A stretch of 64,000 nucleotides of DNA. It comes from Massalongia carnosa (taxonomy: Eukaryota). This document shows positions 1-64,000 of this stretch, piece after piece. The position numbers and the translations under genes were made by a program. The stretch is taken from contig OZ287087.1 of assembly GCA_965645245.1 (NCBI GenBank), forward strand, positions 372,001-436,000, written 5' to 3'. The notes below the pieces were generated by a model that was not told the origin of the DNA, made no database searches, and worked only from the letters and a program-made list of their open reading frames with translations. Numbering within the stretch: the first letter of the stretch is position 1; each line of letters starts with the position of its first letter.

Positions 1-367
1 GCTGGGCGGTGGGTTGATGATGATGGTCACTGATCTGCTGACGGAGGCTGGCGATGGTGGCTCGAGAGGCGATGTTCTCGTTATTAGAGGTCTGCAACTG
101 GCTACGGATATTATTATGCTCAGCTTCCAGAAAGTCATACTGATTTGATTTTTCCGTTAGAAAGCCCTGAAGGGTCGCTGATCGGTTGGCGGACTGAATG
201 GCCTGATGATACCATTCATGAGGGAATTTTTGGACCGATTGACTCCAGGCCTCAATAGATGCAACATGAGGGGCGAGAGAATCCTCGTCATCGAAGCTTG
301 GGGGGGAAAGGCCAGGACTTGATTCGGAACGGGGCGTGGCTATCTTGGACGAGGAACTGGAAGCCAT
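1..367 (-). CDS. N-terminal part of probable LTR-retrotransposon Gag (runs off window edge)
   Basis: Open frame from ATG at 367 (MASSSSSKIATPRSESSPGLSPP...coiled-coil-like...HHHQPTAQ) to window start, 65 bp inside an LTR-like unit. Confidence 0.5.
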   Translation of the reverse strand, partial: MASSSSSKIATPRSESSPGLSPPSFDDEDSLAPHVASIEAWSQSVQKFPHEWYHQAIQSANRSATLQGFLTEKSNQYDFLEAEHNNIRSQLQTSNNENIASRATIASLRQQISDHHHQPTAQ

Positions 368-431
368 ACTAAAGAGGTGAATGAGAAACGAGGAACGGAG
401 CACCACCTGAACACGGGTGAGGTGTTCGTAA

Positions 432-713
432 TGTGACGAGGCGGCAACGGGGGGGCCTATTCAGGTGGTGAAGGTGGTGGCATTGCTAGCTATGACTATA
501 CTAGATAGACAAGACGAACACAAGGAAGAAAGCATCAATTGCTGCAGAGATTTTCCATGTAACTCCCGGAACCCATTTCCTTACCTGAATGCGGTTAGCT
601 CCCCACTAAGGCTAACGCGATACCTAAAACATTTAGCGTGTCGGGAGGTATCGCTTAGCAGAGCATCTCGCGCTCACACCATGACAATTTCGACCTTATA
701 GAACAACGTCACA
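432..713 (-). mobile_element. LTR (probable 5' LTR of a minus-strand LTR retrotransposon)
   Basis: Termini TGTGACG...CGTCACA (7-bp inverted ends, TG..CA); adjacent gag-like ORF. Confidence 0.6.
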
Positions 714-1597
714 ACTTTATTGTTTTCATGTTTGTAACGTCGTCGTCGCTTGATATGATCATGATCAATGTATTTTTGATTTTTTCGTTATAAATTTCAA
801 TCTTTATTTATGTTTATAACGTGCAGAGCAATTTTACATACATCTTGTTATTTTCGTTAAGTCGATTCTTGATTTCTATGCGAAGTGCAATCAGATTGCC
901 CCACATGAACTTTACAACGAACAGGAATTTCAGGAAACTTTCTATACAAATTCTACTTGAATTCTTTCGAAGAAATAGCCCGTGTCAAGCAAAAAAGCAA
1001 GACGTCAAAATGTCGAAAAATCGCAATAATACACGATTTATTACGAATATCTGACCGTAATATTTAGTTTTGCGCTCAGACGTGCTATCGCAGCCACGTT
1101 AGTCAGCTGGGACGCTAATCCGAAGGAGCTTAGCGAAATAGGCTAACCCGGAGGGGCTTAGACGGCTCCTAGAGCCCACGCACGTCTGAGGTACTGAGGC
1201 AAAGTATGACTGTGTTCAGCACCGCTGAGTCATCAGGCTTAGTAATAATCAGCCTTATACGGCGGCGCTGTAACACACGGTCATACATACCTTTATTATT
1301 ACATAGCCATATAGCCATAGTCATATACCTATTTCAATAGGTTATGAGCCCGGAAGGGTGCTATCGATTTAAACGAATCGAAGCTTTTAATCCGCCAGCA
1401 TCGCAGTGCAATCAGCTAAGCATCGTTCCTATTCAATGAATCGTAGACACATGACTAAAATCTTTCTGTGTCTTTAGAAACGATCCCTCAAATCACATCA
1501 ATCAGTTCTCTCTTCTGTACACAGCGATTTCTTGTCAGAAGCACAAAAACTGCGTGTTAGAAAGAGCATGAACACATTGATCGTACTACACCGAAGC

Positions 1598-2344
1598 CCT
1601 CGGACACCAAAGAGCTTGCTAAGCTCGATGGTCGAAGGCACTCAAGTCCTCGGACACCAAAGAGCTTGCTAAGCTCGATGGTCGAAGGCACTCAAGTCCT
1701 CGGACACCAAAGAGCTTGCTAAGCTCGATGGTCGAAGGCACTCAAGTCCTCGGACACCAAAAGAGCTTGCAATGCTCGATGGTCGAAGGCACTCAAGTCC
1801 TCGGACACCAAAGAGCTTGCTAAGCTCGATGGTCGAAGGCACTCAAGTCCTCGGACACCAGAAGAGCTTGCTATGCTCGATGGTCGAAGGCACTTAAGTC
1901 CTCGGACACCAAAGAGCTTGCTAAGCCCGATGGTCGAAGGCACTCAAGCCTCGGACACCAAAGAGCTTGCTAAGCTCGATGGTCGAAGGCACTCAAGCCT
2001 CGGACACCAAAGAGCTTGCTAAGCTCGATGGTCGAAGGCACCCAAGTCCTTGGACACCAGAAGAGCTTGCTAAACTCGATGGTCGAAGGCACTCAAGTCC
2101 TCGGACACCAAAGAGCTTGCTAAGCTCGATGGTCGAAGGCACTCAAGTCCTCGGACACCAAAAGAGCTTGCTATGCTCGATGGTCGAAGGCACCCAAGTC
2201 CTCGGACACCAAAGAGCTCGCTAAGCTCGATGGTCGAAGGCACTCAAGTCCTCGGACACCAAAAGAGCTTGCTATGCTCGATGGTCGAAGGCACCCAAGT
2301 CCTCGGACACCAAAAGAGCTCGCTAAGCTCGATGGTCGAAGGCA
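1598..2344. repeat. Tandem array, 15 copies of a 49-51 bp hairpin-forming unit in the copia-A leader
   Basis: Unit CCTCGGACACCAAAGAGCTTGCTAAGCTCGATGGTCGAAGGCACTCAAGT; starts at 1598,1648,1698,1748,1799,1849,1900,1949,1998,2048,2099,2149,2200,2250,2301; degenerate copy about 2448-2491. Confidence 0.97.
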
Positions 2345-5300
2345 AAAAAAGTATATTGCTGGCCCTGAGCGCCCCATTGGTTCAAAAATCATCAAAGCGT
2401 CAGTTTCACCCGCGGTTGAGTTCTGGACACGCAAAAAATACAAAATCCCTCGGCCATCAAAGAGCTTAGTAAACTCATTGATCGAAGGCACAAAGACCTT
2501 TCTTTTTGGCAATTATGCCTTCTTAAGGCACTAGATGAGATTGTGCGGCAGTTGCCTATTATTATTTAACCGGCCTAAGGCCGGTTAAATCAAATTGGAA
2601 TAACCCTGCGCTCAATTTGTTTTTGGTCAATTGGACCCTTGAAAAAGCCGAAGTTGAAATTCTCATCATGGCAAACAAGCATGTTAAGCAAACGGGTTTC
2701 TCTGTTGAGACATCAGAGTGGGCACTGGCTAAGGAGGGACTGTTTTTTCCTTGTCTATAAGAAAGGTCACAGATCCACATTCTTTCAGTCACTACTAAGT
2801 TTCTCGCCTTGTTCAATTGCTCCCCATTCTCCCATTATGTCTATCATAGATACGTCACATCTTTTGGAGAAAGCCGAAAGATATTCGGCATGGGCAAGCT
2901 ATACGAAGGGCATTCTGCTCAAGAACAACTGCGAAGGAGCCATTCTGGAGAATCAATCAGAAATCACCGCTGAAACCATCAAGGAAGGTTTAATACAAGC
3001 AGGCTTCGACGCCAAAGGTCTTTCAGTCAGCATCTTGGTAAAAGAACTGCGTGACTAGAAGAATAGACAGAAGGCCGAGATGACCAAGGCTATAGGAATC
3101 ATTCACGGATTAGTTGCGGAGTGCCATTACAGCCTCATCGACAACAAGAATGCGGCAGAAATGTGGAAAATCCTGAAGGATAGATTCCAAGATATAGCAC
3201 CAATGAGCATCAGCGACATCATTCTGAAGGTTAGTTCCAAGAAGATGACCGACTTCGAGACGACCAGTCTATACTGTGCATATTACGAGAGCGCTTTAAA
3301 CAAGATTAAAGGAATGCTGGACGACAAGGCCAAAGTGGATGTGCATACCGTGGAGTTTATGCTTAAGGGAATGATGCTGGGTAACACCAGACGTCTATTC
3401 CCCATTGATAGCCCAACTTCGACGAGATTGAACATACGAAACCACAAACCTGTCGGAAGCAATGAAGATCATTATTGCTTATTATGTCAACATGAAAATC
3501 ACAAAGGCACTTCATATCAGCACACCTGACTCAAGAAGGTCGAGCCCCATCAGGGAACTGCACCTTCTCTTAATATGTCAAGAGAAAGAACACTCGTCAT
3601 TGGCTAGATACCTGTTTGCAGAAGTTTCCACGGTTAAAAAGACATAGAAGTTCGCTCGAATCCGGAAGAGCAAAGAAACAAAAGACTACCTCGTTAGAAA
3701 CGAAGGGCGGACTTATCTCATACATCAACCAACATTCCAACGACCATTGACACTCCAGATTTGAGGATGCATTTGAGCAAAGTGGACGAGGACACCTATC
3801 AAGGACTGGACGTCATTATCTGTCAAATCAAAACTCACTACATGGCATGGAAGGCTTGGGCATCTCAACATAGCGACGTGTCGAAAATATCTGAAAACGC
3901 TAGACATAACGTACGATGACGATATCAACCACGGTTGGTTTTGCCATGCATGCGAAATGGGAAAAGCCAACAAGATATACAACCGAACACGGCAAGAGAA
4001 GGCCACAGAGCTCTTTCAAAAGATAAACTCTGACCTAGTGGGACCAATCAAGCCATTAGGACTTCTTGAAGAACTTAACTTCTTCACTTTCACCTGTGAT
4101 GCTAGCAGATACACTCATGTCTATACCGGACACAAGAAGAGTGAATGGTTTGATCACTTGTTGACATACTACAGCATGGCTCAAAACAAATCCGGAAAGG
4201 CTAAACTCATAAGCAGTTTTCGCACTGACTTCGGCACGGAGCTTCGCAGTCACAAGTCAGACGTTTGGTCCTTGGAACAAGGCATAACGTTTGAGACAGC
4301 TGCTCCATACTTTCAAGAGGAAAACGGAGTCGCGGAACGAATGGGCAGAACCATCATGGACATGACAAGATGCAGTGTCATTGCCGGAGACATTCCAGAC
4401 TACTTGTGGGCAGAAGTGGTTCTAGCCATGGTTCACACCAAGAACGTCAGACCAGCCAACGCCTTAGCAGGTAAAACCCGTATGAGATCTTCGAGAAGAA
4501 GTCACCTAAGCTGGATCACCTGAGACTTCTCGGATCTGCAGTCTATGCATTAATTCACGAAAAGCGAAAAGGAATAAATAGCAAGGCTGCTAAATTTTCT
4601 CCGAGGGCTCAGAAAGGAATCCTGTGTGGATATGACAGAAGCACCCTCTATCGCGTCTTTATGGAAAAAGACTACAAGGTCATCAGGGTCAAGGACTTAC
4701 GAATTCATGAAGACACCACATTCAAAGATGGGATCGATCTACCCACGTACGACTCAACATATCATCAAGCAATGAACTCCAAATACGCAAACGAATGGAG
4801 TCAGTCTGGGTAATGGATGAGATCAAAAGTCTGCTGGAGAATAACACCTGGGATACATTACCTATCGAGTCCATGGATCCCGGACATATAGTCTTAAGTG
4901 GCAAATGAGTATTCAAGCTGAAACGGGACGTAAATGAAAAGATCGTTCGCTTTAAAGCCAGATGGGTTGTCAAAGGATATCTACAACAATACTGAGTAGA
5001 TTTCGATCAAACCTTTGCATCTGTGGTCAAACAATGGCTTTTCGCTTGCTATTCGCGTTAGCTGCTCATCACTATCTGGACATCGAGCAACTGGATATAG
5101 TGACAGCTTTTCTGAACGGTCTCATTGATCAACTCATCTATGTCCACATGCCGAAAGGATATGACACAGCTGGCATGGTGTGTAGGTTGAACAAAGCCCT
5201 GTACGGTTTGAACAGTCTCCGCGTCCCTGGTATGAACGACTGTCAGCTTTTCTATTGAGCAAATTAGGATTGGAGAAACTCCACGCAGATCATAACATTT

Positions 5301-6287
5301 TCGTCACACCTCAAGAGATAAAAGGACACATTATTACCTCTTTCGTTGACAATTTGAACATCATAGGCCCAAAGGGTTCCCCGATGATCACCGAAGTCAA
5401 GAAACAGCTCAAGCTAGCTTTCAAGATGGTAGACATGGGAGCAATCAGCTACTATCTAGGCCTTAAAGTCGAACGAGATCGAGTCAACAAAACCATAAAG
5501 CACTCCCATGCAAGAAGGCTGTCTCTTCATCAATGAATTTCAGGCCTCCGACAAGGACATAAAGCAATATCAAACCATGGTCGGATCCATCACGTTCGCA
5601 ATGATAGAAACCAGGCCAGACATAGCTTTCGCAACGTCCGTAATCAGTCGACTATGCAAAGAATCCAGGCAAAACACATATGGAAGCGGCCAAACACATT
5701 CTCAGATACCTTAGCGGTACCAAGAATAGAGACATCACCTTCGACAAATAGCAGCGAAAATCCACCTGGGGTTATATGTTCATGCTGAACAATGGACCAA
5801 TAAGCTGGTGTTCCAAAAGACAAACAACCGTCACATTGTCATCAACCGAAGCAGAGTATATGGCACTCACCTTAGCAGCAAAGGAGGCAACATGGCTACG
5901 TTTACTGATGACCGAACTCGGATTGATGACTTCTGATGACGGATCCCCGACAATAAACGTGTTAAGAGGAGAAGGCACAATTGCATTGAAATGCGACAAT
6001 CAAAGCGCCATAGCACTGGCCAATAACCCCGTATTACACTCCAGGACCAAGCATATCGACATTCAGCACTACTTCATACGAAACGAGGTGCTAGAAGGAA
6101 GAATCGACCTCACCTATGTTCCGACCGAAGACATGATTGCAGATGGACTGACAAAAACCCTCACGCACGTCAAGTTCTTCTCCTTTATCAGACAGCTCAA
6201 CATGGACAAACAGATATGAGAGGTAAAGAAGTTCAACCACGGTTGAATCCACGATGGAAACAAGTACTGGTAGGACTTGAGGGGGGG

Positions 6288-7046
6288 TGTTGAATATCCA
6301 ATTCCTACCAGCACAATGAACACCTATCAGTACAATGAACATAGCACCTACGGCTGCCCTAGATGGACAGATCATCTACGGAAACCGTAGATGCCGCATT
6401 AGGCTTAGTCCCAAGATAAGATAAGATCACCTCGCTTAGAACGGGGTGACTAGTAATAGGAAAAGATTGCTACCTAGTGTCACGGACAAGGTCCAGATAG
6501 GGAGATATACAAGAGTTACTATTTAGAAAGCTAGGTCTAGGGATAGTATACAAGACGTCCGACGAAGAGCTCTAAACACCTGAGAAACCACATAGGTTTT
6601 ATAGCCATGGCTTCCAACTCCCCTATTCTTGACTTGCCCTCATCTCTGTTCCTGTTCTAATTTCCTAACCATGATCGCTTTGACTGTTCCGCCTTTCTCC
6701 ATGCCGAAGCAATCTCTCTCTGCTGGGCAATCCCAGTCGTAGGCTTGGATAGTGGAGACGTTGAGATTGGATTCGGAATATAGGAGTTTGGGAGTGCACT
6801 GAAGGCAGCGGAAGAACGTCTGAACACATGGGGCGAGGTTTCAGGATAGTTCGGAATAACGGGCCACGGTTCTATTCAACATGCAGGGCAGGTTTCACGG
6901 CAAGAGAGCCTGTTAAATACTAACCCGATCAGGAAACGTGGGAGGGTGCGAGGTAATTCCATGACACCTAGCAACTCAACATCACGGTCATACATACCTT
7001 TATTATTACATAGCCATATAGCCATAGTCATATACCTATTTCAACA
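6288..7046 (+). repeat. 3' LTR of copia-A (about 265 bp after removing nested solo LTR)
   Basis: TGTTGAA...TTCAACA ends; follows PPT; 3' end matches 1276-1339. Confidence 0.9.
6478..6966. mobile_element. Solo LTR (family S1) nested in copia-A 3' LTR
   Basis: TGTCACGG...CCATGACA, 5-bp TSD CCTAG (6473-6477, 6967-6971); near-identical inverted copy at 29852-30341. Confidence 0.95.
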
Positions 7047-7119
7047 AGGGCAGCCGTAGGTGCTATGTTCATTGTACTGATAGGTGTTCATTGTGCTAGT
7101 AGGAATTGGATATTCAACA
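7047..7119 (-). repeat. Inverted copy of first 73 bp of copia-A LTR
   Basis: Reverse complement of 6288-6360 with one mismatch. Confidence 0.95.
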
Positions 7120-7209
7120 ACTCTTCTCTGCGTCTTTTAATTGTTTTTCTTCCTGCATCTTTGAAATTCTTAATGATGAGTAATCCAGTAATTAACGTCA
7201 ATTTATATT

Positions 7210-9729
7210 GGGAATCAATACCGGGACACCCCTTTTCACTACCTTGACACCCCATTTCACTACATTAACACCCCCAAGTAAGCTAACCAAATCGGGTATA
7301 AATTTCCCTCGGGCGCAGAAATAACTGGAGAAAACATGCTCGATTTGATGAATTCAGGTGTGTTTTAGACAGTCGTTTGATGCTTTCTCGATGATTGTTT
7401 CATTAAATTGGGCTTCATTTCGTGTTTACATTTGAAAGGCCTAGAGCAAACCCACTCCATCTACTTCAATCGATTGAATAGCTTCACCGGAGGCCACCCC
7501 TTCACCTTGTGACTGCCCTCTGCCCCGTCCTCGCACTCGCCCTCGCCCTCGACCCCGCCCTCGCCCCCGCCCCCGCCCTCGCCTCGGAGGCCCATTCAAC
7601 ACCTCCTCGACATGTTCGAACCCTGATAACTCCCGTTGGGTAGAGTTATCAGCCTCCCGTTGAGCTCTTTCCGATTGTAAACGCATCGCGATTGACGGAC
7701 GCCCTCGGGGTCGGGCTACTACCTCGGGGTCGCGCACCAATAGCAAAGGATCGATGACATTTGGAGGTGGTGATTCGTGGCGATAATAAGCCCGATCAAG
7801 GGGGCGCTGAAACCACCATTTGATATGAATGTCGTCACGCTGAAGCACATTGGGGGCCGGGCCAGAAAGTCGGACCTAATTGCAATAGAATTAGTACGTT
7901 TTCAGGGCTATTTCCTTCAGTTCATCAACTTTCCTGGATTTCATGAGCACATGGTAGCCCCATTGTTGCTCGAAATGCCCCGGTGCATAATGAAATAGGG
8001 GTCGTTTGATCCAAAAGACGTTCGTACTGACTATGCACCTTCAACAATGCAAAAGGCGTGATATAAGCCCTTATATCGCTGTAAAGAGGTCTTCGTAGTC
8101 GGGTAGGAAAGCGCATTTTAGCCTCATCCAGTTCTATCACGTACTCTTGATGCTGATTCTTTAGTAACAAATCAATGTTGTCAACCACCGTTTTGAGATC
8201 ACCGGTAGAAAATCCCAACTGATGTTTCAAGACAGCATGGCCCCCCTCCACCCTAGAGGTAGCAGTATTGTCGAAATGAAGAACTTTGTCGACGAATGCC
8301 TTGACGAATTTTCGTTTATATGGGGCTAGCCATGTGTCTACCAGATACTGCACTTCCGCTGAATGATCATGTGAATAAGCATCATTCAGAGCGTCCCAAT
8401 TGACCTCATATTCCTCTTCAGTCTTTGAATAAACCACCGCATGCCACATGCTTTCGAAGGCCATCCAGTCATCGTCGGAAAGAGCACTGTGTCTAAAAAC
8501 AGGTTTCCAATGCTCCTGAACATTCCTGTGAATATGCCACAAGCATAAAAAATGACGTGTGTCAGGAAACACATTGTAAATAGCGGCCATGAGGCCAATG
8601 TCTCGATCGGTGACTACTACCTTTGGATAGGAAATATTCAGCATTCGATAAAGGGTTTTTAATTGTTAAAGAAACCAAACATAGTCCTCTTTACGTTCTT
8701 GACGAAGAAAGGCAAACCCCACATAAAATGAGGTGTTTAGGGCCGTTGTTCCCATTGTTGATATCAATGGTAATTTGTATCTGTTGGTTTTATAGGTGCA
8801 GTCCATGATTAACACGTCGGGGTTGGTCATGGGTGCTTTGACAGGAATCTTTGCTGAAATAAAGATGTGTTATGCGATCGAGATTGTCTTTAAGATAAAA
8901 CGAATTCCTACTGCAATTTAGTATGTAAAACATTGCATCTTCTCCATACATACCAATGAGGCCGATTTAACTCCTGCATCAACGCCTGAATGGGAGTCAG
9001 TCGTCCTAGTGCCTTGTGTCGAATTTCCGCCTTCACATTGTAAATATCTTGTCGCTTGAAAAGAGGATTATTGTCATTTATATCGTCAGTCTGACCGAGC
9101 CGAAGAGACGAAAGGATTTGACTCGGTTTCATTTGCACCTTCGTTGCGCGCACAATTTCATCAGCTATAGCTGGGGTGATAGCAAGTTTTCTGAGCGATG
9201 GATGAGATCCTTCCACGGTAGCAGAGTGATTGTGGCCTGGATTTCGAATATCGCGAACTATCCATTCATCGTCTTTAGACTTGACCACTACAGAGAAAGG
9301 ACAGTCAATGGTCCTGGAGGTTCCATGTAAGCGTTTCTGTCCTCGAGGCTGACGGTCCTTTCGTCCTCGGTCGCAACAAATATAACATGTGTCTATCAAT
9401 CCAGTGGTCGCACAATTTTTGGTGCGAAGCTGGCAGACAGCATACCCCTCAGGGCCTGCGTGTTTTTGCATGGCGACAAGAAGAAGATTGAGCGATCCAT
9501 ATGTTTCGTTCAGCATGTGGGTGGGAGGGGCAAGATTCATATTGATAGCTGATTTGTTAATGTGCATGCAATGACGAATGGAATGCATGCAGATATGAGT
9601 GCAGAAATTTTCGAAGTTCCAGCTCCGGAACGGATAAACAACCCGATTTGGTTAGCTTACTTGGGGGGTGTTAATGTAGTGAAATTGGGTGTCAAGGTAG
9701 TGAAAAGGGGTGTCCCGGTATTGATTCCC
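7210..9729 (-). mobile_element. Mutator-like (MULE) DNA transposon with frameshifted transposase
   Basis: About 88-bp TIRs starting GGGAATCAATACC (7210-7297, 9641-9729), 8-bp TSD TTTATATT; FAR1-like N-terminus (GYAV..CDRG..CPF..HNH), VVVTDRD, LCLWH, TATSRVEGGH, SWIM-like CTG..GLPCAH across broken ORFs 7441-9540. Confidence 0.95.
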
Positions 9730-9941
9730 TTTATATTCCGGTTAAACAGTGACAGATAATTTGTAAGAGATTAAGATTTTAATAGAATCAATTAAACGAT
9801 TACTAATCAAAGTTATCGAGATTAAGTGATAAAGTTAAAAACAAATCTAAACATGGAGAATATTACTGCGGAGAAAAGCTGATATTGAATTGATGTTATC
9901 CTTGTCGATTGACAAGTCGAATACCCCTGAACTAAAAAGTT

Positions 9942-12461
9942 TCACACCCAATCCTGCTTCAGAACCGACTTCATCTGAGTATACAGCTGGCGATTCTCGC
10001 TCAGCCATCGCATACCTCCTGGAAAGACCACTTTTCGTAGTGCCTTGATGCAAGGCCGTAGTCTCTTGCAGTGAGCCGTAAATGTGCGGTCCACTTCCTT
10101 GTCGAACCTAGCTTCTTCTAGCACCTTGCCTGTTTTGATTTCGGCAAGCTCCATCGTGGGCTTGTAATTCCACGTCTCATACTCTGTTTTGTGTCTTGGT
10201 AAGCTCGGCCCATTCCAATGCGCGCAGATCCAGAACAGCACCCAGAAGAACGACTCCAGATCGTGCATAAAACTGTGATCTTCGTCGCCGTATAGGGTAC
10301 CGATCGCCATAAATACTTTGGTGCCGGTCTTGCTTGGGGCCCCGGAAGCCTTTTGCCGATTCAATCTAATGGCCAGGTCGAGATCAATCAAGAAACCATC
10401 GTCTTCTGCAGAGTTCAGCATGATATTCCCGATAGAGATATCACGGTGGAGGATTTTTGCATCCAGCAGCGACTCGTGTCCTTGGTAAATTAGTCAAAGC
10501 TCGAAATGCCAGACATGTCACTCACCGTTGATGCCTCCAAGCAATCCTGTCAGAACTGCTTTTAACGAACTCGCTTCGTAGATGCTCTTTCCAATATTTC
10601 GCATGATTAACCGGCGATGGACTCGATTGCGTTGCGGCTGAGCATCCTGATTGACGCGCGTGTCTGAACATGACCGTTTGGGAGGCGGCATCGATGTTTG
10701 TAAGTAGCTCGACGATCGCTTTCGTGTGGTTCGACTTACGCTGCTGCTCCTATCCCTGCCGGGAGGCGAACCACTGGACGTGGTTGGACTGGTGACCGAT
10801 TCAGGGAGCATAGGCCGTTGTTGTTGAAAAGGATTCCTCCCGGCGTCAGCGCTGAGCCCCTTCCGCACGTTGAGGCAAACATCGTCCATCTCATCCCCAG
10901 AACGTACGGTCTCGTGGTGATAGTATTGCGCCACGTTCTTGACGCCGGCTTCTGTTGCTTCCTTGAGCAGAAGACCTTCTTCGGGTCGTTCTTCAAATTC
11001 CCACGAATCCTTGATCACAACTCCGCTGTCTCGATCGTGTCCGAGAGAACCAATCCAGCACGTAGTCGCCCGACCCACGACAGCAGCTTGTCGCTTGATA
11101 AGCTTATCCAAGCACAGCCGCTCCGTCCGTCCACACTGCTGAATGAGTATATGCCTTTCACCGTCGTCCTGTATAGTCGAGTCGAACCCCAGTTCTTCCT
11201 CGGACATCCATAAATATCCCAAGAATACCGAAACCAACAACTGTCCGTCCTTGTTCACGTCGAATGGTGTGGATCCTACCACTCCTAGTCGGTCGAGTTC
11301 CCATAACCGCATAACGGAACCGCAGAGGGTAAAGCCCAGGACGAATCGGCGGGTATCTTGCGCAGTGAATATCTCCCGAGCGTATCTCACGAGATCGAGC
11401 CAAGTACTGTTGTAGTTGTCCTCTAGCGGATTACTCTTCAGCTCGCCCGGGATGAGGATGTGAGACCAGTCAAAACTGTTACGGTGACTGTCTTTCCGCT
11501 CCATGTTAGAAGTGTAGGCCAGGCCTACGTCCAATTTTCGCCTGCTAACGGATCCAGGAATCGGCGTGTTTGGGGTGGTCACGCAGCAACGACGCTTCGA
11601 CGGACGGAAGCCCTGTTCTTCTGCGAACAGCACGAACTGGTCGATCTGCCGGCGGAGGAATTGTAGCACCCTTGACTCTTCGCAGCCCTCTGGCCAGTCC
11701 AGCCAGCCAACGCCTGCTGTGAATAGCGGCGAATCCGCGTCTTTACAGTTCTGAAACACAGCTGTCGTCATGTCGTGAAGCTGGGAAACTTGCCCAAAGA
11801 AGGTATTGAAAAAATCGGGGTGGTCTAGTTGCAGATTGTCCTTCACTTCGCCTTTGAGTATAGGGTCAACATCCTTCCTGAGGTCGGACGTGTCTACAAA
11901 GGTGCCCGTAGTGAAATCTACAAAGGTGCCCGTAGTGAAAGTCCGGGGCGTCTGCTGGAAGGAGGTGGTAAAGGGCGGGCCGGACCGAGGAGGGGTTTTG
12001 GGTTCCGCGGCGAGCGTGGGAGCTGTATATGAGGACAAGGCCGAGGTGACTGCGTTATAGACGTTATCCCAGATGAGCTCGTCGTCGTCATTGTTGAGCA
12101 CCGCCTTTAGGAGAGGAACGATCTGTTCGATGTCGACGCTGCCCGAGTTGACCGCCGAACTCAATGTTATCAAATCGCCAAAGAGGTTTCCCTTATCGTT
12201 CTTGGAGGGCAGCGAGCGAGATGCTGGAAGGCTTTGTATGGCCAATATCAGATCAAGCAATAGATTCTGAAGAACTATTGGAGTAAGAGAAGAATCGTGA
12301 GTTCGGGAGACAACGGTACCTTCGCCACTGATATGCTGCAACGCGTCGGAGAGAGGGATGTCTAAAGCATTACACGCCGACGTGAAAGACTTGCGAAACC
12401 CAGTCAGTCCATAGCCGATTGGTTTTATTTGAACAATCTTCGTCCTCGACTCATCTGTCAT
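9942..12461 (-). CDS. Fungal-specific FunK1 (Pkinase_fungal) protein kinase
   Basis: RKLDVG, WSHILIPGELK, RRFVLGFTLCG, GRATTCW, VIKDSW, RVHRRL; intron 10481-10525 (GTGAGT..ACTAAT..AAG) restores GHESLLDAKILHRDISIGNIML; GFLIDLDLA, TGTKVFMA, HDLESFFWV; probable in-frame 45-nt intron near 12275-12320. Confidence 0.92.
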
Positions 12462-12799
12462 GTTGAGAATGTGACGGACAACTCGTTGAATTGTTCATGA
12501 TTAAACACAGCAAGAATATATGTCAAAAAAAATAATTGAGGTTGGCAATAAGATATTGTCAAAGACGGCACTTGACTGACTCTCAGAGACGGGTTACGTG
12601 ACAGTAACAATGATACTTACCATACAAGGACGAATATACGAAACTTCGGCACGCGCGTGCAAAATACGTAATCAATCCCCATTAAATACAGTGCGCCAGA
12701 AGCAAAATTACGTGTATATTACGGTAATTGACCCCCAAATAACCCCCAGGCAAGATGGGGGGTTATTTGGGGGTCATCTCAGTAATTTGCCGATCAAAC

Positions 12800-15698
12800 A
12801 ACAAGCTTAAATACTTGGGAATGGGATTCACTGATGCACATATCAAGGATGAACAGATCTTCACCAAAGTCGGAGCGGACATTGAAAAACAGAATCATCT
12901 TATGCTCAAGGCCGAAGGGATCATTCAAATGCGAGTCGAGAACTTTGAGAACAAAGTTTCAAGATATTGCACTAATGAGCATCACCGACATTCTTTATGA
13001 CATGAGCTTTAAAAGAATGACGGAGCATGAAAGCGCTGTTAAATATTGCGCCGAATATGAAAATGCATTGAACTTCATAAAGGGCATGATAGAAGAGAAC
13101 TCGTAATTGAGCGAAATGGGTGCAGAACAAGTTCTTCAAGGATATTTGTTACGAACGTTTCTGATGTCTACCTACCTCTCATAACTCAACTTCGTCGCGA
13201 CTGGCTCACTGGCAAATCAAATCTCACTGTTGCGTGCAGAGCAATTACCTCTTATTCTGTCAATATGTTTGACAAGAAGGCATTTCATACCAATGTTTCA
13301 AGTAGAAACGATAAGACACCGCCAGGAACTTGCACTTTTTCGGAATGTGTGAGTAAAGGAACACCGCTCATGCACTAGAAAGATACTGGCAAAAGTATCC
13401 TGAGAAACGACCCAAATTTCCTTGGAAGTCAAAAAACAGATGAATGGTTCCTCAAAGAAGGGATAACGTTTGAACCCTCCGCTCCGCATTCTCAGGAACA
13501 GAACGGAGTGTCTGAAAGAGCAGGCAGAACCATCATGGACATGACCAGGTGCACTATTATCAAGGGAGGCATTCCAGACTATCTATGGACAGAGATAGTG
13601 CTAGCAATGGTTCATGTCAAGAATATTAGACCTATCAATGCTCTATCCGACAAAAGCCCATAAGAATTCTATGAATCGAAATCATCATCTCTAAACCATC
13701 TAAGAGTTTTGGGATGCACTGTCTATGTTCTTATTCATAAAGAAGAACGGAAAGGCATCAACAGCAAATCGGCTAAATTCTCACCTCGAGCTCAACGTGG
13801 TATTCTGTGCGGCTACGATGGATGCACTATTTATCGGGTATTTCTTGAAAAGGATTACAGGGTCATCAGGGTCAAGGATTTACGCATTCATGAAGACGCC
13901 ATCTCCAAAGACCAGACCGAAGTTCCTACATATGATGTTATCATGGCCCCGACATAATCATTCCGTCAGAATCAGTCACCACTACACTTCCCATTCCAAC
14001 TCTTAAACTTGGACGAGGCAGGCCCAGAAAGCACGTTCATATAGCTCACATATTATCTCTTCTATCAAACAAATCATTAACTGAGCCAAATCACGTCTAT
14101 ACTTCCGATGACAGAGATGAAGTAGATCCACTAGTCCTTCTGGCCAGAACACTAGAAAAGGAAGGATCATCAGGCCTGGAAAACTATGATGCACTGTCTC
14201 AACTCGACGTTGCCGAACCACAAAAATATCATCAGGCCATGAATTCTGCATATTCAGAAGAATGGAGTCGATCAATGAATGACGAACATAACAATCTCTT
14301 GGAAAATAATACCTGGGACCTAGTATCATCTGATTCAATAGAGCCTGGCCATATTGTTCTTAGCGGAAGATGGGTGTACAAACTGAAACGAGACATAGAT
14401 GGAAAGATCACACGATTTAAATCCAGATGGGTGGTGAAAGGCTATCTCCAACAGTATGGAGTAGATTTCGAACAGACCAATGCTTTCGTCGTGAAACCGA
14501 TGGCTTTTCGATTGCTATTTGCCATAGCTGCATTTTATGACCTAGACATCGAACAGCTTGATGTCGTGACAGCGTTCCTTTATGGAGTAATTGATCAATT
14601 GATCTACGTCCAGACTCCCAAAGGATATGAAACGCCAGACATGATTTGCAAACTTAATAAGGCACTATATGGTTTGAAACAGTCTCCACGTCTCTGGTAC
14701 GAACGTCTTACTGAGCAAATTAGGACTGTTTAAACTTCAGGCAGATCATAATATCTTTTCCACCTCCGCTGGCATTAAAGGGCCCATTGTCACCTCATTT
14801 GTTGCCGATATGAACATAATCGGCCCGAAAGGCTCTCCGATGATTACAGAGGTCAAAAAGCAACTCAATATCGCATTTAAAATGGTAGATATTGGTCCTA
14901 TCAGTCATTATCTGGGTCTAAAAATAGAACGGAATCGCGTTAACAGAACAATCAAACTCTCTCAGTCTGCCTATATTGAAAAAGTCCTAGAGAAATTTCA
15001 TATGCAGAACGCAAATATCTCTACTACCCCAATGAAAGAAGGCAGTCTTTTCAGAAATGACTCTCAGGCCTCTGATAAAGAAATCAAACAATACCAAGCG
15101 ATAGTTGGCTCCATAATGTTCGCTATGATAGAAACACGACCAGACATTGCCTTTGCAACATCAGTAATCAGCAGACATGCCAAAAATCCTGGCAAAACAC
15201 ACATGGAAGCCGCCAAAACTATCCTCAGATACCTTAGTGCCACCAAAGACAGAGGCATTACCAATGGTGGAGGTGACATGTCCGTACAAGGATATTCCGA
15301 TTCAGACTGGGCCGGAGACAGGGAAGATCGCAAATCCACCTCCGGTTATATATTCGTGCTAAACAATGGACCTATCAGCTGGTGTTCCAAGAGACAGAAA
15401 ACCGTCACATTGTCATCTACAGAAGCAGAATATATGGCACTCACCTTGGCTGCTAAGGAAACCATATGGATACGCTTATTGATGACTGAACTCGGCCTGA
15501 TAAAGACGGATGATGCCTCTCCAACAGTGAACGTACTAAAAAGGGAATGTGCTATAGCGCTAAAAGGCGACAATCAAAGTGCAATCGCACTAGCCAGCAA
15601 TCCTGTTTTACATTCTAACAAAACACATAGACATTCAGCATCACTTCATCCGAAACGAAGTCATCGATAGACGAATCAACCTATCCTATATCCCTTCG
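12800..15698 (+). mobile_element. Degenerate, internally deleted Ty1/copia relative of copia-A (copia-B), LTRs not seen
   Basis: gag relic, QNGVSER integrase, RT (FKSRWV, KALYGLKQSPR), RNase H (GYSDSDWAG, STEAEY). Confidence 0.88.
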
Positions 15699-16173
15699 TG
15701 CACCGGTAACTTATCCACCCCAAAAGGGTTTAATGCATTACCGTAGGGCTGAGGGACGAACATCAAAATATTTACCTTTTCATTGTGTGGTAAACACCTG
15801 AATATCAATGTTTCACCTGATTATTTCCATTCACCATGCGAGGTATTGAGATAGAAGTTCCGGACAAATCAGACGTGGTACCATCTGAAATATTAAATCA
15901 ACAAAAAGGAAAGCAGAAGCTTAGTGTTGACGATATAACTAAATCTTTACCTCCTCTCTCCTCTAAATACTCCTCTATTTTTGTGCTATATCGAAAGCCC
16001 GAAAGCATGCTTGCATCCAAGTGCTACGCGTCTTCTTCGGTACCTCAGGCGCGAGGGGTGTTTGGTCTTATATAGAGCGGTCTGTAGTGTTCGTCAGGTG
16101 CAACGGGAATAGCTTCACATAGATGGGAACAATCGTCAATGCAGTAGATTGTAACTATGAAGTTAAGATGGTA

Positions 16174-17593
16174 CACGTGGGTGTCAAAAGTTTTTACCTA
16201 ATGGGGTTCAGGGCCCCTCACCAAAATTTTCAAGGCACCTCACCAAAATCATCAGAATTTACCATAGATCGGATTTTATTACTTTACCCTCCGTCGCTAT
16301 TAATCTCTTACATCGATCAGGCATCTCCTTAATTCGGGCCCGAATTTCATCTATAGATATTTTGTCCCATTCATCTAGAATCACCCGTTTTAACTCTCTC
16401 ACATTGCTGCACCGTCGCCGTCTAACTCGCTGTTTCAGAATATTCCATACCCCTTCCGTTGGATTGAGATCAGGGGATTGCAGAGGATGATTCAACGTTT
16501 CAATCTAGCTAGCTGCCTTGAATCTACGTAGGATATTGTCTGTAGATCGTGTGCCGTGACTAGGATCGTTATCTTCTTGAAATATGCAAAATCGATCATG
16601 AAAACCACGACATTCATGAATTTCAGTCATATAGCCGGGAAGCAGATGCTCCGTATAATAAGCTTGAGTCATGCTATTGCCTTTTGATTTAATCTCTAAA
16701 TCGTGAGGTAGAGAAGCCTCCCATTCAGCTATTCGCTGACGATGATCATGCTCCGTTTCATACTTCGACCTGCGTGGTTTTCTGGGCTTGTGAACCTGAA
16801 TTTCAGGCGCGTCGTGTTCATCATTGTAAAACGTCAGCGGCCCTTTATGATGCCACGAAATAGAAGCGGCAACATGCAGTTTTATCCCCTTCATGTCCGG
16901 CATCTTTTGCATGTTTTCTGACTCGTATCTAGTGCCTTCCTCTCGAAGAACTCGCTCTTGGTACGTTTGATCCGGGTCGAAATGAGCCTCATCCGTGAAA
17001 TGAACGTACTGCCAGAAATTCTCAATAGTATGATTTTCATGCTCTTTCCCGTATAGAACTCGTAGTCGCTCGTTTTTCTGACTGAGCGTTTTCACCTTCG
17101 CTTTTTTAAATCGAGCGGCACGAGGTTTGCGAGCATTGAATGCTCTTTGCAGTGTACGTCGCGTTGCATCTATATGAAAGTGCTCAAATTGTACGGTGTA
17201 CGGCTGATCGCGAACGCTATTTGTATGTGGATTCAGCATCTGATTATCAACTGAGTGCTCACTTTTTTAGGTTGACCGCTACGAGAACATCGTCGATAGG
17301 CGACGTCTTCAAGACGCTGGCGTTGCTTCAGCCAATATTTTCCTCGATCGAGCTTGATGCTCTCCTGCTCGCAGACATCTTTGATGGTTACATTTTCCGG
17401 CCGATGATCAATAGCATGAAAAAAGCGGGTTTTTCTGATGGTATCAACATCAGGGGATTTTTTTGCCTGTGGTGGTGGAGTAGATGGTGCCATGGTTGAT
17501 TGGGGGAGGAAATCTAAAAAGAATTTCATCAACATGGGGGATTTTCGCTTAAAAATGCTACCCTCATTAGGTAAAAACTTTTGACACCCGCTG
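16174..17593 (-). mobile_element. Tc1/mariner element with disrupted DD34E-type transposase
   Basis: TIR core GGGTGTCAAAAGTTTTTACCTAATG at both ends, TA on left (TG on right); FTDEAHF, QEDNDPSH, SPDLNPTEGVW in ORFs 16259-17492. Confidence 0.92.
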
Positions 17594-17849
17594 TGGTAGG
17601 GAAGGTTGAACACGAAGTTTCCATAAGGGAATCTTCGCTACCTATATAGTCCTTGCTCACTCTGCTCGCCCGTGAGCCCGGGGAGCATCTGCTCGCCCTG
17701 CTCGCCCGTGAGCTCGGTGAACTCTCCAGCTCGCCCAGCTCACAAGTGAGCCAGGTGAGCTTTCCGCTGGGTCTAAACCTAGAACGGTTTAACTGTTCGA
17801 TCCATAGTAGGATGTCCTATCCCTACTAGGGTCGTAACACCAAGGAGCA

Positions 17850-19244
17850 AACTTCTTACAGCTTATTTTGTCTTTTTATCTCCTCCAACTTGCTTCAAAT
17901 CATCGGAAATCACACCAATCGGAAGGCAGATAGAGAGCGCGTTCAAGTAACCAAACATCAGAAACCATGGTATCCGACCAACGTTTCTGAAATTGGAGCC
18001 TTTTTTAGGAATTTTGCTTTATATAGGCTATACTCCCATGCCTCGTATTCGTGATTTTTGGAACGTCAATCCCAAGCTTGCTATTCATTCTATTAGCCTC
18101 AAATCTATGAGTCGTACTCGATGGGAGCAAATCAGACGATATTTAAAAATATCCAATCCTATCGAAGACGACAAGGTCAATACCCGGGGCCCTGATTGGT
18201 GGAAGAAATTAGAACTTCTCATCACCGAGTTTCGGGTTAACTTGCAAAGATACTGGACTCCTGGTATTCATGTCTCTGTTGATGAGCAATTGATATGTTC
18301 AAAAGGAGGATTTGTCATACCATGCAAATAGCTACCAAAGCGGCTGGAGTAGGATTAAAACTGTATAGCTTATGTCAAGAGAATTATCTCATTGACTTCC
18401 TACTCACGTCCAAGGTATGAAGCAGAATATCGATAATTTAGGTCCAAATAGCTAACTTCCTGCTCAGGTTACCAAGATTAGCGAGTTAAAAACAGCTAGA
18501 CAACTGGGTTTTCCAGCCACAAAATGGAATTTAACTCTTTCATCTTTAGTTGTTATTCAACTTTGGAAAAGCCTTCCTCCAGCCAACAAATTCGTTTTGT
18601 TTGTCGACAACTTTTTTACCAATACCAGATTATTCAATGCTCTGAAGACCATAAACATTGGGGCGTGTGGGACGGCCAAAGCGGGAAGCGGTTTTTCTGA
18701 TCAACTACTACGAATGCGTGTGGCCGCTACCAAACAAACGGATTGGTGGGAAATGGGACTGATGACAACCGAGTCTAGTAAGAAATTTGGTGTTGATGAC
18801 GGAGACATTCTTTATATGGCCTGGGTAGATCTCAATACCGTACAATATATGACTACCTGTCATATATTTGCTGAAATGAAGACTATCATCTACAAAGACG
18901 AAAAATGTCGTCATGTAATACCCAAAACATCTGTTGTATTCGACGAAAATGAAACGCCTAAACTTTCATTTCCGATGCCAATTGTCGAGTATAATACTTA
19001 CATGGGGGGATCGGACGGAAATGCCCAACAAAGATCCTATTATTCGTCGCATCGAGCTAACAGCCGCTATTGGTGGCCGCTGTTTATTTTTCTTTTAGAA
19101 TCGGCCGTTTTAAATGCCTTCAAACTATGGCAATTGATTAATCCTTTTTCGAAACTAACCCATCTGGAATTTCAACGTCAATTGGTCGAGGCATTGCTAG
19201 CACCAGCCGGACAAAGTCGAAAAAGATCATTAGCCATTGAGTTA
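17850..19244 (+). pseudogene. piggyBac-type transposase relic
   Basis: FLGILLYIG, MSRTRWEQI, SVDEQL, VDNFFT, ACGTA, YNTYMGGSD..QRSYY..YWWPLFIFLLE; probable intron about 18415-18468; truncated by LTR at 19245. Confidence 0.85.
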
Positions 19245-20496
19245 TGTTGAAATTATGCACACTAGTGTTTTAGTGCTCATAAAAGGCGCGTCATGTTTTC
19301 TTCCTCTTTCTCTCAACAACATGCACACACATCCTCTTCTTCCAGACACACAACAAGTTACATCTTCTTCCATGAAATTCAACAGTTATGAGCCCGGTTA
19401 GCAGTAGGCAATATCATTTCCGCTGATCTTTCCATTTTCGACATCGACATTAGAACATGACTTCCTCCACTAATACGGCGGCAGAAGCCACAAAGGACTT
19501 GATCCTTTCTAACCCGAGTACTTATCATCAATGATTTGCAAATCTCAGAGGCGCAGTGCCTAATCATCTTTGACCTTATTTTGACCCCGAGTATGATGCC
19601 GTGTTCGTTGAACCAGTACCTCCGATCGAACCAGTCAACGAGCCGGTCAATAACCTCCCTCGAGTGGGTGCCGCTTCTGGAACTCGAGCCAGTGCTGTAT
19701 CTGGCTCACGAGCAGCAACAGAGACGCCTAAGCAGCAAACGACACGCGAAGCGCAGTACGGAAAGAGAATGGAAACCTATTTTAATATGCATACCATATA
19801 CAAAGATAATCTAAGGCAATGAGAAAAGTACAAAGAGTGCGAGGCTAAACTACGAGAGCGGATTCTCGGAACTGTAGCCCAACAGAAAGCTGCACCACTG
19901 ATATCACAAAACACTGTTCGAAAGTGGCTCATTGATCTCAAAGCCTCGACGAAGCTTTCAAAAGCCACAGTCAAACAGAGCATTCGCGTAGAATCTCAGA
20001 GACTGATAAGTGTGAGATTTGTCGAATGGCCGACAGGTGGCCCTAACAGCTGACTTGCTAAATGGGAAGACTTGGTCTATCGAGCTAAACAGTACGATAA
20101 ACCACTTCTCAACTGGCTGACGGATGTCAGTATGATGTGGCAACAAGTGCCTGATCTTAAAGTCTACTTCAAGACGATGGAAATTGACATTCAGAAGAAA
20201 AACGTAGCGCAGTATACATACACATCAATCAGTGCAACGATCCAACAATTATGAAAGCGTAAGAAGCAAGGATTGACACTTCGATACAACAAACCTCGAT
20301 CAACTCGATTAGTATTCACGGCTCAAGAAGTCACTTCAACGATAAAGAGGCATCAGTCACAACGTCAAACACCACCTCGAATTTTCAAAATGTATCATCA
20401 ATAACCTCCACTAAACCGGCAAAGAAAAGGCAGAGACATGAAAAAAAGAAGCAGGATCAGGGACGTCATCACACAAGAGAAGATCATGAGGGTTCT
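19245..20496 (+). mobile_element. Copia-type 5' LTR (19245-19384), PBS and heavily mutated gag relic
   Basis: TGTTGAA...TTCAACA 140 bp, followed by GTTATGAGCCCGG; gag-like fragments (LILTPSMMP/EPVPPIEP, W.IDLKAS). Confidence 0.75.
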
Positions 20497-20877
20497 TGTC
20501 ACGGTTCAACCACATCCACCCAAGGCCAATCAAAGGAAAGTACGGCATCTGCCGGCGCACTAACCGCTTCCGTTACTCAACCCTTTTAGCAATCATAGGG
20601 GCAATCAACGGAGGTCTGAAAGGACTGAAAGGGACGCATCGGAACGACCTTCTAACGCAAACACAAATAGATGAAAGGGACAAAGGGCAGAAAGACTGTT
20701 TGACCAAACTGTTCACTTATTGATGAAGACACAAGCAGCTGGATCGGGCCAAGTGATTATCTATATAGACTCCTAGAGAGGGCACCCTTTGCTTGTTTTC
20801 TTTCAGCATCTTTGATATTTTCTAGTGCATAGCTTCCCAGTAGATAGTCAATTCCACAACCTGGTTGAACCGTCACA
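20497..20877. mobile_element. Solo LTR (family S2)
   Basis: TGTCACGGTTCAACC...GGTTGAACCGTCACA; TSD GTTCT/GTTCC; partial inverted copy 40408-40601. Confidence 0.88.
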
Positions 20878-21003
20878 GTTCCAATCAGAAACGGAGCAAG
20901 TCTTCAAAACGGAAAAGTCAAAGACCAGCAAATCGTGATCCTTGCACAGCCTGCGGTGCTCTACATCGTTTTGAAGCCTGCTTCTTGATATTAGGAGTAA
21001 CTT

Positions 21004-21329
21004 AAAGATCACCTCGCTTAACAGAAGGTGACCAGTAATAGGATAAAGACTACTGAACAGCACTCTTCATCCTTAACATCACGGTTATACATACACTTAT
21101 TGTAAAGGTAATCGTCGTGTGTGTCCTTTGAGATATGCGAGCAAGCTCGTCTATATACAGCTAATCTAGACTAGTCCCAACCTGGACCTGCTCCTATCAT
21201 GGAAGGACTAAAGAAAGAGTTACCCGGTTAAGCCGGGCTTATCACGAGATCGAAAGCATGCTATGTTATATTACCGTGACACTTATTCTTACATATTTAT
21301 ATAGCTATAATCATATACCTATTTCAACA
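21004..21329 (+). repeat. Diverged copia-A-family LTR fragment interrupted by a solo LTR
   Basis: AAGATCACCTCGCTTA...CATCACGG...CATATACCTATTTCAACA matches the copia-A LTR. Confidence 0.8.
21101..21281. mobile_element. Solo LTR (181 bp)
   Basis: TGTAAAGGTAAT...ATTACCGTGACA; TSD CTTAT. Confidence 0.85.
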
Positions 21330-21696
21330 GGTTGATTAGAATCGACGACAGCTTCCTTAAAATTTCTACGTCAAGAACGCTTAATTATTCCTTTTTTTTG
21401 ATAGATAAATTTTGATTGAAGAGCGGTTGATTAGAATCGACGACAGTTTTTTAACAGTTATTTTTATCAAATTTATAATAATTATTAATAAAAAATAACC
21501 GATATTATTAACTTTTACAGCATTTGAATAACAAGATTATACATATTATTATAAGATGAAGACTCTTACTAAATTATAAAAAGAAGAAAAAAAACTGATA
21601 ATAAATCATTAATTATCAAGAGGTATTTTACTAGAGATATAAACGATATATTACAGTGTTTATTGAGCAATGGTGATTATTATCCATTTATATCAT

Positions 21697-24346
21697 TTAC
21701 CCCATACCATCAAGCTCACTTGAAAGCTCAACTGGCTCCGTTGACCCATCACCTAATTCTATTATTTTCGAGCCTTGTTCGAAAACTAGCAAGAGGTCTT
21801 GATGACCGGAAGCGGAAGCCATGTCGTAGGGCGTCTTGCCTTCAGAGTTTGCTTGGAAAGGATCGGCACCTCGTTCGCACAGGAATGAAGTCACGGCAGC
21901 GCGGAGTCTTAGATCCCACCTGTACGAACCCGTCCAAAATGTGACAGCCTGATGAAGCACTGTTACGCCGGACGTCTCGAACGGCGTATTTACGTCCCAC
22001 CCGTGCTTGAGCAAGATCCTCAGAATCGCAATTATCCGGTGTACAACGTGTTCCTTCTCAGCCTCTGCTATGGTTTTCTTCAACCATGAGCGGTTCATCA
22101 GTTGCCCAGCCAATGTCGACCATGAATCTGGCTCAGACGGCTTGGCACCGTTTGCGATCAGAAACTCAACCATATCCACTTGCCGAGCGCCAATGGCAAA
22201 TTTCAAGGGCGTGAGGCTGCTTGTGTATCCGTACGGGGCTTCGTTGGTGTTGAAACCTGAGCTGAGGAGGCGCCGCGCCATATCGATCTCGCCGAAGAGT
22301 GCGGCGAAGTGCAACGCAGTTACGCGTTCTGGACGGATGCGCTTGCGCAACTTTGACCGCCAAAAGTCATTTTTCCTATTGAGAAGACTGGTGATAGCTG
22401 AATGGTCACCGTCGAAGACCGCCTCTTCGATTCGATCTTTGGGTTGACATCCGATCTTGTTGAGTATCTCCTTCCGAGACAGAGTTTTGCCCTTGGAGGT
22501 TTCACTTGCCTCAGGAGGTTCGCCCGGGCTCGGAGCTACGGTACCAAGTGCTTCCGGGTCTGTGGAGTAATCTTCATGCGCTCTCTCTTTCTCCGTTGCT
22601 CTCGACTCGTTTCTCTCCTCTGCCGACGATAGAGATGTCACCGTAATGGATTGCCGATCCTCCACACCCGCTTCATTTGACGGGATGCGTTCGTGTAATC
22701 GCTGAAGACTAGCAGCTGGCGATTGCGATATCATCGGAGACACCGGGCCGTAACAACGGTGTTCCATGGGCGACGCGAGAGAAGACGCGGAGAGCCCGCT
22801 CTGAATGCGCTTTACTGCCAGATCTGAGTCTTCAGAGATCGACCGAGTCAGTAGTGAGTACGAGTCAAGATGCTCCACCTTCGTGCCCAGGGACTCTTCG
22901 ACAATTTTTAGGATGGCGTCTCTGCGTGCTTCTGGTATCATGGCAAGGCATGATTTAGCACGAGCACGGTTGTTGAGCAAGACATATATATGTGCCATAA
23001 GCGCCGTTGACTCCAACGAGGCGTCGCTCCACTTGCCCAATAACCGCCGTCGGGCCTGTAAGGCTTTCTCACACTCCGATCGTGCACGGTCGACCTGGCC
23101 CATGCGGATGTACAAATGCGACAGCAGATGTGCCGTGTCGCAAATGTACCCGCGTTGTTGATCGGAGCTCGCTGACTGTTGGATCAGGCTCATGAGCGCT
23201 GCTTCGATATCCGCAGGCTCTTGCATGTGATACGCACACACAGCAAGTTTATACTGCAGACCGAAGATGTTATAGAATGCTCGTTGCTGCTTTGGAAGCT
23301 GCTGTACTACTCGTAGAGCTTCTTGAAGAAGAGAATCGGCCCCCTCCCATTCTTGCGCTTCGAAAGCTTTTGTGCCAGTTTCTAGCGCTGCTTTGGCAAG
23401 GTCGGTGTCCAAATCATTGTCCGGGTCGTACCATACTGTATCAATAGCCTTGCGTTCCTGCACAGCACGTTGCGCAGAAGTTGCGCTCGTCACGACGGTA
23501 TGCGCTTCGTCCCTAGAAAAGACAGAGGGGACGTTGGAGACCATATCTGAGGAATCCGAAAGTCGCTGGTCCCGGCATACAAAGTCCAGAGCACTCATCC
23601 ATTCCGCAACGCGAATGTTACTATTTGCTGCTCCTTGACCTCCAGCGACGGACTCGGCCACCAGACTTGCCTCGTACATGGTCGTACCTTCCACGATGAC
23701 TTCACGCGCACACTGCATTAAAGTGGCCTCGGTATGGGAAGGTCGCGACTCCGGGGTGGCTTCCGATGATCTCTGCAGCTTCTCCACTACATCTTGCAGC
23801 TTGTCCAGTTCCTTAGCAAGCCCCCGATCAGTTCGACAAGGCGCAAGGTGCGCGCGTACCCTGCGTGTGAGATTAGCTTTGTCAAAGGTCAATCAGAAGC
23901 AAGGCTCACGTATTGATCAATAGTAGCGTAGTACGTAAATTGTCGGTGTGCCTACAAACCTTTGTCCTGATACCTGCAATCTGGTCCTTGCTTTCCCTCT
24001 GACGCTGAGCCTGACCGATGAGACCGGACTTTTCCCCTCGAACGCTTTTGACAAACAGCTCCAGCTCTTGGATTGTTCGGCTGGTCTCCTCCACTTGCGT
24101 CACGAGACAATTCCAGATCCTGCCATCGACCTCACTCTTGCTCACAATTTCTTCCAATTCAGCATATACAATGTCGCATACATTGCCAAGCGATTTGACC
24201 CCCTCTGCTAGATTCCTCACCGTAGTATCAACGGTTCTGGTGTCCTGATGAAGGTTCGAGAGGGCACTCCCTAGCTTCCAAGCTGCTTTACTCAGCGCGA
24301 GGACGGCAGAGGCTGTACCCGCAGCTGTAAACGGGGTGACCCCCAT
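21697..24346 (-). CDS. HeLo-like/fungal STAND N-terminal domain + TPR + ankyrin repeat protein (about 866 aa)
   Basis: Intron 23861-23909 (GTGAGC..GCTAAT..CAG) joins the 146-aa and 731-aa ORFs in frame; N-terminal AAGTASAVLALSKAAWKLGSALSNL; TPR-like ARSECEKALQARRRLLG; ankyrin TALHFAA, TPLKFA, TVLHQAV, GKTPYDMA. Confidence 0.85.
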
Positions 24347-24634
24347 AGCTGCGGATTGATGCGCACGCTGTCCGAGATGAATGTGCTAGGGTAATTATAC
24401 ACATCGCAATGTGCGACGAACCTGGATCCGATCACGCAAGACGTAAAGCCTAGGTAGGAAACTTTGGCTACGACAGAGAGAGACAGCTCCAGAGAGTTTG
24501 TAGCATGCGCCAAGCCTTGTGTATAGACCAAACTTATGCGCCATCAATAGGGAAACAAGGAGCAATACCCGTAGCAATTATCCCGTGATTCGACTGACAA
24601 GTACGAGGACTCGCGCGACGACTCCCAATAATCC

Positions 24635-26377
24635 ATGGCGGAAGCTAGGAAAGGACCAACGTCCACGAATACGCAATATACGCACTATACGCAATCGCCA
24701 GTTCACTCAGTCGAACCTAGAGAGGTCAAAATACCCAGAGGATGGAAATACAAAAGCTTGAAACTCGGACCCATCGCCCTTCCTTGGTATGCCTCACCCG
24801 AGTCGCAGTTGATCTTAGTGTCGTTCGTGTGCTTCCTGTGTCCAGGTGAGGCCGTGCAACACAACATCCTTCTTCGGGCCACTGACTGCGTGAAGGCATG
24901 TTCAATGCTCTCAACAGTCTTGGTGGTGCAGGGCAGCTTAGCAAAAATTCTTTTGCTAATGACGCCTCAAATTCGCGCTCTATGCGACTTTCGCTGTGGT
25001 CGGTTTCTTCGCTGGCACCGTCGTCAACGCCCTCGGCATCAGGATCGCCCTCTCGTTCGGTGGCTTTGGATACTGTGTCTATATCAGCTCATATTTATGC
25101 TACAGTCACACTCAGAACTTCGGCTACATTGTCTTCGCCGGCCTGTTGCTTGGATCCTGTGCAGGCATTCTCTGGTCCGCGCAAGGCGTGATTATGATGT
25201 CGTATCCACCGGAGAAACTCAAGGGCCGATTCATCTCCTGGTTTTGGATAATTTTCAATTTGGGCGCCGTCATCGGCAGTCTGGTAAGTTGAAGTCGATC
25301 AGGATCGAGTCAAAAACACATGAAGCTAATTCCGACGCCAGGTCGAACTTGGCCTGAACATCCACAAGTCAAACAACGACACTGTCAGCGATGGCACCTA
25401 TATCGGCTTCTTGGTCCTCACCTTTCTCGGAGCCTGCCTATCTTGGACATTGGTTGATGCGAAGCACGTCGTGCGTTGTGATGGGTCTCGAATTATACTA
25501 ATGAAGCACCCAACGTGGAAGACGGAGATCCTCGGCCTTTGGGAGACACTTTGGAACGATCCCTACATCATACTCCTTTTTCCAATGTTCTTCGCCTCCA
25601 ATTGGTTCTACACATACCAATTCCAGGACGTTAATCTCGTGCAGTTCAACACGCGTACTCGAGCACTTAACAGCACGCTTTACTGGCTGGCTCAGATGTT
25701 TGGGGCTCTCGTCTTCGGCTTTGCACTAGACTTCCCGAATATCAGGAGGACTACACGAGCAAAGGCTGCTTGGATGGTGATGTTTGCCCTCACCTTCGCG
25801 ATCTGGGGCGGAGGGTATGTTTTCCAGACGAAGTACACTCGCAAGGACACTGCCCCGGACGATCACTTAGTATATGACTGGAAATCGAACGGCTATGTTG
25901 GACCAATGTTCTTGTACATTGGTTACGGCTTCTATGACGCAGCATGGCAGACGTGCGTGTATTGGTAAGCAATGGCAAGTCTGCATGGCCATTGAGACTT
26001 TGCTAACCCAAGCCAGGTTTATAGGCGCCATCAGCAACAACAGTCGCAAGCTCGCCAACTTCGCAGGCTTCTATAAAGGCATTCAGTCCGCAGGCGCAGC
26101 TATCATCTGGCGTTTGGACGGGGTGCACAGCCCTCCGCCATATATGAACCTGTTCGCTTCATGCTGGATTCTGCTTGCCGGCAGCTTAGTCATTGCGCTT
26201 CCGGTCATGCTTCTGAAGATCAAGGACACGGTGCCGGTCAAGGAAGACCTCAAATTCACCGACGAGACTATCGAGGACGTCATCGGCCTTAAAGTCATTT
26301 ACGACTTCCCCCGAGCAGGAGAAGGCTTAAGTGATTTTCTTTTAGGCGTCGATGATCATCCGCGATCTTGTCGCTAA
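24635..26377 (+). pseudogene. UNC-93-like (DUF895) MFS membrane protein with 1-bp frameshift
   Basis: QLILVSFVCFLCPG|MFNALNSLGGAG, LWSAQGVIMMSYP..KGRFISWFW, MFFASNWFYTYQ, NTRTRALN, GFYKGIQSAG, DLKFTDET; three introns; frameshift near 24974 (SNS[A]LYATFAVVG); could be a sequencing indel. Confidence 0.85.
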
Positions 26378-27079
26378 CTTTCACAGCTTACGGCGTGAGG
26401 TATTCTTACGAGTACGTCGTTCAGAAAGCACTGCTGGGCCAGCAAGGGCGCGGTGACGGCTGAAGGGGAAAAATCTCTCGTCTAAGCATGTAGTGCTTAG
26501 GACTGCCGTGATGATTTATATGTTTGGATAATGAACTAGTAGCAATTAATATAATTCTAGTAACTGATCAACGGTCCATTCGGCACCTCGTTAGCGTTTC
26601 TAACGACATCAGAGCCCGTGTATTTTAAGAAAAGAAAACAGGAGGGAGTAGCGGAGAGGACAAGCGGCGCGTAAATAAGAGCGTTTGTGAGAGCTCGCAC
26701 CTAGAGCTGCAGCTGCCCAATAGACCAGAAGATCACTATGCCTAGTCGTATCGCCTGATTAGGCACCTCTAGGCATTGATACTGCTGTATACCGTGTGCA
26801 GGACCGGCCCCTGAGCAACCACCGGAGCCTGGGCAATAACTATATTATCAATAAAAACGACACGAGAGCCGTTAGAATGAAGCGGAAAAAATGTTAAATC
26901 ATGATTGAGCGAAGACTAATAATTCGTGTTTTGAACAAAAACGACTATGTAAATGATGATCGATTCGTTTCGAACGACAGCAAAAAACAATTCTACGAAG
27001 AATTTTTCAATTTTGCCTTGACAACCGAGACTTAGCGGGCATTGATCATCATGATCATGCCGTGCTGCAAAAACTGTTA

Positions 27080-28400
27080 AGGTAGCTTGAACCCTCCCGG
27101 AACTTGTTTCTGGAAAACGCCCTTCGCATCATACTTCCGGCTCGCTGCCTTCAGCCGGCGCACGTTCGCCGCCCCGTAGCTGCCGATAGGGTCCTAGCCT
27201 GGATCCACGTAGTTGATGTACTGAAACTCTCGCAGCAGTCCCATGCCCTTTGCAATGCCATTGGCGTCCCTGAGCATCTTGCCCGCTTTCTGCGCCACCA
27301 GGGCGTCGTCCGTCGTGCTGTTCCAGATGCCCGTCAGCAGCAGCACCACGCCGTTAGTGGCCTGGGGCGAGGTGCCGAGCGAGTTGCCGCCCTTCTTGTC
27401 GCCGTACTGCGTGGTGGCGGTGAGGATGGGCTCCAGGGCAAAGGTGCAAAGGGCGAGGTTCGGGATCGTGGTGGTCGACAGGGTCGCGTTGAAGCTAGCC
27501 GTGATCTTGCCGAGCAGTGAGGCCGAACGCCGTAGGTGGCCGTGTGGAAGATTCATTCCCAGAGCGGCGTGGCGGTCTCGTTTGCAAGTGCGCTGAGCTT
27601 AGTGAGCTTGAGCGCGCTCGTCGTGTTAGGCACGGCCATGAACTCCATGAATGCGGGCGGGTTGGCAGCTAGTTTCGTGTAGGCAGCCGTGGTCGTCACT
27701 TTCCCCCAAGCCGGTGGACGGCAGCCAGGTCAGCCCGGTCACCAACGACGCATATGGGTCATAATGCGGGGTTCCAGCAAGGTTGGCAAAGGCCTTGAAC
27801 ACGGCCTCGCGCTCAGAGAAAGGACTGCTGATGGGCCCCTGCAGGATCTCGCCCTGTAACCCAGGTTTCCAGACGCAAGCACGATCCCAAAGTTGATCAC
27901 GCTATCACACGCCCACCCAACACGCGGATTAAAGTAAGATATTCCACCACCCAACGGCAACCCTCCCACGCCGACAGCTCCGTTCCGGCCGCCAGCAACT
28001 GACAGGTTCAGGGCGTCGAGATACGATTTAGACGTCTAACCATGAGGCTCCTGCGCCAACGTGGTCGACGATATGGTCCTCGCTGACACTCACGGAGTTG
28101 AGCTTTGTCATGTGGATGGTCACGCCGTCGTCGATGTTGGCGAAGCCAGCGGCCGGTGCATGACTCTGGCCCTTGATGGCAAAGATACACTTGTTATCAG
28201 CGGGAAGGATCGAGATAGCCTTGGAGACATCGTGAGCTGAGTCTGGAACGAAGATGCAGGTGGGAGTGAGTGAGCGTTCATGAAGAGACCAATAAGACTG
28301 TTTGGTCGCTTGATATCCGGCGCTTCCTGAGAAAGAGAGCTTTGCGCCAAAGCCAGACGCATGGGCGAGCTGGCTACACTACAAGATGTGCGGAGTTAGA
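27080..28400 (-). pseudogene. FAD-linked oxidase (berberine-bridge/FAD_binding_4-like) relic
   Basis: [81 protein letters not shown]; stops, frameshifts and deletions. Confidence 0.85.
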
Positions 28401-29139
28401 TTCGTGCTCAAGCGCGAAGAGTATGCCAATATGAGCATTGTGGCCATCCGGATGTGTAGAGCGCCACGTGGGGGCCAAAGGAACGAAATGGGCGCAGACG
28501 TACTTACACAGGAACGAACATCCATCTTTCAAGGGTAGAACAGTCTCAGTAAATCCGCAACAATGCTATATAGTCTGACTTAGGCTTCATACGGCTCAAC
28601 CCGCAAGGAGCAAGAGCAGCTGGATAAGCGCAGGATTTAATGCATCGAATTAATGAAGCTAAACAAATGCCGCAAAACGCTTTGCGGCAAGGTCCTGTGC
28701 CTGCTCTGCTCGTGCAGCTGACTCCAGCTTTATAATCAAACATGTTCGAGCTGCTCGAATTCCTCTTTCGCCGTGATTTTGTGCTGTTATGCTTCGAGCT
28801 AACGGATTGAATCGGAGTACGCCTGTAGTCATGGTTTCTTCAGAGTCTTGTCTTGGAAGCGAACGTGTGTAGGCTGTGGATTTTTGCTGGTGCTTATGAT
28901 GACGTTGCTCTCTGGTCGGGACCGCTGATGAAATGTTCCAACATCCGTGCCGCCCTGTAGCATGCGTAGTCAACTAAAGAGCCACTAATCCGGAGGGGCT
29001 TACTGAGGTCCTGAGGCAATATGCTGGACGAATATTGCCGTCACACGTCTGCGGAAAATAGAAGAGATTACTAAAGCGATCCTCGACAGAGCAATCACGT
29101 TTACAAGGACGCTCAAAGCGATGAAATACTTTGTTTTGT

Positions 29140-31500
29140 TTTTATTCTTCTTCGTCCTTATCGTCACACGAAAATTCATATAGATGCCTTTTCATTCGGG
29201 TTGACGTATGTAAAAGTCCGATTCTGATAGAACTTGAATTTATTGCCGAGACAAAAAACGCATTGAGTGGCTTGCACTTCAAAGGAAAGTCTTCCTTGAT
29301 CTCTTTCGACTCCTCCGAAGACCTTCTTGACGGGGTTATCGACTCCATTCATTGGAATCCCAAAGGTAATCGAGAGCGGGTCGACTTTCCTGTCGCGCGC
29401 ACAGTGCGACTCGAGCTTGTAGGATTTCGAGCCTCCGAGAATGCTTCGCATGATCCGTCAAATCGGCGCTCGACTCGCAAACAAATCTGACGACACTGCT
29501 CCGCTCGAAGATATCGTAATGAAGAGACGCCGAAAAATGATCGTCCGCGTCCAACACGATGACGAACGAATTAGCAAACTGAGCGCCTAAACCCCTTGTA
29601 TCGGCGATTCGAAAATGCATCTTACGAGCTTTTTCAAGCATTCAATTTCGCCAATTATTCCTTCGGCTATAAAGAACGTCGTTTACCCATTTCTTTTCCT
29701 GAAGCTGCGAGTCATTTAAAGAAGCAAGACGAACGAATCGATATTTGATCCTAAGCTTCTCTGTCAGCGCCTTACACTTGCTGCTATTCAGCTTTTTCAA
29801 CAGTTCAGACGGCAAATTAGTCGGAGCGTTAAGGTCGATGATTAACGTCATTGTCATGGAATTACCTCGCACCCTCCCACGTTTCCTGATCGGGTTAGTA
29901 TTTAACAGGCTCTCTTGCCGTGAAACCTGCCCTGCATGTTGAATAGAACCGTGGCCCGTTATTCCGAACTATCCTGAAACCTCACCCCATGTGTTCAGAC
30001 GTTCTTCCGCTGCCTTCAGTGCACTCCCAAACTCCTATATCCCGAATCCAATCTCAACGTCTCCACTATCCAAGCCTACGACTGGGATTGCCCAGCAGAG
30101 AGAGTTTGCTTCGGCATGGAGAAAGGCGGAACAGGTCAAAGCGATCATGGTTAGGAAATTAGAACAGGAACAGAGATGAGGGCAAGTCAAGAATAGGGGA
30201 GTTGGAAGCCATGGCTATAAAACCTATGTGGTTTCTCAGGTGTTTGGAGCTCTTCGTCGGACGTCTTGTATACTATCCCTAGACCTAGCTTTCTAAATAG
30301 TAACTCTTGTATATCTCCCTATCTGGACCTTGTCCGTGACAGTCATGAGCCTAGTTAACTTTTGAATGACGTCGACGGAGGGACGACCAAGGAAGGTCGC
30401 GACGGTGTGGAATCGGACCTTTCGATCGGGGTAGTAGCGGACCGCGTTCGACTGATGATCGAAGATCTAATTCCGTATCGACGGCGGCGCTTTATCCACG
30501 AATGCCTATAGTCAGTTTTCGCATGGGATGAAAGACAAGCATGGGACAACGATGGAATAACTATTGACAGCATTGATCAAGCCCCGTCGTGCACAGTACT
30601 GAGTGAACGGCTTCTCCAATCTAGAATTACGTTCGAGTCGAATTGAATGGCGAAGCCAGGTCTTAAAACGTAACGACCTCGTGGGGGATGTGCGATACTC
30701 ATCCGCGGCGCGAGTTCCCGGAAGACTGAAATATTCATAGAGCTAGATTTGATCGGCAACTGCAAGCATTTCTGACCCGGAGAAATCGCGGCTCGGAAGA
30801 CGTTGCTAGCATCCCTTAACGATTTGAAGGCGAACACGTCATCATAAAGGGCGAGGGAAAGGAGGTGATCGAGGAGACAGAACAGAGGATTATCCGCTCG
30901 CTCGACGACAAATGTCTTCCTATACAAGGATGAGTCAACAGACAGTATTGGAGAGGTGAGGCAGAGCCTACTCTCGGGGGCAGTTATCCTTACCCTTCGT
31001 GCGAACGATCGTCATTTTGGCAAAGAGGAGGTTAGGCTCCCCAAGGGTGGAGCTGCGGGCGACGATAAAGGTGACATGTCTCCAGAGCAGGGACCCGGTT
31101 TCGTCGAGGCCCGCATCGACGTCATCGTCGGTGACGCTGTCGCTGTCGTTGTCGCTGTCCGCCGTCATGATCGACATCAAATCCAGAGTAGACGGGCGTC
31201 GTTTGCTTATCGTCCGAGACCACCGGCTTGACTCGTATCCTCAGATTTTTGTGATGATCTTCCTGTCACCCAAAGGTCAAAAGGGGGTGGGCGGGCTTGC
31301 CAGCATGGTCATCATCCTCAAGCTTAATCCTAGTGTCAAACATAGAGACTGGTCGGTAGTCGAAGTACGAAGCCATGAGTATACCCGTCGCCACGTAATT
31401 ACGTTGCTGCTCATCTCAGTATATACTCTCGGCGTAGACCTAATGATAGAAGATGATGTGGAACAAATCGTCGACACTACTAAATCCACGATATTATCAA
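29140..31500 (-). pseudogene. DUF3435 tyrosine recombinase (Starship 'captain'-like), degraded and interrupted by a solo LTR
   Basis: Minus-strand translation gives DDLFHIIFYH*VY..DEQQRNYVATGILMASYFDYRP (about 31350-31480), LLWRHVTF..RTKG, DNPLFCLLDHLLSLALYDDVF, PFTQYCARRGLINAVN (about 30563-30610), RN*IFDHQSNAVRYY..TFLGRPS..LMT|LIIDLNAPTNLP (rejoined across the LTR), C-terminal TQCVFCLGN. Confidence 0.85.
29852..30341. mobile_element. Solo LTR (family S1) inserted in captain gene
   Basis: TGTCATGG...CCGTGACA; TSD GTCAT (29847-29851, 30342-30346); about 5 differences from 6478-6966. Confidence 0.95.
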
Positions 31501-31963
31501 TCGTTGTTTACGTTATTAAATTTATCAACTCTTAAACAATCGTCGAAAACTCGCGAGTTGATGATTATATAGACCATCAACGCAAAGGATTCAACTCGAG
31601 AAAAGTCAAGTTTGTGATATGCTAGTTATTGTGTATTACGTATATATGTTCTGATCCAGCGAATCTTTTGAACATCGAATCTGTATTATGAAAGAGACAT
31701 GATCGCGGGATTAGAAAGCGAAAGAGAGCATTGAAACCCGTTCCATGCGGGAGAGGAAACAGGAACAGAAGCTTGAGAAGGGAGGAATAGGAGAGCAGCG
31801 GAACGCGAGATGCTTGAATGGTTAACTAGAGGAGCACTCAAGATGGAATAACGCGGAATGACATTGATGTCAGCTCACTCAGATGACGTCGCAATTGATG
31901 TCTATAGAACTCGGCTATGACTGCTGCTTGTCATTTTTATCGCAGTCGCAGATGATAACATCC

Positions 31964-32730
31964 TCACACGACGTTCGAATGTTTCCGTTTTGAGTGAGCA
32001 CTCCTACTTATCGGCTCTTTCTCCAGTTCATCCAGCCTCTTGCGGAGTTCCGACACCGTCGCTTCAAACTTTCGCAATTTCATTTCATACACGTCTTCGG
32101 CCATGGTGATGATGTGACGGAGGTGTATTTCCGTCGAAACCCTCAGCCTCACGTTGTCGGAGCGGAGCAGTTGTAAGACATTTGTGCTCAGGTTCGTCTC
32201 GTCATCAAGTTTGAGCGGGACACCATGGAACCGCCGAGGTGTGGGCGATGCGTCCGGGGATTGAAGGGTCGTTGATCGAGAAGTGGCGTTGTTGTCCACG
32301 AACAGTCGGTTGCCGGTTTCAGGAGTTGGCAAAGTTACCGTGTTCGTTGGCCTCTCGAGAGCAGGCGGACCTGCCGTTGCCTGCTTCGGTGCTCCGATCG
32401 GTGGCTCATTGGCGCCAAGCTCGTTCCTGGTCGGAGTCTGAGGAGCTTGTGAAGAGTGTGAAGCGTTATAATCTCTGGCGGCAACCTCATCCCTTTCCCA
32501 TAGAAAGAATCGACACTGTTCGGGCGCAGTCTGTTGACATCGCAAAACTAATTCGCATAGGTCAGTGGCCGCGTATGGCGACGAAGCATGATCAACATAC
32601 ATTTCTGGCCCTTGGAAGCATCGATCTTGGACGTCAGCCATCTCGGTGGCAGGCCGCAGCCACAGACCCATCCTTTGTCGGTGTAGTGCCCGTCTTCGAA
32701 CCATGGGATTTGGGAAATATCGGCAGCCAT
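31964..32730 (-). CDS. GRF-type zinc-finger protein (about 237 aa) with C-terminal coiled coil
   Basis: Intron 32548-32600 gives WVCGCGLP..SKGQKFLRCQQTAPEQCRFFLWE. Confidence 0.8.
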
Positions 32731-33652
32731 GGCGGAATGATAAGAGGTTTTTATTTGGCTTCCAATGGAGGATGAGTGTGTTCGATGAGATGGAGTTCAG
32801 AGAAGCAGTCCTTGAACTGTCAAGCCCTCCGCGCTGGGCAGATAGGCAGGGCGTACCACCTTGCGATACTCGTAGCCTTGTGCGGGGTACTTACATCTTG
32901 TGACCTTTCTCTCAACAAGCAACACACACCGTCTTTACCTTCTTAACCAAAGGTATCACACATCCTGAACGTTCATTGTAAAGGGCCGGGGGCACGGCTG
33001 CAGGGAAACGAAAGAGAGAATGTAAAGAAGTCGGCAAAAGCCGAGTCGAGTCGAATTAGCAGTCGCTGTGAATTCCGCTCTAGTCGTGATCAGTAGCTTG
33101 GCCACCATCTTTATCGTGATTAATACGAAGAAGACCGAGATTGCTATTCTGTAAGGGCTTTCCATCACCGCCTATTATCAAAAACTTTAGAGGCCTAGAG
33201 GCCTACAGTCCGCCATAAGATAGGCTTCGGCAGCAACGTCTCGTAAACACTAATTACGATTCAGAGTACAAACTGATATCGTCTAGATGGGAACCACGGA
33301 TCCTTGAGCCCAACTGTGAGAGTGATAGCAATTTGCCATGATGCCCACACAATAGGGAAGTATATCTACGACAGCAGGACGGCGAGAAAGAAGCCGGTTT
33401 GCGAAGCCATAGATTGGTAATATCTGAGTCAAACGAAAGATCTTGTTAAACTACGATGATGCTACTGAGTCAGCTACGGAGTGGATCCCTGCTTGTCTAT
33501 ACTCTCGGGGCCGGTTTCACAGTTGCACTGATATGAGCATGCAGTGCTATCGTCGTCATAATATAAAGAGAGATGTTGTCGCGCGGCCCAATTAGTCCGA
33601 ATGCCGGAGAGAGAGAGAGAGACGGTGGAGGTAGTGGATCGAGAACGGTACC

Positions 33653-34987
33653 TTAGTCATCGTCTTCATCGATGACTTTCTCCTCCACCACCTCTCGAAT
33701 AGTCACAGCCATTTCGCGTTCTTTAGCTGCTGATAGCTTTCCTGCAAATGAACTTACAGTCGTGTCGCCTTGCACGATGGGCTCGACATGCAAAATATCC
33801 CCTATCTCAAGCGCAAGCGCACGAATCACGCTCCCGCGCATCCACTGACCCGGTGTTCCCCAGATTTTTCCCATTTGGATTTTTTGGGAATCGTTTTCAC
33901 AGCCGTCCACCATAAACCGACGACGGCGAAAAAGTGTAATTAGACAAAGAAAATAAAGGTTTCGCTTGAGAGGTCGAGCTTCGGTTTTAAACGTCAGTCG
34001 TTTATTGTTAAGATCCCGATAGAGTGGACCGTTCAAGAAGACGTGCATGGACAACAAGGACTCATCTAGCACGACCAACTTCAATTCGTTCATCGATTCG
34101 TCATCGGGCACGATCACAATTCGGCCATCATCTAAATGCCCCTCGATGCTCGAATATAGAATGAGCCCGTTCTTGAAATCCCAGATGGCTTTCCAGCCTT
34201 CGTCCAAAGGCAATCCGAAAATATAGGAGGCGTTAAACTCTCCAATGCCATATGGCACAATGTGTGCCACTGTCGTGTGAGCTTGTTCATGCCAGGCGTT
34301 GGTAACGGGACACCACATCAACGGCAACGGCAGATTCGTCTTCGGTGCGTCGTATTCGGGTGAACCCTTCTTCGGGGTAGAGGCATTGCGTACCAGATTT
34401 CGGAACTGTTCCTGGTCGTTGTTATTGCGAGCTCCCGGCTTCTTGAACTTGGCCCCGGCAGGCTCGGGGAGACGATCCACCAATGCCCCCAGGTAAGCCT
34501 CTCCGATGCGCGCATGTGTAGGATGGGAGAGAATTCCATATTCGAGTTTCACGCGATTTCGGGCCAAAGCTGCCCGTTCTTGGAGCAGAATGGCGTCGAG
34601 CTCTTCGATGCCGCTAAGAAGTCGTTTCATCGTCGGCTTGTCTATGGATTTGGTTTCGTTGAGCTTCCTCAACACATTTCGGCAAGATTTGTGATGCATC
34701 GCTAAATCTTCCAACAGCGGCTCTCGATTTGCGACATACTCTTTGGCGCGGCTTGGGCTAAATGACTCAAGAAGCAACTGCGATGAAGCGGACGCGGTTC
34801 GTATTCTCTCATTCAAACGATCCCTCTCATCCGCCATTTCGCTGCTTAGATGGCGAAACCCAGGTTCAGGGGATGTTGAGAAGCGTTCTAACGGGTCTAC
34901 AAGGGCCATCGTGAGGCTCTCTCGCTGTTTGCGGCGTTTCTCAAGTCTATTACCGGCGGAGCTTCCTTTCACGGTCGGTGAATCCAT
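33653..34987 (-). CDS. Fungal HNH-family endonuclease domain protein (444 aa)
   Basis: N-terminal coiled coil; FRNLV, WCPVT, AHIVPY, NGLIL..IE..LDDGRIVIVP, DLNNKRLTF..RP..LYF. Confidence 0.8.
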   Translation of the reverse strand: MDSPTVKGSSAGNRLEKRRKQRESLTMALVDPLERFSTSPEPGFRHLSSEMADERDRLNERIRTASASSQLLLESFSPSRAKEYVANREPLLEDLAMHHKSCRNVLRKLNETKSIDKPTMKRLLSGIEELDAILLQERAALARNRVKLEYGILSHPTHARIGEAYLGALVDRLPEPAGAKFKKPGARNNNDQEQFRNLVRNASTPKKGSPEYDAPKTNLPLPLMWCPVTNAWHEQAHTTVAHIVPYGIGEFNASYIFGLPLDEGWKAIWDFKNGLILYSSIEGHLDDGRIVIVPDDESMNELKLVVLDESLLSMHVFLNGPLYRDLNNKRLTFKTEARPLKRNLYFLCLITLFRRRRFMVDGCENDSQKIQMGKIWGTPGQWMRGSVIRALALEIGDILHVEPIVQGDTTVSSFAGKLSAAKEREMAVTIREVVEEKVIDEDDD

Positions 34988-36334
34988 CTCTGAATTTCTT
35001 AATAAGAAGCTGAGAAAATAATAGAAGTTGAAAAGAAGAAAAAAGAATTCAAGAGGTTTATTTGTGAGATTTTCGTCTCAGTATAACCAACAATGAGAAG
35101 CCCAAGAGTTGTTTGCAGACGAAAGCTTTCTACTTCTACGTGAAAAAAATGATCGTTTCGTAAAAGGAGTGCAAGAAGATCTAATACTTGCCTCAATTCA
35201 AATATGATTAGAATCGGTTCGATTCCTGTTAACGTTGACCTATTGAGAGGATGGAAGTTTAGCTCTCTCTAGTTATCATGACCAATAGTGCCGAAGTCTA
35301 ATTATTTTGATCTCATGTGATGCGTGCCTTAGATTGTTCTAGTTGGAAAAACAAAAGTCATAACACATGCTACGCAGAAATATCCTTCTGTGATTCGTCA
35401 AAAAAACAATACTCTTAAAACCCAGTAAAGAATTGACACATGACGAGAATTTTAATCAGCAATCTCATTTAAAGCTTAAGGATTAGTTTCCGAAAAATTG
35501 ATATTATGTGAATGTTTGCAACGGTTCAATCAGACTCTATCTACTGGATACCTACCTATTCATGAAGAATCTCAAAGACGCAGTTGTAGGTGAAGATATA
35601 CACCAGGTATGACTAAACATAACACTTCCCTAAGTAATCAGGTTCTGTATCTGTGTCCTATACAGTCATGCTTTAACTGTGTTCTGCTTAACCTTCGGTC
35701 TATGGTTCGCAGAGTCGCAATCACGCTTCGAGGACCGAGGTAAGTATACCATGCTCGACGGTCAGGATAGTCAGGTATCTAGAAGGTCAGGAGGATAGAA
35801 AGATAGGAAGTAAGATAAAAATGATCGAACTGTAGCTCTTGTTTTTTTAATTTTTATTAAAAGTTTTTAAAAACATTCTATGCTAAATGACGGTTGATTT
35901 GTAAAGTGTCGCTTAGATGACGTTAAGCCTTGGTCATTGAATTTGTCGAATGTTCTAGATTGCTTTATAGTCAATGCGATCATCTGCAATTGGAGTTTTT
36001 TGTAAAACTATTTTTAGTATTAAAAATCGCAGACTGCGAAGACAGATTTAATTTATGTGTCAACATGACGAGTTCTGATATAAAACTCCCTTCTATGACC
36101 CTTATCGGTGCCGTTACCTTCGCTTGCGCTTGGGGGGGCTTTTAATTGGATGAATTGATTTGAATGCTTGAATTTGATTGGGCATGGGAACGACACAGGT
36201 CAGCCCGGGCAGGCCTAGGCACGTGACTCGGGGTCGGTGCTGAGGTGAGAACCTCATCTTCTAGGCCCGAGGCGTCTGCTGACGCTCAACGATCCGATAG
36301 ATGATGCCCGACGGCAGTGCCCGACGGCGATGAT

Positions 36335-37498
36335 CTAGATGGAGGTGCCCGGCGGCGCTCCGGATCGATGCCCTGGTTGACCTGTACGCCCAATGGAATG
36401 CCCAATTGAGTAGGGGTAGGAGTTTGTAGGATTCGTCTCGGCGACGACAGCACGTGGGACTGCCAGAGGGATGCCTTTTTGAAAACTGAGGTTCAAATTG
36501 AATAGTGAGGCCTGGGACGTCTGAAAGTATAGCTGAAACGCGTTTGATGACCATCTTCCGAGTCTCTGAATACTCTCATCCAGCATCCCGTGGTCGGCGG
36601 CGTGTTGTGCTGCTCCTTTTCTGAAGCTGTGTCCCGAGTATGCCGAGTCGTTGATGCCGGCGGCTATCAGTCTCTTTTTCAGGGATGCTATGACGGAGGC
36701 TCTGGTGAATGCGGTGCCGAGACGAAAAAGCGGGGATGTAGATGGCTGAGGATCATTTCTGAAAAGACGCCGTAGTGCTGTCACGGGGCAAGTGCTCTCA
36801 TTGGTCGCTGCCAGCACTATCTGAACTCCTGAGTGATTTGTGTCTGTTTTGCTTCTTTTGAGACGTAATGTCGCGTATTGATCGTTCTCGGCGAATGAGA
36901 TGTCACCTCGTGTAGGTTTCAATCTCTGAAAAGATGTCTTCTTACGATCGGCGACAGTGTAGGTGATTTCCCCGAGTCTGAGGAACCCTGCCCATGCAAC
37001 TTTGAATGTCGCGTCGATGTTGAGGTCTTCGGCCGAATGAGCGGGAATACTGGTGATTTTTGTCAGTAATTCTTTTGAAATGGGTAGGCGTCTTCTTTTT
37101 GTCTGAGAAAAGATCCTTTTCCCCCTTTTCAGCATCAATTGAAGTCTCGGCCCCTCGAATGGGGTGAGGCCGTATCCTCGGTCTACATGGTATGATCTGA
37201 GGCCGGCGAGGTAGCTCGCTGCCGTCTCTGGTTTTATCTTTCCCTGCTTGGGTGTGCCGCCCCCGTATAGTCGACCGGCTAGCCATTCCTCGAGGGACTC
37301 GGTTGTTGCAGGCCACGACGTGCGTCCCGTCGTCGCGCAGAATGCCTCGTATGAGTCGATCGCCGTCCCGTACCCTTTTCTCGTGTCCGCCGAGTGTCCG
37401 TGCCAGACGAGGCGTTTTACCAGGGCTGACCCTGGTGTGGAGGATAGGTAGGTGGAGGGAGGTTCATCGAATTGTATGGGTTCTGCCAATGAGGGCAA
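36335..37498 (-). CDS. Tyrosine recombinase of YR retrotransposon
   Basis: Catalytic set intact: FLRLGE, RSKTD, CPV, GHSFRKG, LGRWSS, QLY; ORF begins at TTG and overlaps pol by 82 nt. Confidence 0.93.
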   Translation of the reverse strand: MPSLAEPIQFDEPPSTYLSSTPGSALVKRLVWHGHSADTRKGYGTAIDSYEAFCATTGRTSWPATTESLEEWLAGRLYGGGTPKQGKIKPETAASYLAGLRSYHVDRGYGLTPFEGPRLQLMLKRGKRIFSQTKRRRLPISKELLTKITSIPAHSAEDLNIDATFKVAWAGFLRLGEITYTVADRKKTSFQRLKPTRGDISFAENDQYATLRLKRSKTDTNHSGVQIVLAATNESTCPVTALRRLFRNDPQPSTSPLFRLGTAFTRASVIASLKKRLIAAGINDSAYSGHSFRKGAAQHAADHGMLDESIQRLGRWSSNAFQLYFQTSQASLFNLNLSFQKGIPLAVPRAVVAETNPTNSYPYSIGHSIGRTGQPGHRSGAPPGTSI

Positions 37499-39120
37499 AA
37501 GTTAGCCAATCTTTCATCATCAAAACGTGACAGGGCATCTGCTAGTCCATTGGAAGTGCCACTGATCCATTGACAACGTAGTACGATGTCCCACTTTGCA
37601 GCTATGGACAGTATTTCTCGTAGAGGCGCGTTGGCCGGTCCCTTGAGGGTTAGATTCGTGAATCCTGTGTATGCTGTGTTGCTGTCGGTAAAGACAAGGA
37701 TCTGTCGATGTCGCCATGTCGGCGCCCATTTCTGAAGGATTAGAAGGATAGCCTCGACTTCTCGGACGTTTATGCTCGGTGATTCTTCCTGATTGAGGAC
37801 TAGGACTCGGGCCCTACATGCGTTTTTTTGATTCACGAGCTCGTTGTCTTGTTGAAAATAGCCTCCGAGACCCGTGAGGCATGCATCCGTATGCACCTTG
37901 ATCGTGTCTCGTATTGACGTCTCGAAGAAGACAATACCGTTGAAGTGCACTAAAAGTTTGTTCCACCAGATGAGATCCTGTCTGACCCATGTGGGAATTC
38001 TTCTTTTGACCCGACGATGACTGCCCGAGGGAAATGAGGCTATAAAATTCCAGAATAATCGTAAGAAGACTCGGCCCAATTTGACTGCCTGTGCGCAGAA
38101 GCTTAGGAAGCCCGCTATTGACTGCATGTCGCCGAGGCTGATTGTCGTCTCGTTTAGTGCCTTTGTAGTGATGATTCTCGCTTTTTCCAGCTTGTCCGCT
38201 GGCAGACGAATAAGACTGTTGATGGTGTCGACCTCGAGTCCGAAGACTGTCGCTGTCGTTCTCTCGGCGTCTTTTGAGTCGTTTCTCGGGATGCCGAGAA
38301 TGTCGGTGAGAATGTTGTAGGCTTTTGTTTCTTGGTGGAATCGTTCTGACGATGTCTCGGATGGGAAAATTGCAACGAAGTCGTCTAGATAGTGATGTAA
38401 TCTCCATTGTAGAAAGGATTCCAAAATCCAATGAAAGCCTTCCGCAAAAAGATTGAAGATGAACGGGGCCGTCGACAGTCCGAACGAAAGGCATGTCTCG
38501 GTGTAGAATTCGTCATTCCATCCGAAACCCAGAAGCCATTGATGATGAGGTGCGACGGGAACGTTTCGAAAGGCGTCTTTGACGTCTCTTTTCACTATGA
38601 CAGCACCTTTGCCCGCTGACAGAATCAATTGAATAATGTCGTCGAGTCTGGCGTATTGTAATTTGGATGCCTCTTCTGGAATGTTGTCGTTGACTGATGT
38701 TTGATTGGGATGAGACAGATGATGAATGCGTCGCCATCCTCCGTCATGTTTCGGGACCAAGCCGAGGGGGGAGGCCACAAATGGCTGACTCGGGGCGGCT
38801 ATTCGTCTGACTCGGCCCTTCCTGAGGTCCTCTTGAAGCTTATTCTCGATCGTTTCCGGGTCCTCATTCGCTGATGTCAGATTTTTTTCGATCCGAAGGA
38901 TGTCTGTGGGGCCTTCGTATCCGATTTGTACTCCGAAACGAAGGATCATGGGCAGATGGACTCGGACGGGGCCCGGATACTCTTGAAGTAGGGTTGCCCA
39001 TGCGGACGGTACGAGGGGAGATGGGCTGTCTTTCAAACGCTGACGAGATGCGTCTACGAGTTGAAACGAAGGGATTGTATTTGGTCTGATTGGTGCAGGT
39101 AAGCAGGGATGGGACGTCAT
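37417..39120 (-). CDS. Reverse transcriptase/RNase H (DIRS type)
   Basis: SPLGLVPK, RRIHHLS, DVKDAFR, LSFGLSTAPFIF, YLDD, HTDAC, TDS, ADALSR. Confidence 0.95.
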   Translation of the reverse strand: MTSHPCLPAPIRPNTIPSFQLVDASRQRLKDSPSPLVPSAWATLLQEYPGPVRVHLPMILRFGVQIGYEGPTDILRIEKNLTSANEDPETIENKLQEDLRKGRVRRIAAPSQPFVASPLGLVPKHDGGWRRIHHLSHPNQTSVNDNIPEEASKLQYARLDDIIQLILSAGKGAVIVKRDVKDAFRNVPVAPHHQWLLGFGWNDEFYTETCLSFGLSTAPFIFNLFAEGFHWILESFLQWRLHHYLDDFVAIFPSETSSERFHQETKAYNILTDILGIPRNDSKDAERTTATVFGLEVDTINSLIRLPADKLEKARIITTKALNETTISLGDMQSIAGFLSFCAQAVKLGRVFLRLFWNFIASFPSGSHRRVKRRIPTWVRQDLIWWNKLLVHFNGIVFFETSIRDTIKVHTDACLTGLGGYFQQDNELVNQKNACRARVLVLNQEESPSINVREVEAILLILQKWAPTWRHRQILVFTDSNTAYTGFTNLTLKGPANAPLREILSIAAKWDIVLRCQWISGTSNGLADALSRFDDERLANFCPHWQNPYNSMNLPPPTYPPHQGQPW

Positions 39121-39165
39121 GAATTCAGCTATTGAAGCTATTCTACTGCCTCCTGCACCAACCCC

Positions 39166-40179
39166 CTATTTCTTCGTTGGGCATGTCTTCTGGCCATGCC
39201 CAGCCGCGCCGCACGATTTGCATTTGTGCTGTCGGTAGCACGACGGCCAGGTGCAGGTGCCGCTGTTGTACTTGTCGCAGATTTCCCCCGCTGCCTTCTC
39301 GGCCCTCTCGGCCCTGTCTCCTCTCGGGGTCGGTCGTCGGGACGGCGGGGATCGTGAGCGGCGACGGCGTAGGACTGTGAGGGGGGTGCAGAATCGAGCT
39401 TGGAATTCGTCGGGCATTTTCCATTGGGATGCGTCGGATGGCTGAGACGCGATGATGTGGGTGTGGGTTTCGATGGCGAGGGGGAGGACTGCTTCCTGCC
39501 ACTCGTACACCTTGGCCAGCGTGAGGATTTTTCCGTGGAATGCCGACATGGTGGCGTGAAGCTGTTGACTCGATTTCCCGAAAAGACTGACCATGATCGA
39601 GGTGTAGTTGATGAAGCTCTCGGTCCAGACGTCATGAACTGTCTTTCCGAAATCTTTGTAGGTCCCGGATGCCTTTCTCAACCTCAAGGCGCCGTCTTCG
39701 ATGCCGATGCGGTCTTGATCCTTGTATGACTCGTATTGCATGCCGTGCATGTGTCGGAGGCGGGAGAGGTTGATGGCTTTGAATTTATTTGAAAAGAGCT
39801 TGATGATCTCGTCCTGTGGTAGGCCCGCGAAACGGGGTGCTATGCTTCTTACTTCGAGAGGGATCTCACCTAGGTCCTCGTCGTCATCGCCGACGACACG
39901 ACTCGGCTTGCCAGCAGGAATGACGGCCGCTATTCGGGCGTCAGATTCTCGGCGCATGCAGTCGATTTCTAGCTGCATTTTTTCCACCTCCTTCTCGGCG
40001 ACCAATGCCTTGGACTCGGCAATTCTAGCCTCAGCCTCGGCCGCCTTCGCTTCCGCCTCGGCTTTCTTCTTTTGTAGGGCGAAGATTTGATTGGATTGGG
40101 CCTGCGTCAATCCGACAATCTCCTGGGGGTCGGGGACTATGTCGTCCATCAAGGTGCTTTGGGAACGGGTGTTCGTCAT
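39166..40179 (-). CDS. Gag-like protein of YR retrotransposon
   Basis: ATG at 40179; coiled coil; C-terminal CDKYNSGTCTWPSCYRQHKCKSCGAAGHGQKTCP Cys/His fingers. Confidence 0.85.
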   Translation of the reverse strand: MTNTRSQSTLMDDIVPDPQEIVGLTQAQSNQIFALQKKKAEAEAKAAEAEARIAESKALVAEKEVEKMQLEIDCMRRESDARIAAVIPAGKPSRVVGDDDEDLGEIPLEVRSIAPRFAGLPQDEIIKLFSNKFKAINLSRLRHMHGMQYESYKDQDRIGIEDGALRLRKASGTYKDFGKTVHDVWTESFINYTSIMVSLFGKSSQQLHATMSAFHGKILTLAKVYEWQEAVLPLAIETHTHIIASQPSDASQWKMPDEFQARFCTPLTVLRRRRSRSPPSRRPTPRGDRAERAEKAAGEICDKYNSGTCTWPSCYRQHKCKSCGAAGHGQKTCPTKK

Positions 40180-40407
40180 TGGGAGGTAGGGGCACCGAGA
40201 CAACGTGAGGTCGACGACGAGTCAGTGAGATTGGAAAAGCAGCAAGCACTGACAGCGAGGTAGGGGCACCGAGACAACGTGGGGTCGACGACGAGTCAGT
40301 GAGATGGATGAGGCCGAGTGAGAAGAAGTGAATGAGGAAAGAATTTTCAGAGGGTGATTCTTAATTTACTTTGACTCAGGGGCCTCACGTGACATAGAAC
40401 CATCTCA

Positions 40408-40601
40408 TCTGTCCTTTGTCCCTTTCATCTATTTGTGTTTGCTTTAGAAGGTCGTTCCGATGCGTTCCTTTCAGTCCTTTCAGACCTCCGTTGATTGCCC
40501 CTATGATTGCTAAAGGGTTGAGTAACGGAAGCGGTTAGTGCGCCGGCAGATGCCGTACTTTTCTTTGATTGGCCTTGGGTGGATGTGGTTGAACCGTGAC
40601 A
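40408..40601. repeat. Truncated LTR of family S2
   Basis: Reverse complement of about 20497-20692; ends GTTGAACCGTGACA. Confidence 0.85.
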
Positions 40602-41595
40602 TTCTGTAGAAAATTCAATTCTTAAACTTTATTCTAATTCTTTGTATCCTCCCTCTCCATACTCTTCGAGACTTTAGATTTCGAGCTTCAAGGTGATTTG
40701 ATAGCATGTTTTCCGACAGTGAATATGCAATTTGCTATTTCGATGAGCATATCTGTGCCAAATGTAAAAGGAATTGAACTTACAATTTGCTCCAAGAACG
40801 GCGGCCAGGATTTATAAAAACGACCGTTCTCGCGCACAATTACCACCACATCAGCGTCACAAGCTTTCCGAGCTCGTAAGCCTTCTTAAACAAGCAGTGT
40901 TATCTTCTTCGCATTATCTAGCTTTGCATTTTGGTATCGTTGATCATAATACTGTGTTTTAATAATCTTTCGAGATTTTTTAAAACTATTAGCTCGTAGA
41001 GCAATGTGTATAGTGAGCAAGGAGGGTCTGAAAAAGCATTTTACAATAAGACTGGGGGGGGGGTCCCGAAAACGATTTCAATCACCGGGGTGTGGAAGAA
41101 GTCGAGAACGACAAATACTGCGCTAAAGCAACGCCCATGTATGCGCGTTAACCCGTATTCATTTAGTTTGAGGCGTATTAGAGATACTGTGTTATAGAGC
41201 CATCTCTTATTCCATTTGAAAGATTCTGATCGTCAAATGGATACGCCTGTTTGAAACGCGTAATTGATGTAATAATAACTACATTTGCTTGACCACTCAG
41301 GTTTAGCGTGAGCCTATACTGCCCTCTACAGTGCCTCTTAGAACCACTCTATCCCACGACTCTTTCAAGAGTAACTACACCGAATTGGCCTCGTGCTAGG
41401 TTGCCGAAGCCATGTACAAATTGCCCACCATTCTTATCAGTGAACAGACCTATCCTGAGGGGACCGAAACCTCCCTTACGTACCCGCCGGCGACCTGAGC
41501 GCCAGCTACCTCCGCGGTGCTCCTTCACTCCGTCTCTTCGTCGCGAATTCGTAACAAGCAACGTATATATCTAAAATAGCTAAACTCCTTCATTT

Positions 41596-42460
41596 CTACC
41601 CAGTCCTCTGCTTCTGTTGTTCTGATAATGACTGCATCAAAACATTCGTCAACTTGCTAATTTGCTCTTTTAATCCTTTATTCTCTTCCTTCTCCTGCCG
41701 GTGCAAGTCAATAAGCTCTGCGTGTCGTTGCTTGCTCTCCTCCCTCTCTCGAGCGAGCTGTTGCCTAAGCCAGTCAATCTCGTTCTGAAGCATGGTCGTA
41801 GGTTTTAATCTTGGTTTTTTGGATCGCTCCGTGCCCTGAGACGAAGGGGCGATTTCCGCCATCTCCTGCGAATCGATCTGTTCAGATTCTAGATCTGTGC
41901 TGTCAAAGGAATCGCCGAGTGAAAGCTGAGAGGGTAGATTTGAGCCTTGAGAGGCTGTGTCAGATGATATTTTATCGATAGCGGAGCATATGCATGAATT
42001 CGAAATAAATGTTTTTCGTAAATCGATAGGCCGTCCATTTGTCCTTCCCTTCTTCGCTTGTGAAGTCAAAATTCTTGATGGGATGACGATAGAATTTGGT
42101 TGCACCGTCCTTGATTAGAGCGTAATGACCGTAAATTCTTACGTTATTCCCATCGTGCGAAATGGAGAACGCGATAATTTTTCGATGAAGCTCCTCTTCG
42201 CATTTCGCAAGCTCGACAAGCTTTACAATACCTCCTACTGCTATGCTCATGCTGTGAGCATTCTGTTTATCAGCGACATCAATGTCCCCAATCCCACATT
42301 TCGCTTCACAGGCGAAAAACGGAAAATACATTCTCCATGTAGCTAAGAAAAGGAAAGATAGTTGACTGGGACAAGACTTCCAATGTAAGGCTTTAATTTT
42401 TGAAGCTGGATGTCGGTGAACGTGGATTCGCTAAATCCCACGCATCGATCAGGTCGATAT
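41596..42460 (-). pseudogene. Fragment of conserved fungal PD-(D/E)xK-like protein (RPD..GF / YFPF..CEAK family)
   Basis: RPDRCVGF, MYFPFFACEAKCG..DVADKQNAHS..AFSISHD..VRIYGHY..KWTAYRFTKNIY; frameshift before ICSAID; C-terminal coiled coil; 5' part degraded. Confidence 0.7.
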
Positions 42461-42752
42461 TCATTGAAAGACCCTCGATATGTAGCCAGTAGTTCACGTG
42501 AACAATGCAATCCAGTCCCTGCATTTGGAAAGTGTTATTTGCAACCCATCATGAACTGTGTTAGCGTAAGTGCTCACCTGCATGAACTCCTGACCGTTGA
42601 CCTGCCATAATCTTATTTAGCTTGAAGAATCCCATTGCTTCGGCGTACCTGAAGCCTGGAATACATCTTCAATTTTTGTTACTTTCACAGAGAAAACCCT
42701 TGGAAAGCTCAAATATCTCCGCGTCACGACTGAAAAATCCACTTGCCCCGTA

Positions 42753-43628
42753 ATGCTTTGCCATTATCCTTCAGACGGCTTGAGAATGTATAAATCTGAT
42801 ATTGCTGCGAGGTTTGCTGAATCACAACCCTATGGCTGGAATAATAGTACCTTCAATCGTCCAAATCAAGCTCGGACATTACCTCCTCTTCAACAAGTCT
42901 TCAAACACGGACAGGCAGGCCTAAACACTCTTTTGCTGCCCTATCCTTCTTCAAACCAGTCAGAGGAACGAAAGCCACGCCCTATTAATGTTCAAAACTT
43001 CATCAATCCTGGCAATGGTGAAAATCCTGTAAAAATTGGTAAAGTGCCTTTGCAGCCTGCCTCTTGGGGCGGCAGCGCCAGCATCCATCACTCTTCCTAT
43101 GAGCAGGCCAACCGCACTGAACCGACACATGCACCACTTTTAGATTCCATAGTTCGACCTCAGTCTTTTCTCTCCAAATAATATCCAGCGTCTGGCCCCG
43201 CATCTGCATCATCACAAACGACTTTTGGTTTAAAAGCCTTCGAAGATCCCACATTAACGAGAACAGCGCAGAGCCATTATCAAATGATGACGTTTGATAC
43301 GAAGCATGGTCCGATTCAGATACCTATTGACGTGCAAGCTACTTCAAAAGTCGCCAACGAGAAACGCAGCCGGAATGCCAAGGCCGCTCACAGTTTTCGC
43401 CAGCGCCGAAAACAGAATGAGTTGGAGGCTAAAGAGAACATTGACAAGTTGAGGGCAAAAATACGCAAGGTAAAAGAGGAAAAGGACCACTATCGTAATG
43501 AGAGAGATTACTTTCGGGACGTGGCATTTCGCAATCATCTATCAATCGAACCGCGGCCGCTTTCGCCCGAGCACAAACGGTATGCCAGTTATAGCGGAGT
43601 AGATCTTTGCTCATTCTCAAGCGGCTAA
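42753..43628 (+). pseudogene. bZIP transcription factor with single in-frame stop
   Basis: ORFs 42753-43181 and 43284-43628 share a frame, separated only by TAA at 43179-43181; basic region EKRSRNAKAAHSFRQRRK then heptad repeat. Confidence 0.75.
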
Positions 43629-45454
43629 CGGTGAGGCAGTCCACTATCGACAGTGAATCATTCCGACCCACGCGTCCGTACAAGTACTTGAGTGTTATAC
43701 ACTGACCTCGCTCAAGTCGGTAATACAGAATTCATAAGACCTTCTCCTACATATCCTCGGGTTCTTCAATCCAGCTCAAAATCACAACATTATTCCTAAG
43801 CGCTTGAGCGAGTAATAGTGACATTCCTTTCTTTATTATTCGCATCCCGAGATACATGATTGGCATTCGATCACTGTTCACGTGGGTGGCATTTGTCAGG
43901 CAAGTGGAGGCGATGATTTGTACTTATACCCAAAGACTGAAGGGGAATGTGTGCGGGTCAGTGGAAACACCAGGCGTGGTAGATTCACAAGGTTCTTACG
44001 ATTTTGAGTGCTTGATATTCTATGGAGAATCAAGTTTTGAACAGTTTGAATCGACCAACTTTGTCTTTCTTCGGGCACATACTCCTGATAACGCCTGACG
44101 GGTTCAGATTTCAAGAAGTGTCGCCTCATGCCACGATAATTTGATTCTCACAGCCTCCATTGAAGAGCCTTAACTTTGAGCAAGCAAAGTATGTAGTTCA
44201 GTCAGATTAGCACCTGCCGGTCGGGTCCGTTGGTGTTCACATTTCGCATTAGATGCTATGGGTCATGTTTGATTCTAGGTAATCATGAATATATTCAATG
44301 CTCGTTGCATAACCCTCCTCCTGCGGATCTTATTAAAGATCAGTATGATCTCCTGGTCTTCCTCTTCATCCTCTGGTAAGTCTTGATGGTCTCACATCGT
44401 GAAAAGAGCGACATAGAGGTGACAGCTCTGAGAAGATCATAATCACTAGCAATCTTGATCGTCTGGGACATGATACCGCTAAAAGAGATCGGGCATTAGG
44501 AGGTTCGGTATGGGGTTTAGGGATAGTAGGTATGTTCAAGCATCCGTAAGTTATTCGTCATTTTTTTCGATCGAGTCCGCAGGAATAGACGTGATTCGTA
44601 CTCTGGCGGGCAGTACATTTGGTAAAGGTCAAAGCGAGAGGCAGTCAATGAGGAAGGCACGTTGGGGTCGATAGGTGATAGAATAAAAGAAGGGATAAGG
44701 CGGAGTGCCTGAGTCACTTCGGCGAAAGATGAATCCGTCCCTTATCTGATGTCCATCGCGTCATCGTCGGTGTCGTCGCTCATGAGCAACATCTTTAAGG
44801 ATCAATTGAAATGCTCTAATCTGACCCATCCCCGCGTTCCCAATGACCCCCACCTTCTAATCTAGGGATACTTAATGGTAAATCTCCCAAAATGAGAGAG
44901 TATTCATCAATTCACCGACAATCTCCAGCTTCGGCCTCCAAACCATGGCCTCGTGCACTCTAAACCGAGGCGTTCTGGATGCCTCAATGTTTAATAGAAT
45001 TAAGCTTGGGAAGCGGTAGATGGATTGCATTGCTAGAAAGTCCTTTCCCCACCCCCGAGTCCTCCTCCGTCTCGTTAGAAATGGATCTCGCCTGAGGTCT
45101 ATTGGTTCGTTCTTGAGGTCTGGAGTACTGCACTGATAATGCAATTATGGTTCGTCTTGCCCTTTTCGCTATAGAGTAAATTGGTGCTCGTGGCTTCTCC
45201 AGGCATATTATCTCGACTCTCCACTGTCTTCGAGCGGCGTGCCCGCGCATAAATTCCACGGGGGATCACAACGAGGATATTCGATTGGCTCATGACACGA
45301 TGCTTCGCTTCAAGGATGATGTAAGACAAGAGGTCAAGGTGCCGTGTTCCCAGATATGTGGGTATAAGAAGCTCGACTTCCCCTCAGACTTTCGCTTTCT
45401 CTTCATCTTCCTTTCCCATTTCTTGAATCAGATTTCCGTCGCGGTTCATTTAGC

Positions 45455-46000
45455 AATCTACGTTGAGGAGGTGATAAAGCCGCTGGGAGTGCCCTTTTAT
45501 GAAAGATGCGTGGCAAAGAGAGGTCTGATGATTTGGATAGATGATGGGGCCGGTTATCATACTTCAAAGAAGGTGCTTGATTTTGGACGAGAGGTAGGGC
45601 TTTTACGCATGAAATGGCCGGCTCAATCATCAGACCTCAACCCCATTGAGAATCTGTGGCGTATCATCAAAATACGAGTCAGTGTCCGTCGTCATCAAAT
45701 TCATTCAGTTGAGGCCACGACGGAGGCGTTGATGAACGAATAGGACAAGTTAACTGCGAGGGACTTTCGGAAGTGCATAGAGAGTATGCCTAAACGTTGT
45801 CACATGGTAATTAAGGCTCAGAGGGGGGCCATTAAATACTGATTATCTCATCTGATTTTTCATTCAAAATTTCATTAAATTTGGAAATTTGAGAACATTC
45901 CATCAACTATTGAATTTATGGTAGGGGTTGAAAGTTAGGGTAAGGAGGTGAAATTTGATGGGGTGCGGGGCACGGTCGGTGACTTCTGGTATCCGACTCC
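45455..46000 (+). mobile_element. Tc1/mariner transposase 3' fragment
   Basis: DDGAGYH, WPAQSSDLNPIENLW, ESMPKRC..VIKAQRG..KY. Confidence 0.8.
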
Positions 46001-46984
46001 ATCAGTCAAGGTGTAGATAATGATACGTAATTTTTAAAATCAAAGAATTTTAAATCACTGGATAGGCTCTTTATAATTGGTTGTTAAAAACTAGACGACT
46101 GAGCCACTACATTCATATGCAGCATCTATAATCATGCTCTTAACTGTCCCAAATTTCGTGTCGGCATCAAGAATATCCACCACAATCATCACGAGCAATC
46201 CGCCGTACCAATAGCACGACATCAGAGCTGAACCCTCTTCCGCTTTGCCTATTGCCTCTTATTGAGCTTGATTTATTGATCTAAGCTCTTGGTGATTGGA
46301 GAATGATTTACGTTTTAGATAGACACTTGGAATTGAGGTAATGATTGCTTGCATTAAAAGGATTCTCCACCCATTCTCTCAGTTATGCTTGAATGTTGGG
46401 ATTCGGTTGATAGATTACCGTATCCGAGCTACATATCGCTTACTGCTTGACCACTAAATTGGCTGACACCTCTGTACTTCTTTCCGAAAAGCTAGTCTAT
46501 AGAATTTCATAGGCGCCCGGTTTAACCGATTCTTTAAATAACTACAAGCTTTCTTCCTTGAAAATCGACTGTGTCTTATGAAATCCTCGTTGAGGAAGAA
46601 GTCGCCAAGATTCACCGGATGCTCAATAGAGTGAAGATTATCTATGAATAAAGAACAGCTTTTAGTGTCGCAAAGGACAGACCCTTGTAAAGAAGCAGAG
46701 CGAATATCAATTCATCGTACGTAGTAGGCATCTTGCAATAAGATGCTATATAAGATAGGAGTTCTTCTACATTCGGGAACAAGTGCAAATCTGTCTTCAA
46801 AGAAAGTGAGATCGCTACTTGTTGAATGCGTTATAGCTAGCCTTTATAGCTCTTGATAAGGCGAAGCGATTCTATGTCTCTGTAAGCAGCTGTTCTTTAT
46901 GAGATAGAGTAAAAAACGCAGACAGGGAGTATGAATGTTTAAAGATAATGGGTAAGAATCTGAGGCGTAGTAGCGGGTGATGAA

Positions 46985-47655
46985 TGTAATAGCGCGGCAA
47001 TACAGGACTGCGCTAGCTCCTGGGATGACTCACCCAAGAAGACCGGGTGACTGATAATCCGGATGCTTAGTCATGATAAGGCGGATAGCAATACTAAGCC
47101 ATCAGCAATCAGCCTTACCAGTTTGTTAGGCAGCAACTGAAGCTATTCAGATAAGCCTCGATCTCATGGGAGGCCTGGGACGCCTAGGAGACCTCAGCTG
47201 AAGGCAACAAGGCTATCTGCTAGACCTCAGCTGAAGGCAACAAGGTTATCTGCTAGACCTCAGCTGAAGGCAGCAAGGCTATCTACTAGACCTCAGCTGA
47301 AGGCAACAAGGCAGACAGGTAACCAGACAAGTAGTTAGTAAATAGGACCCCAAGGGGTATATAGAAAGCTCGATTCCCATCTTCAGGGAATCAGCTTTTA
47401 GCTTTAGCACCTACCAATCTATTAGCAGTCACACTGAGCATTATAACCCATAAGAACTAGTGTCTACTGTCCCTCTTATAATGAAGCTGTAAATTAATCA
47501 TGTTGATAATCCACGACGAGTGAGATGAAACTTATCGCTTCGTAAGCCTTTCGGCGGAGAAGCAGCGTCTGTTATTTCATTTCGAAAGTGGTATCCCTCT
47601 CGCTGGCATGAAGGCATCACCCTCCCCCACTAGTGTTTAGCTGCATGACATTACG
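46985..47655. repeat. LTR-like unit with 33-bp tandem repeat (about 4 copies, 47188-47311)
   Basis: AGACCTCAGCTGAAGGCAACAAGGCTATCTGCT repeats; TGTAAT start; shares motifs with 1033-1275 and 28980-29045; no TSD found. Confidence 0.5.
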
Positions 47656-47679
47656 GTAGTAAGCAGAATATCAATATTT

Positions 47680-48012
47680 TGTTGAGAGTATCTTGGCCGA
47701 TATTCCCCCCCTATCCAACTACACTCCCATTTCAATCGATGATAGGTCTCCAAAGTCACCGGTTCAAGGTCTTGTTGACACTCCGCTGGAGCTTTTTCAG
47801 TTGTTCATTACGCCTCAACATTGTCATACTATCGCATGTCATACCAATCAATATCAGGGCATACGATCATATGAAAAAGGAGAAAGAAAATAATCCTCGC
47901 GCATGGCATGACACGACTGGACCAGAAATAGAGGTGTTTTTGGGAATTCTTCTGTGCATGGGTATGAATCAGACGCCTGCTACAGAGGATTATTGGAATA
48001 GATGCTCTGATA
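47680..48012 (+). pseudogene. piggyBac transposase N-terminal fragment
   Basis: TPLELFQLFITP..IACHTN, WHDTTGPEIEVFLGILLCMG..EDYW. Confidence 0.7.
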
Positions 48013-48318
48013 GGTCAGTTTTTTCTGCAAATTAAATATAAAAATTCGACGAAAATATGACGTTTAAAGTGATAAAAATTTTGCTTACTAATCATCATAT
48101 CTTGATGAATAATTTTCAGAAATTTCAAATGTGTTTAAAACGTCTAAAAAACTCGTTTAAAATTGACAGAAAAAATCGACCGGGTCAAACGGGTCGAACG
48201 GGTTAACCCAGGAATGGTTTCCCAACCTACCGGGTTGAGCCCTACAGGTTCCCCACTCGGTAACAGGTCGGGTTCGACTAGACAAAATATGACATAACCC
48301 GACCCGTTGTGCGGCGTA
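48013..48318 (+). mobile_element. Right half of hAT-type MITE
   Basis: Homologous to 49063-49379; ends ACCCGTTGTGCGGCGTA. Confidence 0.8.
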
Positions 48319-48338
48319 GAAGCGATCCTATCTGAGAG

Positions 48339-49379
48339 TACGCCGCGCAACGGGTTGGTGTCATGAAACGGCTTCGAACCAAAAGGATCTCGGCCTTATC
48401 CCTAGTTGCCCCCTCTATCCTGTCCTTACCTACCGTACCGCAGGTCCATTGGAGCTACCGCGGGTTCATTGGACCTAACGCAGGTTCATTGGACCTAACG
48501 CAGGTTCATTAGACCTAACGCAGGTTCATTGGACCTAACGCAGGTTCATTGGAACTACCGCGGATTCATTGGACCTACCGCGGGTTAATTGGACCTACCG
48601 CAGGTTCATTAGACCTACCACAGCTTCATTGGTTAGTGCGCGCTGTTCCAACCTTTCTCGATGCGGTTAGATCGAGTACGGCTCCGCCTCCGATCTTCGA
48701 AACCATAATTACCCGGTCCCCATTAGGTGTCTTCGTATTAACTTAGGAAAAGGAGATGAATAGGAGACATCGAAGATCAAGGAAACAAAGGGGTAAGGAG
48801 GTGAGGAACAGATATAAAAGAAGGGGTCGAGTCTCGAAAGTTCTGGCTCCTTGTCCGACGTCTTGAATAGCCAATCTAGCCTAGCTGTAGCTATAGACTC
48901 AGTCAATTAGAAAGCTTGACCATCCAATCCAGTCCCTTGACAGTTGGGTTAAACCCTTCGGGTTACCCAATCCGTTAGGTTTCGGTCGGGTTGAACCCCC
49001 TCGAACCCGATCCGATAGGTTCGGGTTTGTTATTGCGGGTTTCCGGGTTAAACCGTTCAACGCGGTCATTTTTTTCTGTAAATTAAATATGAAAATTCGA
49101 CGAGAATATGACGTTTAAACTGATAAAATTTTTGCTAACTAATCATCATTTCTTGATGACTAATTTTCGCAATTTTCGGAATTTTCAAATTCGTATAAAA
49201 CGTCTAAAAAACACGTTTAAAATTGATATAAAAAATCGACCGGGTCGAACGGGTCAAACGGGTTTACCCGGGAACGGTTCCCCAACCCACCTGGTTGAGC
49301 CCTACATGTTCCCCAACCCGGTAGCGGGTCGGGTTCGACCAGTCAAAACCTGACCCAACCTGACCCGTTGCGCGGCGTA
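48339..49379 (+). mobile_element. hAT-type non-autonomous element containing a solo LTR
   Basis: TIR TACGCCGCGCAACGGGT, 8-bp TSD TCTGAGAG, subterminal AACCCG/CGGGTT motifs. Confidence 0.9.
48359..48942. mobile_element. Solo LTR with 20-bp tandem array
   Basis: TGTCA...TGACA, TSD GTTGG; about 9 copies of CAGGTTCATTGGACCTAACG at about 48440-48632. Confidence 0.88.
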
Positions 49380-49614
49380 TCTGAGAGTACGCGGAGTACG
49401 TTATCAACGCTCTCGAACGATTTACGCCGCGCAACGGGTTGGGTTTGTAACGATTCGACCAAGCTTGGTGCGGACGGCAGGACCTACAGAAACATAGCAG
49501 GAGTCCCAGTTATAGTAGAATAGAGCTTGGTCTGCGAACTAAGTATTGTGCCTTTTAGTCGGGAGGACAGGTGGCGCAATGGTAGAAATCTATTCACTAT
49601 CTCGCTTCGTCACA

Positions 49615-50108
49615 ATCTGGGAGACTATTTGGGAGGCTAATTGGAAAGTTATTTGGGAGGCTATTTAAGAGATTATTTGATAGCTATTTGGGGGGTTATT
49701 TGAAGAGTAATTTGAAAAGCAACGCAGAATATCTGGAAGGCTATTTGGGAGGCTATTTGGGAGGCTATTTGGGAGACTATTTGAAAGCGGTGAAGATTAT
49801 CTGGGAGGCTATTTGGGAGGCTTTATGCGAGGCTGCGCCGCGCAACGGGTTGGGTTTTCGCCACAAAATTGATTTTTCGCCACCGGGTTTTTCTCTGAAA
49901 ACTCAACCCGGACACCAAAAATCATAGGGTTCGCCACAAACGGGATGGGTTTTCAGTAGAGAAACCCGACCCATTGCGCGGCGTATGCGAGGCTTTATGC
50001 GAGGCTATTTGAAAGGCTATTTGGGACGCTATTTGAGATGCTATCTGAAAAGCAGCGGAAACTATTTGGGAGGCTATTTGGTAGCTATTTGAGGGAATAT
50101 TTGGGAGG
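49615..50108. repeat. 12-bp minisatellite (CTATTTGGGAGG), resumes 55552-55600
   Basis: Direct inspection; degenerate 12-bp period. Confidence 0.85.
49834..49985. mobile_element. 152-bp hAT-type MITE
   Basis: T(G)CGCCGCGCAACGGGT...ACCCATTGCGCGGCGTA with 8-bp TSD TGCGAGGC. Confidence 0.88.
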
Positions 50109-53100
50109 TGTCGGACCGTTCTTATTGATCTGGAAAATGATGTTCTCCTTGTCTATCTAAACTGGAAATTCTAGCTAGCTATATAGACCATTTCGCCACA
50201 TTCTTTCATAATCTAGATATCTTCCAGCCACTTCTATTTACTAATAGATCATTAGTGATCCGGAACCTATGCGAGGTACAATGCTTTGAAATCATTGAGT
50301 ATTAGAAATCAGATATATGGCATAGAAAGAAATAGCATCTGAAAGATCGAGGCCTCGGTTATTAGTCCGAAATCACGTGCTTTTCCTTCAACAGGATCTT
50401 ACTTCGGGAATTGGCTTGAACAACGGTCTATTAATATCGACATACCCCCCCAGATTTAGCATACTAAGCTGAAGCTGCTTCCTGACCTTGATTAGCCAGT
50501 ATGACTGATATGTCAGTCAAATGCAGCTGTTTGATGAAATCGTCAAGTTTCTGACGAGGTAAGACCTTGGTAAATCCGTCGGCAGGCATTTCCGCTGTGG
50601 GCATCCAACTGACGTTTATACGACCAGCTTGAACTTCTTGCCTTAGCCAGTGACGATGTATATCCACATGCCGAAGCTTAGTATCTAGCTTCAACATCTC
50701 TTTATCTAGGATCCTGAGGGTCTGGCGATTATCGCACCGAATGTGCAACTTTTCCATGGGATTGAACCGAATGGCTTGAAAAAACCGTTTCCACCACATA
50801 GCTTCCTTGGCGGTCCGAGACAGGGCTAGCAACTCGGCTTCAGTGCTCGATGTGGTGACCGTGGCTTGTTTAGCTGCTCGCCAGTCTATTGGTCCACCAT
50901 ACAGCTGAAAAAGGTAACCATCGGAGCTTCTTCGAGTCAACTCATCATCAGCAAACGCTGCATCGCTAGCACACATCAGAATGTCAGTTTTCTGATGACC
51001 GTTATATTCTATAGCCAGGTTTTTAGTCCCATTTAGATAAGCAATAACCCGATCGGCCGCAGACAGATGATCCGGGCACGGGTTTTGTAAGAATTGAGCT
51101 AATTTTGCAGTTGCAAATGCTATATCGGGCCGGGATATTACCGCTGCGAAGTTCAATGAACCTACCCGTTGCTGGTACGCATATATACGTTGACTGTCTG
51201 CTTTTTGCTCGTTTTCATTGGCTGGAGGCACCACTGTCAGTGGTGTTTTCGCGGTTTCCCCGTGCTGATTAAATTTCGCAGCCATTTTGGTAATGTATGA
51301 GTCCTGACATAACCATATCTTCTTATTTTCTCGGTCTCGGGTAATCCTTATACCGAGAAACCATTTCAATTCCCCTAGAGCATGCATTTCGAATCGTTTC
51401 AGGAGAGCTTTCTCAAATTCTTGTAATTTGTCCGAATTATGCTTCCTGCATATGACCACAATGTCATCGACATAGAAGAATAGGATAATCCACTCATTGG
51501 CAAATAGACAGTTGACCCCTGGGACTGGCGCTAGTCCGAGTTCCTCTAGGGCCATGGTTAGGAGCTTATACCATAGAATCGGTGCTTGTTTTAATCCGTA
51601 CAGAGCTTTTCTAAGCTTCCAACAGTATCCGGGCTTGTCAAAACCTTCTGGACACTCACAAAAGATTTCCTCATCAATCGGGCTATTTATGAAAGCACTG
51701 ACCGCATCATACTGATATCAAGGTCAAATGCAGCTGAAATAGCCATTAGAGCTCGAAACGTTCTCGCTGCCAATGTTGCAGCATACGTATCTTGCTGAGT
51801 CATCTGAAGATCTCCTCGTACACATAGACGGGCCTTGAATTTCTCAACATAGCCGTCGGTGTCATGCTTATACTTAAATACCCAGGTGAGTGGTATCCGG
51901 TCCTGTCCCTGAACTTTTTCCACTAGCTCTTACGTACCACGCTTTTCAAGCTCGGTGAGCTCTTTGATGGCCGCTAGCTGGAATTCCTGCGAAAAACGGT
52001 GATGGAGCATCTGCCTCCAATATCGGGGCTCCACCGGGATCTCATCCCGATGGAATTTCTTCAAGGTTTCGACCTGTGGCCGTTCTAGGCCGACCGAAAA
52101 CGCTGCATGGAACGGGGTTAACTTGCTGACTGATGCCAGCGCAATTGCATATGCCTGTTTCCTTGATCTAGTGTTCCTGGCAATTGATTCATCCGTTGTC
52201 TCTACCACCCGAGGCGTCCGTCTCGGCCTAGCCGACTGTCTCGGCTGGCTCGGTCCGTCCTCGGTTGATTGAACACCTGGCATTCCTTGAACGTCCGGCT
52301 CGGAGCTTATTTGAACGTCCGATTGCAGAGTCTTTTCCAAACCATCACGCTCCGATGTCTTTTCAGGGGTAGGTAAGTGAGGATTGTTTTCCATATCGGT
52401 ATGAGGAAACATCGTCTTTTCTGACGTTTCTGTTTCACTAGGTTGATTGGTTGTTTGGTCCAATCTCGGACCTACCTCCTCATCGTCTTGCTCAATCATC
52501 ACTCCTGCAAAGGATGTTTCGGGCACTTCCAACACCTGAATCACGTTTTCCACGGTTATGTTTAATAAATGTCCTATATCGAGCTCATTGGGCTCATAGA
52601 ATCTTGTCTTATCAAACATTACATCCCTGGTCCGGATGACTTTCATACGGCTGGGAATCCATATTCGAAAGATGTTAGTGGAGTCGTACCCCACCAGGTA
52701 TCCAATAAAAGCCCTTGGTTCGAGCTTCTCTTTCCTGGGAATCACCTGATTAAGCGGGAACGCTCGACAACCATACGGCTGCAGGTGAGATAGTTTCGGT
52801 TTTTCCCCGGTTAATTTATCTATTGGTGTTTTCCACCCTAGTATCTTCTTCGGGGTCCGGTTATTTAGATAAGCAACCGTTTTGAATATTTCTGGCCACA
52901 TACTAGCTGGCAAATTTGCTGCTATGCGCAGGGCCCGCGCTCGGATCACCAGTACCCCCCCAGATCGCTCGGTTTGACCGTTTTGTGCTGGAGTATATGG
53001 GGCCGATCTTTTGGTGGTGATACCTCTCATTTTCATGAACTCGGCGAATTCTAAGCCGAGGGTTCGCTCGTCGTCTGTTCGAAAAAACCGAACGGTCTGA

Positions 53101-55551
53101 TCGTATCTAGTCTTGGTCATTTTCAGGAATTCCTTGATCACCCCTAGAGCATCATTTTTTCGAGTATGGGTGTAGACGAAGTCCATACTGGTATAAAAAC
53201 ACCTGAAGTGGCTCACCCAGTTGTCCCCGTTGTATGCTTCAGTCAGCTGAATAAGGTCATACCCTACTCGACCGAGCGGAAAGTTCGCTGGCTCTTCCTG
53301 TCCCGAACGTCTCGAGATCAGGTGATGGGCTTTGGTCAGCGAGCATGTCTTGCATTGCATCGTATTCGGTGCTGTCTCGAGTACTGTTACCTTAACTCCA
53401 TCTACCCCCTTTTCGAGGTGAGAAATTTTTTCCGGTCCAGGATGACCGAGCATCTCGTGCCACTCTTTTCCCGTCGCTATCAATTCCGGTTTCGGACTGG
53501 TACTGGCCGCAAATGCTCTATGCGACCTTACCGTTGGTGGGTTGTCTTCTATCACCCAATGGCCCCCTATTTGCTTGGTGCGGCAGAACGTCTTTCCCTT
53601 CTGATGCAGATGAGAATGTTCGGTGTCCCAGTGAACCCCCTTCTTTGTTAGCTTGCTTAGGCATACTAAATTGGTGAAAAATCCTGAGGATAGCGCCACA
53701 TCTAGAAGCCTGATTGGCACCGGCCCATGAGGTCCTTGTGCCGTGATATCTACCGTTCCATATCCATCTATGCTATAAACGGTTTTTCCGGCCATGAGCT
53801 TGTCATCAGTGTTTGCTATACGCGTCAACTGAAACCGCTCCGGATCATTGCATACATGAATGTCTGTTCCGCAATCCAGGGTCCAACAGTTGACCAACCT
53901 ATGTGGCTCCGGTTCGGAAGCAACTGCAAACGTTGAAAACGATCTAGGTGGTGCGGCAGGCAAGATCGAGACTGATGATCCGGCAGGCACTATCGAAACT
54001 GCAAATGCTGCAGTATCGGATTTTTCTGAAGACGATTTCTCTTCCTTTCCGACTTTTTCGACTTGTTTTGCGTGCTTATCTCGGACCGACTTGATGATCT
54101 TATCTAGCCGATGATTCTTAGCTAGCTTTTCTTCTATTATTTTCTCAATGCTCTTGTCCGGGGTCCACCCCTCTGGCCTCAGGTCCTTGAGCAAATAGTA
54201 GCAATCCTTGAAGCGGTGCTTCTTGCCACATATGCACTTCTTCTCGGAATTTCCTTGGTCCGAGTTAGATCCCTGAGCTGATTTTTGACTCATTGTCGAG
54301 TTCGATTTTTCTTGATCTGATTGGTCAGATCCTTGAAATGTTGTAAATGCCGAATGGGTAGCCCCCTTGCTATCTAGGGCCCTGGCGGTTCGCAAATGAT
54401 TCCGGAATTCTTCCAGAAGATCCCTTATCGAGAAATCTTCCTCATTCCGATGAATTTTATACTGTAATATGGCCTCTCTACCGGCCACAAACGAACCGTC
54501 CACTGTCCTTAGCGCATTCAAGAAATCATAAATGCATCTATGTCCCTGAACGTCCGGAATTTTCAGTCTATCCGCTTCTGCATAGACTTTCTCCCATTCC
54601 AACAACCAGTGATCCAGTTGCTGACTCTTGGGGGCACGTTGTAGGTCCTTATATTTCCGAATAACTTCGAGTTCTCGGATCCGGTCCGTCGGTGCAAGCC
54701 TCTTCTTTAGAGCTGATAACTTCTTATATCGAGTCCTGTCCCCTGAGATATAAAAAATTGGTCCGATCCACGGTGGTCAATATATATGCTTCCAGGTTTT
54801 TTAGGGCTTCGGTCTTCTCCCGATACGTACGCAAGTCTTCTCTATGATCCTCTCTTCGCAATATCAGATCCCGTCGCTGTCCCTCGGTTAAGTCCTCGGA
54901 TGACACGGCACCTGCTTTCATGGAAGAGAAGGTAGGGGTAATGGGTCTGATTGGCTCGTCTGGCTCAGGTTTCGCCAGGTCCACATACTGCTCGATTCCA
55001 CCTCGCTTGGCCATGGACTCCACGATAAGGATCCATTCATCCCAGTCACCGGGCTCCTTGAGGACTACCACGGTTTTCTGACTAGAAGCGGGCAAGGTAG
55101 AGAAAGACATCTTCTGTTCGATTGTCCAAAGAAGATGGAAGAAGTAACAATAAAGGTCAATAAGAACTTGGGGATACTGATCGATGAATGCAGCGATTAG
55201 GAAGCCGGGCTCATAACTGTCGGACCGTTCTTATTGATCTGGAAAATGATGTTCTCCTTGTCTATCTAAACTGGAAATTCTAGCTAGCTATATAGACCAT
55301 TTCGCCACATTCTTTCATAATCTAGATATCTTCCAGCCACTTCTATTTACTAATAGATCATTAGTGATCCGGAACCCATGCGAGGTACAATGCTTTGAAA
55401 TCATTGAGTATTAGAAATCAGATATATGGCATAGAAAGAAATAGCATCTGAAAGATCGAGGCCTCGGTTATTAATCCGAAATCACGTGCTTTTCCTTCAA
55501 CAGGATCTTACTTCGGGAATTGGCTTGAACCACGGTCTATTAATATCGACA
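50109..55551 (-). mobile_element. Full-length Ty1/copia retrotransposon (copia-C), recently inactivated
   Basis: 334-bp LTRs 50109-50442 and 55218-55551 (3 differences), TSD GGAGG, PBS GTTATGAGCCCGG, PPT GGGGGGG; gag zinc knuckle CICGKKHRFKDC, protease LDCGT, integrase WHEMLGH..CKTC..QNGQTER, RT YVDD, RNase H; lesions: frameshift about 54727, stop 51930, frameshift about 51715. Confidence 0.97.
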
Positions 55552-55600
55552 GGAGGCTATTTAGGAGATATTTGAGAGATACTGGGGAGATAATTGAAAG

Positions 55601-57248
55601 TGTTAAATTATCCTCCAACCCCTTTGCGGGTGTAGCGTAGCCCTGCGAGCCTTGGCGCGCTAGGCAGTATATAATAGCCATGTAGACAGATCTCAATAGA
55701 ACACACCTTCATGCAGTCTTCTCTCCTCCCTACCTGATATACCATTTAACTGGTTATGAGCCCGGGTTAGCATGAGGCTTCCCCTTGTGGGCATGGATAA
55801 AGGGAGATGTGTGCGTGTCCGCAGTCAGAGCGCGTGATTACTCTGAATTCCGGCAGCTTTTTACGGTCCCTTTAGGTAAGGGAGAATTGGCACTTCGGCA
55901 ACTGATTACGAGTCTCTTGAGGGTCAGGAGACAAATCAGGTGAAAACGGCAGCTCGATACGTGTCTTTAGCGGAAGACAAACAAGCCAAATCGGCGACGA
56001 TGAGAGGTCGCCAATCCAAATCTCCACTCGACAATCCAGCGACACAGTTGAACCTAACAACCGCCTTGTCGCTATTCAAACTCGATACAGTCCTCAAAAG
56101 GCTGCCTTTTCGAATTCAATTATCGATTGGTCTTTATGAAGGCCTCCGGATCGATTTCTTTTCTAAACGCCGGCTACTGGCTTCTTAGTCACTACTACCG
56201 ACGTCCCTTCATCAAACAGTCATAACCTCGTGGTTCACTCGTTTATTAACCCACCCACCACCCAATTGATCTCCATTCCTGACTTCTTTCCTTTTAAATA
56301 CGACCTTTGCCTACACATTACCTCGATGTTCTTATTCCTCTCGGTTGCCGTTTCGCCGAATGCCGTGGGGGAGATAGGGGAATGGAAGAAGGTATCCGCA
56401 GGGTACCGAGGACAACCGACATGAGGGAGCATGTATACTGCCATCATGGAGGAAGGACACCATAAAGGAGATAGGAGAAGGCATCCGCAGGATGCCGAGG
56501 ATACAACTCGAATGGGGGAGCAGATGCCCTGCCACCATGAAGGGAATACAACCCGAATGGGGGAGCAGATGCCCTGCCACCATAAAGGGAGTACAACCCG
56601 AATGGGGGAGCAGATGTCCTGCCACCATGAGGGGAGTATAACCCGAATGGGGGAGCAGATGCCCTGCCACCATGAAGGGAGTACAACCCGAATGGGGGAG
56701 CAGATGCCCTGCCACCATGAAGGGAGTACAACCCGAATGGGGGAGCAGATGCCCTGCCACCATGAAGGAAGTACAACCCGAATGGGGGAGCAGATGCCCT
56801 GCCACCATGAAGGAATTACAACCCGAATGGAGGAGCAGTTGTTCTGCCGCCATAAGGGATGGGATGAAAGGTGCAAAGAGAGGACAACTCGCATGAGGGA
56901 GCACATCGCTTGCGATTGCCATCATGGAGGGAAGTGCAGGAAGAAACAACCGACTTCGCTAGTACTTGTTCTGTTGGCACGAGGGGATTTATCCTTTTTT
57001 TTTCACATGAGAGAGTTATATTATCTTTGATCTGTTGCTGTATTTTCATACTGCCTCCACCACGGCTACACCGATAAGGGAGTTGATCGGTAAGGAGTGT
57101 TAAATTATCCTCCAACCCCTTTGCGGGTGTAGCGTAGCCCTGCGAACCTTGGCACGCTAGGCAGTATATAATAGCCATGTAGACAGATCTCAATAGAACA
57201 CACCTTCATGCAGTCTTCTCTCCACCCTACCTGATATACCATTTAACT
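55601..57248 (+). mobile_element. Non-autonomous LTR element (TRIM/LARD-like) with internal 45-bp array
   Basis: 151-bp direct repeats 55601-55751 and 57098-57248 (3 differences), PBS GGTTATGAGCCCGGG at 55752, purine-rich tract before 3' repeat; no pol motifs; no TSD seen. Confidence 0.85.
56503..56860. repeat. 45-bp tandem repeat, 7 well-conserved copies plus degenerate flanking copies
   Basis: ACAACCCGAATGGGGGAGCAGATGCCCTGCCACCATGAAGGGAGT. Confidence 0.95.
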
Positions 57249-57270
57249 CTTTTATTCGAAAAGAAATGCA

Positions 57271-57534
57271 TGTCATGGAGTGACTAGGCACCTGGACTAA
57301 GCCTAATCCGATTCAGTTAGGGCAATCGTAAGTGCCAATAGTGTCATGATAAGGACTCGGGTGGAAGTTGGATCAACATCCGGATTGGGACTAGTTCCAC
57401 TCGTCAGACTTATACTCGCCCACGTTTGATTTTCTGTTTCTTTTCTCCTTGTCGAACGTCTTGTCCATTTAGCTAGACAATCAAGTAATACGTTTGCACC
57501 ACCTGAATTACGAACTTGACCTCGCACCGTGACA
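57271..57534. mobile_element. Solo LTR (264 bp)
   Basis: TGTCATGG...CCGTGACA; TSD ATGCA. Confidence 0.88.
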
Positions 57535-57699
57535 ATGCATGATTCCCGGGAAAAATCTTCTCCGCTTCGCGTCTTAACTCTTATCTTTCTTATCTCGTTT
57601 ATCTCGTTTATCTTATTATAATATATTCTCGTAAAAAATTATATCAATTTGTTTAACTACATCGCATAATTCTATCGATGTCGAATTCTTTTTTTAAAT

Positions 57700-58793
57700 T
57701 CATGTAATCTTGTATGCAATAACGTCATCAATGAACTCAAAGTCGGATGTCTCGAACTCCACTGGCTCACTGCTTCTAACCCGTACGACGCGATTATCAT
57801 TGTCCCACTCGTCCCCATCGCCGGTGTCGCAACTGACCCGCTTCTCGATAACTGGGCCCATCTTTCGGGCACGAGCATGCTTGATGACCGTTCCAGGGGT
57901 CAGGTCTTCTTCGAACGAGACGTCCATGCCACGCTCGGTCTTGTACAGTCCGCCGCGAGTCTCGACGGCGAGGTCACGCTTCGTCCCCTTGGCAGGGGGC
58001 CGGACGTCATGATGCTGACCCTTGAAGATATTGTCGTCAGGAATGCAGATCTTGTGACGATCGGTGAATGCCTCGCAGTATTTGACGCCACTGGCGGCGG
58101 GATTGCCGAAGCCTACTATGAACGAGCATGGTTTGCAGCCGCAGTTGGCGGAAACATAGTTCCTTATAATGGCCCCTTGAGCTGAATGCGAAAACGAGGT
58201 TTTAGTAAATACGGCAAATCATGAAGAAGAGGTCGAGATATACCGCTATTTTGGGTTTTCGGGACGCAGCGATTGGTTTGGCCACCCTTGTCGGCGTCAC
58301 GGGTGCTGGCGAATGGATACTCTAGCCCAGCATCAGTAATTGTGCACGGTCTTCCTGCAGGAGTGCTAAGTCACCGTCGCAATTGAACTTGCTGACCGGA
58401 AAGGGTGGCTTGTGATTCACAGAGCAGCGATTGGGTCTCGGCTGGCAACCGGCACTCCTTCGTCGATCCGATTTCTTTGATTCAGTAGGGTTATCGAAGA
58501 ACAATGTCGCACCAAAGGCAGGCTCGGTACAGTATGCACCTATTTTCCCATTAGAATCAAAAAATCATTAGATTATTTCAACATACCCCAACACATGCTA
58601 GTACAAATGTCTACATTCTATTATTAACATCGTCATATCACAAGTTTCGAGAGTAAAACATACCCGGAAGATCATTGCACGCAAACGACATCGGAGGTGC
58701 CCTTTTATAAAATGTTTCGTTCATACTGGGTTCTGTTGTCGGAAAAGAAGTGGCAAGCTTCGCCAAAACGATGGCAACGAGAAAGGCACGCAT
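57700..58793 (-). CDS. Secreted NucA/NucB-type deoxyribonuclease, 5 exons
   Basis: Signal peptide MRAFLVAIVLAKLATS; splicing four short GT-AG introns gives CNDLPDICTSMCWGAYC...RRRSAGC..NRC...NCDEYPFAST..DKGG..NRCVPKTQNSAQG...VKYC; not visible as one ORF in the track. Confidence 0.85.
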
Positions 58794-60173
58794 TTTAGCG
58801 GAAACCAGGTGAGCAATAGAAACTCTACCGACTCTGATGGTCGTCGATATGACAAAGAGGCTAGGAACAAGCTTTATGTGATCACTTTTCAAGCATGAAG
58901 GCCGACTTATCTAGATCAAGTCTGGCCCTTCGAGGCATGCTCGGGGCTATTTGTACTGAGCGCCAACACGGTGAGTTTGATTATTGGAAATCCCGGAACA
59001 AGGATCTATTTTCGTCGCATTTACGAGATTTGCGAGGCTATGCATTATCGCTGGAGTAGGGATGGTATGGTTCCGTAAGATCTTGAACGCCGATGTATTT
59101 GTCAATAGGAGCCTAATCTTGATAGTGCCCCTCCGTCGTGAAAGGGGGAAACCCCCGAAAATGAAACGCTGCAGCGTTTGATCGACGATAAAGTTGCTAT
59201 AATTTGCAAGAACGGAATTATGAAGCGATAAACACAACGAAACAATCAACGATGAAGCGGTACTTTCAGCTTTCAGGCAACTGGGCGGAATCATCATGAA
59301 GCTGAGAATCAGATATCACAGCCTAGTTACCACGAGTATGGGTGCCGACAGCTACATATGAGAGAAGAGATTCAGCGAATGAGCTATCTTAGCTGCTGGG
59401 AACCCAATTAAATAATTGGGTAATATTCAAACCATAAGCGTGTCGGTTATTGGTCACGGCCACAAATGAAAGCGTCCGCGCAGGCATCAGGTGGGTTGTT
59501 GTAGACAGTCATCGAAATTAATCTGCAGCAACTTTTGTCGAATAGCAGCGGCGAAGTACTCTGTAGACGTAATCTAGCCACTATTATTAGCCTTGAGCTG
59601 ATCACATATTGTTTCATAGTTTTGATTCTTCCAGGACAATAAACGTTTAAGGGTATGCCAGCTAGGCTTAAGCATCAGGCTCGATTGATCTCGAACTCAG
59701 CTGGAGCCACACACAATCCCCACCAACAGAGAGATCGGCAAACGAGTGGATGGTTAGGGCAGAGGATGCGAGATGTGATGATGGTTCATGAACACCATTG
59801 GCCGCAGTTGTTACAAAACGTTCAGCTCCGCCACGTCGAGGCCTGAAGGGTTGAACATGTGTTGGCATGCAGCATCGGTCGCTTGAATTGGGACTCCCGA
59901 GACGACACCGCTAGTTAGGTTAACTAGTACCATGTATATACATTCGGGCTTATCACTCGTTTCAGCCGCACGCCAATGTATGATGACGACGTCAGGTTAA
60001 GAAGGCTTCTAGCTAGACTTGATGTGGATCATCTCAAAACATCGTCTGTCTCCAGCTTTTCATTTTGAGTCAGCGTAACGCTCGAAGCTTGTATCATTCC
60101 TATCATCCCAATCATCGAACATCTCAAAGGACTTCTCACAAGCATCTTAGTCCATTGGTTCTGGGCTATCGCA

Positions 60174-61100
60174 ATGTTTCCGCCAGATCTAAACTTACCG
60201 CCTAAATCGCCGACCGAGTCGTATCATCACGAGAGTCACAACTGCGACAAACTCGCCGTCTACACGCTTGTGGACCTTGGCATCAACGGTATTCATGATC
60301 TATTGAAGAGTCTTGAAAACAACGACGAAAACCTTCGAGATACCTATCGTCTTCCATTGAAATACGACTTCGAAGGCGCGTCTCTCAAAGACGTGTATGA
60401 TTATCATCTAAAGCTCGGTAGCGAGAAATCGCATCATCCGACGCTGTTCATTGTCGCTTACAGTCCGGACTACGAGCAGAACGGCGTGCTGCTGGTGAAC
60501 CTCGATACAGATCTAGAATGCAGCGTCGATACGTGCCGTATGAACGTCTCCGAGGCGCTACTGGCGGCGGTAAACCTCATGATAGCCAACATGGACTGGG
60601 AAGACTTTAAGGAGGACGAGCTAACCTTGCCGCCGACCAAAAGAGCCAGCGCCCCAGAAAAACCATCCGGTCCGGAGCGACCGAGCCAGTCTGTTAGTCC
60701 CCATCATGTCTTTGGCATGTACACTACCGCCGGTGCCGATATGACTGATATTCGCGCTCTTGTGGAGCCAGACTGGCGTGACAAGTCGCCCGGGACGCAT
60801 GTGTGCGAAAGTATTGGCAGTTACACCGACTATCCTGATCCGTGGAATCAGCTGATCAAGCATCATCCCTGGAACTGTCGTCGGAATCCACGTTTGCATC
60901 GACAGTGGTTCATTTGCGCTGATCGGCAGGATTACAGAGAGCACGGAGTGCTCCTGGTGCACATCGATTGGGACGGGAATATTGATATCGATCCGGATGA
61001 GTTGCTTAAAATAGGAGAAACGGCAGACGTGATGACAGAAAGGTCGACTGTGAAGAACACGATCGCGACGTTGAATATTCGTGTGGTCGAAAGAAAGTAA
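60174..61100 (+). CDS. Hypothetical protein (308 aa) with internally duplicated domain
   Basis: Uninterrupted ORF; two similar halves: HPTLFIVAYSPDYEQNGVLLVNLD / HRQWFICADRQDYREHGVLLVHID separated by Pro/Ser linker. Confidence 0.7.
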   Translation: MFPPDLNLPPKSPTESYHHESHNCDKLAVYTLVDLGINGIHDLLKSLENNDENLRDTYRLPLKYDFEGASLKDVYDYHLKLGSEKSHHPTLFIVAYSPDYEQNGVLLVNLDTDLECSVDTCRMNVSEALLAAVNLMIANMDWEDFKEDELTLPPTKRASAPEKPSGPERPSQSVSPHHVFGMYTTAGADMTDIRALVEPDWRDKSPGTHVCESIGSYTDYPDPWNQLIKHHPWNCRRNPRLHRQWFICADRQDYREHGVLLVHIDWDGNIDIDPDELLKIGETADVMTERSTVKNTIATLNIRVVERK

Positions 61101-61259
61101 GTATACTAGCGAGGACAGTGTGTTGGATAGAGTTTTAAATTGAACTCAAAACGCGACTCGGTAAATTGAGGAACCGGATTCAGGTTAACCCGTTGATATA
61201 ATCATCTAAAAATGTTGACTAGTCAGCAAACTATCAACTACTTTAAATATTACAAAACA

Positions 61260-61372
61260 ATCGATTTTTCATATTTAATCTGCAAAAATTAAACCGACCG
61301 CAGGTTGAACGGTTTAATCCAAAAGCCCGCATTAAAAACCCGAACCCGTCGGGTCGGGTTCGGGGCGGTCCA
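61260..61372 (-). mobile_element. Fragment of the TACG-TIR hAT MITE family
   Basis: Reverse-complement similarity to about 48990-49100. Confidence 0.65.
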
Positions 61373-61600
61373 ATCATACGCTAGCGGGATTGACTTTCGC
61401 GAAGAAAATCTTTAATTTTGCACCGCAGCTAAGAAATATAACACCGCACGGGCTACCGGGATAGGGAATAAGGTTAAGCAACGCTGAAACTATTTATTAT
61501 TAAATGCTCTAAAGCTGAAGCTTCGACTATCTACGAGAAATAGTTGATAAAAAGTGGCGAAATCACTAAATCGATCGTTTATTCCCATCTCTTCATCGTA

Positions 61601-62324
61601 CAGTATCTAGGCCAAAAGTCTGCGGCCCCGCACCCCACCAACATCTCAATTATTCTGTTCAATCAAGAATTAACCACGTCATGATTGCTAAAATGTCTTA
61701 AAATTTTATATAATGATTACATAAATACTAAATAAGAATTCCCCCAAAAATCGATTTTTAATATTTAGTATACCATCCTTCCGACGCTATACACGCTTTT
61801 ATCCTCCTATTCATGCTCTCTATTAACCTCCTCATCATTTTCACATCTATCAACGTCCAGGCTTCTTCTCACGCTTTCCAAAGTACCTCACGAACAGTTT
61901 CATTACTGCCGATCACCAAATCTATGTTCGAATTGACTAGATAGACGAGCTTTTTGAGCACATACCAAACGTGCTCGATGGGATTCAAATTAGGTGAATA
62001 GGGAGGCCAATCAATGACCTCTATGCCGTTCTCATTGAACCATTCCATCACCTTTTAGCCTTATATATATGTGCGTTATCCTGCATGAAAATGAGGCCCG
62101 GTTGCCAAATTCCAAGCAGATTATCGTTCAATAATTGCAGATATGAGTTCGCCGAGTACCTCATCTTCTTCGCAGCAAAATCACAAGCCAATTTGTAAAG
62201 ATCTGACCTGTCATCTCCCCAAAAAATTGCTCAAACCATGACACTGACTCCTTTGCCTTTGGGGACAGGCTGTATCATCTCTTTATTCTATTTTTCTTTC
62301 GACAATCTGAACACCCACTAATGC
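61601..62324 (-). mobile_element. Tc1/mariner 3' fragment truncated by second YR retroelement
   Basis: TA|CAGTATCTAGGCCAAAAGT terminus; FMQDNAH, WPPYSPNLNPIEHVW, GWYTKY. Confidence 0.8.
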
Positions 62325-64000
62325 TATTTTCCTAACCCCTTTTCCACCGAGCACTCATCTAAAGTAATTCGGCTAGGGCGAAAGGTAATGCCGGGACCGA
62401 GTGGAGGCAGGCCGTGGATAGCCAACGAAGGCCGAAGGAGGATGATGTCGAAATAGTTGGACAAGGAGGGGAGAGAAAGGGCATAAATAGGTGGCCTTTT
62501 GGCACTCTTCTCCTCATCATCACCATTGATTCGGAGTTCAGCACCAAAAGGTCTTTTGAAAGTCTTTCCCGAATTAAAAACATCTGTCAATCACCCACCC
62601 TCAACCCCATCATTCTAAATCACCTCCATTTCTCATCCTATATTACCTCCCACACTGAGCCCATCATGCCTTTCCATCGCCCTCAAAGAATCACCAAGCC
62701 TTCCGCCCACTCCGGAAACACCTCCGGGCCTGGTCAACGTCTCACTCGTTCCACCCGACCCCCTAGGGGAGGGGCCATAGTTCCAGAAACACAGCCTCCT
62801 CCGAACACTCAAGGTTCGGAAGGAACACTTCGGGGCGATGTGATAGACGTCCACCGAACACCGGAACCAACCCCGGACCTGCTGTTGGACCTCAGGGCCT
62901 AGCAGGAGGCCACGGCGACAGCCCTCAGGCAGGAGGAGACCCGTCACCTTCAAAAGCAAATCGCTGAGAACTTGGCGGCCATTCAGCGCATAAGGGAAGG
63001 AAACACAGTCCCCGAGGGTAGGCAGGAGGCACACACTCCCCACCCGAACCAGCTACTGCCCGCTGAAACCGAAGGTACGGATCCATGTCTCCTTCCTCTA
63101 ATTATCGAGTATCCTGCCATAAACAGCATTTATTTCCGACAAATTCTGAACAACAAATTCGATCCCATAAATATTTCCAAGCTCTGCACCGATGTAGTCT
63201 TAATCAAACCAACTGTCAAACGAGTGACCTGGCCAAAGGATACGAATTAATACAAGAAGAAGACGATGCGTCACCAGGAGACATCAAGGGACTACCTCAC
63301 CTGATTCGCTGCCTCGGGGTGTATTGGCAGGTCTTGCTTCATTTGGCACCATCCGGAATAAAGGACAGTCTTTGTAGGGTCTTTCAAATCTATCAGGACC
63401 GCTTGCTGTTACATTACACCATCTACACTTGGGAGTCAGTACGAGTGTTTCATATAGTCTTCCACAGGGGTCGGGTGTACCTGGGAGTGAACGACCCGGC
63501 CGGATGGAGGAGAATCGACACCACCGTCGAAAACATGTACCTTACTCGACGGACACCTAACTTGTCCATGACGGGAGGTACCACCAAGCAGCACCCGGGA
63601 TCAATTCCGGTAGGCGGCTCCACTGAACCAAAGCCTATGTCCTGCAATCGATACAACGCAGGGCGGGAATGTAAGGACTGCAGGTACCCTCACGTCTGTA
63701 GTCTCTGTTTCGGCCATCACATAAAAAACAACTGCCCCAAGGCACATATCAGCAACCTAAATTTCATGTCAACAGGTAGACGAGATTGACTAGCCGGCCC
63801 ATTTGATCATATCGCCGAAGGGTTCCCCTATCCGCTGATAGATAAATCAGCAATCGTACCCTCAGGGCCTCTAAGAAAAGAAGGCTGGGAACTTCACCTC
63901 ATGGGTCATCCGGACAAAATTTACAAACAGACCATTCACGATATAATCGTGTACGGGGCCAAAATTGGTTACACCGGCCCAGATCAGTTCATTCTAAGCA
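62325..64000 (+). mobile_element. Second YR (DIRS/Ngaro-like) retrotransposon, 5' part; gag disrupted
   Basis: gag from ATG 62666 with stop 62900 and frameshift about 63225, Cys/His fingers CNRYNAGRECKDCRYPHVCSLCFGHHIKNNCP; in-frame pol start PSGPL..W..HLMGHPD..YGAKIGYTGP homologous to first element; RT core and YR lie beyond the window. Confidence 0.8.

Follow-up and report, generated by a model that had tools for sequence, protein, structure and literature searches.

To our knowledge, the means by which YR retrotransposons (DIRS, Ngaro, PAT and VIPER) express their recombinase is largely unexplained, overlapping or 'frameshifted' YR frames having been noted without any accompanying mechanism. 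In avian leukosis and Rous sarcoma viruses, env is expressed from a spliced subgenomic mRNA, the donor of which lies inside gag and which takes the gag AUG plus the first gag codons, and gag-pol expression can rely on readthrough of a stop codon (MuLV or TMV type). Two further reports describe an alternatively spliced subgenomic RNA of MLV, SD' RNA, which has its donor in gag and is co-packaged (PMC2925334), and a spliced subgenomic gag RNA of Arabidopsis Ty1/Copia (PMC5580714). Fungal Ngaro-like YR retrotransposons have been surveyed in PMC3783388 and PMC13465315, the accessible text of which offers no expression mechanism for the frameshifted YR and makes no mention of splicing. As far as the literature searched extends (including the accessible text of PMC3783388, PMC3266345, PMC7192593, PMC8547959 and PMC13465315), we find no report of natural splicing serving YR expression in this class of retrotransposon; Goodwin & Poulter 2004, Poulter & Goodwin 2005 and Poulter & Butler 2015 may bear on this.

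The window analysed here, a 64,000-nucleotide stretch of a Massalongia carnosa assembly (contig OZ287087.1, positions 372,001 to 436,000), carries a recently active, high-copy YR retrotransposon of a fungus with the Ngaro-like gene order gag, RT/RNase H, YR, all of the features described below being read from the minus strand. The whole element spans 36092-40407 (4316 nt), its ends being defined by the positions at which contigs of other runs depart from the window (36091/36092 and 40407/40408-40411), and its domains by Pfam. Depth in X1 was ~160-540 inside the element (~300x) versus ~0.6-4.5 in the flanks (~1x), and the copies of the family are near-identical, high in number and intact in YR. 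From its ATG at 40179, the gag ORF (39166-40179) runs for 337 codons to a TAG at 39168-39166, and is followed in the same frame by an RT/RNase H ORF (37417-39165) of 582 codons plus a TAA at 37419-37417, in which Pfam recorded an RT of the LTR-retrotransposon type above cut-off (RVT_1, 3.4e-12) and an RT_RNaseH match (5e-05) of 23.8 bits against a cut-off of 24.8.

The element resembles the Ngaro-like YR retrotransposons (order DIRS) in gene order, in a YR frame differing from that of RT, and in having no methyltransferase domain, none being found by Pfam. The split direct repeats (A1 ... B1 A2 B2) that are a trait of that class were recognised in a relative (L006, as B1-A2-B2/A1), whereas searches of this copy with word sizes of 7-9 returned no split direct repeats, no repeat shared by its 5' and 3' regions, and no terminal repeats. 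Inside the element only 243 nt lie 3' of the YR stop, and the 5' region contains two 49-nt direct repeats 74 nt apart. A DIRS1-like identity, which would call for inverted terminal repeats together with an internal complementary region, a methyltransferase, and a YR in front of pol or overlapping it, was considered and rejected, long inverted repeats and the methyltransferase domain being absent and YR being last in the order. Viral contigs scanned with alignment A1 yielded no relative.

The predicted structure of Gag consists of one long helix (residues 18-86) and a core that begins at residue 108, with a disordered segment (87-107) between them, and the C-terminus of the protein bears a zinc knuckle (CX2CX4HX4C). 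Foldseek matched the Gag model to nothing in the PDB at E <= 0.001, and the profile of alignment A1 found no match among PDB sequences. Among relatives, the N-terminal part of Gag varies in both length and sequence, G104 being invariant and E105 nearly so (alignment A2). Readthrough of the gag stop, which the earlier note had invoked, fits the present data: gag and RT are separated by a single in-frame stop in 11 of 13 loci, the stop in relatives is often followed by CAA-YYA, and in this copy the TAG in frame with RT forms, together with a predicted stem-loop, a likely readthrough signal (39084-39168). The stem-loop begins 5 nt past the TAG and folds at -34.5 kcal/mol (z -3.99), a value that none of 200 shuffles equalled. 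The likeness to MuLV/TMV-type readthrough is one of sequence, consisting in the single in-frame stop between gag and RT, with the stem-loop added here.

The YR frame opens at 37501, just past the TAA of GCTAAC (37506-37501), and extends over 388 codons to a stop at 36337-36335. It lies in the -1 frame relative to RT, with which it overlaps by 82 nt, and the same relationship was recorded in nearly all of the relatives' loci. The predicted structure (pLDDT 83.9) is ordered from about residue 10 and has two domains in a Cre-like arrangement, and Foldseek matched the model to Cre over ~325 columns spanning both of them (E 3e-11). The catalytic residues H291-x-x-R294, W317 and Y325 are invariant, or nearly so, in YR homologues; 13 of 33 family members match Pfam Phage_integrase and 11 of 33 a SAM-like N-domain, the window's own protein reaching an E of only 0.0016, which is below the cut-off. 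The first in-frame ATG is located by ORF analysis at codon 123 (37133-37135), and six invariant residues (T40, Y44, L70, W73, S103 and H105) all lie upstream of Met123. Translation from codon 123 would, according to the model, lose most of the N-terminal domain, and the alignment and the model together argue that this domain, located upstream of Met123, is needed.

Candidate splice signals are present at both ends of the stretch that separates YR from the start of gag. Within gag, a predicted 5' splice site (TAG/GTGAGA, 39864-39872) has its cut at 39870/39869, after the first base of codon 104 (CTAG/GTGAGA) and in phase 1, its sixth base being A as opposed to the consensus T. At the start of YR, a putative branch-point motif CTAAC (37501-37505), the TAA of which closes the YR frame upstream and the A of which stands 19 nt before the acceptor G, precedes a predicted phase-1 3' splice site (CAG, 37483-37485), giving the layout CTAAC-N16-CAG/ ending at 37483, with exon 2 from 37482. 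The proposed intron (37483-39869, 2387 nt) would span the core of gag, its stop codon and almost the entire RT/RNase H ORF, the last 63 nt and stop of which lie 3' of the acceptor. Its removal would join the coding part of exon 1 (39870-40179: Gag residues 1-103 and the G that opens codon 104) to that of exon 2 (36335-37482: two bases completing the junction codon, then 381 YR codons with their stop), with G + AA giving GAA in the YR frame and a joined ORF of 485 codons (103 Gag, 1 junction and 381 YR). The earlier note had described a YR frame devoid of AUG until about codon 122, an intron of roughly 2.39 kb and an ORF fusing 103 Gag residues to YR: the first ATG proved to be codon 123, the intron and fusion were reproduced in silico, and the underlying coordinates and arithmetic (GCTAAC at 37506-37501, CAG to 37483, AG/GTGAGA at 39870/39869 in phase 1, GAA at the junction) all held.

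Other arrangements were tried and rejected: a GTRAG at 39852 would serve as a donor in phase 0 and hence in the wrong frame, use of one at 40388, within the 5' UTR, would deprive YR of an AUG, and a short intron fusing RT to YR would find no conserved GT after the RNase H ADALSR motif and only ~20 nt before the branch point. Taken in the window alone, the pair of splice sites is weak and not beyond chance, GTRAG occurring 4 times in the element versus 6.2 in shuffles, and the CTRAY-N10-22-YAG at the YR start being the only one on the sense strand versus 5.9 expected; the significance of the pair rests on its conservation in relatives. The motifs fit the fungal consensus as given in PMC5677156, namely CTRAY in 91% of branch sites and YAG/R at the 3' site. 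Counting against splicing are the non-consensus sixth base of the donor and the size of the intron, 2.39 kb being well beyond what is ordinary in fungi; the same source gives a range of 42-529 nt for Fusarium core genes.

The check that the earlier note had proposed, whether homologous elements conserve the branch point, the acceptor and the phase of the donor, gave a positive outcome. A readable YR start was available in 40 of 64 sequences (63 loci plus the window), representing 28 lineages at 85% DNA identity, and in every one of these 28 non-redundant lineages the YR start shows a phase-1 CAG preceded, at a distance of 13-19 nt, by a CTRAY motif; CTRAY and CAG were also found in L028, L029 and L041, outside that set. 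The residues encoded over the branch motif vary (GCT/ACT/TCT then AAC/AAT/GAC, that is A/T/S then N/D), whereas CT-RAY is fixed. At the aligned place in gag, G/GT(G/A)(A/C)G was present, always in phase 1, in 16 of the 18 loci with a gag match as well as in the window, and the 11 non-redundant gag lineages divided into ten with G/GTGAG and one with G/GTACG; in the distant families L024, L045 and L062 the donor could not be assigned. The Gly codon at the donor is always GGT, the rarest Gly codon in these gags (16 of 127). As a control, the 18 invariant four-fold-degenerate residues of RT were inspected over 13 lineages (mean identity 42%), and the third base was never invariant, reaching a maximum of 10 of 13. 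On the other side of the argument, the residues GE at the donor and CPHWQ ahead of the acceptor show conservation at the protein level as well. Conservation by RT codon position upstream of the CAG was 0.78/0.88/0.65, and by YR codon position downstream of it 0.49/0.60/0.42: the frame under coding constraint changes from that of RT to that of YR precisely at the CAG, and among lineages the RT stop lies 0-510 nt past that point. Introns removed in silico from 12 relatives measured 2357-2608 nt, and the fused ORFs were open.

Contiguous fusions of a Gag N-terminus to YR, joined at the predicted point, were identified in proteins from public assemblies (P0164 and P0232). Residues 1-62 of P0164 match residues 73-134 of Gag P0291 (an Elaphomyces granulatus protein by its NCBI name) as far as ...DEDDEG, and G62 begins a match, at 90% identity, to YR P0079 from its residue 6; the contig, of 2222 nt, is too short for an intron. 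The indels and late frameshift that distinguish P0164 from P0079 mark it as DNA that has decayed and not as a transcript, so that a deletion in the DNA is in principle a possible origin of its join. In P0232 the join runs from gag, at about residues 101-103, to residues 5-7 of YR, and P0022 joins the same gag spot 36 codons further into YR, an indication that the acceptor is not uniform; the contigs of these two proteins (9.9 and 11 kb) are also more likely DNA. A same-species search with Gag residues 1-103 returned two proteins that resemble Gag, with no fusion in either. In X1, X7, X8 and X9, whose contigs belong to records of up to 84-195 kb and so look like DNA, no 39870-37482 joint occurs, although contigs of this kind can show presence but not absence. 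Within the proposed intron, a TTG codon (37496-37498) occupies the spot that is ATG in some relatives. This codon is unaltered in the covering contigs of X1, X7 and X9, as are both splice sites in the contigs of other runs that cover them, which, taken with the high depth of the family, points to an ATG-less YR as its working state.

That YR might be started independently at this near-cognate codon, on an unspliced or internally promoted subgenomic RNA, is improbable. An NTG stands at this place in 25 of the 28 lineages (ATG 5, GTG 16, TTG 3, CTG 1; other codons 3), gene callers begin many homologues there, and in the five lineages whose ATG lies 13 nt before the acceptor initiation at an own codon is possible. 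The TG is, however, dictated by an RT-frame Cys codon, the N being the variable third base of that frame and G in most lineages; the YR-frame residues from NTG to CAG track synonymous changes in the RT frame, and are missing from the joined proteins; and many AUGs lie upstream on the full-length RNA. Many homologues listed with an N-terminal M in fact lack an ATG there, the DNA of most lineages reading GTG, TTG or CTG. A start at codon 123, which has in its favour that it is the first ATG of the YR frame, would yield an N-terminally truncated recombinase and is barely credible: the 116 residues from the junction codon to that Met are conserved, they include the six invariant residues listed above, and the whole stretch forms an ordered helical N-domain matching both the Cre N-domain and SAM-like Pfam families. 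Moreover, the distance from the junction to the first Met ranges among lineages from 6 to 293 residues, and for three of them the part read contains no Met at all.

The earlier note had named a -1 ribosomal frameshift in the 82-nt overlap as the alternative to splicing, which would produce a Gag-Pol-YR polyprotein and make the splice-like motifs side effects of coding. Both the -1 position of YR relative to RT in nearly all loci and the movement of constraint from one frame to the other inside the overlap are in keeping with this, and RT-RH-YR occupies a single frame in other clades of Ngaro (P0177, P0201; PMC3783388). We nevertheless consider it very unlikely, as no conserved slippery site emerged: the window overlap has no X XXY YYZ heptamer, only 2 of 28 lineages contain a canonical heptamer, each in a different place, and the overlap of L018 is only 22 nt and has no slippery run. 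Nor would frameshifting account for the joined proteins, for the constancy of GGT GAG in gag, or for that of the T and C in CTRAY where the encoded residues vary. Less likely still is the reading in which the motifs are without function, random internal deletions gave rise to the fused proteins and the YR of this copy is unexpressed. Each motif is indeed common by itself, as the recurrence of GTRAG in the element illustrates, but synonymous-site invariance is retained even though the lineages are saturated at their remaining synonymous sites, the same two codons mark the ends of two independent deletions, and the family is high-copy, with near-identical copies and an intact YR.

Splicing is thus the reading we prefer: it is likely, judging from the pattern of conservation, that conserved removal of an intron of ~2.39 kb makes a Gag(N)-YR fusion and so explains translation of the ATG-less YR. 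The sequence evidence in this way supports the earlier interpretation, that the recombinase is expressed by splicing out RT, and we infer splicing of this copy's own RNA from the signals, their phase, their conservation at synonymous sites in a diverse clade, the change of coding frame at the acceptor and the joined forms in relatives. The full-length RNA would serve as the genome and as the mRNA for Gag and, by TAG readthrough, for Gag-RT/RNase H. A fraction of it would be spliced from G/GTGAGA (39870/39869) to CTAAC-N16-CAG/ (37483/37482), with the loss of 2387 nt containing the gag core and all of the conserved RT/RNase H, the unconserved 3' tail of the RT ORF being left in exon 2. The spliced RNA of ~1.9 kb would use the gag AUG to generate a product of 485 residues made up of the long helix and acidic linker of Gag (1-103), the junction Glu and a complete two-domain Cre-like recombinase. 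The long intron and modest donor may keep splicing partial, the shared Gag N-terminus may bring YR to Gag assemblies, and the intron-less copies in other genomes may be retro-copies of the spliced RNA. A more tentative proposal, to which we give somewhat less than an even chance, is twofold: that the 103-residue Gag helix acts as an assembly tag placing the recombinase in Gag particles beside the cDNA, and that the 1.9-kb spliced RNA, by keeping both element ends, is a mobile non-autonomous mini-element copied in trans, the intron-less Gag-YR copies in other fungi (P0164, P0232 and P0022) being its recurrent by-product or parasite.

If splicing does operate, YR expression in one fungal clade would depend on a conserved intron whose removal takes out the gag core along with the whole RT/RNase H domains; it would also be an unusually long and functionally required fungal intron, and a Gag-tagged recombinase is a directly testable prediction. 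The elements would set the ratio of recombinase to Gag/Pol by splicing, as retroviruses do for env. An annotation rule also follows (G/GTGAG in gag and CTRAY-N13-19-CAG at the YR start), which would recover the true YR protein, now started at false NTG codons by gene callers.

Comparison with ALV/RSV env reveals a common plan of one promoter, a donor in the gag coding region, an acceptor at an AUG-less downstream ORF and use, predicted in the present case, of the gag AUG. The element differs in that 103 Gag residues, amounting to a whole helical module, would be carried over, in that the downstream protein is a recombinase and not an envelope, and in having a fungal host and not being an LTR element. 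For the SD' RNA of MLV, a retrovirus, we know of no recombinase fusion. That RNA is reported to keep both genome ends and to be open to packaging and copying, in parallel with the intron-less P0164, P0232 and P0022. The Ty1/Copia case is alike in that splicing sets the product ratio in a retrotransposon, but its splicing leads to a gag-only mRNA, whereas here it would remove the gag core and pol, the last ORF being expressed as a fusion.

The retroelement on the minus strand of the window proved to be intact and present there as a single copy. Its gag gene, which encodes a CX2CX4HX4C knuckle, runs from an ATG at 40179 to a TAG at 39168-39166 and is followed in the same frame by an RT/RNase H region (39165-37420; Pfam RVT_1 3.4e-12, RT_RNaseH 5e-05) terminated by a TAA (37419-37417). 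The tyrosine recombinase (YR) occupies a 388-codon open frame (37501-36338, minus strand) in the -1 frame, and its predicted structure (pLDDT 83.9) matched Cre across both domains (Foldseek E 3e-11); within the YR family, Pfam Phage_integrase was matched by 13 of 33 members and the N-terminal SAM-like domain by 11 of 33. No methyltransferase was found in the element, which by gene content and order is Ngaro-like. Contigs from four other sequencing runs departed from the window at 36091/36092 and 40407/40408-40411, and depth in one run, X1, was ~160-540x over the element against ~0.6-4.5x over its flanks, observations that together indicate a high-copy family of nearly identical copies and point to recent activity.

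Neither split direct repeats nor a repeat common to both ends was found in the window copy. In the related metagenome locus L006 (2825-3368), repeats of 110 and 104 nt lie between tandem units in the order B1 .. A2 .. B2|A1, the split-direct-repeat layout described for Ngaro, and head-to-tail units are present in L006, L007 and L023. Just 5' of the gag ATG, the window carries two 49-nt direct repeats (40183-40231 and 40257-40305; 98% identical) set 74 nt apart, and in run X8 a further 17 nt are inserted at 40182. A contig from run X7 joins 36392 to 40233, skipping 3840 nt to leave a mini-element of ~476 nt (5' 175 nt plus 3' 301 nt); as its ends are not GT..AG, this joint is distinct from the proposed Gag-YR splice. 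The 195 nt adjoining the 5' end of the element (40408-40602) constitute a separate high-copy repeat (~295x in X1), either a favoured target, perhaps, or a different element. Of this repeat, 93 nt are found again in inverted orientation, at 97% identity, at 20599-20691. The region is fungal and rich in transposons: it contains elements of the Copia type (with RVT_2 and a retroviral SH3-like domain), together with a gene for a FunK1-type 'Fungal protein kinase' and one for an HNH_2 protein, which between them account for 50464-54776, 13936-15670, 10518-12494 and 33653-35077.

The YR frame opens after the TAA inside GCTAAC (37506-37501), and its first ATG (37135-37133) is codon 123. An earlier note had proposed that this frame is reached by removal of an intron of about 2.39 kb with its donor in gag and its acceptor at the YR start, and all of its coordinates held on recheck: the acceptor CAG ends at 37483, and in the donor, CTAG|GTGAGA, the cut falls at 39870|39869 and splits gag codon 104 behind its first base, so that G + AA restores GAA in the YR frame, with an intron of 2387 nt and a joined frame of 485 codons. 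Taken in the window alone, this pair of sites does not go beyond chance, the element containing 4 GTRAG motifs against 6.2 in shuffles. The CTRAY-N10-22-YAG arrangement at the YR start is the sole one on the sense strand of the element, against 5.9 expected from shuffles, a scarcity that may mean cryptic 3' splice sites have been depleted.

Conservation of the acceptor was assessed in 40 of 64 sequences (63 related metagenome loci plus the window), namely those with the YR start on the contig and placeable, representing 28 lineages at 85% DNA identity. Loci L015, L023, L025, L029, L031, L032, L036, L037, L053 and L054 were excluded because the YR start was judged to be uncovered or unaligned in them, although L029 does cover it; also left out were six sequences near-identical to L045, L010 (internal deletion), L021, L028, L041, the decayed L060 and L061 with in-frame stops, and L062 and L063 (~25% identity). 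All 28 lineages bear a CTRAY branch-point motif 13-19 nt ahead of CAG, with a spacing of 19 nt in 24 lineages, and the CAG always stands in phase 1 relative to YR, which bears out the branch point and acceptor proposed from the window. A second look at the excluded loci recovered the same pattern in L028, L029 and L041; CTAAC was kept and CAG lost in L060 and L061, and the pattern was not seen in L010, L021, L062 or L063. The RT-frame residues across CTRAY vary (Ala/Thr/Ser, then Asn/Asp) yet their codons are always NCT and RAY, which indicates a constraint on the bases C-T-R-A-Y rather than on the protein. Conservation on the 5' side of CAG follows the RT codon positions (0.78/0.88/0.65; motif CPHWQ) and on the 3' side the YR frame (0.49/0.60/0.42), the RT frame continuing past CAG as an unconserved tail of 0-510 nt before it ends. 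According to PMC5677156, the fungal branch-site and 3' splice-site consensus is CTRAY followed by YAG|R, and in the core genes of Fusarium 91% of branch sites are CTRAY.

Equivalent comparisons of gag, matched in 18 loci plus the window, located G|GT(G/A)(A/C)G at the aligned place in the window and 16 of the 18 loci, the cut invariably splitting a Gly codon behind its first base; the exceptions were L016, which is without that part of gag, and L028, which has G|GTCAGG. Clustering by script gave 12 groups, reduced to 11 lineages because L007 and L005 are the same but for 3 nt deleted in L007, and the proposed donor and its phase were conserved as G|GTGAG in 10 of these and G|GTACG in one. The Gly codon is GGT throughout, although no other Gly codon is used less often in these gags (16/127), and the ensuing Glu codon is GAG in all ten G|GTGAG lineages. 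As a control, RT of 13 lineages (27-75% identity, mean 42%) was compared at 18 residues that are invariant and four-fold-degenerate; none of them kept one third base throughout, the most uniform agreeing in 10 of 13. In the N-terminal half of the Gag alignment, invariance is limited to G104 and the aligned initiator Met, E105 coming close to it, and the 103 residues ahead of G104 are freely variable in length and sequence; the predicted Gag structure comprises one long helix (18-86), a disordered linker (87-107) in which the donor lies, and a folded core that begins at residue 108. In 12 of 13 cases, joining donor to acceptor in silico removed introns of 2357-2608 nt and left a frame open for 334-567 codons or as far as the contig runs; the thirteenth (L012) has stops in the gag N-terminus.

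Alternative routes to YR were less compatible with these comparisons. Most YR homologues retrieved by protein search begin with an M two residues ahead of 'LAEP/LAGP', as would suit initiation at an NTG codon; a conserved start codon at that position was, however, ruled out by the DNA of the 63 loci. Across the 28 lineages the codon is GTG in 16, ATG in 5, TTG in 3, CTG in 1 and other in 3, its TG being fixed as the first two bases of a conserved RT-frame Cys codon and its first base coinciding with the unconstrained third position of the RT codon before that, so that these Ms are gene callers' renderings of alternative starts. One such record, P0001, shares 99% identity with the window and has an initial M although the DNA reads TTG there; that codon is unchanged in the covering contigs of runs X1, X7 and X9, and the ATG-less state is thus normal for the family. 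Initiation at Met123, the first ATG of the frame, would forfeit most of an ordered, conserved N-terminal domain.

A programmed -1 frameshift, which the earlier note had held in reserve, would suit a YR frame that overlaps RT in the -1 frame, but an X XXY YYZ heptamer is absent from the window overlap and a canonical one occurs in just 2 of 28 lineages, at unrelated places; moreover, in L018 the RT stop comes directly after CAG, leaving an overlap of 22 nt. The slippery site is therefore not conserved. A short RT-YR intron was ruled out, there being no conserved GT and no room for one.

Three database proteins are contiguous fusions of a Gag N-terminus to YR. In P0164 (ENA), residues 1-62 match residues 73-134 of Gag P0291, named by NCBI as an Elaphomyces granulatus hypothetical protein, up to '...DEDDEG', beyond which P0291 continues 'EIPPE'; from G62, P0164 matches the recombinase P0079 from its residue 6, following 'LA', at 90% identity. 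The Gly common to both sides of the join is the prediction from a split G|GN codon. The open frame must be contiguous, since its 2222-nt contig cannot hold a 2.4-kb intron, and its indels and late frameshift mark it as a DNA copy that has decayed. Joined copies of this kind most likely arose by reverse transcription of the spliced RNA, in which both element ends are kept. P0232 (Logan, 9.9-kb contig) matches window Gag 46-101 and then window YR from residue 5 (47% identity, 3e-50), the gag end of its join being approximate since that alignment is weak (best E 0.003-0.05, single comparisons). In P0022 (Logan, 11-kb contig), a Gag-like N-terminus with an acidic patch and a Gly at its end is joined 36 codons further into YR than the usual acceptor; it gave no significant match to window gag (best E 0.13), which leaves the gag side of its join putative, and at the corresponding point the window has a phase-compatible AG (37376-37375, minus strand) without CTRAY ahead.

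It is considered probable that part of the genomic RNA undergoes splicing from 39870|39869 to 37483|37482, with the gag AUG then driving synthesis of a 485-residue Gag(1-103)-Glu-YR protein. RNA left unspliced would yield Gag, and also Gag-Pol when the in-frame TAG is read through. One in-frame stop separates gag from RT in 11 of 13 loci, often as stop-CAA-YYA, and CAA-YYA after a stop is a known readthrough context; ATG is absent from most RT frames of the relatives. Within 39084-39168 (minus strand), a stem-loop is predicted 5 nt past the gag TAG (-34.5 kcal/mol, z -3.99, 0/200 shuffles as good). The single stop and stem-loop support readthrough at the sequence level, and three proteins from one promoter, as first suggested from the window, remains the best reading. 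The window copy's own RNA is presumably spliced, and splicing would probably be kept partial by the long intron and the non-consensus sixth donor base. At 2387 nt, the proposed intron greatly exceeds the core-gene introns of Fusarium, for which PMC5677156 gives 42-529 nt. The Gag helix would presumably bring YR to Gag assemblies.

Full-text searching of the openly available literature returned no report of splicing for YR expression, a proposed mechanism that is well supported here by comparison of relatives. In function, the proposed Gag-YR splicing resembles the production of retroviral subgenomic mRNAs with a donor in gag, of which ALV/RSV env is one. The SD' RNA of MLV is another, according to PMC2925334. 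More distant relatives of the window element (P0177 and P0201, ~1220-1250 residues) hold gag-like, RT, RNase H and YR segments in one open frame, and other Ngaro clades, as far as described in PMC3783388, have RT-RH-YR in one frame, so that splicing combined with a split-frame layout looks like a solution specific to the clade of the window element.

Follow-up and report, generated by a model that had tools for sequence, protein, structure and literature searches.

Three open reading frames (ORFs) of a retrotransposon, all of them intact, lie on the minus strand of the window, the 64-kb stretch of DNA analysed here (Table 1). The first is gag-like and spans 351 codons from stop to stop (40221..39169, open from 40221). 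A Pfam search assigned it to no family, and a gag profile made from relatives matched it with an E-value of 2e-83. It ends in a zinc knuckle, and the junction listing shows a Cys/His-rich gag C-terminus in most relatives as well. The second ORF combines a reverse transcriptase (RT) with RNase H, one of the features by which Ngaro-type elements of the DIRS order are recognized: RVT_1 matches aa 137-281 (E 3.4e-12; 47 bits against a cut-off of 29.6) and RT_RNaseH matches aa 420-498 just under its cut-off (E 5e-5; 23.8 bits against 24.8). This ORF has 319 protein relatives. The third ORF is a putative tyrosine recombinase (YR), with a Phage_integrase match below the cut-off (aa 264-320, E 1.6e-3, 18.7 bits against 27.1). 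A search with it matched 73 ORFs in relatives, adjoining RT/RNase H, and a YR profile was built from the 72 of these that are shorter than 520 aa.

No Pfam match to a methyltransferase, an aspartic protease or a DDE integrase was found in the gag, RT/RNase H or YR ORFs. A methyltransferase is the defining mark of DIRS1-like elements according to the excerpted texts of PMC3783388 and PMC3266345, and the window element has no room for one, its YR ORF starting before the RT/RNase H ORF has ended. The element is probably a Ngaro-like tyrosine-recombinase retrotransposon, of which self-searches find a single copy within the window.

Table 1 Features of the retrotransposon and its gag–pol junction (window coordinates)
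Feature	Position	Strand	Details or basis
gag-like coding region	39169..40179	-	first AUG (40179) to last sense codon, 337 aa
CX2CX4HX4C zinc knuckle, gag C-terminus	39181..39222	-	translation CKSCGAAGHGQKTC
gag stop codon UAG, proposed read-through site	39166..39168	-	context AAG AAA UAG GGG GUU GGU
15 sense codons from the stop to the first AUG, GVGAGGSRIASIAEF; start of the pol frame	39121..39165	-	sequence
Earliest AUG in the pol frame, the 16th codon past the stop	39118..39120	-	inside the loop of the predicted helix
Predicted long helix, 5' arm (G-rich)	39146..39163	-	fold pair list
Predicted long helix, 3' arm: codons P-C-L-P-A-P-I just before RPNT	39088..39106	-	fold pair list
RT/RNase H ORF, 582 codons	37420..39165	-	stop TAA 37419-37417; Pfam domains
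Putative tyrosine-recombinase ORF, 388 codons	36338..37501	-	-1 frame relative to RT/RNase H; overlap of about 80 nt

The gag–pol junction

The RT/RNase H ORF, taken from stop to stop, begins directly after the gag TAG and shares the frame of gag. On the minus strand the junction reads TGC CCA ACG AAG AAA TAG, continues through the 15 codons from GGG GTT GGT to GAA TTC and arrives at ATG ACG, which confirms what the first-pass annotation had seen: gag and the RT ORF lie in one frame, separated by a TAG and followed by 15 sense codons. Within this linker, IASIA..EF aligns with a (V/I)AS(L/I)AN..L.QF motif of protein relatives, and the first six residues after the stop, GVGAGG, are identical in one relative (L021). 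Contigs from four public runs contain no variant at 39121-39168 and about 40 variant places elsewhere in the element. Splicing was considered by eye as a means of removing the stop and rejected: going upstream, the first GT falls within the codons of the zinc knuckle, and the only downstream GT...AG leaves the stop in place. In one copy, a shared frame would arise by chance one time in three; it goes beyond chance because relatives keep the same layout.

Frame and stop among relatives

We collected 79 metagenomic loci by RT similarity alone, 57 of which include the end of gag and are informative. Gag and RT are in one frame with exactly one stop between them at 39 of the 57, in one frame with 3-12 stops at five and in different frames at 13. 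These raw counts overstate independence because the loci are mutually related. When loci are clustered at 70% RT identity and the window's own cluster is left out, 27 of 33 clusters contain a one-stop member (binomial P = 1.4e-8 against an expectation of 1/3), and both deep clades of the RT tree include one-stop elements. Not every element shares the layout: there are different-frame loci, several of them with both ORFs intact (L024, L025, L043, L045, L058, L067, L071 and L075), and one clade of five (L019, L024, L025, L028 and L032) has no one-stop member. The first-pass annotation had looked to homologues for a decision, with random gag and pol frames, or a sense codon at the stop site in most copies, counting against read-through. 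The frames are not random across the clusters, none of the informative loci has a sense codon at the site or a stop-free fusion of gag and RT (0/57), and the comparison favours read-through.

The identity of the stop is exchanged among TAG, TAA and TGA in close relatives. L002 has TAA and L003 TAG, L013 and L016 have TAA and L015, L020 and L040 TAG, and TAA/TAG switches fall within two clusters. The linker from the stop to the RPNT motif varies from 7 to 143 codons across relatives, is still open and in frame, and differs by insertions and deletions in multiples of three; linker differences at codon positions 1, 2 and 3 number 78, 85 and 113, a weak coding signature. A single in-frame stop that is conserved, with substitutions from one stop codon to another, is one pattern expected of a programmed read-through site.

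It is hardly credible against this background that an element with one fused gag–pol ORF gave rise to a dead copy here, its TAG being an accidental nonsense mutation. In favour of this explanation, 2 of the 120 protein relatives examined (P0092 and P0103) have a stop-free junction and are continuous across it; both, however, have YLDE in place of the catalytic YLDD. Against the same explanation stand the stop at the homologous place in the 39 one-stop relatives, whose RTs are 34-52% identical to that of the window, the lack of any fused gag and RT among the informative loci, the intact state of all three ORFs in the window copy and the unchanged stop in near-identical contigs of the four runs.

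A different explanation is that pol is translated independently of gag, from AUG 39120 in the window or a non-AUG codon in relatives, on a subgenomic RNA from an internal promoter or by internal ribosome entry, with the shared frame having no function. The first-pass annotation had kept AUG 39120 as a possible start; the AUG is present, in frame and 15 codons past the gag stop, and gene callers begin a 99%-identical protein (P0003) there, but it is unconserved in the family and therefore a weak rival start. It carries a T at -3, lies within the loop of the predicted helix and has the conserved residues IASIA..EF upstream of it. At 20 of 40 junctions the stretch from the stop to the RPNT motif lacks an AUG, so that the conserved N-terminus of pol has none ahead of it. 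The 13 different-frame relatives are what independent initiation would allow, and the gag–pol junction of Tca2, a Candida albicans element, holds a promoter according to the excerpted text of PMC2194720. Independent initiation nonetheless gives no reason why 27 of 33 clusters should keep one frame with one stop in it, or why linker insertions and deletions should come in multiples of three. Half of the junctions lack an AUG, and we consider this explanation unlikely.

Stop contexts and predicted RNA structure

The base that follows the gag stop is distributed unlike that after the stop of the RT ORF in the same elements. Of 40 gag–pol junctions, 26 have C in this position, 12 have G, and A and T occur once each; among 31 RT-ORF stops there are 18 with A, 8 with C and 5 with G. 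AAA is the codon before the gag stop in 18 of the 40. An exact CARYYA follows the stop in five junctions, TGA-CTA is found at four loci (two of them TGA-CTAG), TAG-CAATTA stands at the gag stop of L005 and L034, and the window has AAA-UAG-G together with a predicted helix. Type I, II and III read-through motifs and a two-adenine 5' determinant are defined in the excerpted text of PMC4615788, and the family's junctions carry leaky contexts of these types; the stop context, which the first-pass annotation had singled out for comparison among homologues, thus fits published read-through motifs.

The helix predicted in the window has 18 bp (39163-39146 with 39106-39088) and a duplex energy of -32.0 kcal/mol. 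The minimum free energy (MFE) of the junction is -36.9 kcal/mol (z -2.83), and a fold equally stable or better is reached by 2 of 200 dinucleotide shuffles; some further structure z-scores were obtained with mononucleotide shuffles. A shorter GAGGC/GCUUC stem proposed in the first pass is absent from the MFE and centroid folds, its GAGGC being taken up by the long helix. At junctions of the G type, the 30 nt after the stop are predicted to pair with the conserved PAP..RPNT codons, and the median arm-arm duplex energy is -28.6 kcal/mol for 11 G-type junctions versus -8.9 kcal/mol for 21 C-type junctions. Across 8 lineage representatives, native arm pairs did better than lineage-swapped pairs in every one of 20000 permutations. 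An RNAalifold consensus of the window, L021 and L029 retains 12 pairs, one of them with a compensatory change, and the helix core is retained in both relatives. In these predicted folds the two arms of the helix change together from lineage to lineage.

The predicted structure is a nested hairpin whose 5' arm starts 0-3 nt past the stop, so the lower part of the helix would be melted by a ribosome positioned on the stop. A pseudoknot about 8 nt after the UAG, as in murine leukaemia virus (MuLV), was not predicted by the folding programs used, which cannot predict pseudoknots. A helix beginning immediately at the stop is no textbook stimulator, and according to the excerpted text of PMC2194720 the stop bypass of Tca2 is mechanistically unresolved and termed non-canonical; both points lend something to termination at the gag stop followed by downstream re-initiation, or to a non-canonical bypass other than near-cognate decoding. 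Re-initiation, however, does not depend on a conserved frame and as a rule requires a start codon close by, of which half of the family has none, and the contexts found are those that favour near-cognate decoding. We regard either alternative as very unlikely.

Proposed recoding events

Read-through at the gag stop, the reading put forward in the first pass, is upheld by this comparative evidence, namely a conserved stop, its switching among stop codons, the flanking contexts and the half of the junctions without an AUG. Pol (RT/RNase H) would have no translation start of its own; a minority of ribosomes would decode the gag UAG as sense and continue in frame to make a Gag-Pol fusion. The signal in the window copy and its G-type relatives would be a UAG with G as the next base, together with a stable helix in which the G-rich 30 nt after the stop pair with the C-rich codons of PAP..RPNT. 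In other lineages the signal would be a context of the UAG/UAA/UGA-CAA-YYA or the UGA-CUA(G)/CUC kind, with no such helix. We consider it probable, from sequence comparison, that the window element makes a Gag-Pol fusion by UAG read-through with the G and the helix as its signal. That the stop is read through, how often this happens and that the helix stimulates it are points we infer from the same comparison. The predicted signal of the window resembles the type III or the extended stem-loop class.

A second junction follows at the end of RNase H. The YR ORF has no AUG ahead of its conserved N-terminus. No slippery heptamer X_XXY_YYZ is present at the RT/RNase H-YR overlap of the window, and one occurs at this junction in 2 of 59 cases (58 loci plus the window). 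The RNase H end is conserved there as CAY-UGG-CAG. A -1 shift at CAY-UGG-CAG, at a junction with neither slippery heptamer nor AUG, would yield the recombinase. More tentatively, and with considerable doubt, an entire, widespread clade of soil and fungal YR retrotransposons might use two serial recoding events, read-through of the gag stop and then a non-canonical -1 shift giving the recombinase. In that picture the gag-stop signal would have been swapped repeatedly among all three known classes at one homologous site, and the 3' arm of the G-type helix would be built from conserved pol-motif codons.

Discussion

Read-through that sets the Gag:Pol ratio is established in gammaretroviruses and has been proposed for a few LTR retrotransposons. 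In gammaretroviruses such as MuLV, an 8-nt spacer separates the stop from a compact pseudoknot that serves as the read-through signal. The window element is like MuLV in encoding Gag-Pol in a frame that one UAG interrupts, in the G after the stop, in the purine/G-rich 3' sequence and in a downstream RNA structure, here a predicted one; the type III signal of the MuLV kind is defined in the excerpted text of PMC4615788. It differs in its long predicted hairpin, with the 5' arm 0-3 nt after the stop and the 3' arm 60-80 nt downstream in conserved pol codons, and in having a tyrosine recombinase rather than a DDE integrase and no Pfam protease domain. Because the element has no protease domain, the Gag-Pol fusion may stay uncleaved. 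Extended 3' stem-loops are reportedly described as read-through stimulators by Firth et al. (2011). Type I (UAG-CAA-UYA), type II (UGA-CUA, UGA-CUAG) and extended stem-loop signals belong to RNA viruses and a few cellular genes. Lineages of the present family carry such contexts, and those of the G type carry a long predicted helix; the difference is that in this one retrotransposon family a homologous site bears all three classes.

A fungal parallel in layout is Tca2, which has gag-UGA-pol in one frame and a predicted 3' pseudoknot; its junction, where the promoter mentioned above was found, gave no read-through in a yeast (S. cerevisiae) reporter, all according to the excerpted text of PMC2194720. 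Extra stops introduced upstream reportedly left downstream expression from the Tca2 junction unchanged. Tca2 and the window element are both fungal retroelements in which one stop divides gag from pol within the same frame and a 3' structure is predicted. Tca2 is, however, a copia-type LTR element with protease and integrase, whereas the case for the window family is comparative and draws on many lineages.

Tyrosine-recombinase retrotransposons are usually described with overlapping or separate ORFs. The recoding strategy itself is known, and its probable use by these retrotransposons would be a new case. If so, a third major retroelement order would join the users of read-through. One homologous site bearing UAG-CAA-UUA, UGA-CUA(G) or UAG-G plus helix, depending on lineage, would also form a natural comparative series, which could serve to calibrate fungal read-through signals. 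Annotation of pol in these elements should then begin at the gag stop and not at the first AUG; a start at that AUG would remove conserved residues in half of the family.

The window element shares with fungal Ngaro and other DIRS-order elements the order gag, RT/RNase H, YR (putative in the window) and a YR ORF frameshifted relative to RT/RNase H (PMC3783388, excerpted text), as well as the lack of methyltransferase, protease and DDE integrase. The excerpted literature describes ORF overlaps and frameshifted YR ORFs in Ngaro/DIRS elements and no in-frame gag stop. A term search found no mention of read-through in the excerpted texts of PMC3783388, PMC8547959, PMC3266345 and PMC9210276, and the literature searched contained no description of gag–pol read-through in Ngaro, DIRS or YR elements; the original Ngaro paper, Goodwin and Poulter 2004, may mention it. 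Split direct repeats (A1..A2, B1..B2) at the termini are defining for Ngaro. For the window copy, whose ends are undefined, a comparison of 40700-40150 with 36450-35000 found no shared direct repeat longer than about 14 nt, and the two flanks showed no inverted repeats either. A 49-nt pair in the 5' leader (40183-40231 and 40257-40305), with a spacing of 74 nt, is the sole repeat in this flank comparison. One public run contains a contig joint from 36392 to 40233, the shorter side of which has 28 letters, and a separate 195-bp repeat lies at 40408-40603.

Organization of the element and its gag-RT junction

The window is fungal, as indicated by a Pkinase_fungal domain match, and a self-search of its 64 kb found a single copy of the element, whose three long ORFs were read within 40221-36335 on the minus strand. 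A Pfam search of the element ORFs gave no match to a protease, a DDE integrase or a methyltransferase. Judged by these ORFs, the gene content is that of an Ngaro-like tyrosine-recombinase (YR) retrotransposon as defined in the accessible portions of PMC3783388 and PMC3266345; the split direct repeats of the Ngaro group were not found at the element flanks in the window, and hence we use the label 'Ngaro-like' and not that of a proven member.

Features of the element and its surroundings in the window
Feature	Position	Strand	Remarks
gag-like ORF	open from 40221; first AUG 40179; stop TAG 39168-39166	minus	CX2CX4HX4C knuckle at end
RT/RH ORF	39165-37420	minus	582 codons; Pfam RVT_1 (E 3.4e-12), RT_RNaseH (E 5e-5)
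YR ORF	37501-36338	minus	388 codons; weak Phage_integrase match (E 1.6e-3)
RT/RH-YR junction	37501-37420	minus	YR ORF overlaps RT/RH ORF end in -1 frame; seen also in metagenome loci L002-L078
Predicted RNA helix	39163-39146 with 39106-39088		18 bp, one bulge
Direct repeat, 49 nt	40183-40305		5' leader, immediately upstream of gag AUG; spacing 74 nt
Repeat, ~195 bp	40408-40603		just upstream of 5' leader
Inverted copy of ~195-bp repeat	20497-20691		97% identical, 20 kb off
HNH_2 ORF	33653-35077	minus	474 codons; HNH_2 endonuclease domain (E 8.5e-7); ~1.3 kb downstream of YR ORF
AT-rich stretch	35200-36000		GC 0.35-0.38; between HNH_2 ORF and YR ORF
copia-type LTR retrotransposon	50464-54776	minus	pol split into two ORFs
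Two further ORFs	21697-23892 and 10518-12494	minus	one with TPR and ankyrin repeats, the other Pkinase_fungal (E 1.8e-86)

The first-pass annotation had read gag and RT as one frame interrupted by a single stop, and this reading is exact: the TAG is followed by 15 codons (GGG GTT GGT GCA GGA GGC AGT AGA ATA GCT TCA ATA GCT GAA TTC) that keep the frame common to gag and RT and lead to an in-frame ATG at 39120. In four public runs, contigs with near-identical copies show no listed variant across 39121-39168 against approximately 40 variant places elsewhere; the window may itself derive from one of these runs, and rare variants are lost from contigs. The junction is best explained, and in our judgement probably, by programmed read-through at the gag UAG, which would yield a Gag-RT/RH fusion.

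Conservation of the one-stop arrangement

An alignment of 36 RT proteins was used to fetch 79 metagenome loci by RT similarity alone (34-52% identical to the window RT), and every locus was classified with gag and RT profiles. Gag and RT share one frame with a single stop in 39 loci and lie in different frames in 13; five have one frame with 3-12 stops (decayed), 22 are uninformative because the contig lacks the gag end, and none is continuous without a stop. Because the loci are kin, they were clustered at 70% RT identity, and with the window's own cluster set aside, 27 of 33 clusters hold a one-stop member (binomial P = 1.4e-8 against 1/3). The in-frame stop noticed in the window is thereby conserved in homologues, and a quick maximum-likelihood RT tree places one-stop elements in both deep clades. 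The same pipeline returned the -1 frame at 54 of 59 RT/RH-YR junctions, and therefore 'same frame' is not built into the method. That the gag TAG is a chance nonsense mutation seems to us extremely improbable.

The 13 different-frame loci count against the read-through reading, and several of them keep both ORFs intact. L071 matches the one-stop locus L072 without a difference for approximately 140 nt beyond the stop, after which all similarity is lost, and L058 and L067 differ by an indel of 2 nt immediately behind the stop; from their sequences, L071, L058 and L067 look like derived or damaged copies. No one-stop member occurs in the RT-tree clade formed by L019, L024, L025, L028 and L032, which may use another route.

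With the RT ORF as query, 319 protein relatives were retrieved. Among the best 120 of these, a conserved N-terminus, approximately (V/I)AS(L/I)AN..L.QF...PC.PAP.RPNT, starts upstream of the window AUG, and the IASIA..EF that the window encodes between stop and AUG aligns with it. In P0092 and P0103, two of these 120, gag continues into RT as one uninterrupted frame; each carries YLDE in place of the RT catalytic motif YLDD, and the pair may be decayed copies or gene models. Independent initiation of pol at AUG 39120 is possible for the window copy, but it leaves the family-wide frame conservation unexplained, and we consider it unlikely. No AUG occurs between the stop and the conserved RPNT motif in 20 of 40 junctions (39 loci and the window), so that a pol start at AUG is impossible there without loss of conserved residues.

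The linker from stop to RPNT varies from 7 to 143 codons and is always open and in frame. Its differences at codon positions 1, 2 and 3 number 78, 85 and 113 (391 codons, eight pairs), compared with 38, 34 and 110 at the gag end and 61, 43 and 133 at the RT start; given this weak third-position excess, the linker is a fast-evolving tether constrained mainly by frame continuity. The type of stop also varies among near relatives, with TAA in L002 versus TAG in L003, and TAA in L013 and L016 versus TAG in L015, L020 and L040. These patterns, together with the missing AUGs and the variant-free junction of the near-identical copies, are read as signs of selection on the stop itself.

Putative signals around the gag stop

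The base after the gag stop is C in 26, G in 12, A in one and T in one of 40 junctions; after the RT ORF stop (n = 31) it is C in eight, G in five, A in 18 and T in none. The last sense codon of gag is AAA in 18/40 junctions and ends in AA in 20/40. CAA or CAG follows the stop in 14 junctions, and five of them match CARYYA exactly (L005 and L034, for instance, read TAG-CAATTA); TGA-CTA is present in four, two of these being TGA-CTAG, and TGA-CTC in four. The accessible part of PMC4615788 lists UAG-CAAUYA as the type I read-through motif, UGA-CUA (UGA-CUAG in mammals) as type II and UAG-G together with a structure as type III; it names two adenines before the stop as the main 5' determinant in yeast. 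By sequence, the family contexts match all three types, and the added interest lies in a single homologous site with all three signal classes in different lineages. The mechanism itself is of a known kind; the literature searched held no description of it in tyrosine-recombinase retrotransposons, although the first Ngaro paper may remark on it.

In the window, the 120 nt from the UAG fold at -36.9 kcal/mol (z = -2.83; of 200 dinucleotide shuffles, 2 reached this stability). The predicted helix encloses two small hairpins and the AUG, its 3' arm lies in the codons for P-C-L-P-A-P-I, and two further pairs take in the G of the stop; the GAGGC/GCUUC stem proposed earlier is absent from this fold. 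Whereas structure in the murine leukaemia virus signal begins approximately 8 nt after the stop, the helix here begins at the stop, and a terminating ribosome would therefore already have opened its base, a point against the read-through reading.

Across the family, z-scores of junction structure come from mononucleotide shuffles. Duplex pairing of the first 30 nt past the stop with the 42-nt segment that ends in the RP codons was scored in 34 of 40 junctions (excluding L005, L022 and L026, motif not recognised, and L011, L012 and L047, linker <60 nt), with median energies of -28.6 kcal/mol in 11 junctions with G after the stop versus -8.9 in 21 with C. G-rich and C-rich arms pair somewhat regardless, and swapping arms is the better control: the native mean of eight G-type lineage representatives (-28.4 kcal/mol) was never reached by swapped arms in 20000 permutations, which indicates that the helix arms co-vary. 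With RNAalifold, 12 pairs were kept across the window, L021 and L029 (one changed on both sides, three on one side, one broken in one sequence). The window and L021, with RTs only approximately 43% identical, agree at 16 of the 18 positions directly behind the stop.

Tca2 is a warning against the read-through reading: according to the accessible part of PMC2194720, this element carries an in-frame UGA together with a predicted pseudoknot but showed no read-through in a yeast reporter, and a junction promoter is present. We hold it to be quite improbable that ribosomes terminate and then re-initiate, or bypass the gag stop in some other way.

RT/RH-YR junction and neighbouring features

The open YR frame begins at the A-N-x-C-P-H-W-Q motif conserved at the end of RNase H, and protein conservation changes from the 0 to the -1 frame right after CAY-TGG-CAG. 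The 0 frame of L030 and L057 runs for only 16 nt of the overlap before it ends at TGG-TAG, and any shift is thus confined to this very short stretch. No AUG was found at the 59 junctions examined, and 57 of them lack an X_XXY_YYZ slippery heptamer. The CAY-TGG-CAG motif reads (C/U)UG-GCA in the -1 frame, a possible non-AUG start of YR.

The 49-nt leader repeat differs in copy number among public runs: a joint in X2 skips 59 nt, and X5 has a 17-nt insertion. One X2 contig joins 36392 straight to 40233, skipping 3840 nt with all three ORFs; the shorter side of this joint has only 28 letters, and the contig could represent a copy with an internal deletion or a branch in the assembly. The contigs of L014, L076 and L078 have a gag ORF downstream of YR, which is consistent with tandem copies or with a circular form of the element having been assembled, and could help to define the element ends.

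Contigs of other runs have differing flanks at 40408 and at 40601/40603, so the ~195-bp repeat is a small repeat in its own right, possibly a MITE or solo terminal repeat. The copia-type element carries gag_pre-integrs, Pol_BBD and SH3_retrovirus matches in a 948-codon ORF and RVT_2 in a separate 417-codon ORF. TPR/ankyrin and Pkinase_fungal genes are of kinds frequent in repeat-rich fungal regions.

Follow-up and report, generated by a model that had tools for sequence, protein, structure and literature searches.

How does a retrotransposon obtain its polymerase when gag ends in a stop codon and the pol frame continues directly behind that stop without a change of frame? This question is raised by a tyrosine-recombinase (YR) retrotransposon, here called element 2, at the end of a 64,000-nt stretch of DNA from Massalongia carnosa (assembly GCA_965645245.1, contig OZ287087.1, positions 372,001 to 436,000 of the forward strand; hereafter the window, with positions counted from its first letter). 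The junction reads ...CGA GAT TGA CTA GCC GGC..., and the proposed readthrough site (63787..63793, plus strand) consists of the gag stop TGA at 63787-63789 and CTAG at 63790-63793. The list of open reading frames places the ORFs 63067-63789 and 63790-63999 in one common frame, and the latter is open for 70 codons to the window end. The coordinates and ORFs thus agree with a preliminary description of this DNA, which had claimed an in-frame TGA-CTAG with an open pol frame behind it. We consider it likely (a probability of roughly 75%, judged from sequence comparison) that programmed stop-codon readthrough makes Gag-Pol across the Ngaro-like clade around this element.

In this proposal, element 2 would belong to a high-copy family of Ngaro-like YR retrotransposons, in which a single mRNA would encode Gag and then, past one UGA and in the same frame, Pol. 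The majority of ribosomes would stop at the UGA and yield Gag. As UGA-CUAG terminates translation only weakly, a small fraction would instead accept a near-cognate tRNA there and go on to a Gag-Pol fusion. The ratio of Gag to Pol would be fixed by readthrough, as it is in gammaretroviruses and in certain LTR retrotransposons. The layout would be clade-wide and the signal would depend on the lineage, with UGA-CUA, stop-CAR or UGA-CGN in some and a stop followed by G and a downstream hairpin in others (including element 1, a second YR element in the window). We infer the decoding step and its frequency from features that can be seen directly: the layout, its conservation, an enrichment of stop contexts, and hairpins that are specific to lineages.

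The 70 residues behind the stop (63790..64000, plus strand, cut by the window end) were assigned to a pol N terminus by their match to relatives and by alignment. Among 1.8 billion proteins they match the pol N terminus of P0026 with an E value of 6e-18, and the relatives that they match run on into RVT_1 and RNase H domains (Pfam finds RVT_1 in the longer relatives and in P0115 also an RNase H match that is weak and below the cut-off). These are the only pol residues of element 2 within the window, and its YR ORF would be positioned outside. In a 20-sequence alignment, conservation of pol begins ~5 codons past the TGA, and five invariant or near-invariant columns (L16, P27, L28, W33, and L37) all lie upstream of the first in-frame ATG after the stop (63901..63903, plus strand), which encodes residue 38 of the 70 and falls within the conserved N-terminal region. 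It had been claimed that the conserved part of pol starts upstream of this AUG, and the five columns confirm it; the proposed homology of PSGPLRKEGWELHL and PSPLVPSAWATLL is likewise borne out, as elements 1 and 2 align across both stops (BLASTP, E 0.002). A stop followed by CUAG, coding constraint downstream and a context that is kept in relatives mark a UGA-CUAG readthrough site, and all three are found here.

It should be noted that the window copy of element 2 is not intact. We aligned contigs of four public runs (three studies; one of the runs carrying the stretch is labelled a lichen metagenome) to 62300-64000 at 80% likeness. The family is abundant, with 181, 91, 166, and 1421 contigs aligned from the four runs, about one-third to two-fifths of which are at least 99% alike. 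In other copies the gag ORF (62666..63789, plus strand) is uninterrupted over 374 codons. The window copy has two breaks in it, an in-frame TAG (62900..62902) and a 1-nt deletion that shifts the frame (63226..63227), both of which are private to this copy when compared with the contigs of the four runs. In each of the four runs, the depth at 62899 (C>T) and 62900 (T>C) consists wholly or almost wholly of other letters, giving CAG, and an extra A behind 63226 is present in 100% of the covering depth (runs X1, X2, X3, and X5). With the CAG and the extra A in place, gag reads through without interruption from ATG 62666 as far as the TGA, 374 codons in all. Read from these lesions, the window copy is dead and unable to make Gag, and the signal belongs to the family. 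Element 2 as a signal carrier, as first described, therefore stands for the family but not for the window copy, whose two gag defects had been overlooked.

Given a damaged copy, the TGA might be one more lesion (from TGG or CGA) in a family whose intact members have a fused gag-pol. One of the two other lesions is a C>T change, as this would require, and seven of the seven proteins that span the junction have W at the site (see below). Against this, the contigs of other copies that could be checked retain the TGA. X1 record 8 (63725-64000) has two differences from the window and X2 record 16 (63751-64000) has one; these are the listed variants at 63737 and 63758, so both records keep TGA-CTAG, and the variant rows listed for the contigs of the four runs include none at 63787-63793, although minor copies with a different codon at 63787 may exist among 145 further rows. 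In addition, P0001 and P0165, which are gag ORFs of other element 2 copies, end in ...STGRRD at this place, families with 41%-42% identity end there as well, and none of 56 DNA loci (described below) is fused. A lesion is thus highly improbable and already largely refuted as the origin of the TGA.

The junction recurs in a second gag family. A stretch of 38 nt (63784..63821, plus strand) is alignable with this family and both of its flanks are unlike, as seen from loose ends of contigs on either side of it in X1 and X2 (only on the downstream side in X5). The upstream flank of the second family translates to NPNWTPVNRK, the tail of P0004, a gag that is 42% identical to that of element 2 and whose ORF ends in ...RKD. 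The downstream flank translates to ..FPYRLMDKL, and the third base differs from the window in each of the next four shared codons downstream. Two co-resident families thus keep ~38 nt around the TGA-CTAG alignable despite diverged flanks (co-residence is judged from P0001 and several members of the P0004 cluster, which are found on a contig of equal length, 2,104,751), and this stretch would be an extended readthrough signal if readthrough does operate across the clade.

Proteins from a wider range of relatives end and start at the same point. A search with a 311-aa query gave 266 matches at E values of 1e-3 or less, of which the best 150 were examined, and gag and pol end patterns were parsed from 165 proteins. 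Among these 165, many ORFs of the gag type terminate where the stop aligns, and pol-type ORFs start within ~10 residues past it. The gag of P0005 ends in ...AKRD, and many other gags have TPLGxR..(K/R)P(E/D) tails; the P0004 family and P0005, with gags 41%-42% identical, end at the aligned place. The seven junction-spanning proteins (P0014, P0035, P0045, P0069, P0097, P0128, and P0146) all carry a W in place of the stop, and the next residue is L in six and Q in one; each protein was called automatically on a Logan or ENA contig no longer than 10.6 kb. Because these are automatic calls on short contigs, and because no DNA locus is fused, the W is probably TGA called under a TGA=W code, a systematic annotation artefact, the alternative being a real TGG. 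The host itself might instead read UGA as sense (by a variant code or as selenocysteine), for which the open frame speaks and nothing beyond it. The window is fungal by its content (a Pkinase_fungal kinase, a copia-type element, and a Tc1/mariner remnant). Relatives have TAG (seven of 25 lineages) or TAA (three of 25) at the same site, and selenocysteine machinery is absent from fungi (PMC4207609), which together leave a sense UGA next to no probability.

Element 1, on the minus strand, is the more complete of the two elements in the window. Its gag (39166..40221) ends in TAG (39166-39168) followed by GGG, and its RT/RNase H ORF (37417..39165) is in frame with gag; the reverse transcriptase is identified by RVT_1 (Pfam, 3e-12), and the RT_RNaseH match (5e-5) scores 23.8 bits, just under the cut-off of 24.8. 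A tyrosine recombinase ORF in another frame (36335..37501) overlaps the pol end (Pfam Phage_integrase, E 0.0016, below the curated cut-off). The set of gag, RT/RNase H, and YR ORFs, with overlap of the last, is as in fungal Ngaro/DIRS elements, whose YR may be frameshifted and overlap pol, and a methyltransferase between RNase H and YR sets DIRS apart from Ngaro (PMC3783388). Pfam finds only RVT_1 and RT_RNaseH in the 582-aa pol of element 1, with no methyltransferase, protease, or DDE integrase, so that element 1 falls with Ngaro rather than DIRS. The gag of element 2 has a Cys/His zinc-knuckle region at its C terminus (63643..63738, plus strand; CX2CX3HX4C-like, as read from the translation), and that of element 1 has a homologous CX2CX4HX4C; Pfam has no family for either gag.

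If readthrough is a property of the clade, the layout should recur in DNA. We scanned metagenomes with a pol alignment, which gave 79 loci, and used 65 gag-type proteins to make a profile with which gag was sought upstream of pol. A gag was found in 56 of the 79 loci. Exactly one in-frame stop separates the gag and pol ORFs in 40 of these 56, six have both in the same frame with extra stops, 10 have them in another frame, and none is fused. Gag and pol therefore share a frame in 46 of 56. Counted as families (39 at 70% pol identity, 28 with gag), 19 of 28 have the single in-frame stop, and against an expectation of one-third the binomial probability is 2e-4 for families and 6e-9 for loci. A readthrough-based lineage of YR retrotransposons had been claimed from the window alone, and it is supported by the survey, in which the single in-frame stop is the dominant layout. 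A YR ORF is present in 54 of the 79 loci (best E values 1e-88 to 1e-90, phmmer with the element 1 YR protein) and in 33 of the 40 single-stop loci, the other seven being cut by contig ends. The closest DNA relative of element 2, L001, is 39.6% identical over 293 aa in one segment that runs through a TGA-CAT stop, and has a YR ORF downstream (E 8e-55), as do L003 and L004. Pattern scans did not add to these loci: 203 pattern matches in metagenome contigs with alignment A3, and 80 in viral contigs with alignment A4, gave none that was confirmed.

A quick tree of 56 rows, from which near-duplicates and pol ORFs of <430 aa (L001, L002, and L004 among them) were omitted, divides pol into two well-supported clades, each with in-frame stops, the signal types being intermixed. 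It had been stated that two divergent elements independently show the same architecture. The sameness is confirmed but the independence is not, since with in-frame stops in both major pol clades an old shared trait is likelier than independent origins.

The remaining loci are mixed. Most of the 16 of 56 without a single in-frame stop look decayed. Three of them (L060, L063, and L065, all of one family) differ consistently, with gag ending ..AAAAGG TAA CTG GTC.. and pol in another frame at offsets of +1, +1, and +2, and could be a frameshifting lineage or a case of parallel decay. Fifteen of the 23 loci without a gag match have <500 nt upstream. Among the eight with at least 1 kb upstream, an in-frame ORF that encodes a zinc knuckle precedes pol in L030 (TGA-CTA) and L067 (TAA-CTA), and an in-frame gag is absent upstream in the other six. 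In L005, L015/L016, L046, L048, and L069, the pol heads are open for 63-220 codons (22 in L048) with no detectable in-frame gag, which may mean that the layout differs, that gag has diverged, or that the loci are decayed.

These counts also bear on the possibility that Pol is translated separately, by reinitiation, by non-AUG or internal initiation or from a transcript of its own, the shared frame being incidental. In element 1, an in-frame AUG does occur 16 codons past the stop and before the conserved motif, and in 19 of the 40 single-stop loci a Met comes before the point where the pol profile match begins. In the other 21, as in element 2, no AUG is available ahead of the conserved region. 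Separate translation needs no common frame, yet 46 of 56 loci have one and 40 of these have no second stop, and the enrichment of leaky contexts at gag stops (below) counts against it as well. We therefore regard separate translation of Pol as unlikely.

Removal of the stop from the mRNA, with Gag-Pol made from a spliced transcript, is less probable still. A GT at 63776-63777 and an AG at 63792-63793 do enclose 18 nt, among them the TGA, whose removal would preserve the frame. An intron of 18 nt would be far below the known sizes of fungal introns, and GTAGAC is a poor donor. The junctions differ widely between lineages, with no shared splice-site motif in those viewed by eye, and splicing would leave the stop contexts and hairpins unexplained. 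Taken together, this makes splicing very improbable.

What kind of signal would readthrough use? For the stop contexts, we defined a lineage as a family plus a 7-nt context, which gave 25 lineages, and used 68 stops at pol and YR ORF ends as controls. Gag stops are TGA in 15 lineages, TAG in seven, and TAA in three. A C follows the stop in 17 of 25 lineages and in 24 of 68 controls (Fisher p 0.005). Contexts of the classes TGA-CTA, stop-CAR, or TGA-CGN, which were picked after inspection of the data from published categories of leaky contexts (summarised in PMC4132726), occur in 15 of 25 lineages and four of 68 controls (Fisher p 1e-7). The preliminary description had proposed a survey for enrichment of TGACTA at gag stops, and such enrichment was found, with four of 25 lineages against none of 68 controls (Fisher p 0.004). 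TGA-CTAG occurs in L043 and L054/55/57, and TGA-CTA in L011, L070/73/75, and L030. The signal first named, TGA-CTA(G), is thus present, but it is one of several and accounts for four of the 25 surveyed lineages, plus element 2 and its sister family.

RNA structure behind the stop follows a different distribution. The 126 nt around the element 2 stop have no significant fold (z 0.00). For the 40 loci and the two elements (37 distinct sequences together), we folded the 100 nt that begin at the stop, and the lowest z scores were obtained in lineages with G after the stop: -3.7 in element 1, -3.2 in L031, -3.1 in L007, -2.0 in L010, and -1.8 in L008. Folds of other stop-G lineages were weaker over 100 nt (L024, -1.5; L018, +0.25, the pairing partner of L018 falling beyond the folding span), and that of L035 was also low (-3.1). 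None of the TGA-CTA lineages has a significant fold (element 2, -0.6; L073, -1.5; L057, 0.0; L043, +0.2; L054, +0.5; L011, +1.1; L070, +1.2). The predicted hairpin of element 1 (39088..39163, minus strand) starts 3 nt after the TAG and has its 3' arm in the codons of the conserved PCxPAP motif. Its MFE is -38.7 with a z of -3.75 (one of 200 shuffles as low), and a second folding gave a z of -3.73 (0 of 200).

In the stop-G lineages generally (element 1, L018, L031, L007, L010/L008, and L024), the hairpin joins the nucleotides after the stop to the codons of the PCxPAP/RPNT motif. Cognate and non-cognate duplexes were compared for 21 representatives of the 36 sequences with an RPN motif (the motif is missing from element-2-like loci, which were not included). 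All six stop-G lineages form a duplex of -29 to -36 kcal/mol between the 32 nt that follow the stop and the 42 nt that precede the RPNT codons. Of 21 candidate partners, the cognate one is the best in five of these lineages and the third best in element 1; among the 15 other lineages it comes first in only two. The arms differ among lineages yet stay complementary, which argues for lineage-specific pairing rather than shared sequence. As a separate observation, the TAG/TAA-CAA family (the L025-L059 cluster, e.g., L029 and L033) has a small hairpin CCUG-ACCAAAAG-CAGG ~25 nt past the stop, with variable flanks.

The gag-pol readthrough of the gammaretrovirus MuLV uses UAG-G plus a downstream pseudoknot. 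Element 1 and the five other tested stop-G lineages resemble it in having strong predicted structure within a few nucleotides of a stop followed by G. They differ in the type of element and in the structure itself, which is predicted to be a long hairpin with a 40- to 70-nt loop. The structured class of readthrough signals is mentioned in the discussion of PMC4132726. Element 2 has precedents of the other kind: UGA-CUAG directs readthrough in the mammalian genes OPRL1, OPRK1, AQP4, MAPK10, and MDH1 (PMC4132726), and UGA-CU(A) drives it for peroxisomal isoforms in the basidiomycete Ustilago maydis (PMC4207609), so that the leakiness earlier claimed for UGA-CUA(G) has a basis in both. Element 2 has the identical seven nucleotides, and in the cellular genes, as these sources present them, a short context is enough without strong structure. 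Those genes add short C-terminal extensions to host proteins, whereas in element 2 the extension would be a whole polymerase.

Among retroelements, the nearest parallel is found in the Tf1/sushi LTR elements of fission yeasts, where Tj1, Tosmo1-3, and Tcry1 have in-frame TGA-CT(A/G) gag-pol junctions, the junction nucleotides GAA TGA CT are strictly conserved, and, in work cited there, the stop is essential for Tj1 transposition (PMC10085805). These elements are likewise fungal and have gag and pol in one frame with TGA-CT(A/G) between. Unlike them (with LTRs, a protease, and a DDE integrase), element 1, and probably element 2, has a tyrosine recombinase and neither LTRs nor a protease, and the codon before the stop is GAT in element 2 as opposed to GAA. 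What we describe is a known strategy extended to another order of elements, not a new principle. A stronger version, in which the whole clade (presumably fungal) makes Pol only as a readthrough fusion and has repeatedly swapped all three classic eukaryotic signal types (UGA-CUA(G)/CGN, stop-CAR, and stop-G plus structure), is conceivable, at slightly less than even odds.

We found no description in the literature of readthrough at the gag stop of a YR retrotransposon, in a search that excluded the original Ngaro paper (Goodwin and Poulter 2004). In the available text of a survey of fungal DIRS/Ngaro elements (PMC3783388), the terms "stop codon," "readthrough," and "read-through" do not occur and the gag-pol junction is not analysed, and the available text of the Atkins recoding review does not mention DIRS, Ngaro, or tyrosine recombinase. 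The preliminary impression that such a lineage has not been described thus holds within the literature searched, and an earlier mention is possible in Goodwin and Poulter (2004). Pol expression is poorly studied in YR retrotransposons and is usually described in terms of overlapping or frameshifted ORFs; a conserved in-frame leaky stop is a concrete mechanism that can be tested. Annotation would also benefit, because gene callers now split such elements or read the stop as W. The loci provide dozens of natural readthrough contexts, with context and structure as alternatives, for studies of termination fidelity in fungi. If the proposal is true, the clade is a natural library of fungal readthrough signals and recodes in a way that has so far gone unreported in this order of retroelements.

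Some further features of the elements and the window should be recorded. The 5' boundary of element 2 is at 62361, where contigs of the four runs have loose ends with varied flanks, and continuations differ behind 62557/62558. The 5' terminal segment between these points (62361..62557, plus strand) has 3-10 times the depth of the interior of the element and is found alone inside contigs of 10.6 and 13.4 kb; because it recurs in other contexts at raised depth, it is a candidate terminal repeat, the 3' end of element 2 being beyond the window. Within it, at 62425-62450, copies vary by inserted 7-nt units (CGAAGGC-like), which make up a short tandem repeat of variable length. Element 2 occurs only once in the 64-kb window. 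A gag variant with an internal deletion (63015-63277; 261 nt skipped, one C between) occurs in X1, X3, and X5, with a depth in X1 comparable to that of the full form, and may be a non-autonomous derivative family. For element 1, a search of 33000-44000 for terminal repeats, which in Ngaro-type elements are split and direct, found only two 49-nt direct repeats, 74 nt apart (40183-40305), at its 5' end and overlapping the gag start. A copia-type LTR retrotransposon occupies 50464-54776 (minus strand) in two ORFs, one with gag_pre-integrs, Pol_BBD, and SH3_retrovirus and the other with RVT_2 (Pfam). Directly upstream of the 5' end of element 2, at 61869-62230 (minus strand), lies a transposase remnant (..DWPPYSPNLNPIEHVW..), which we take from its motif to be of the Tc1/mariner type.
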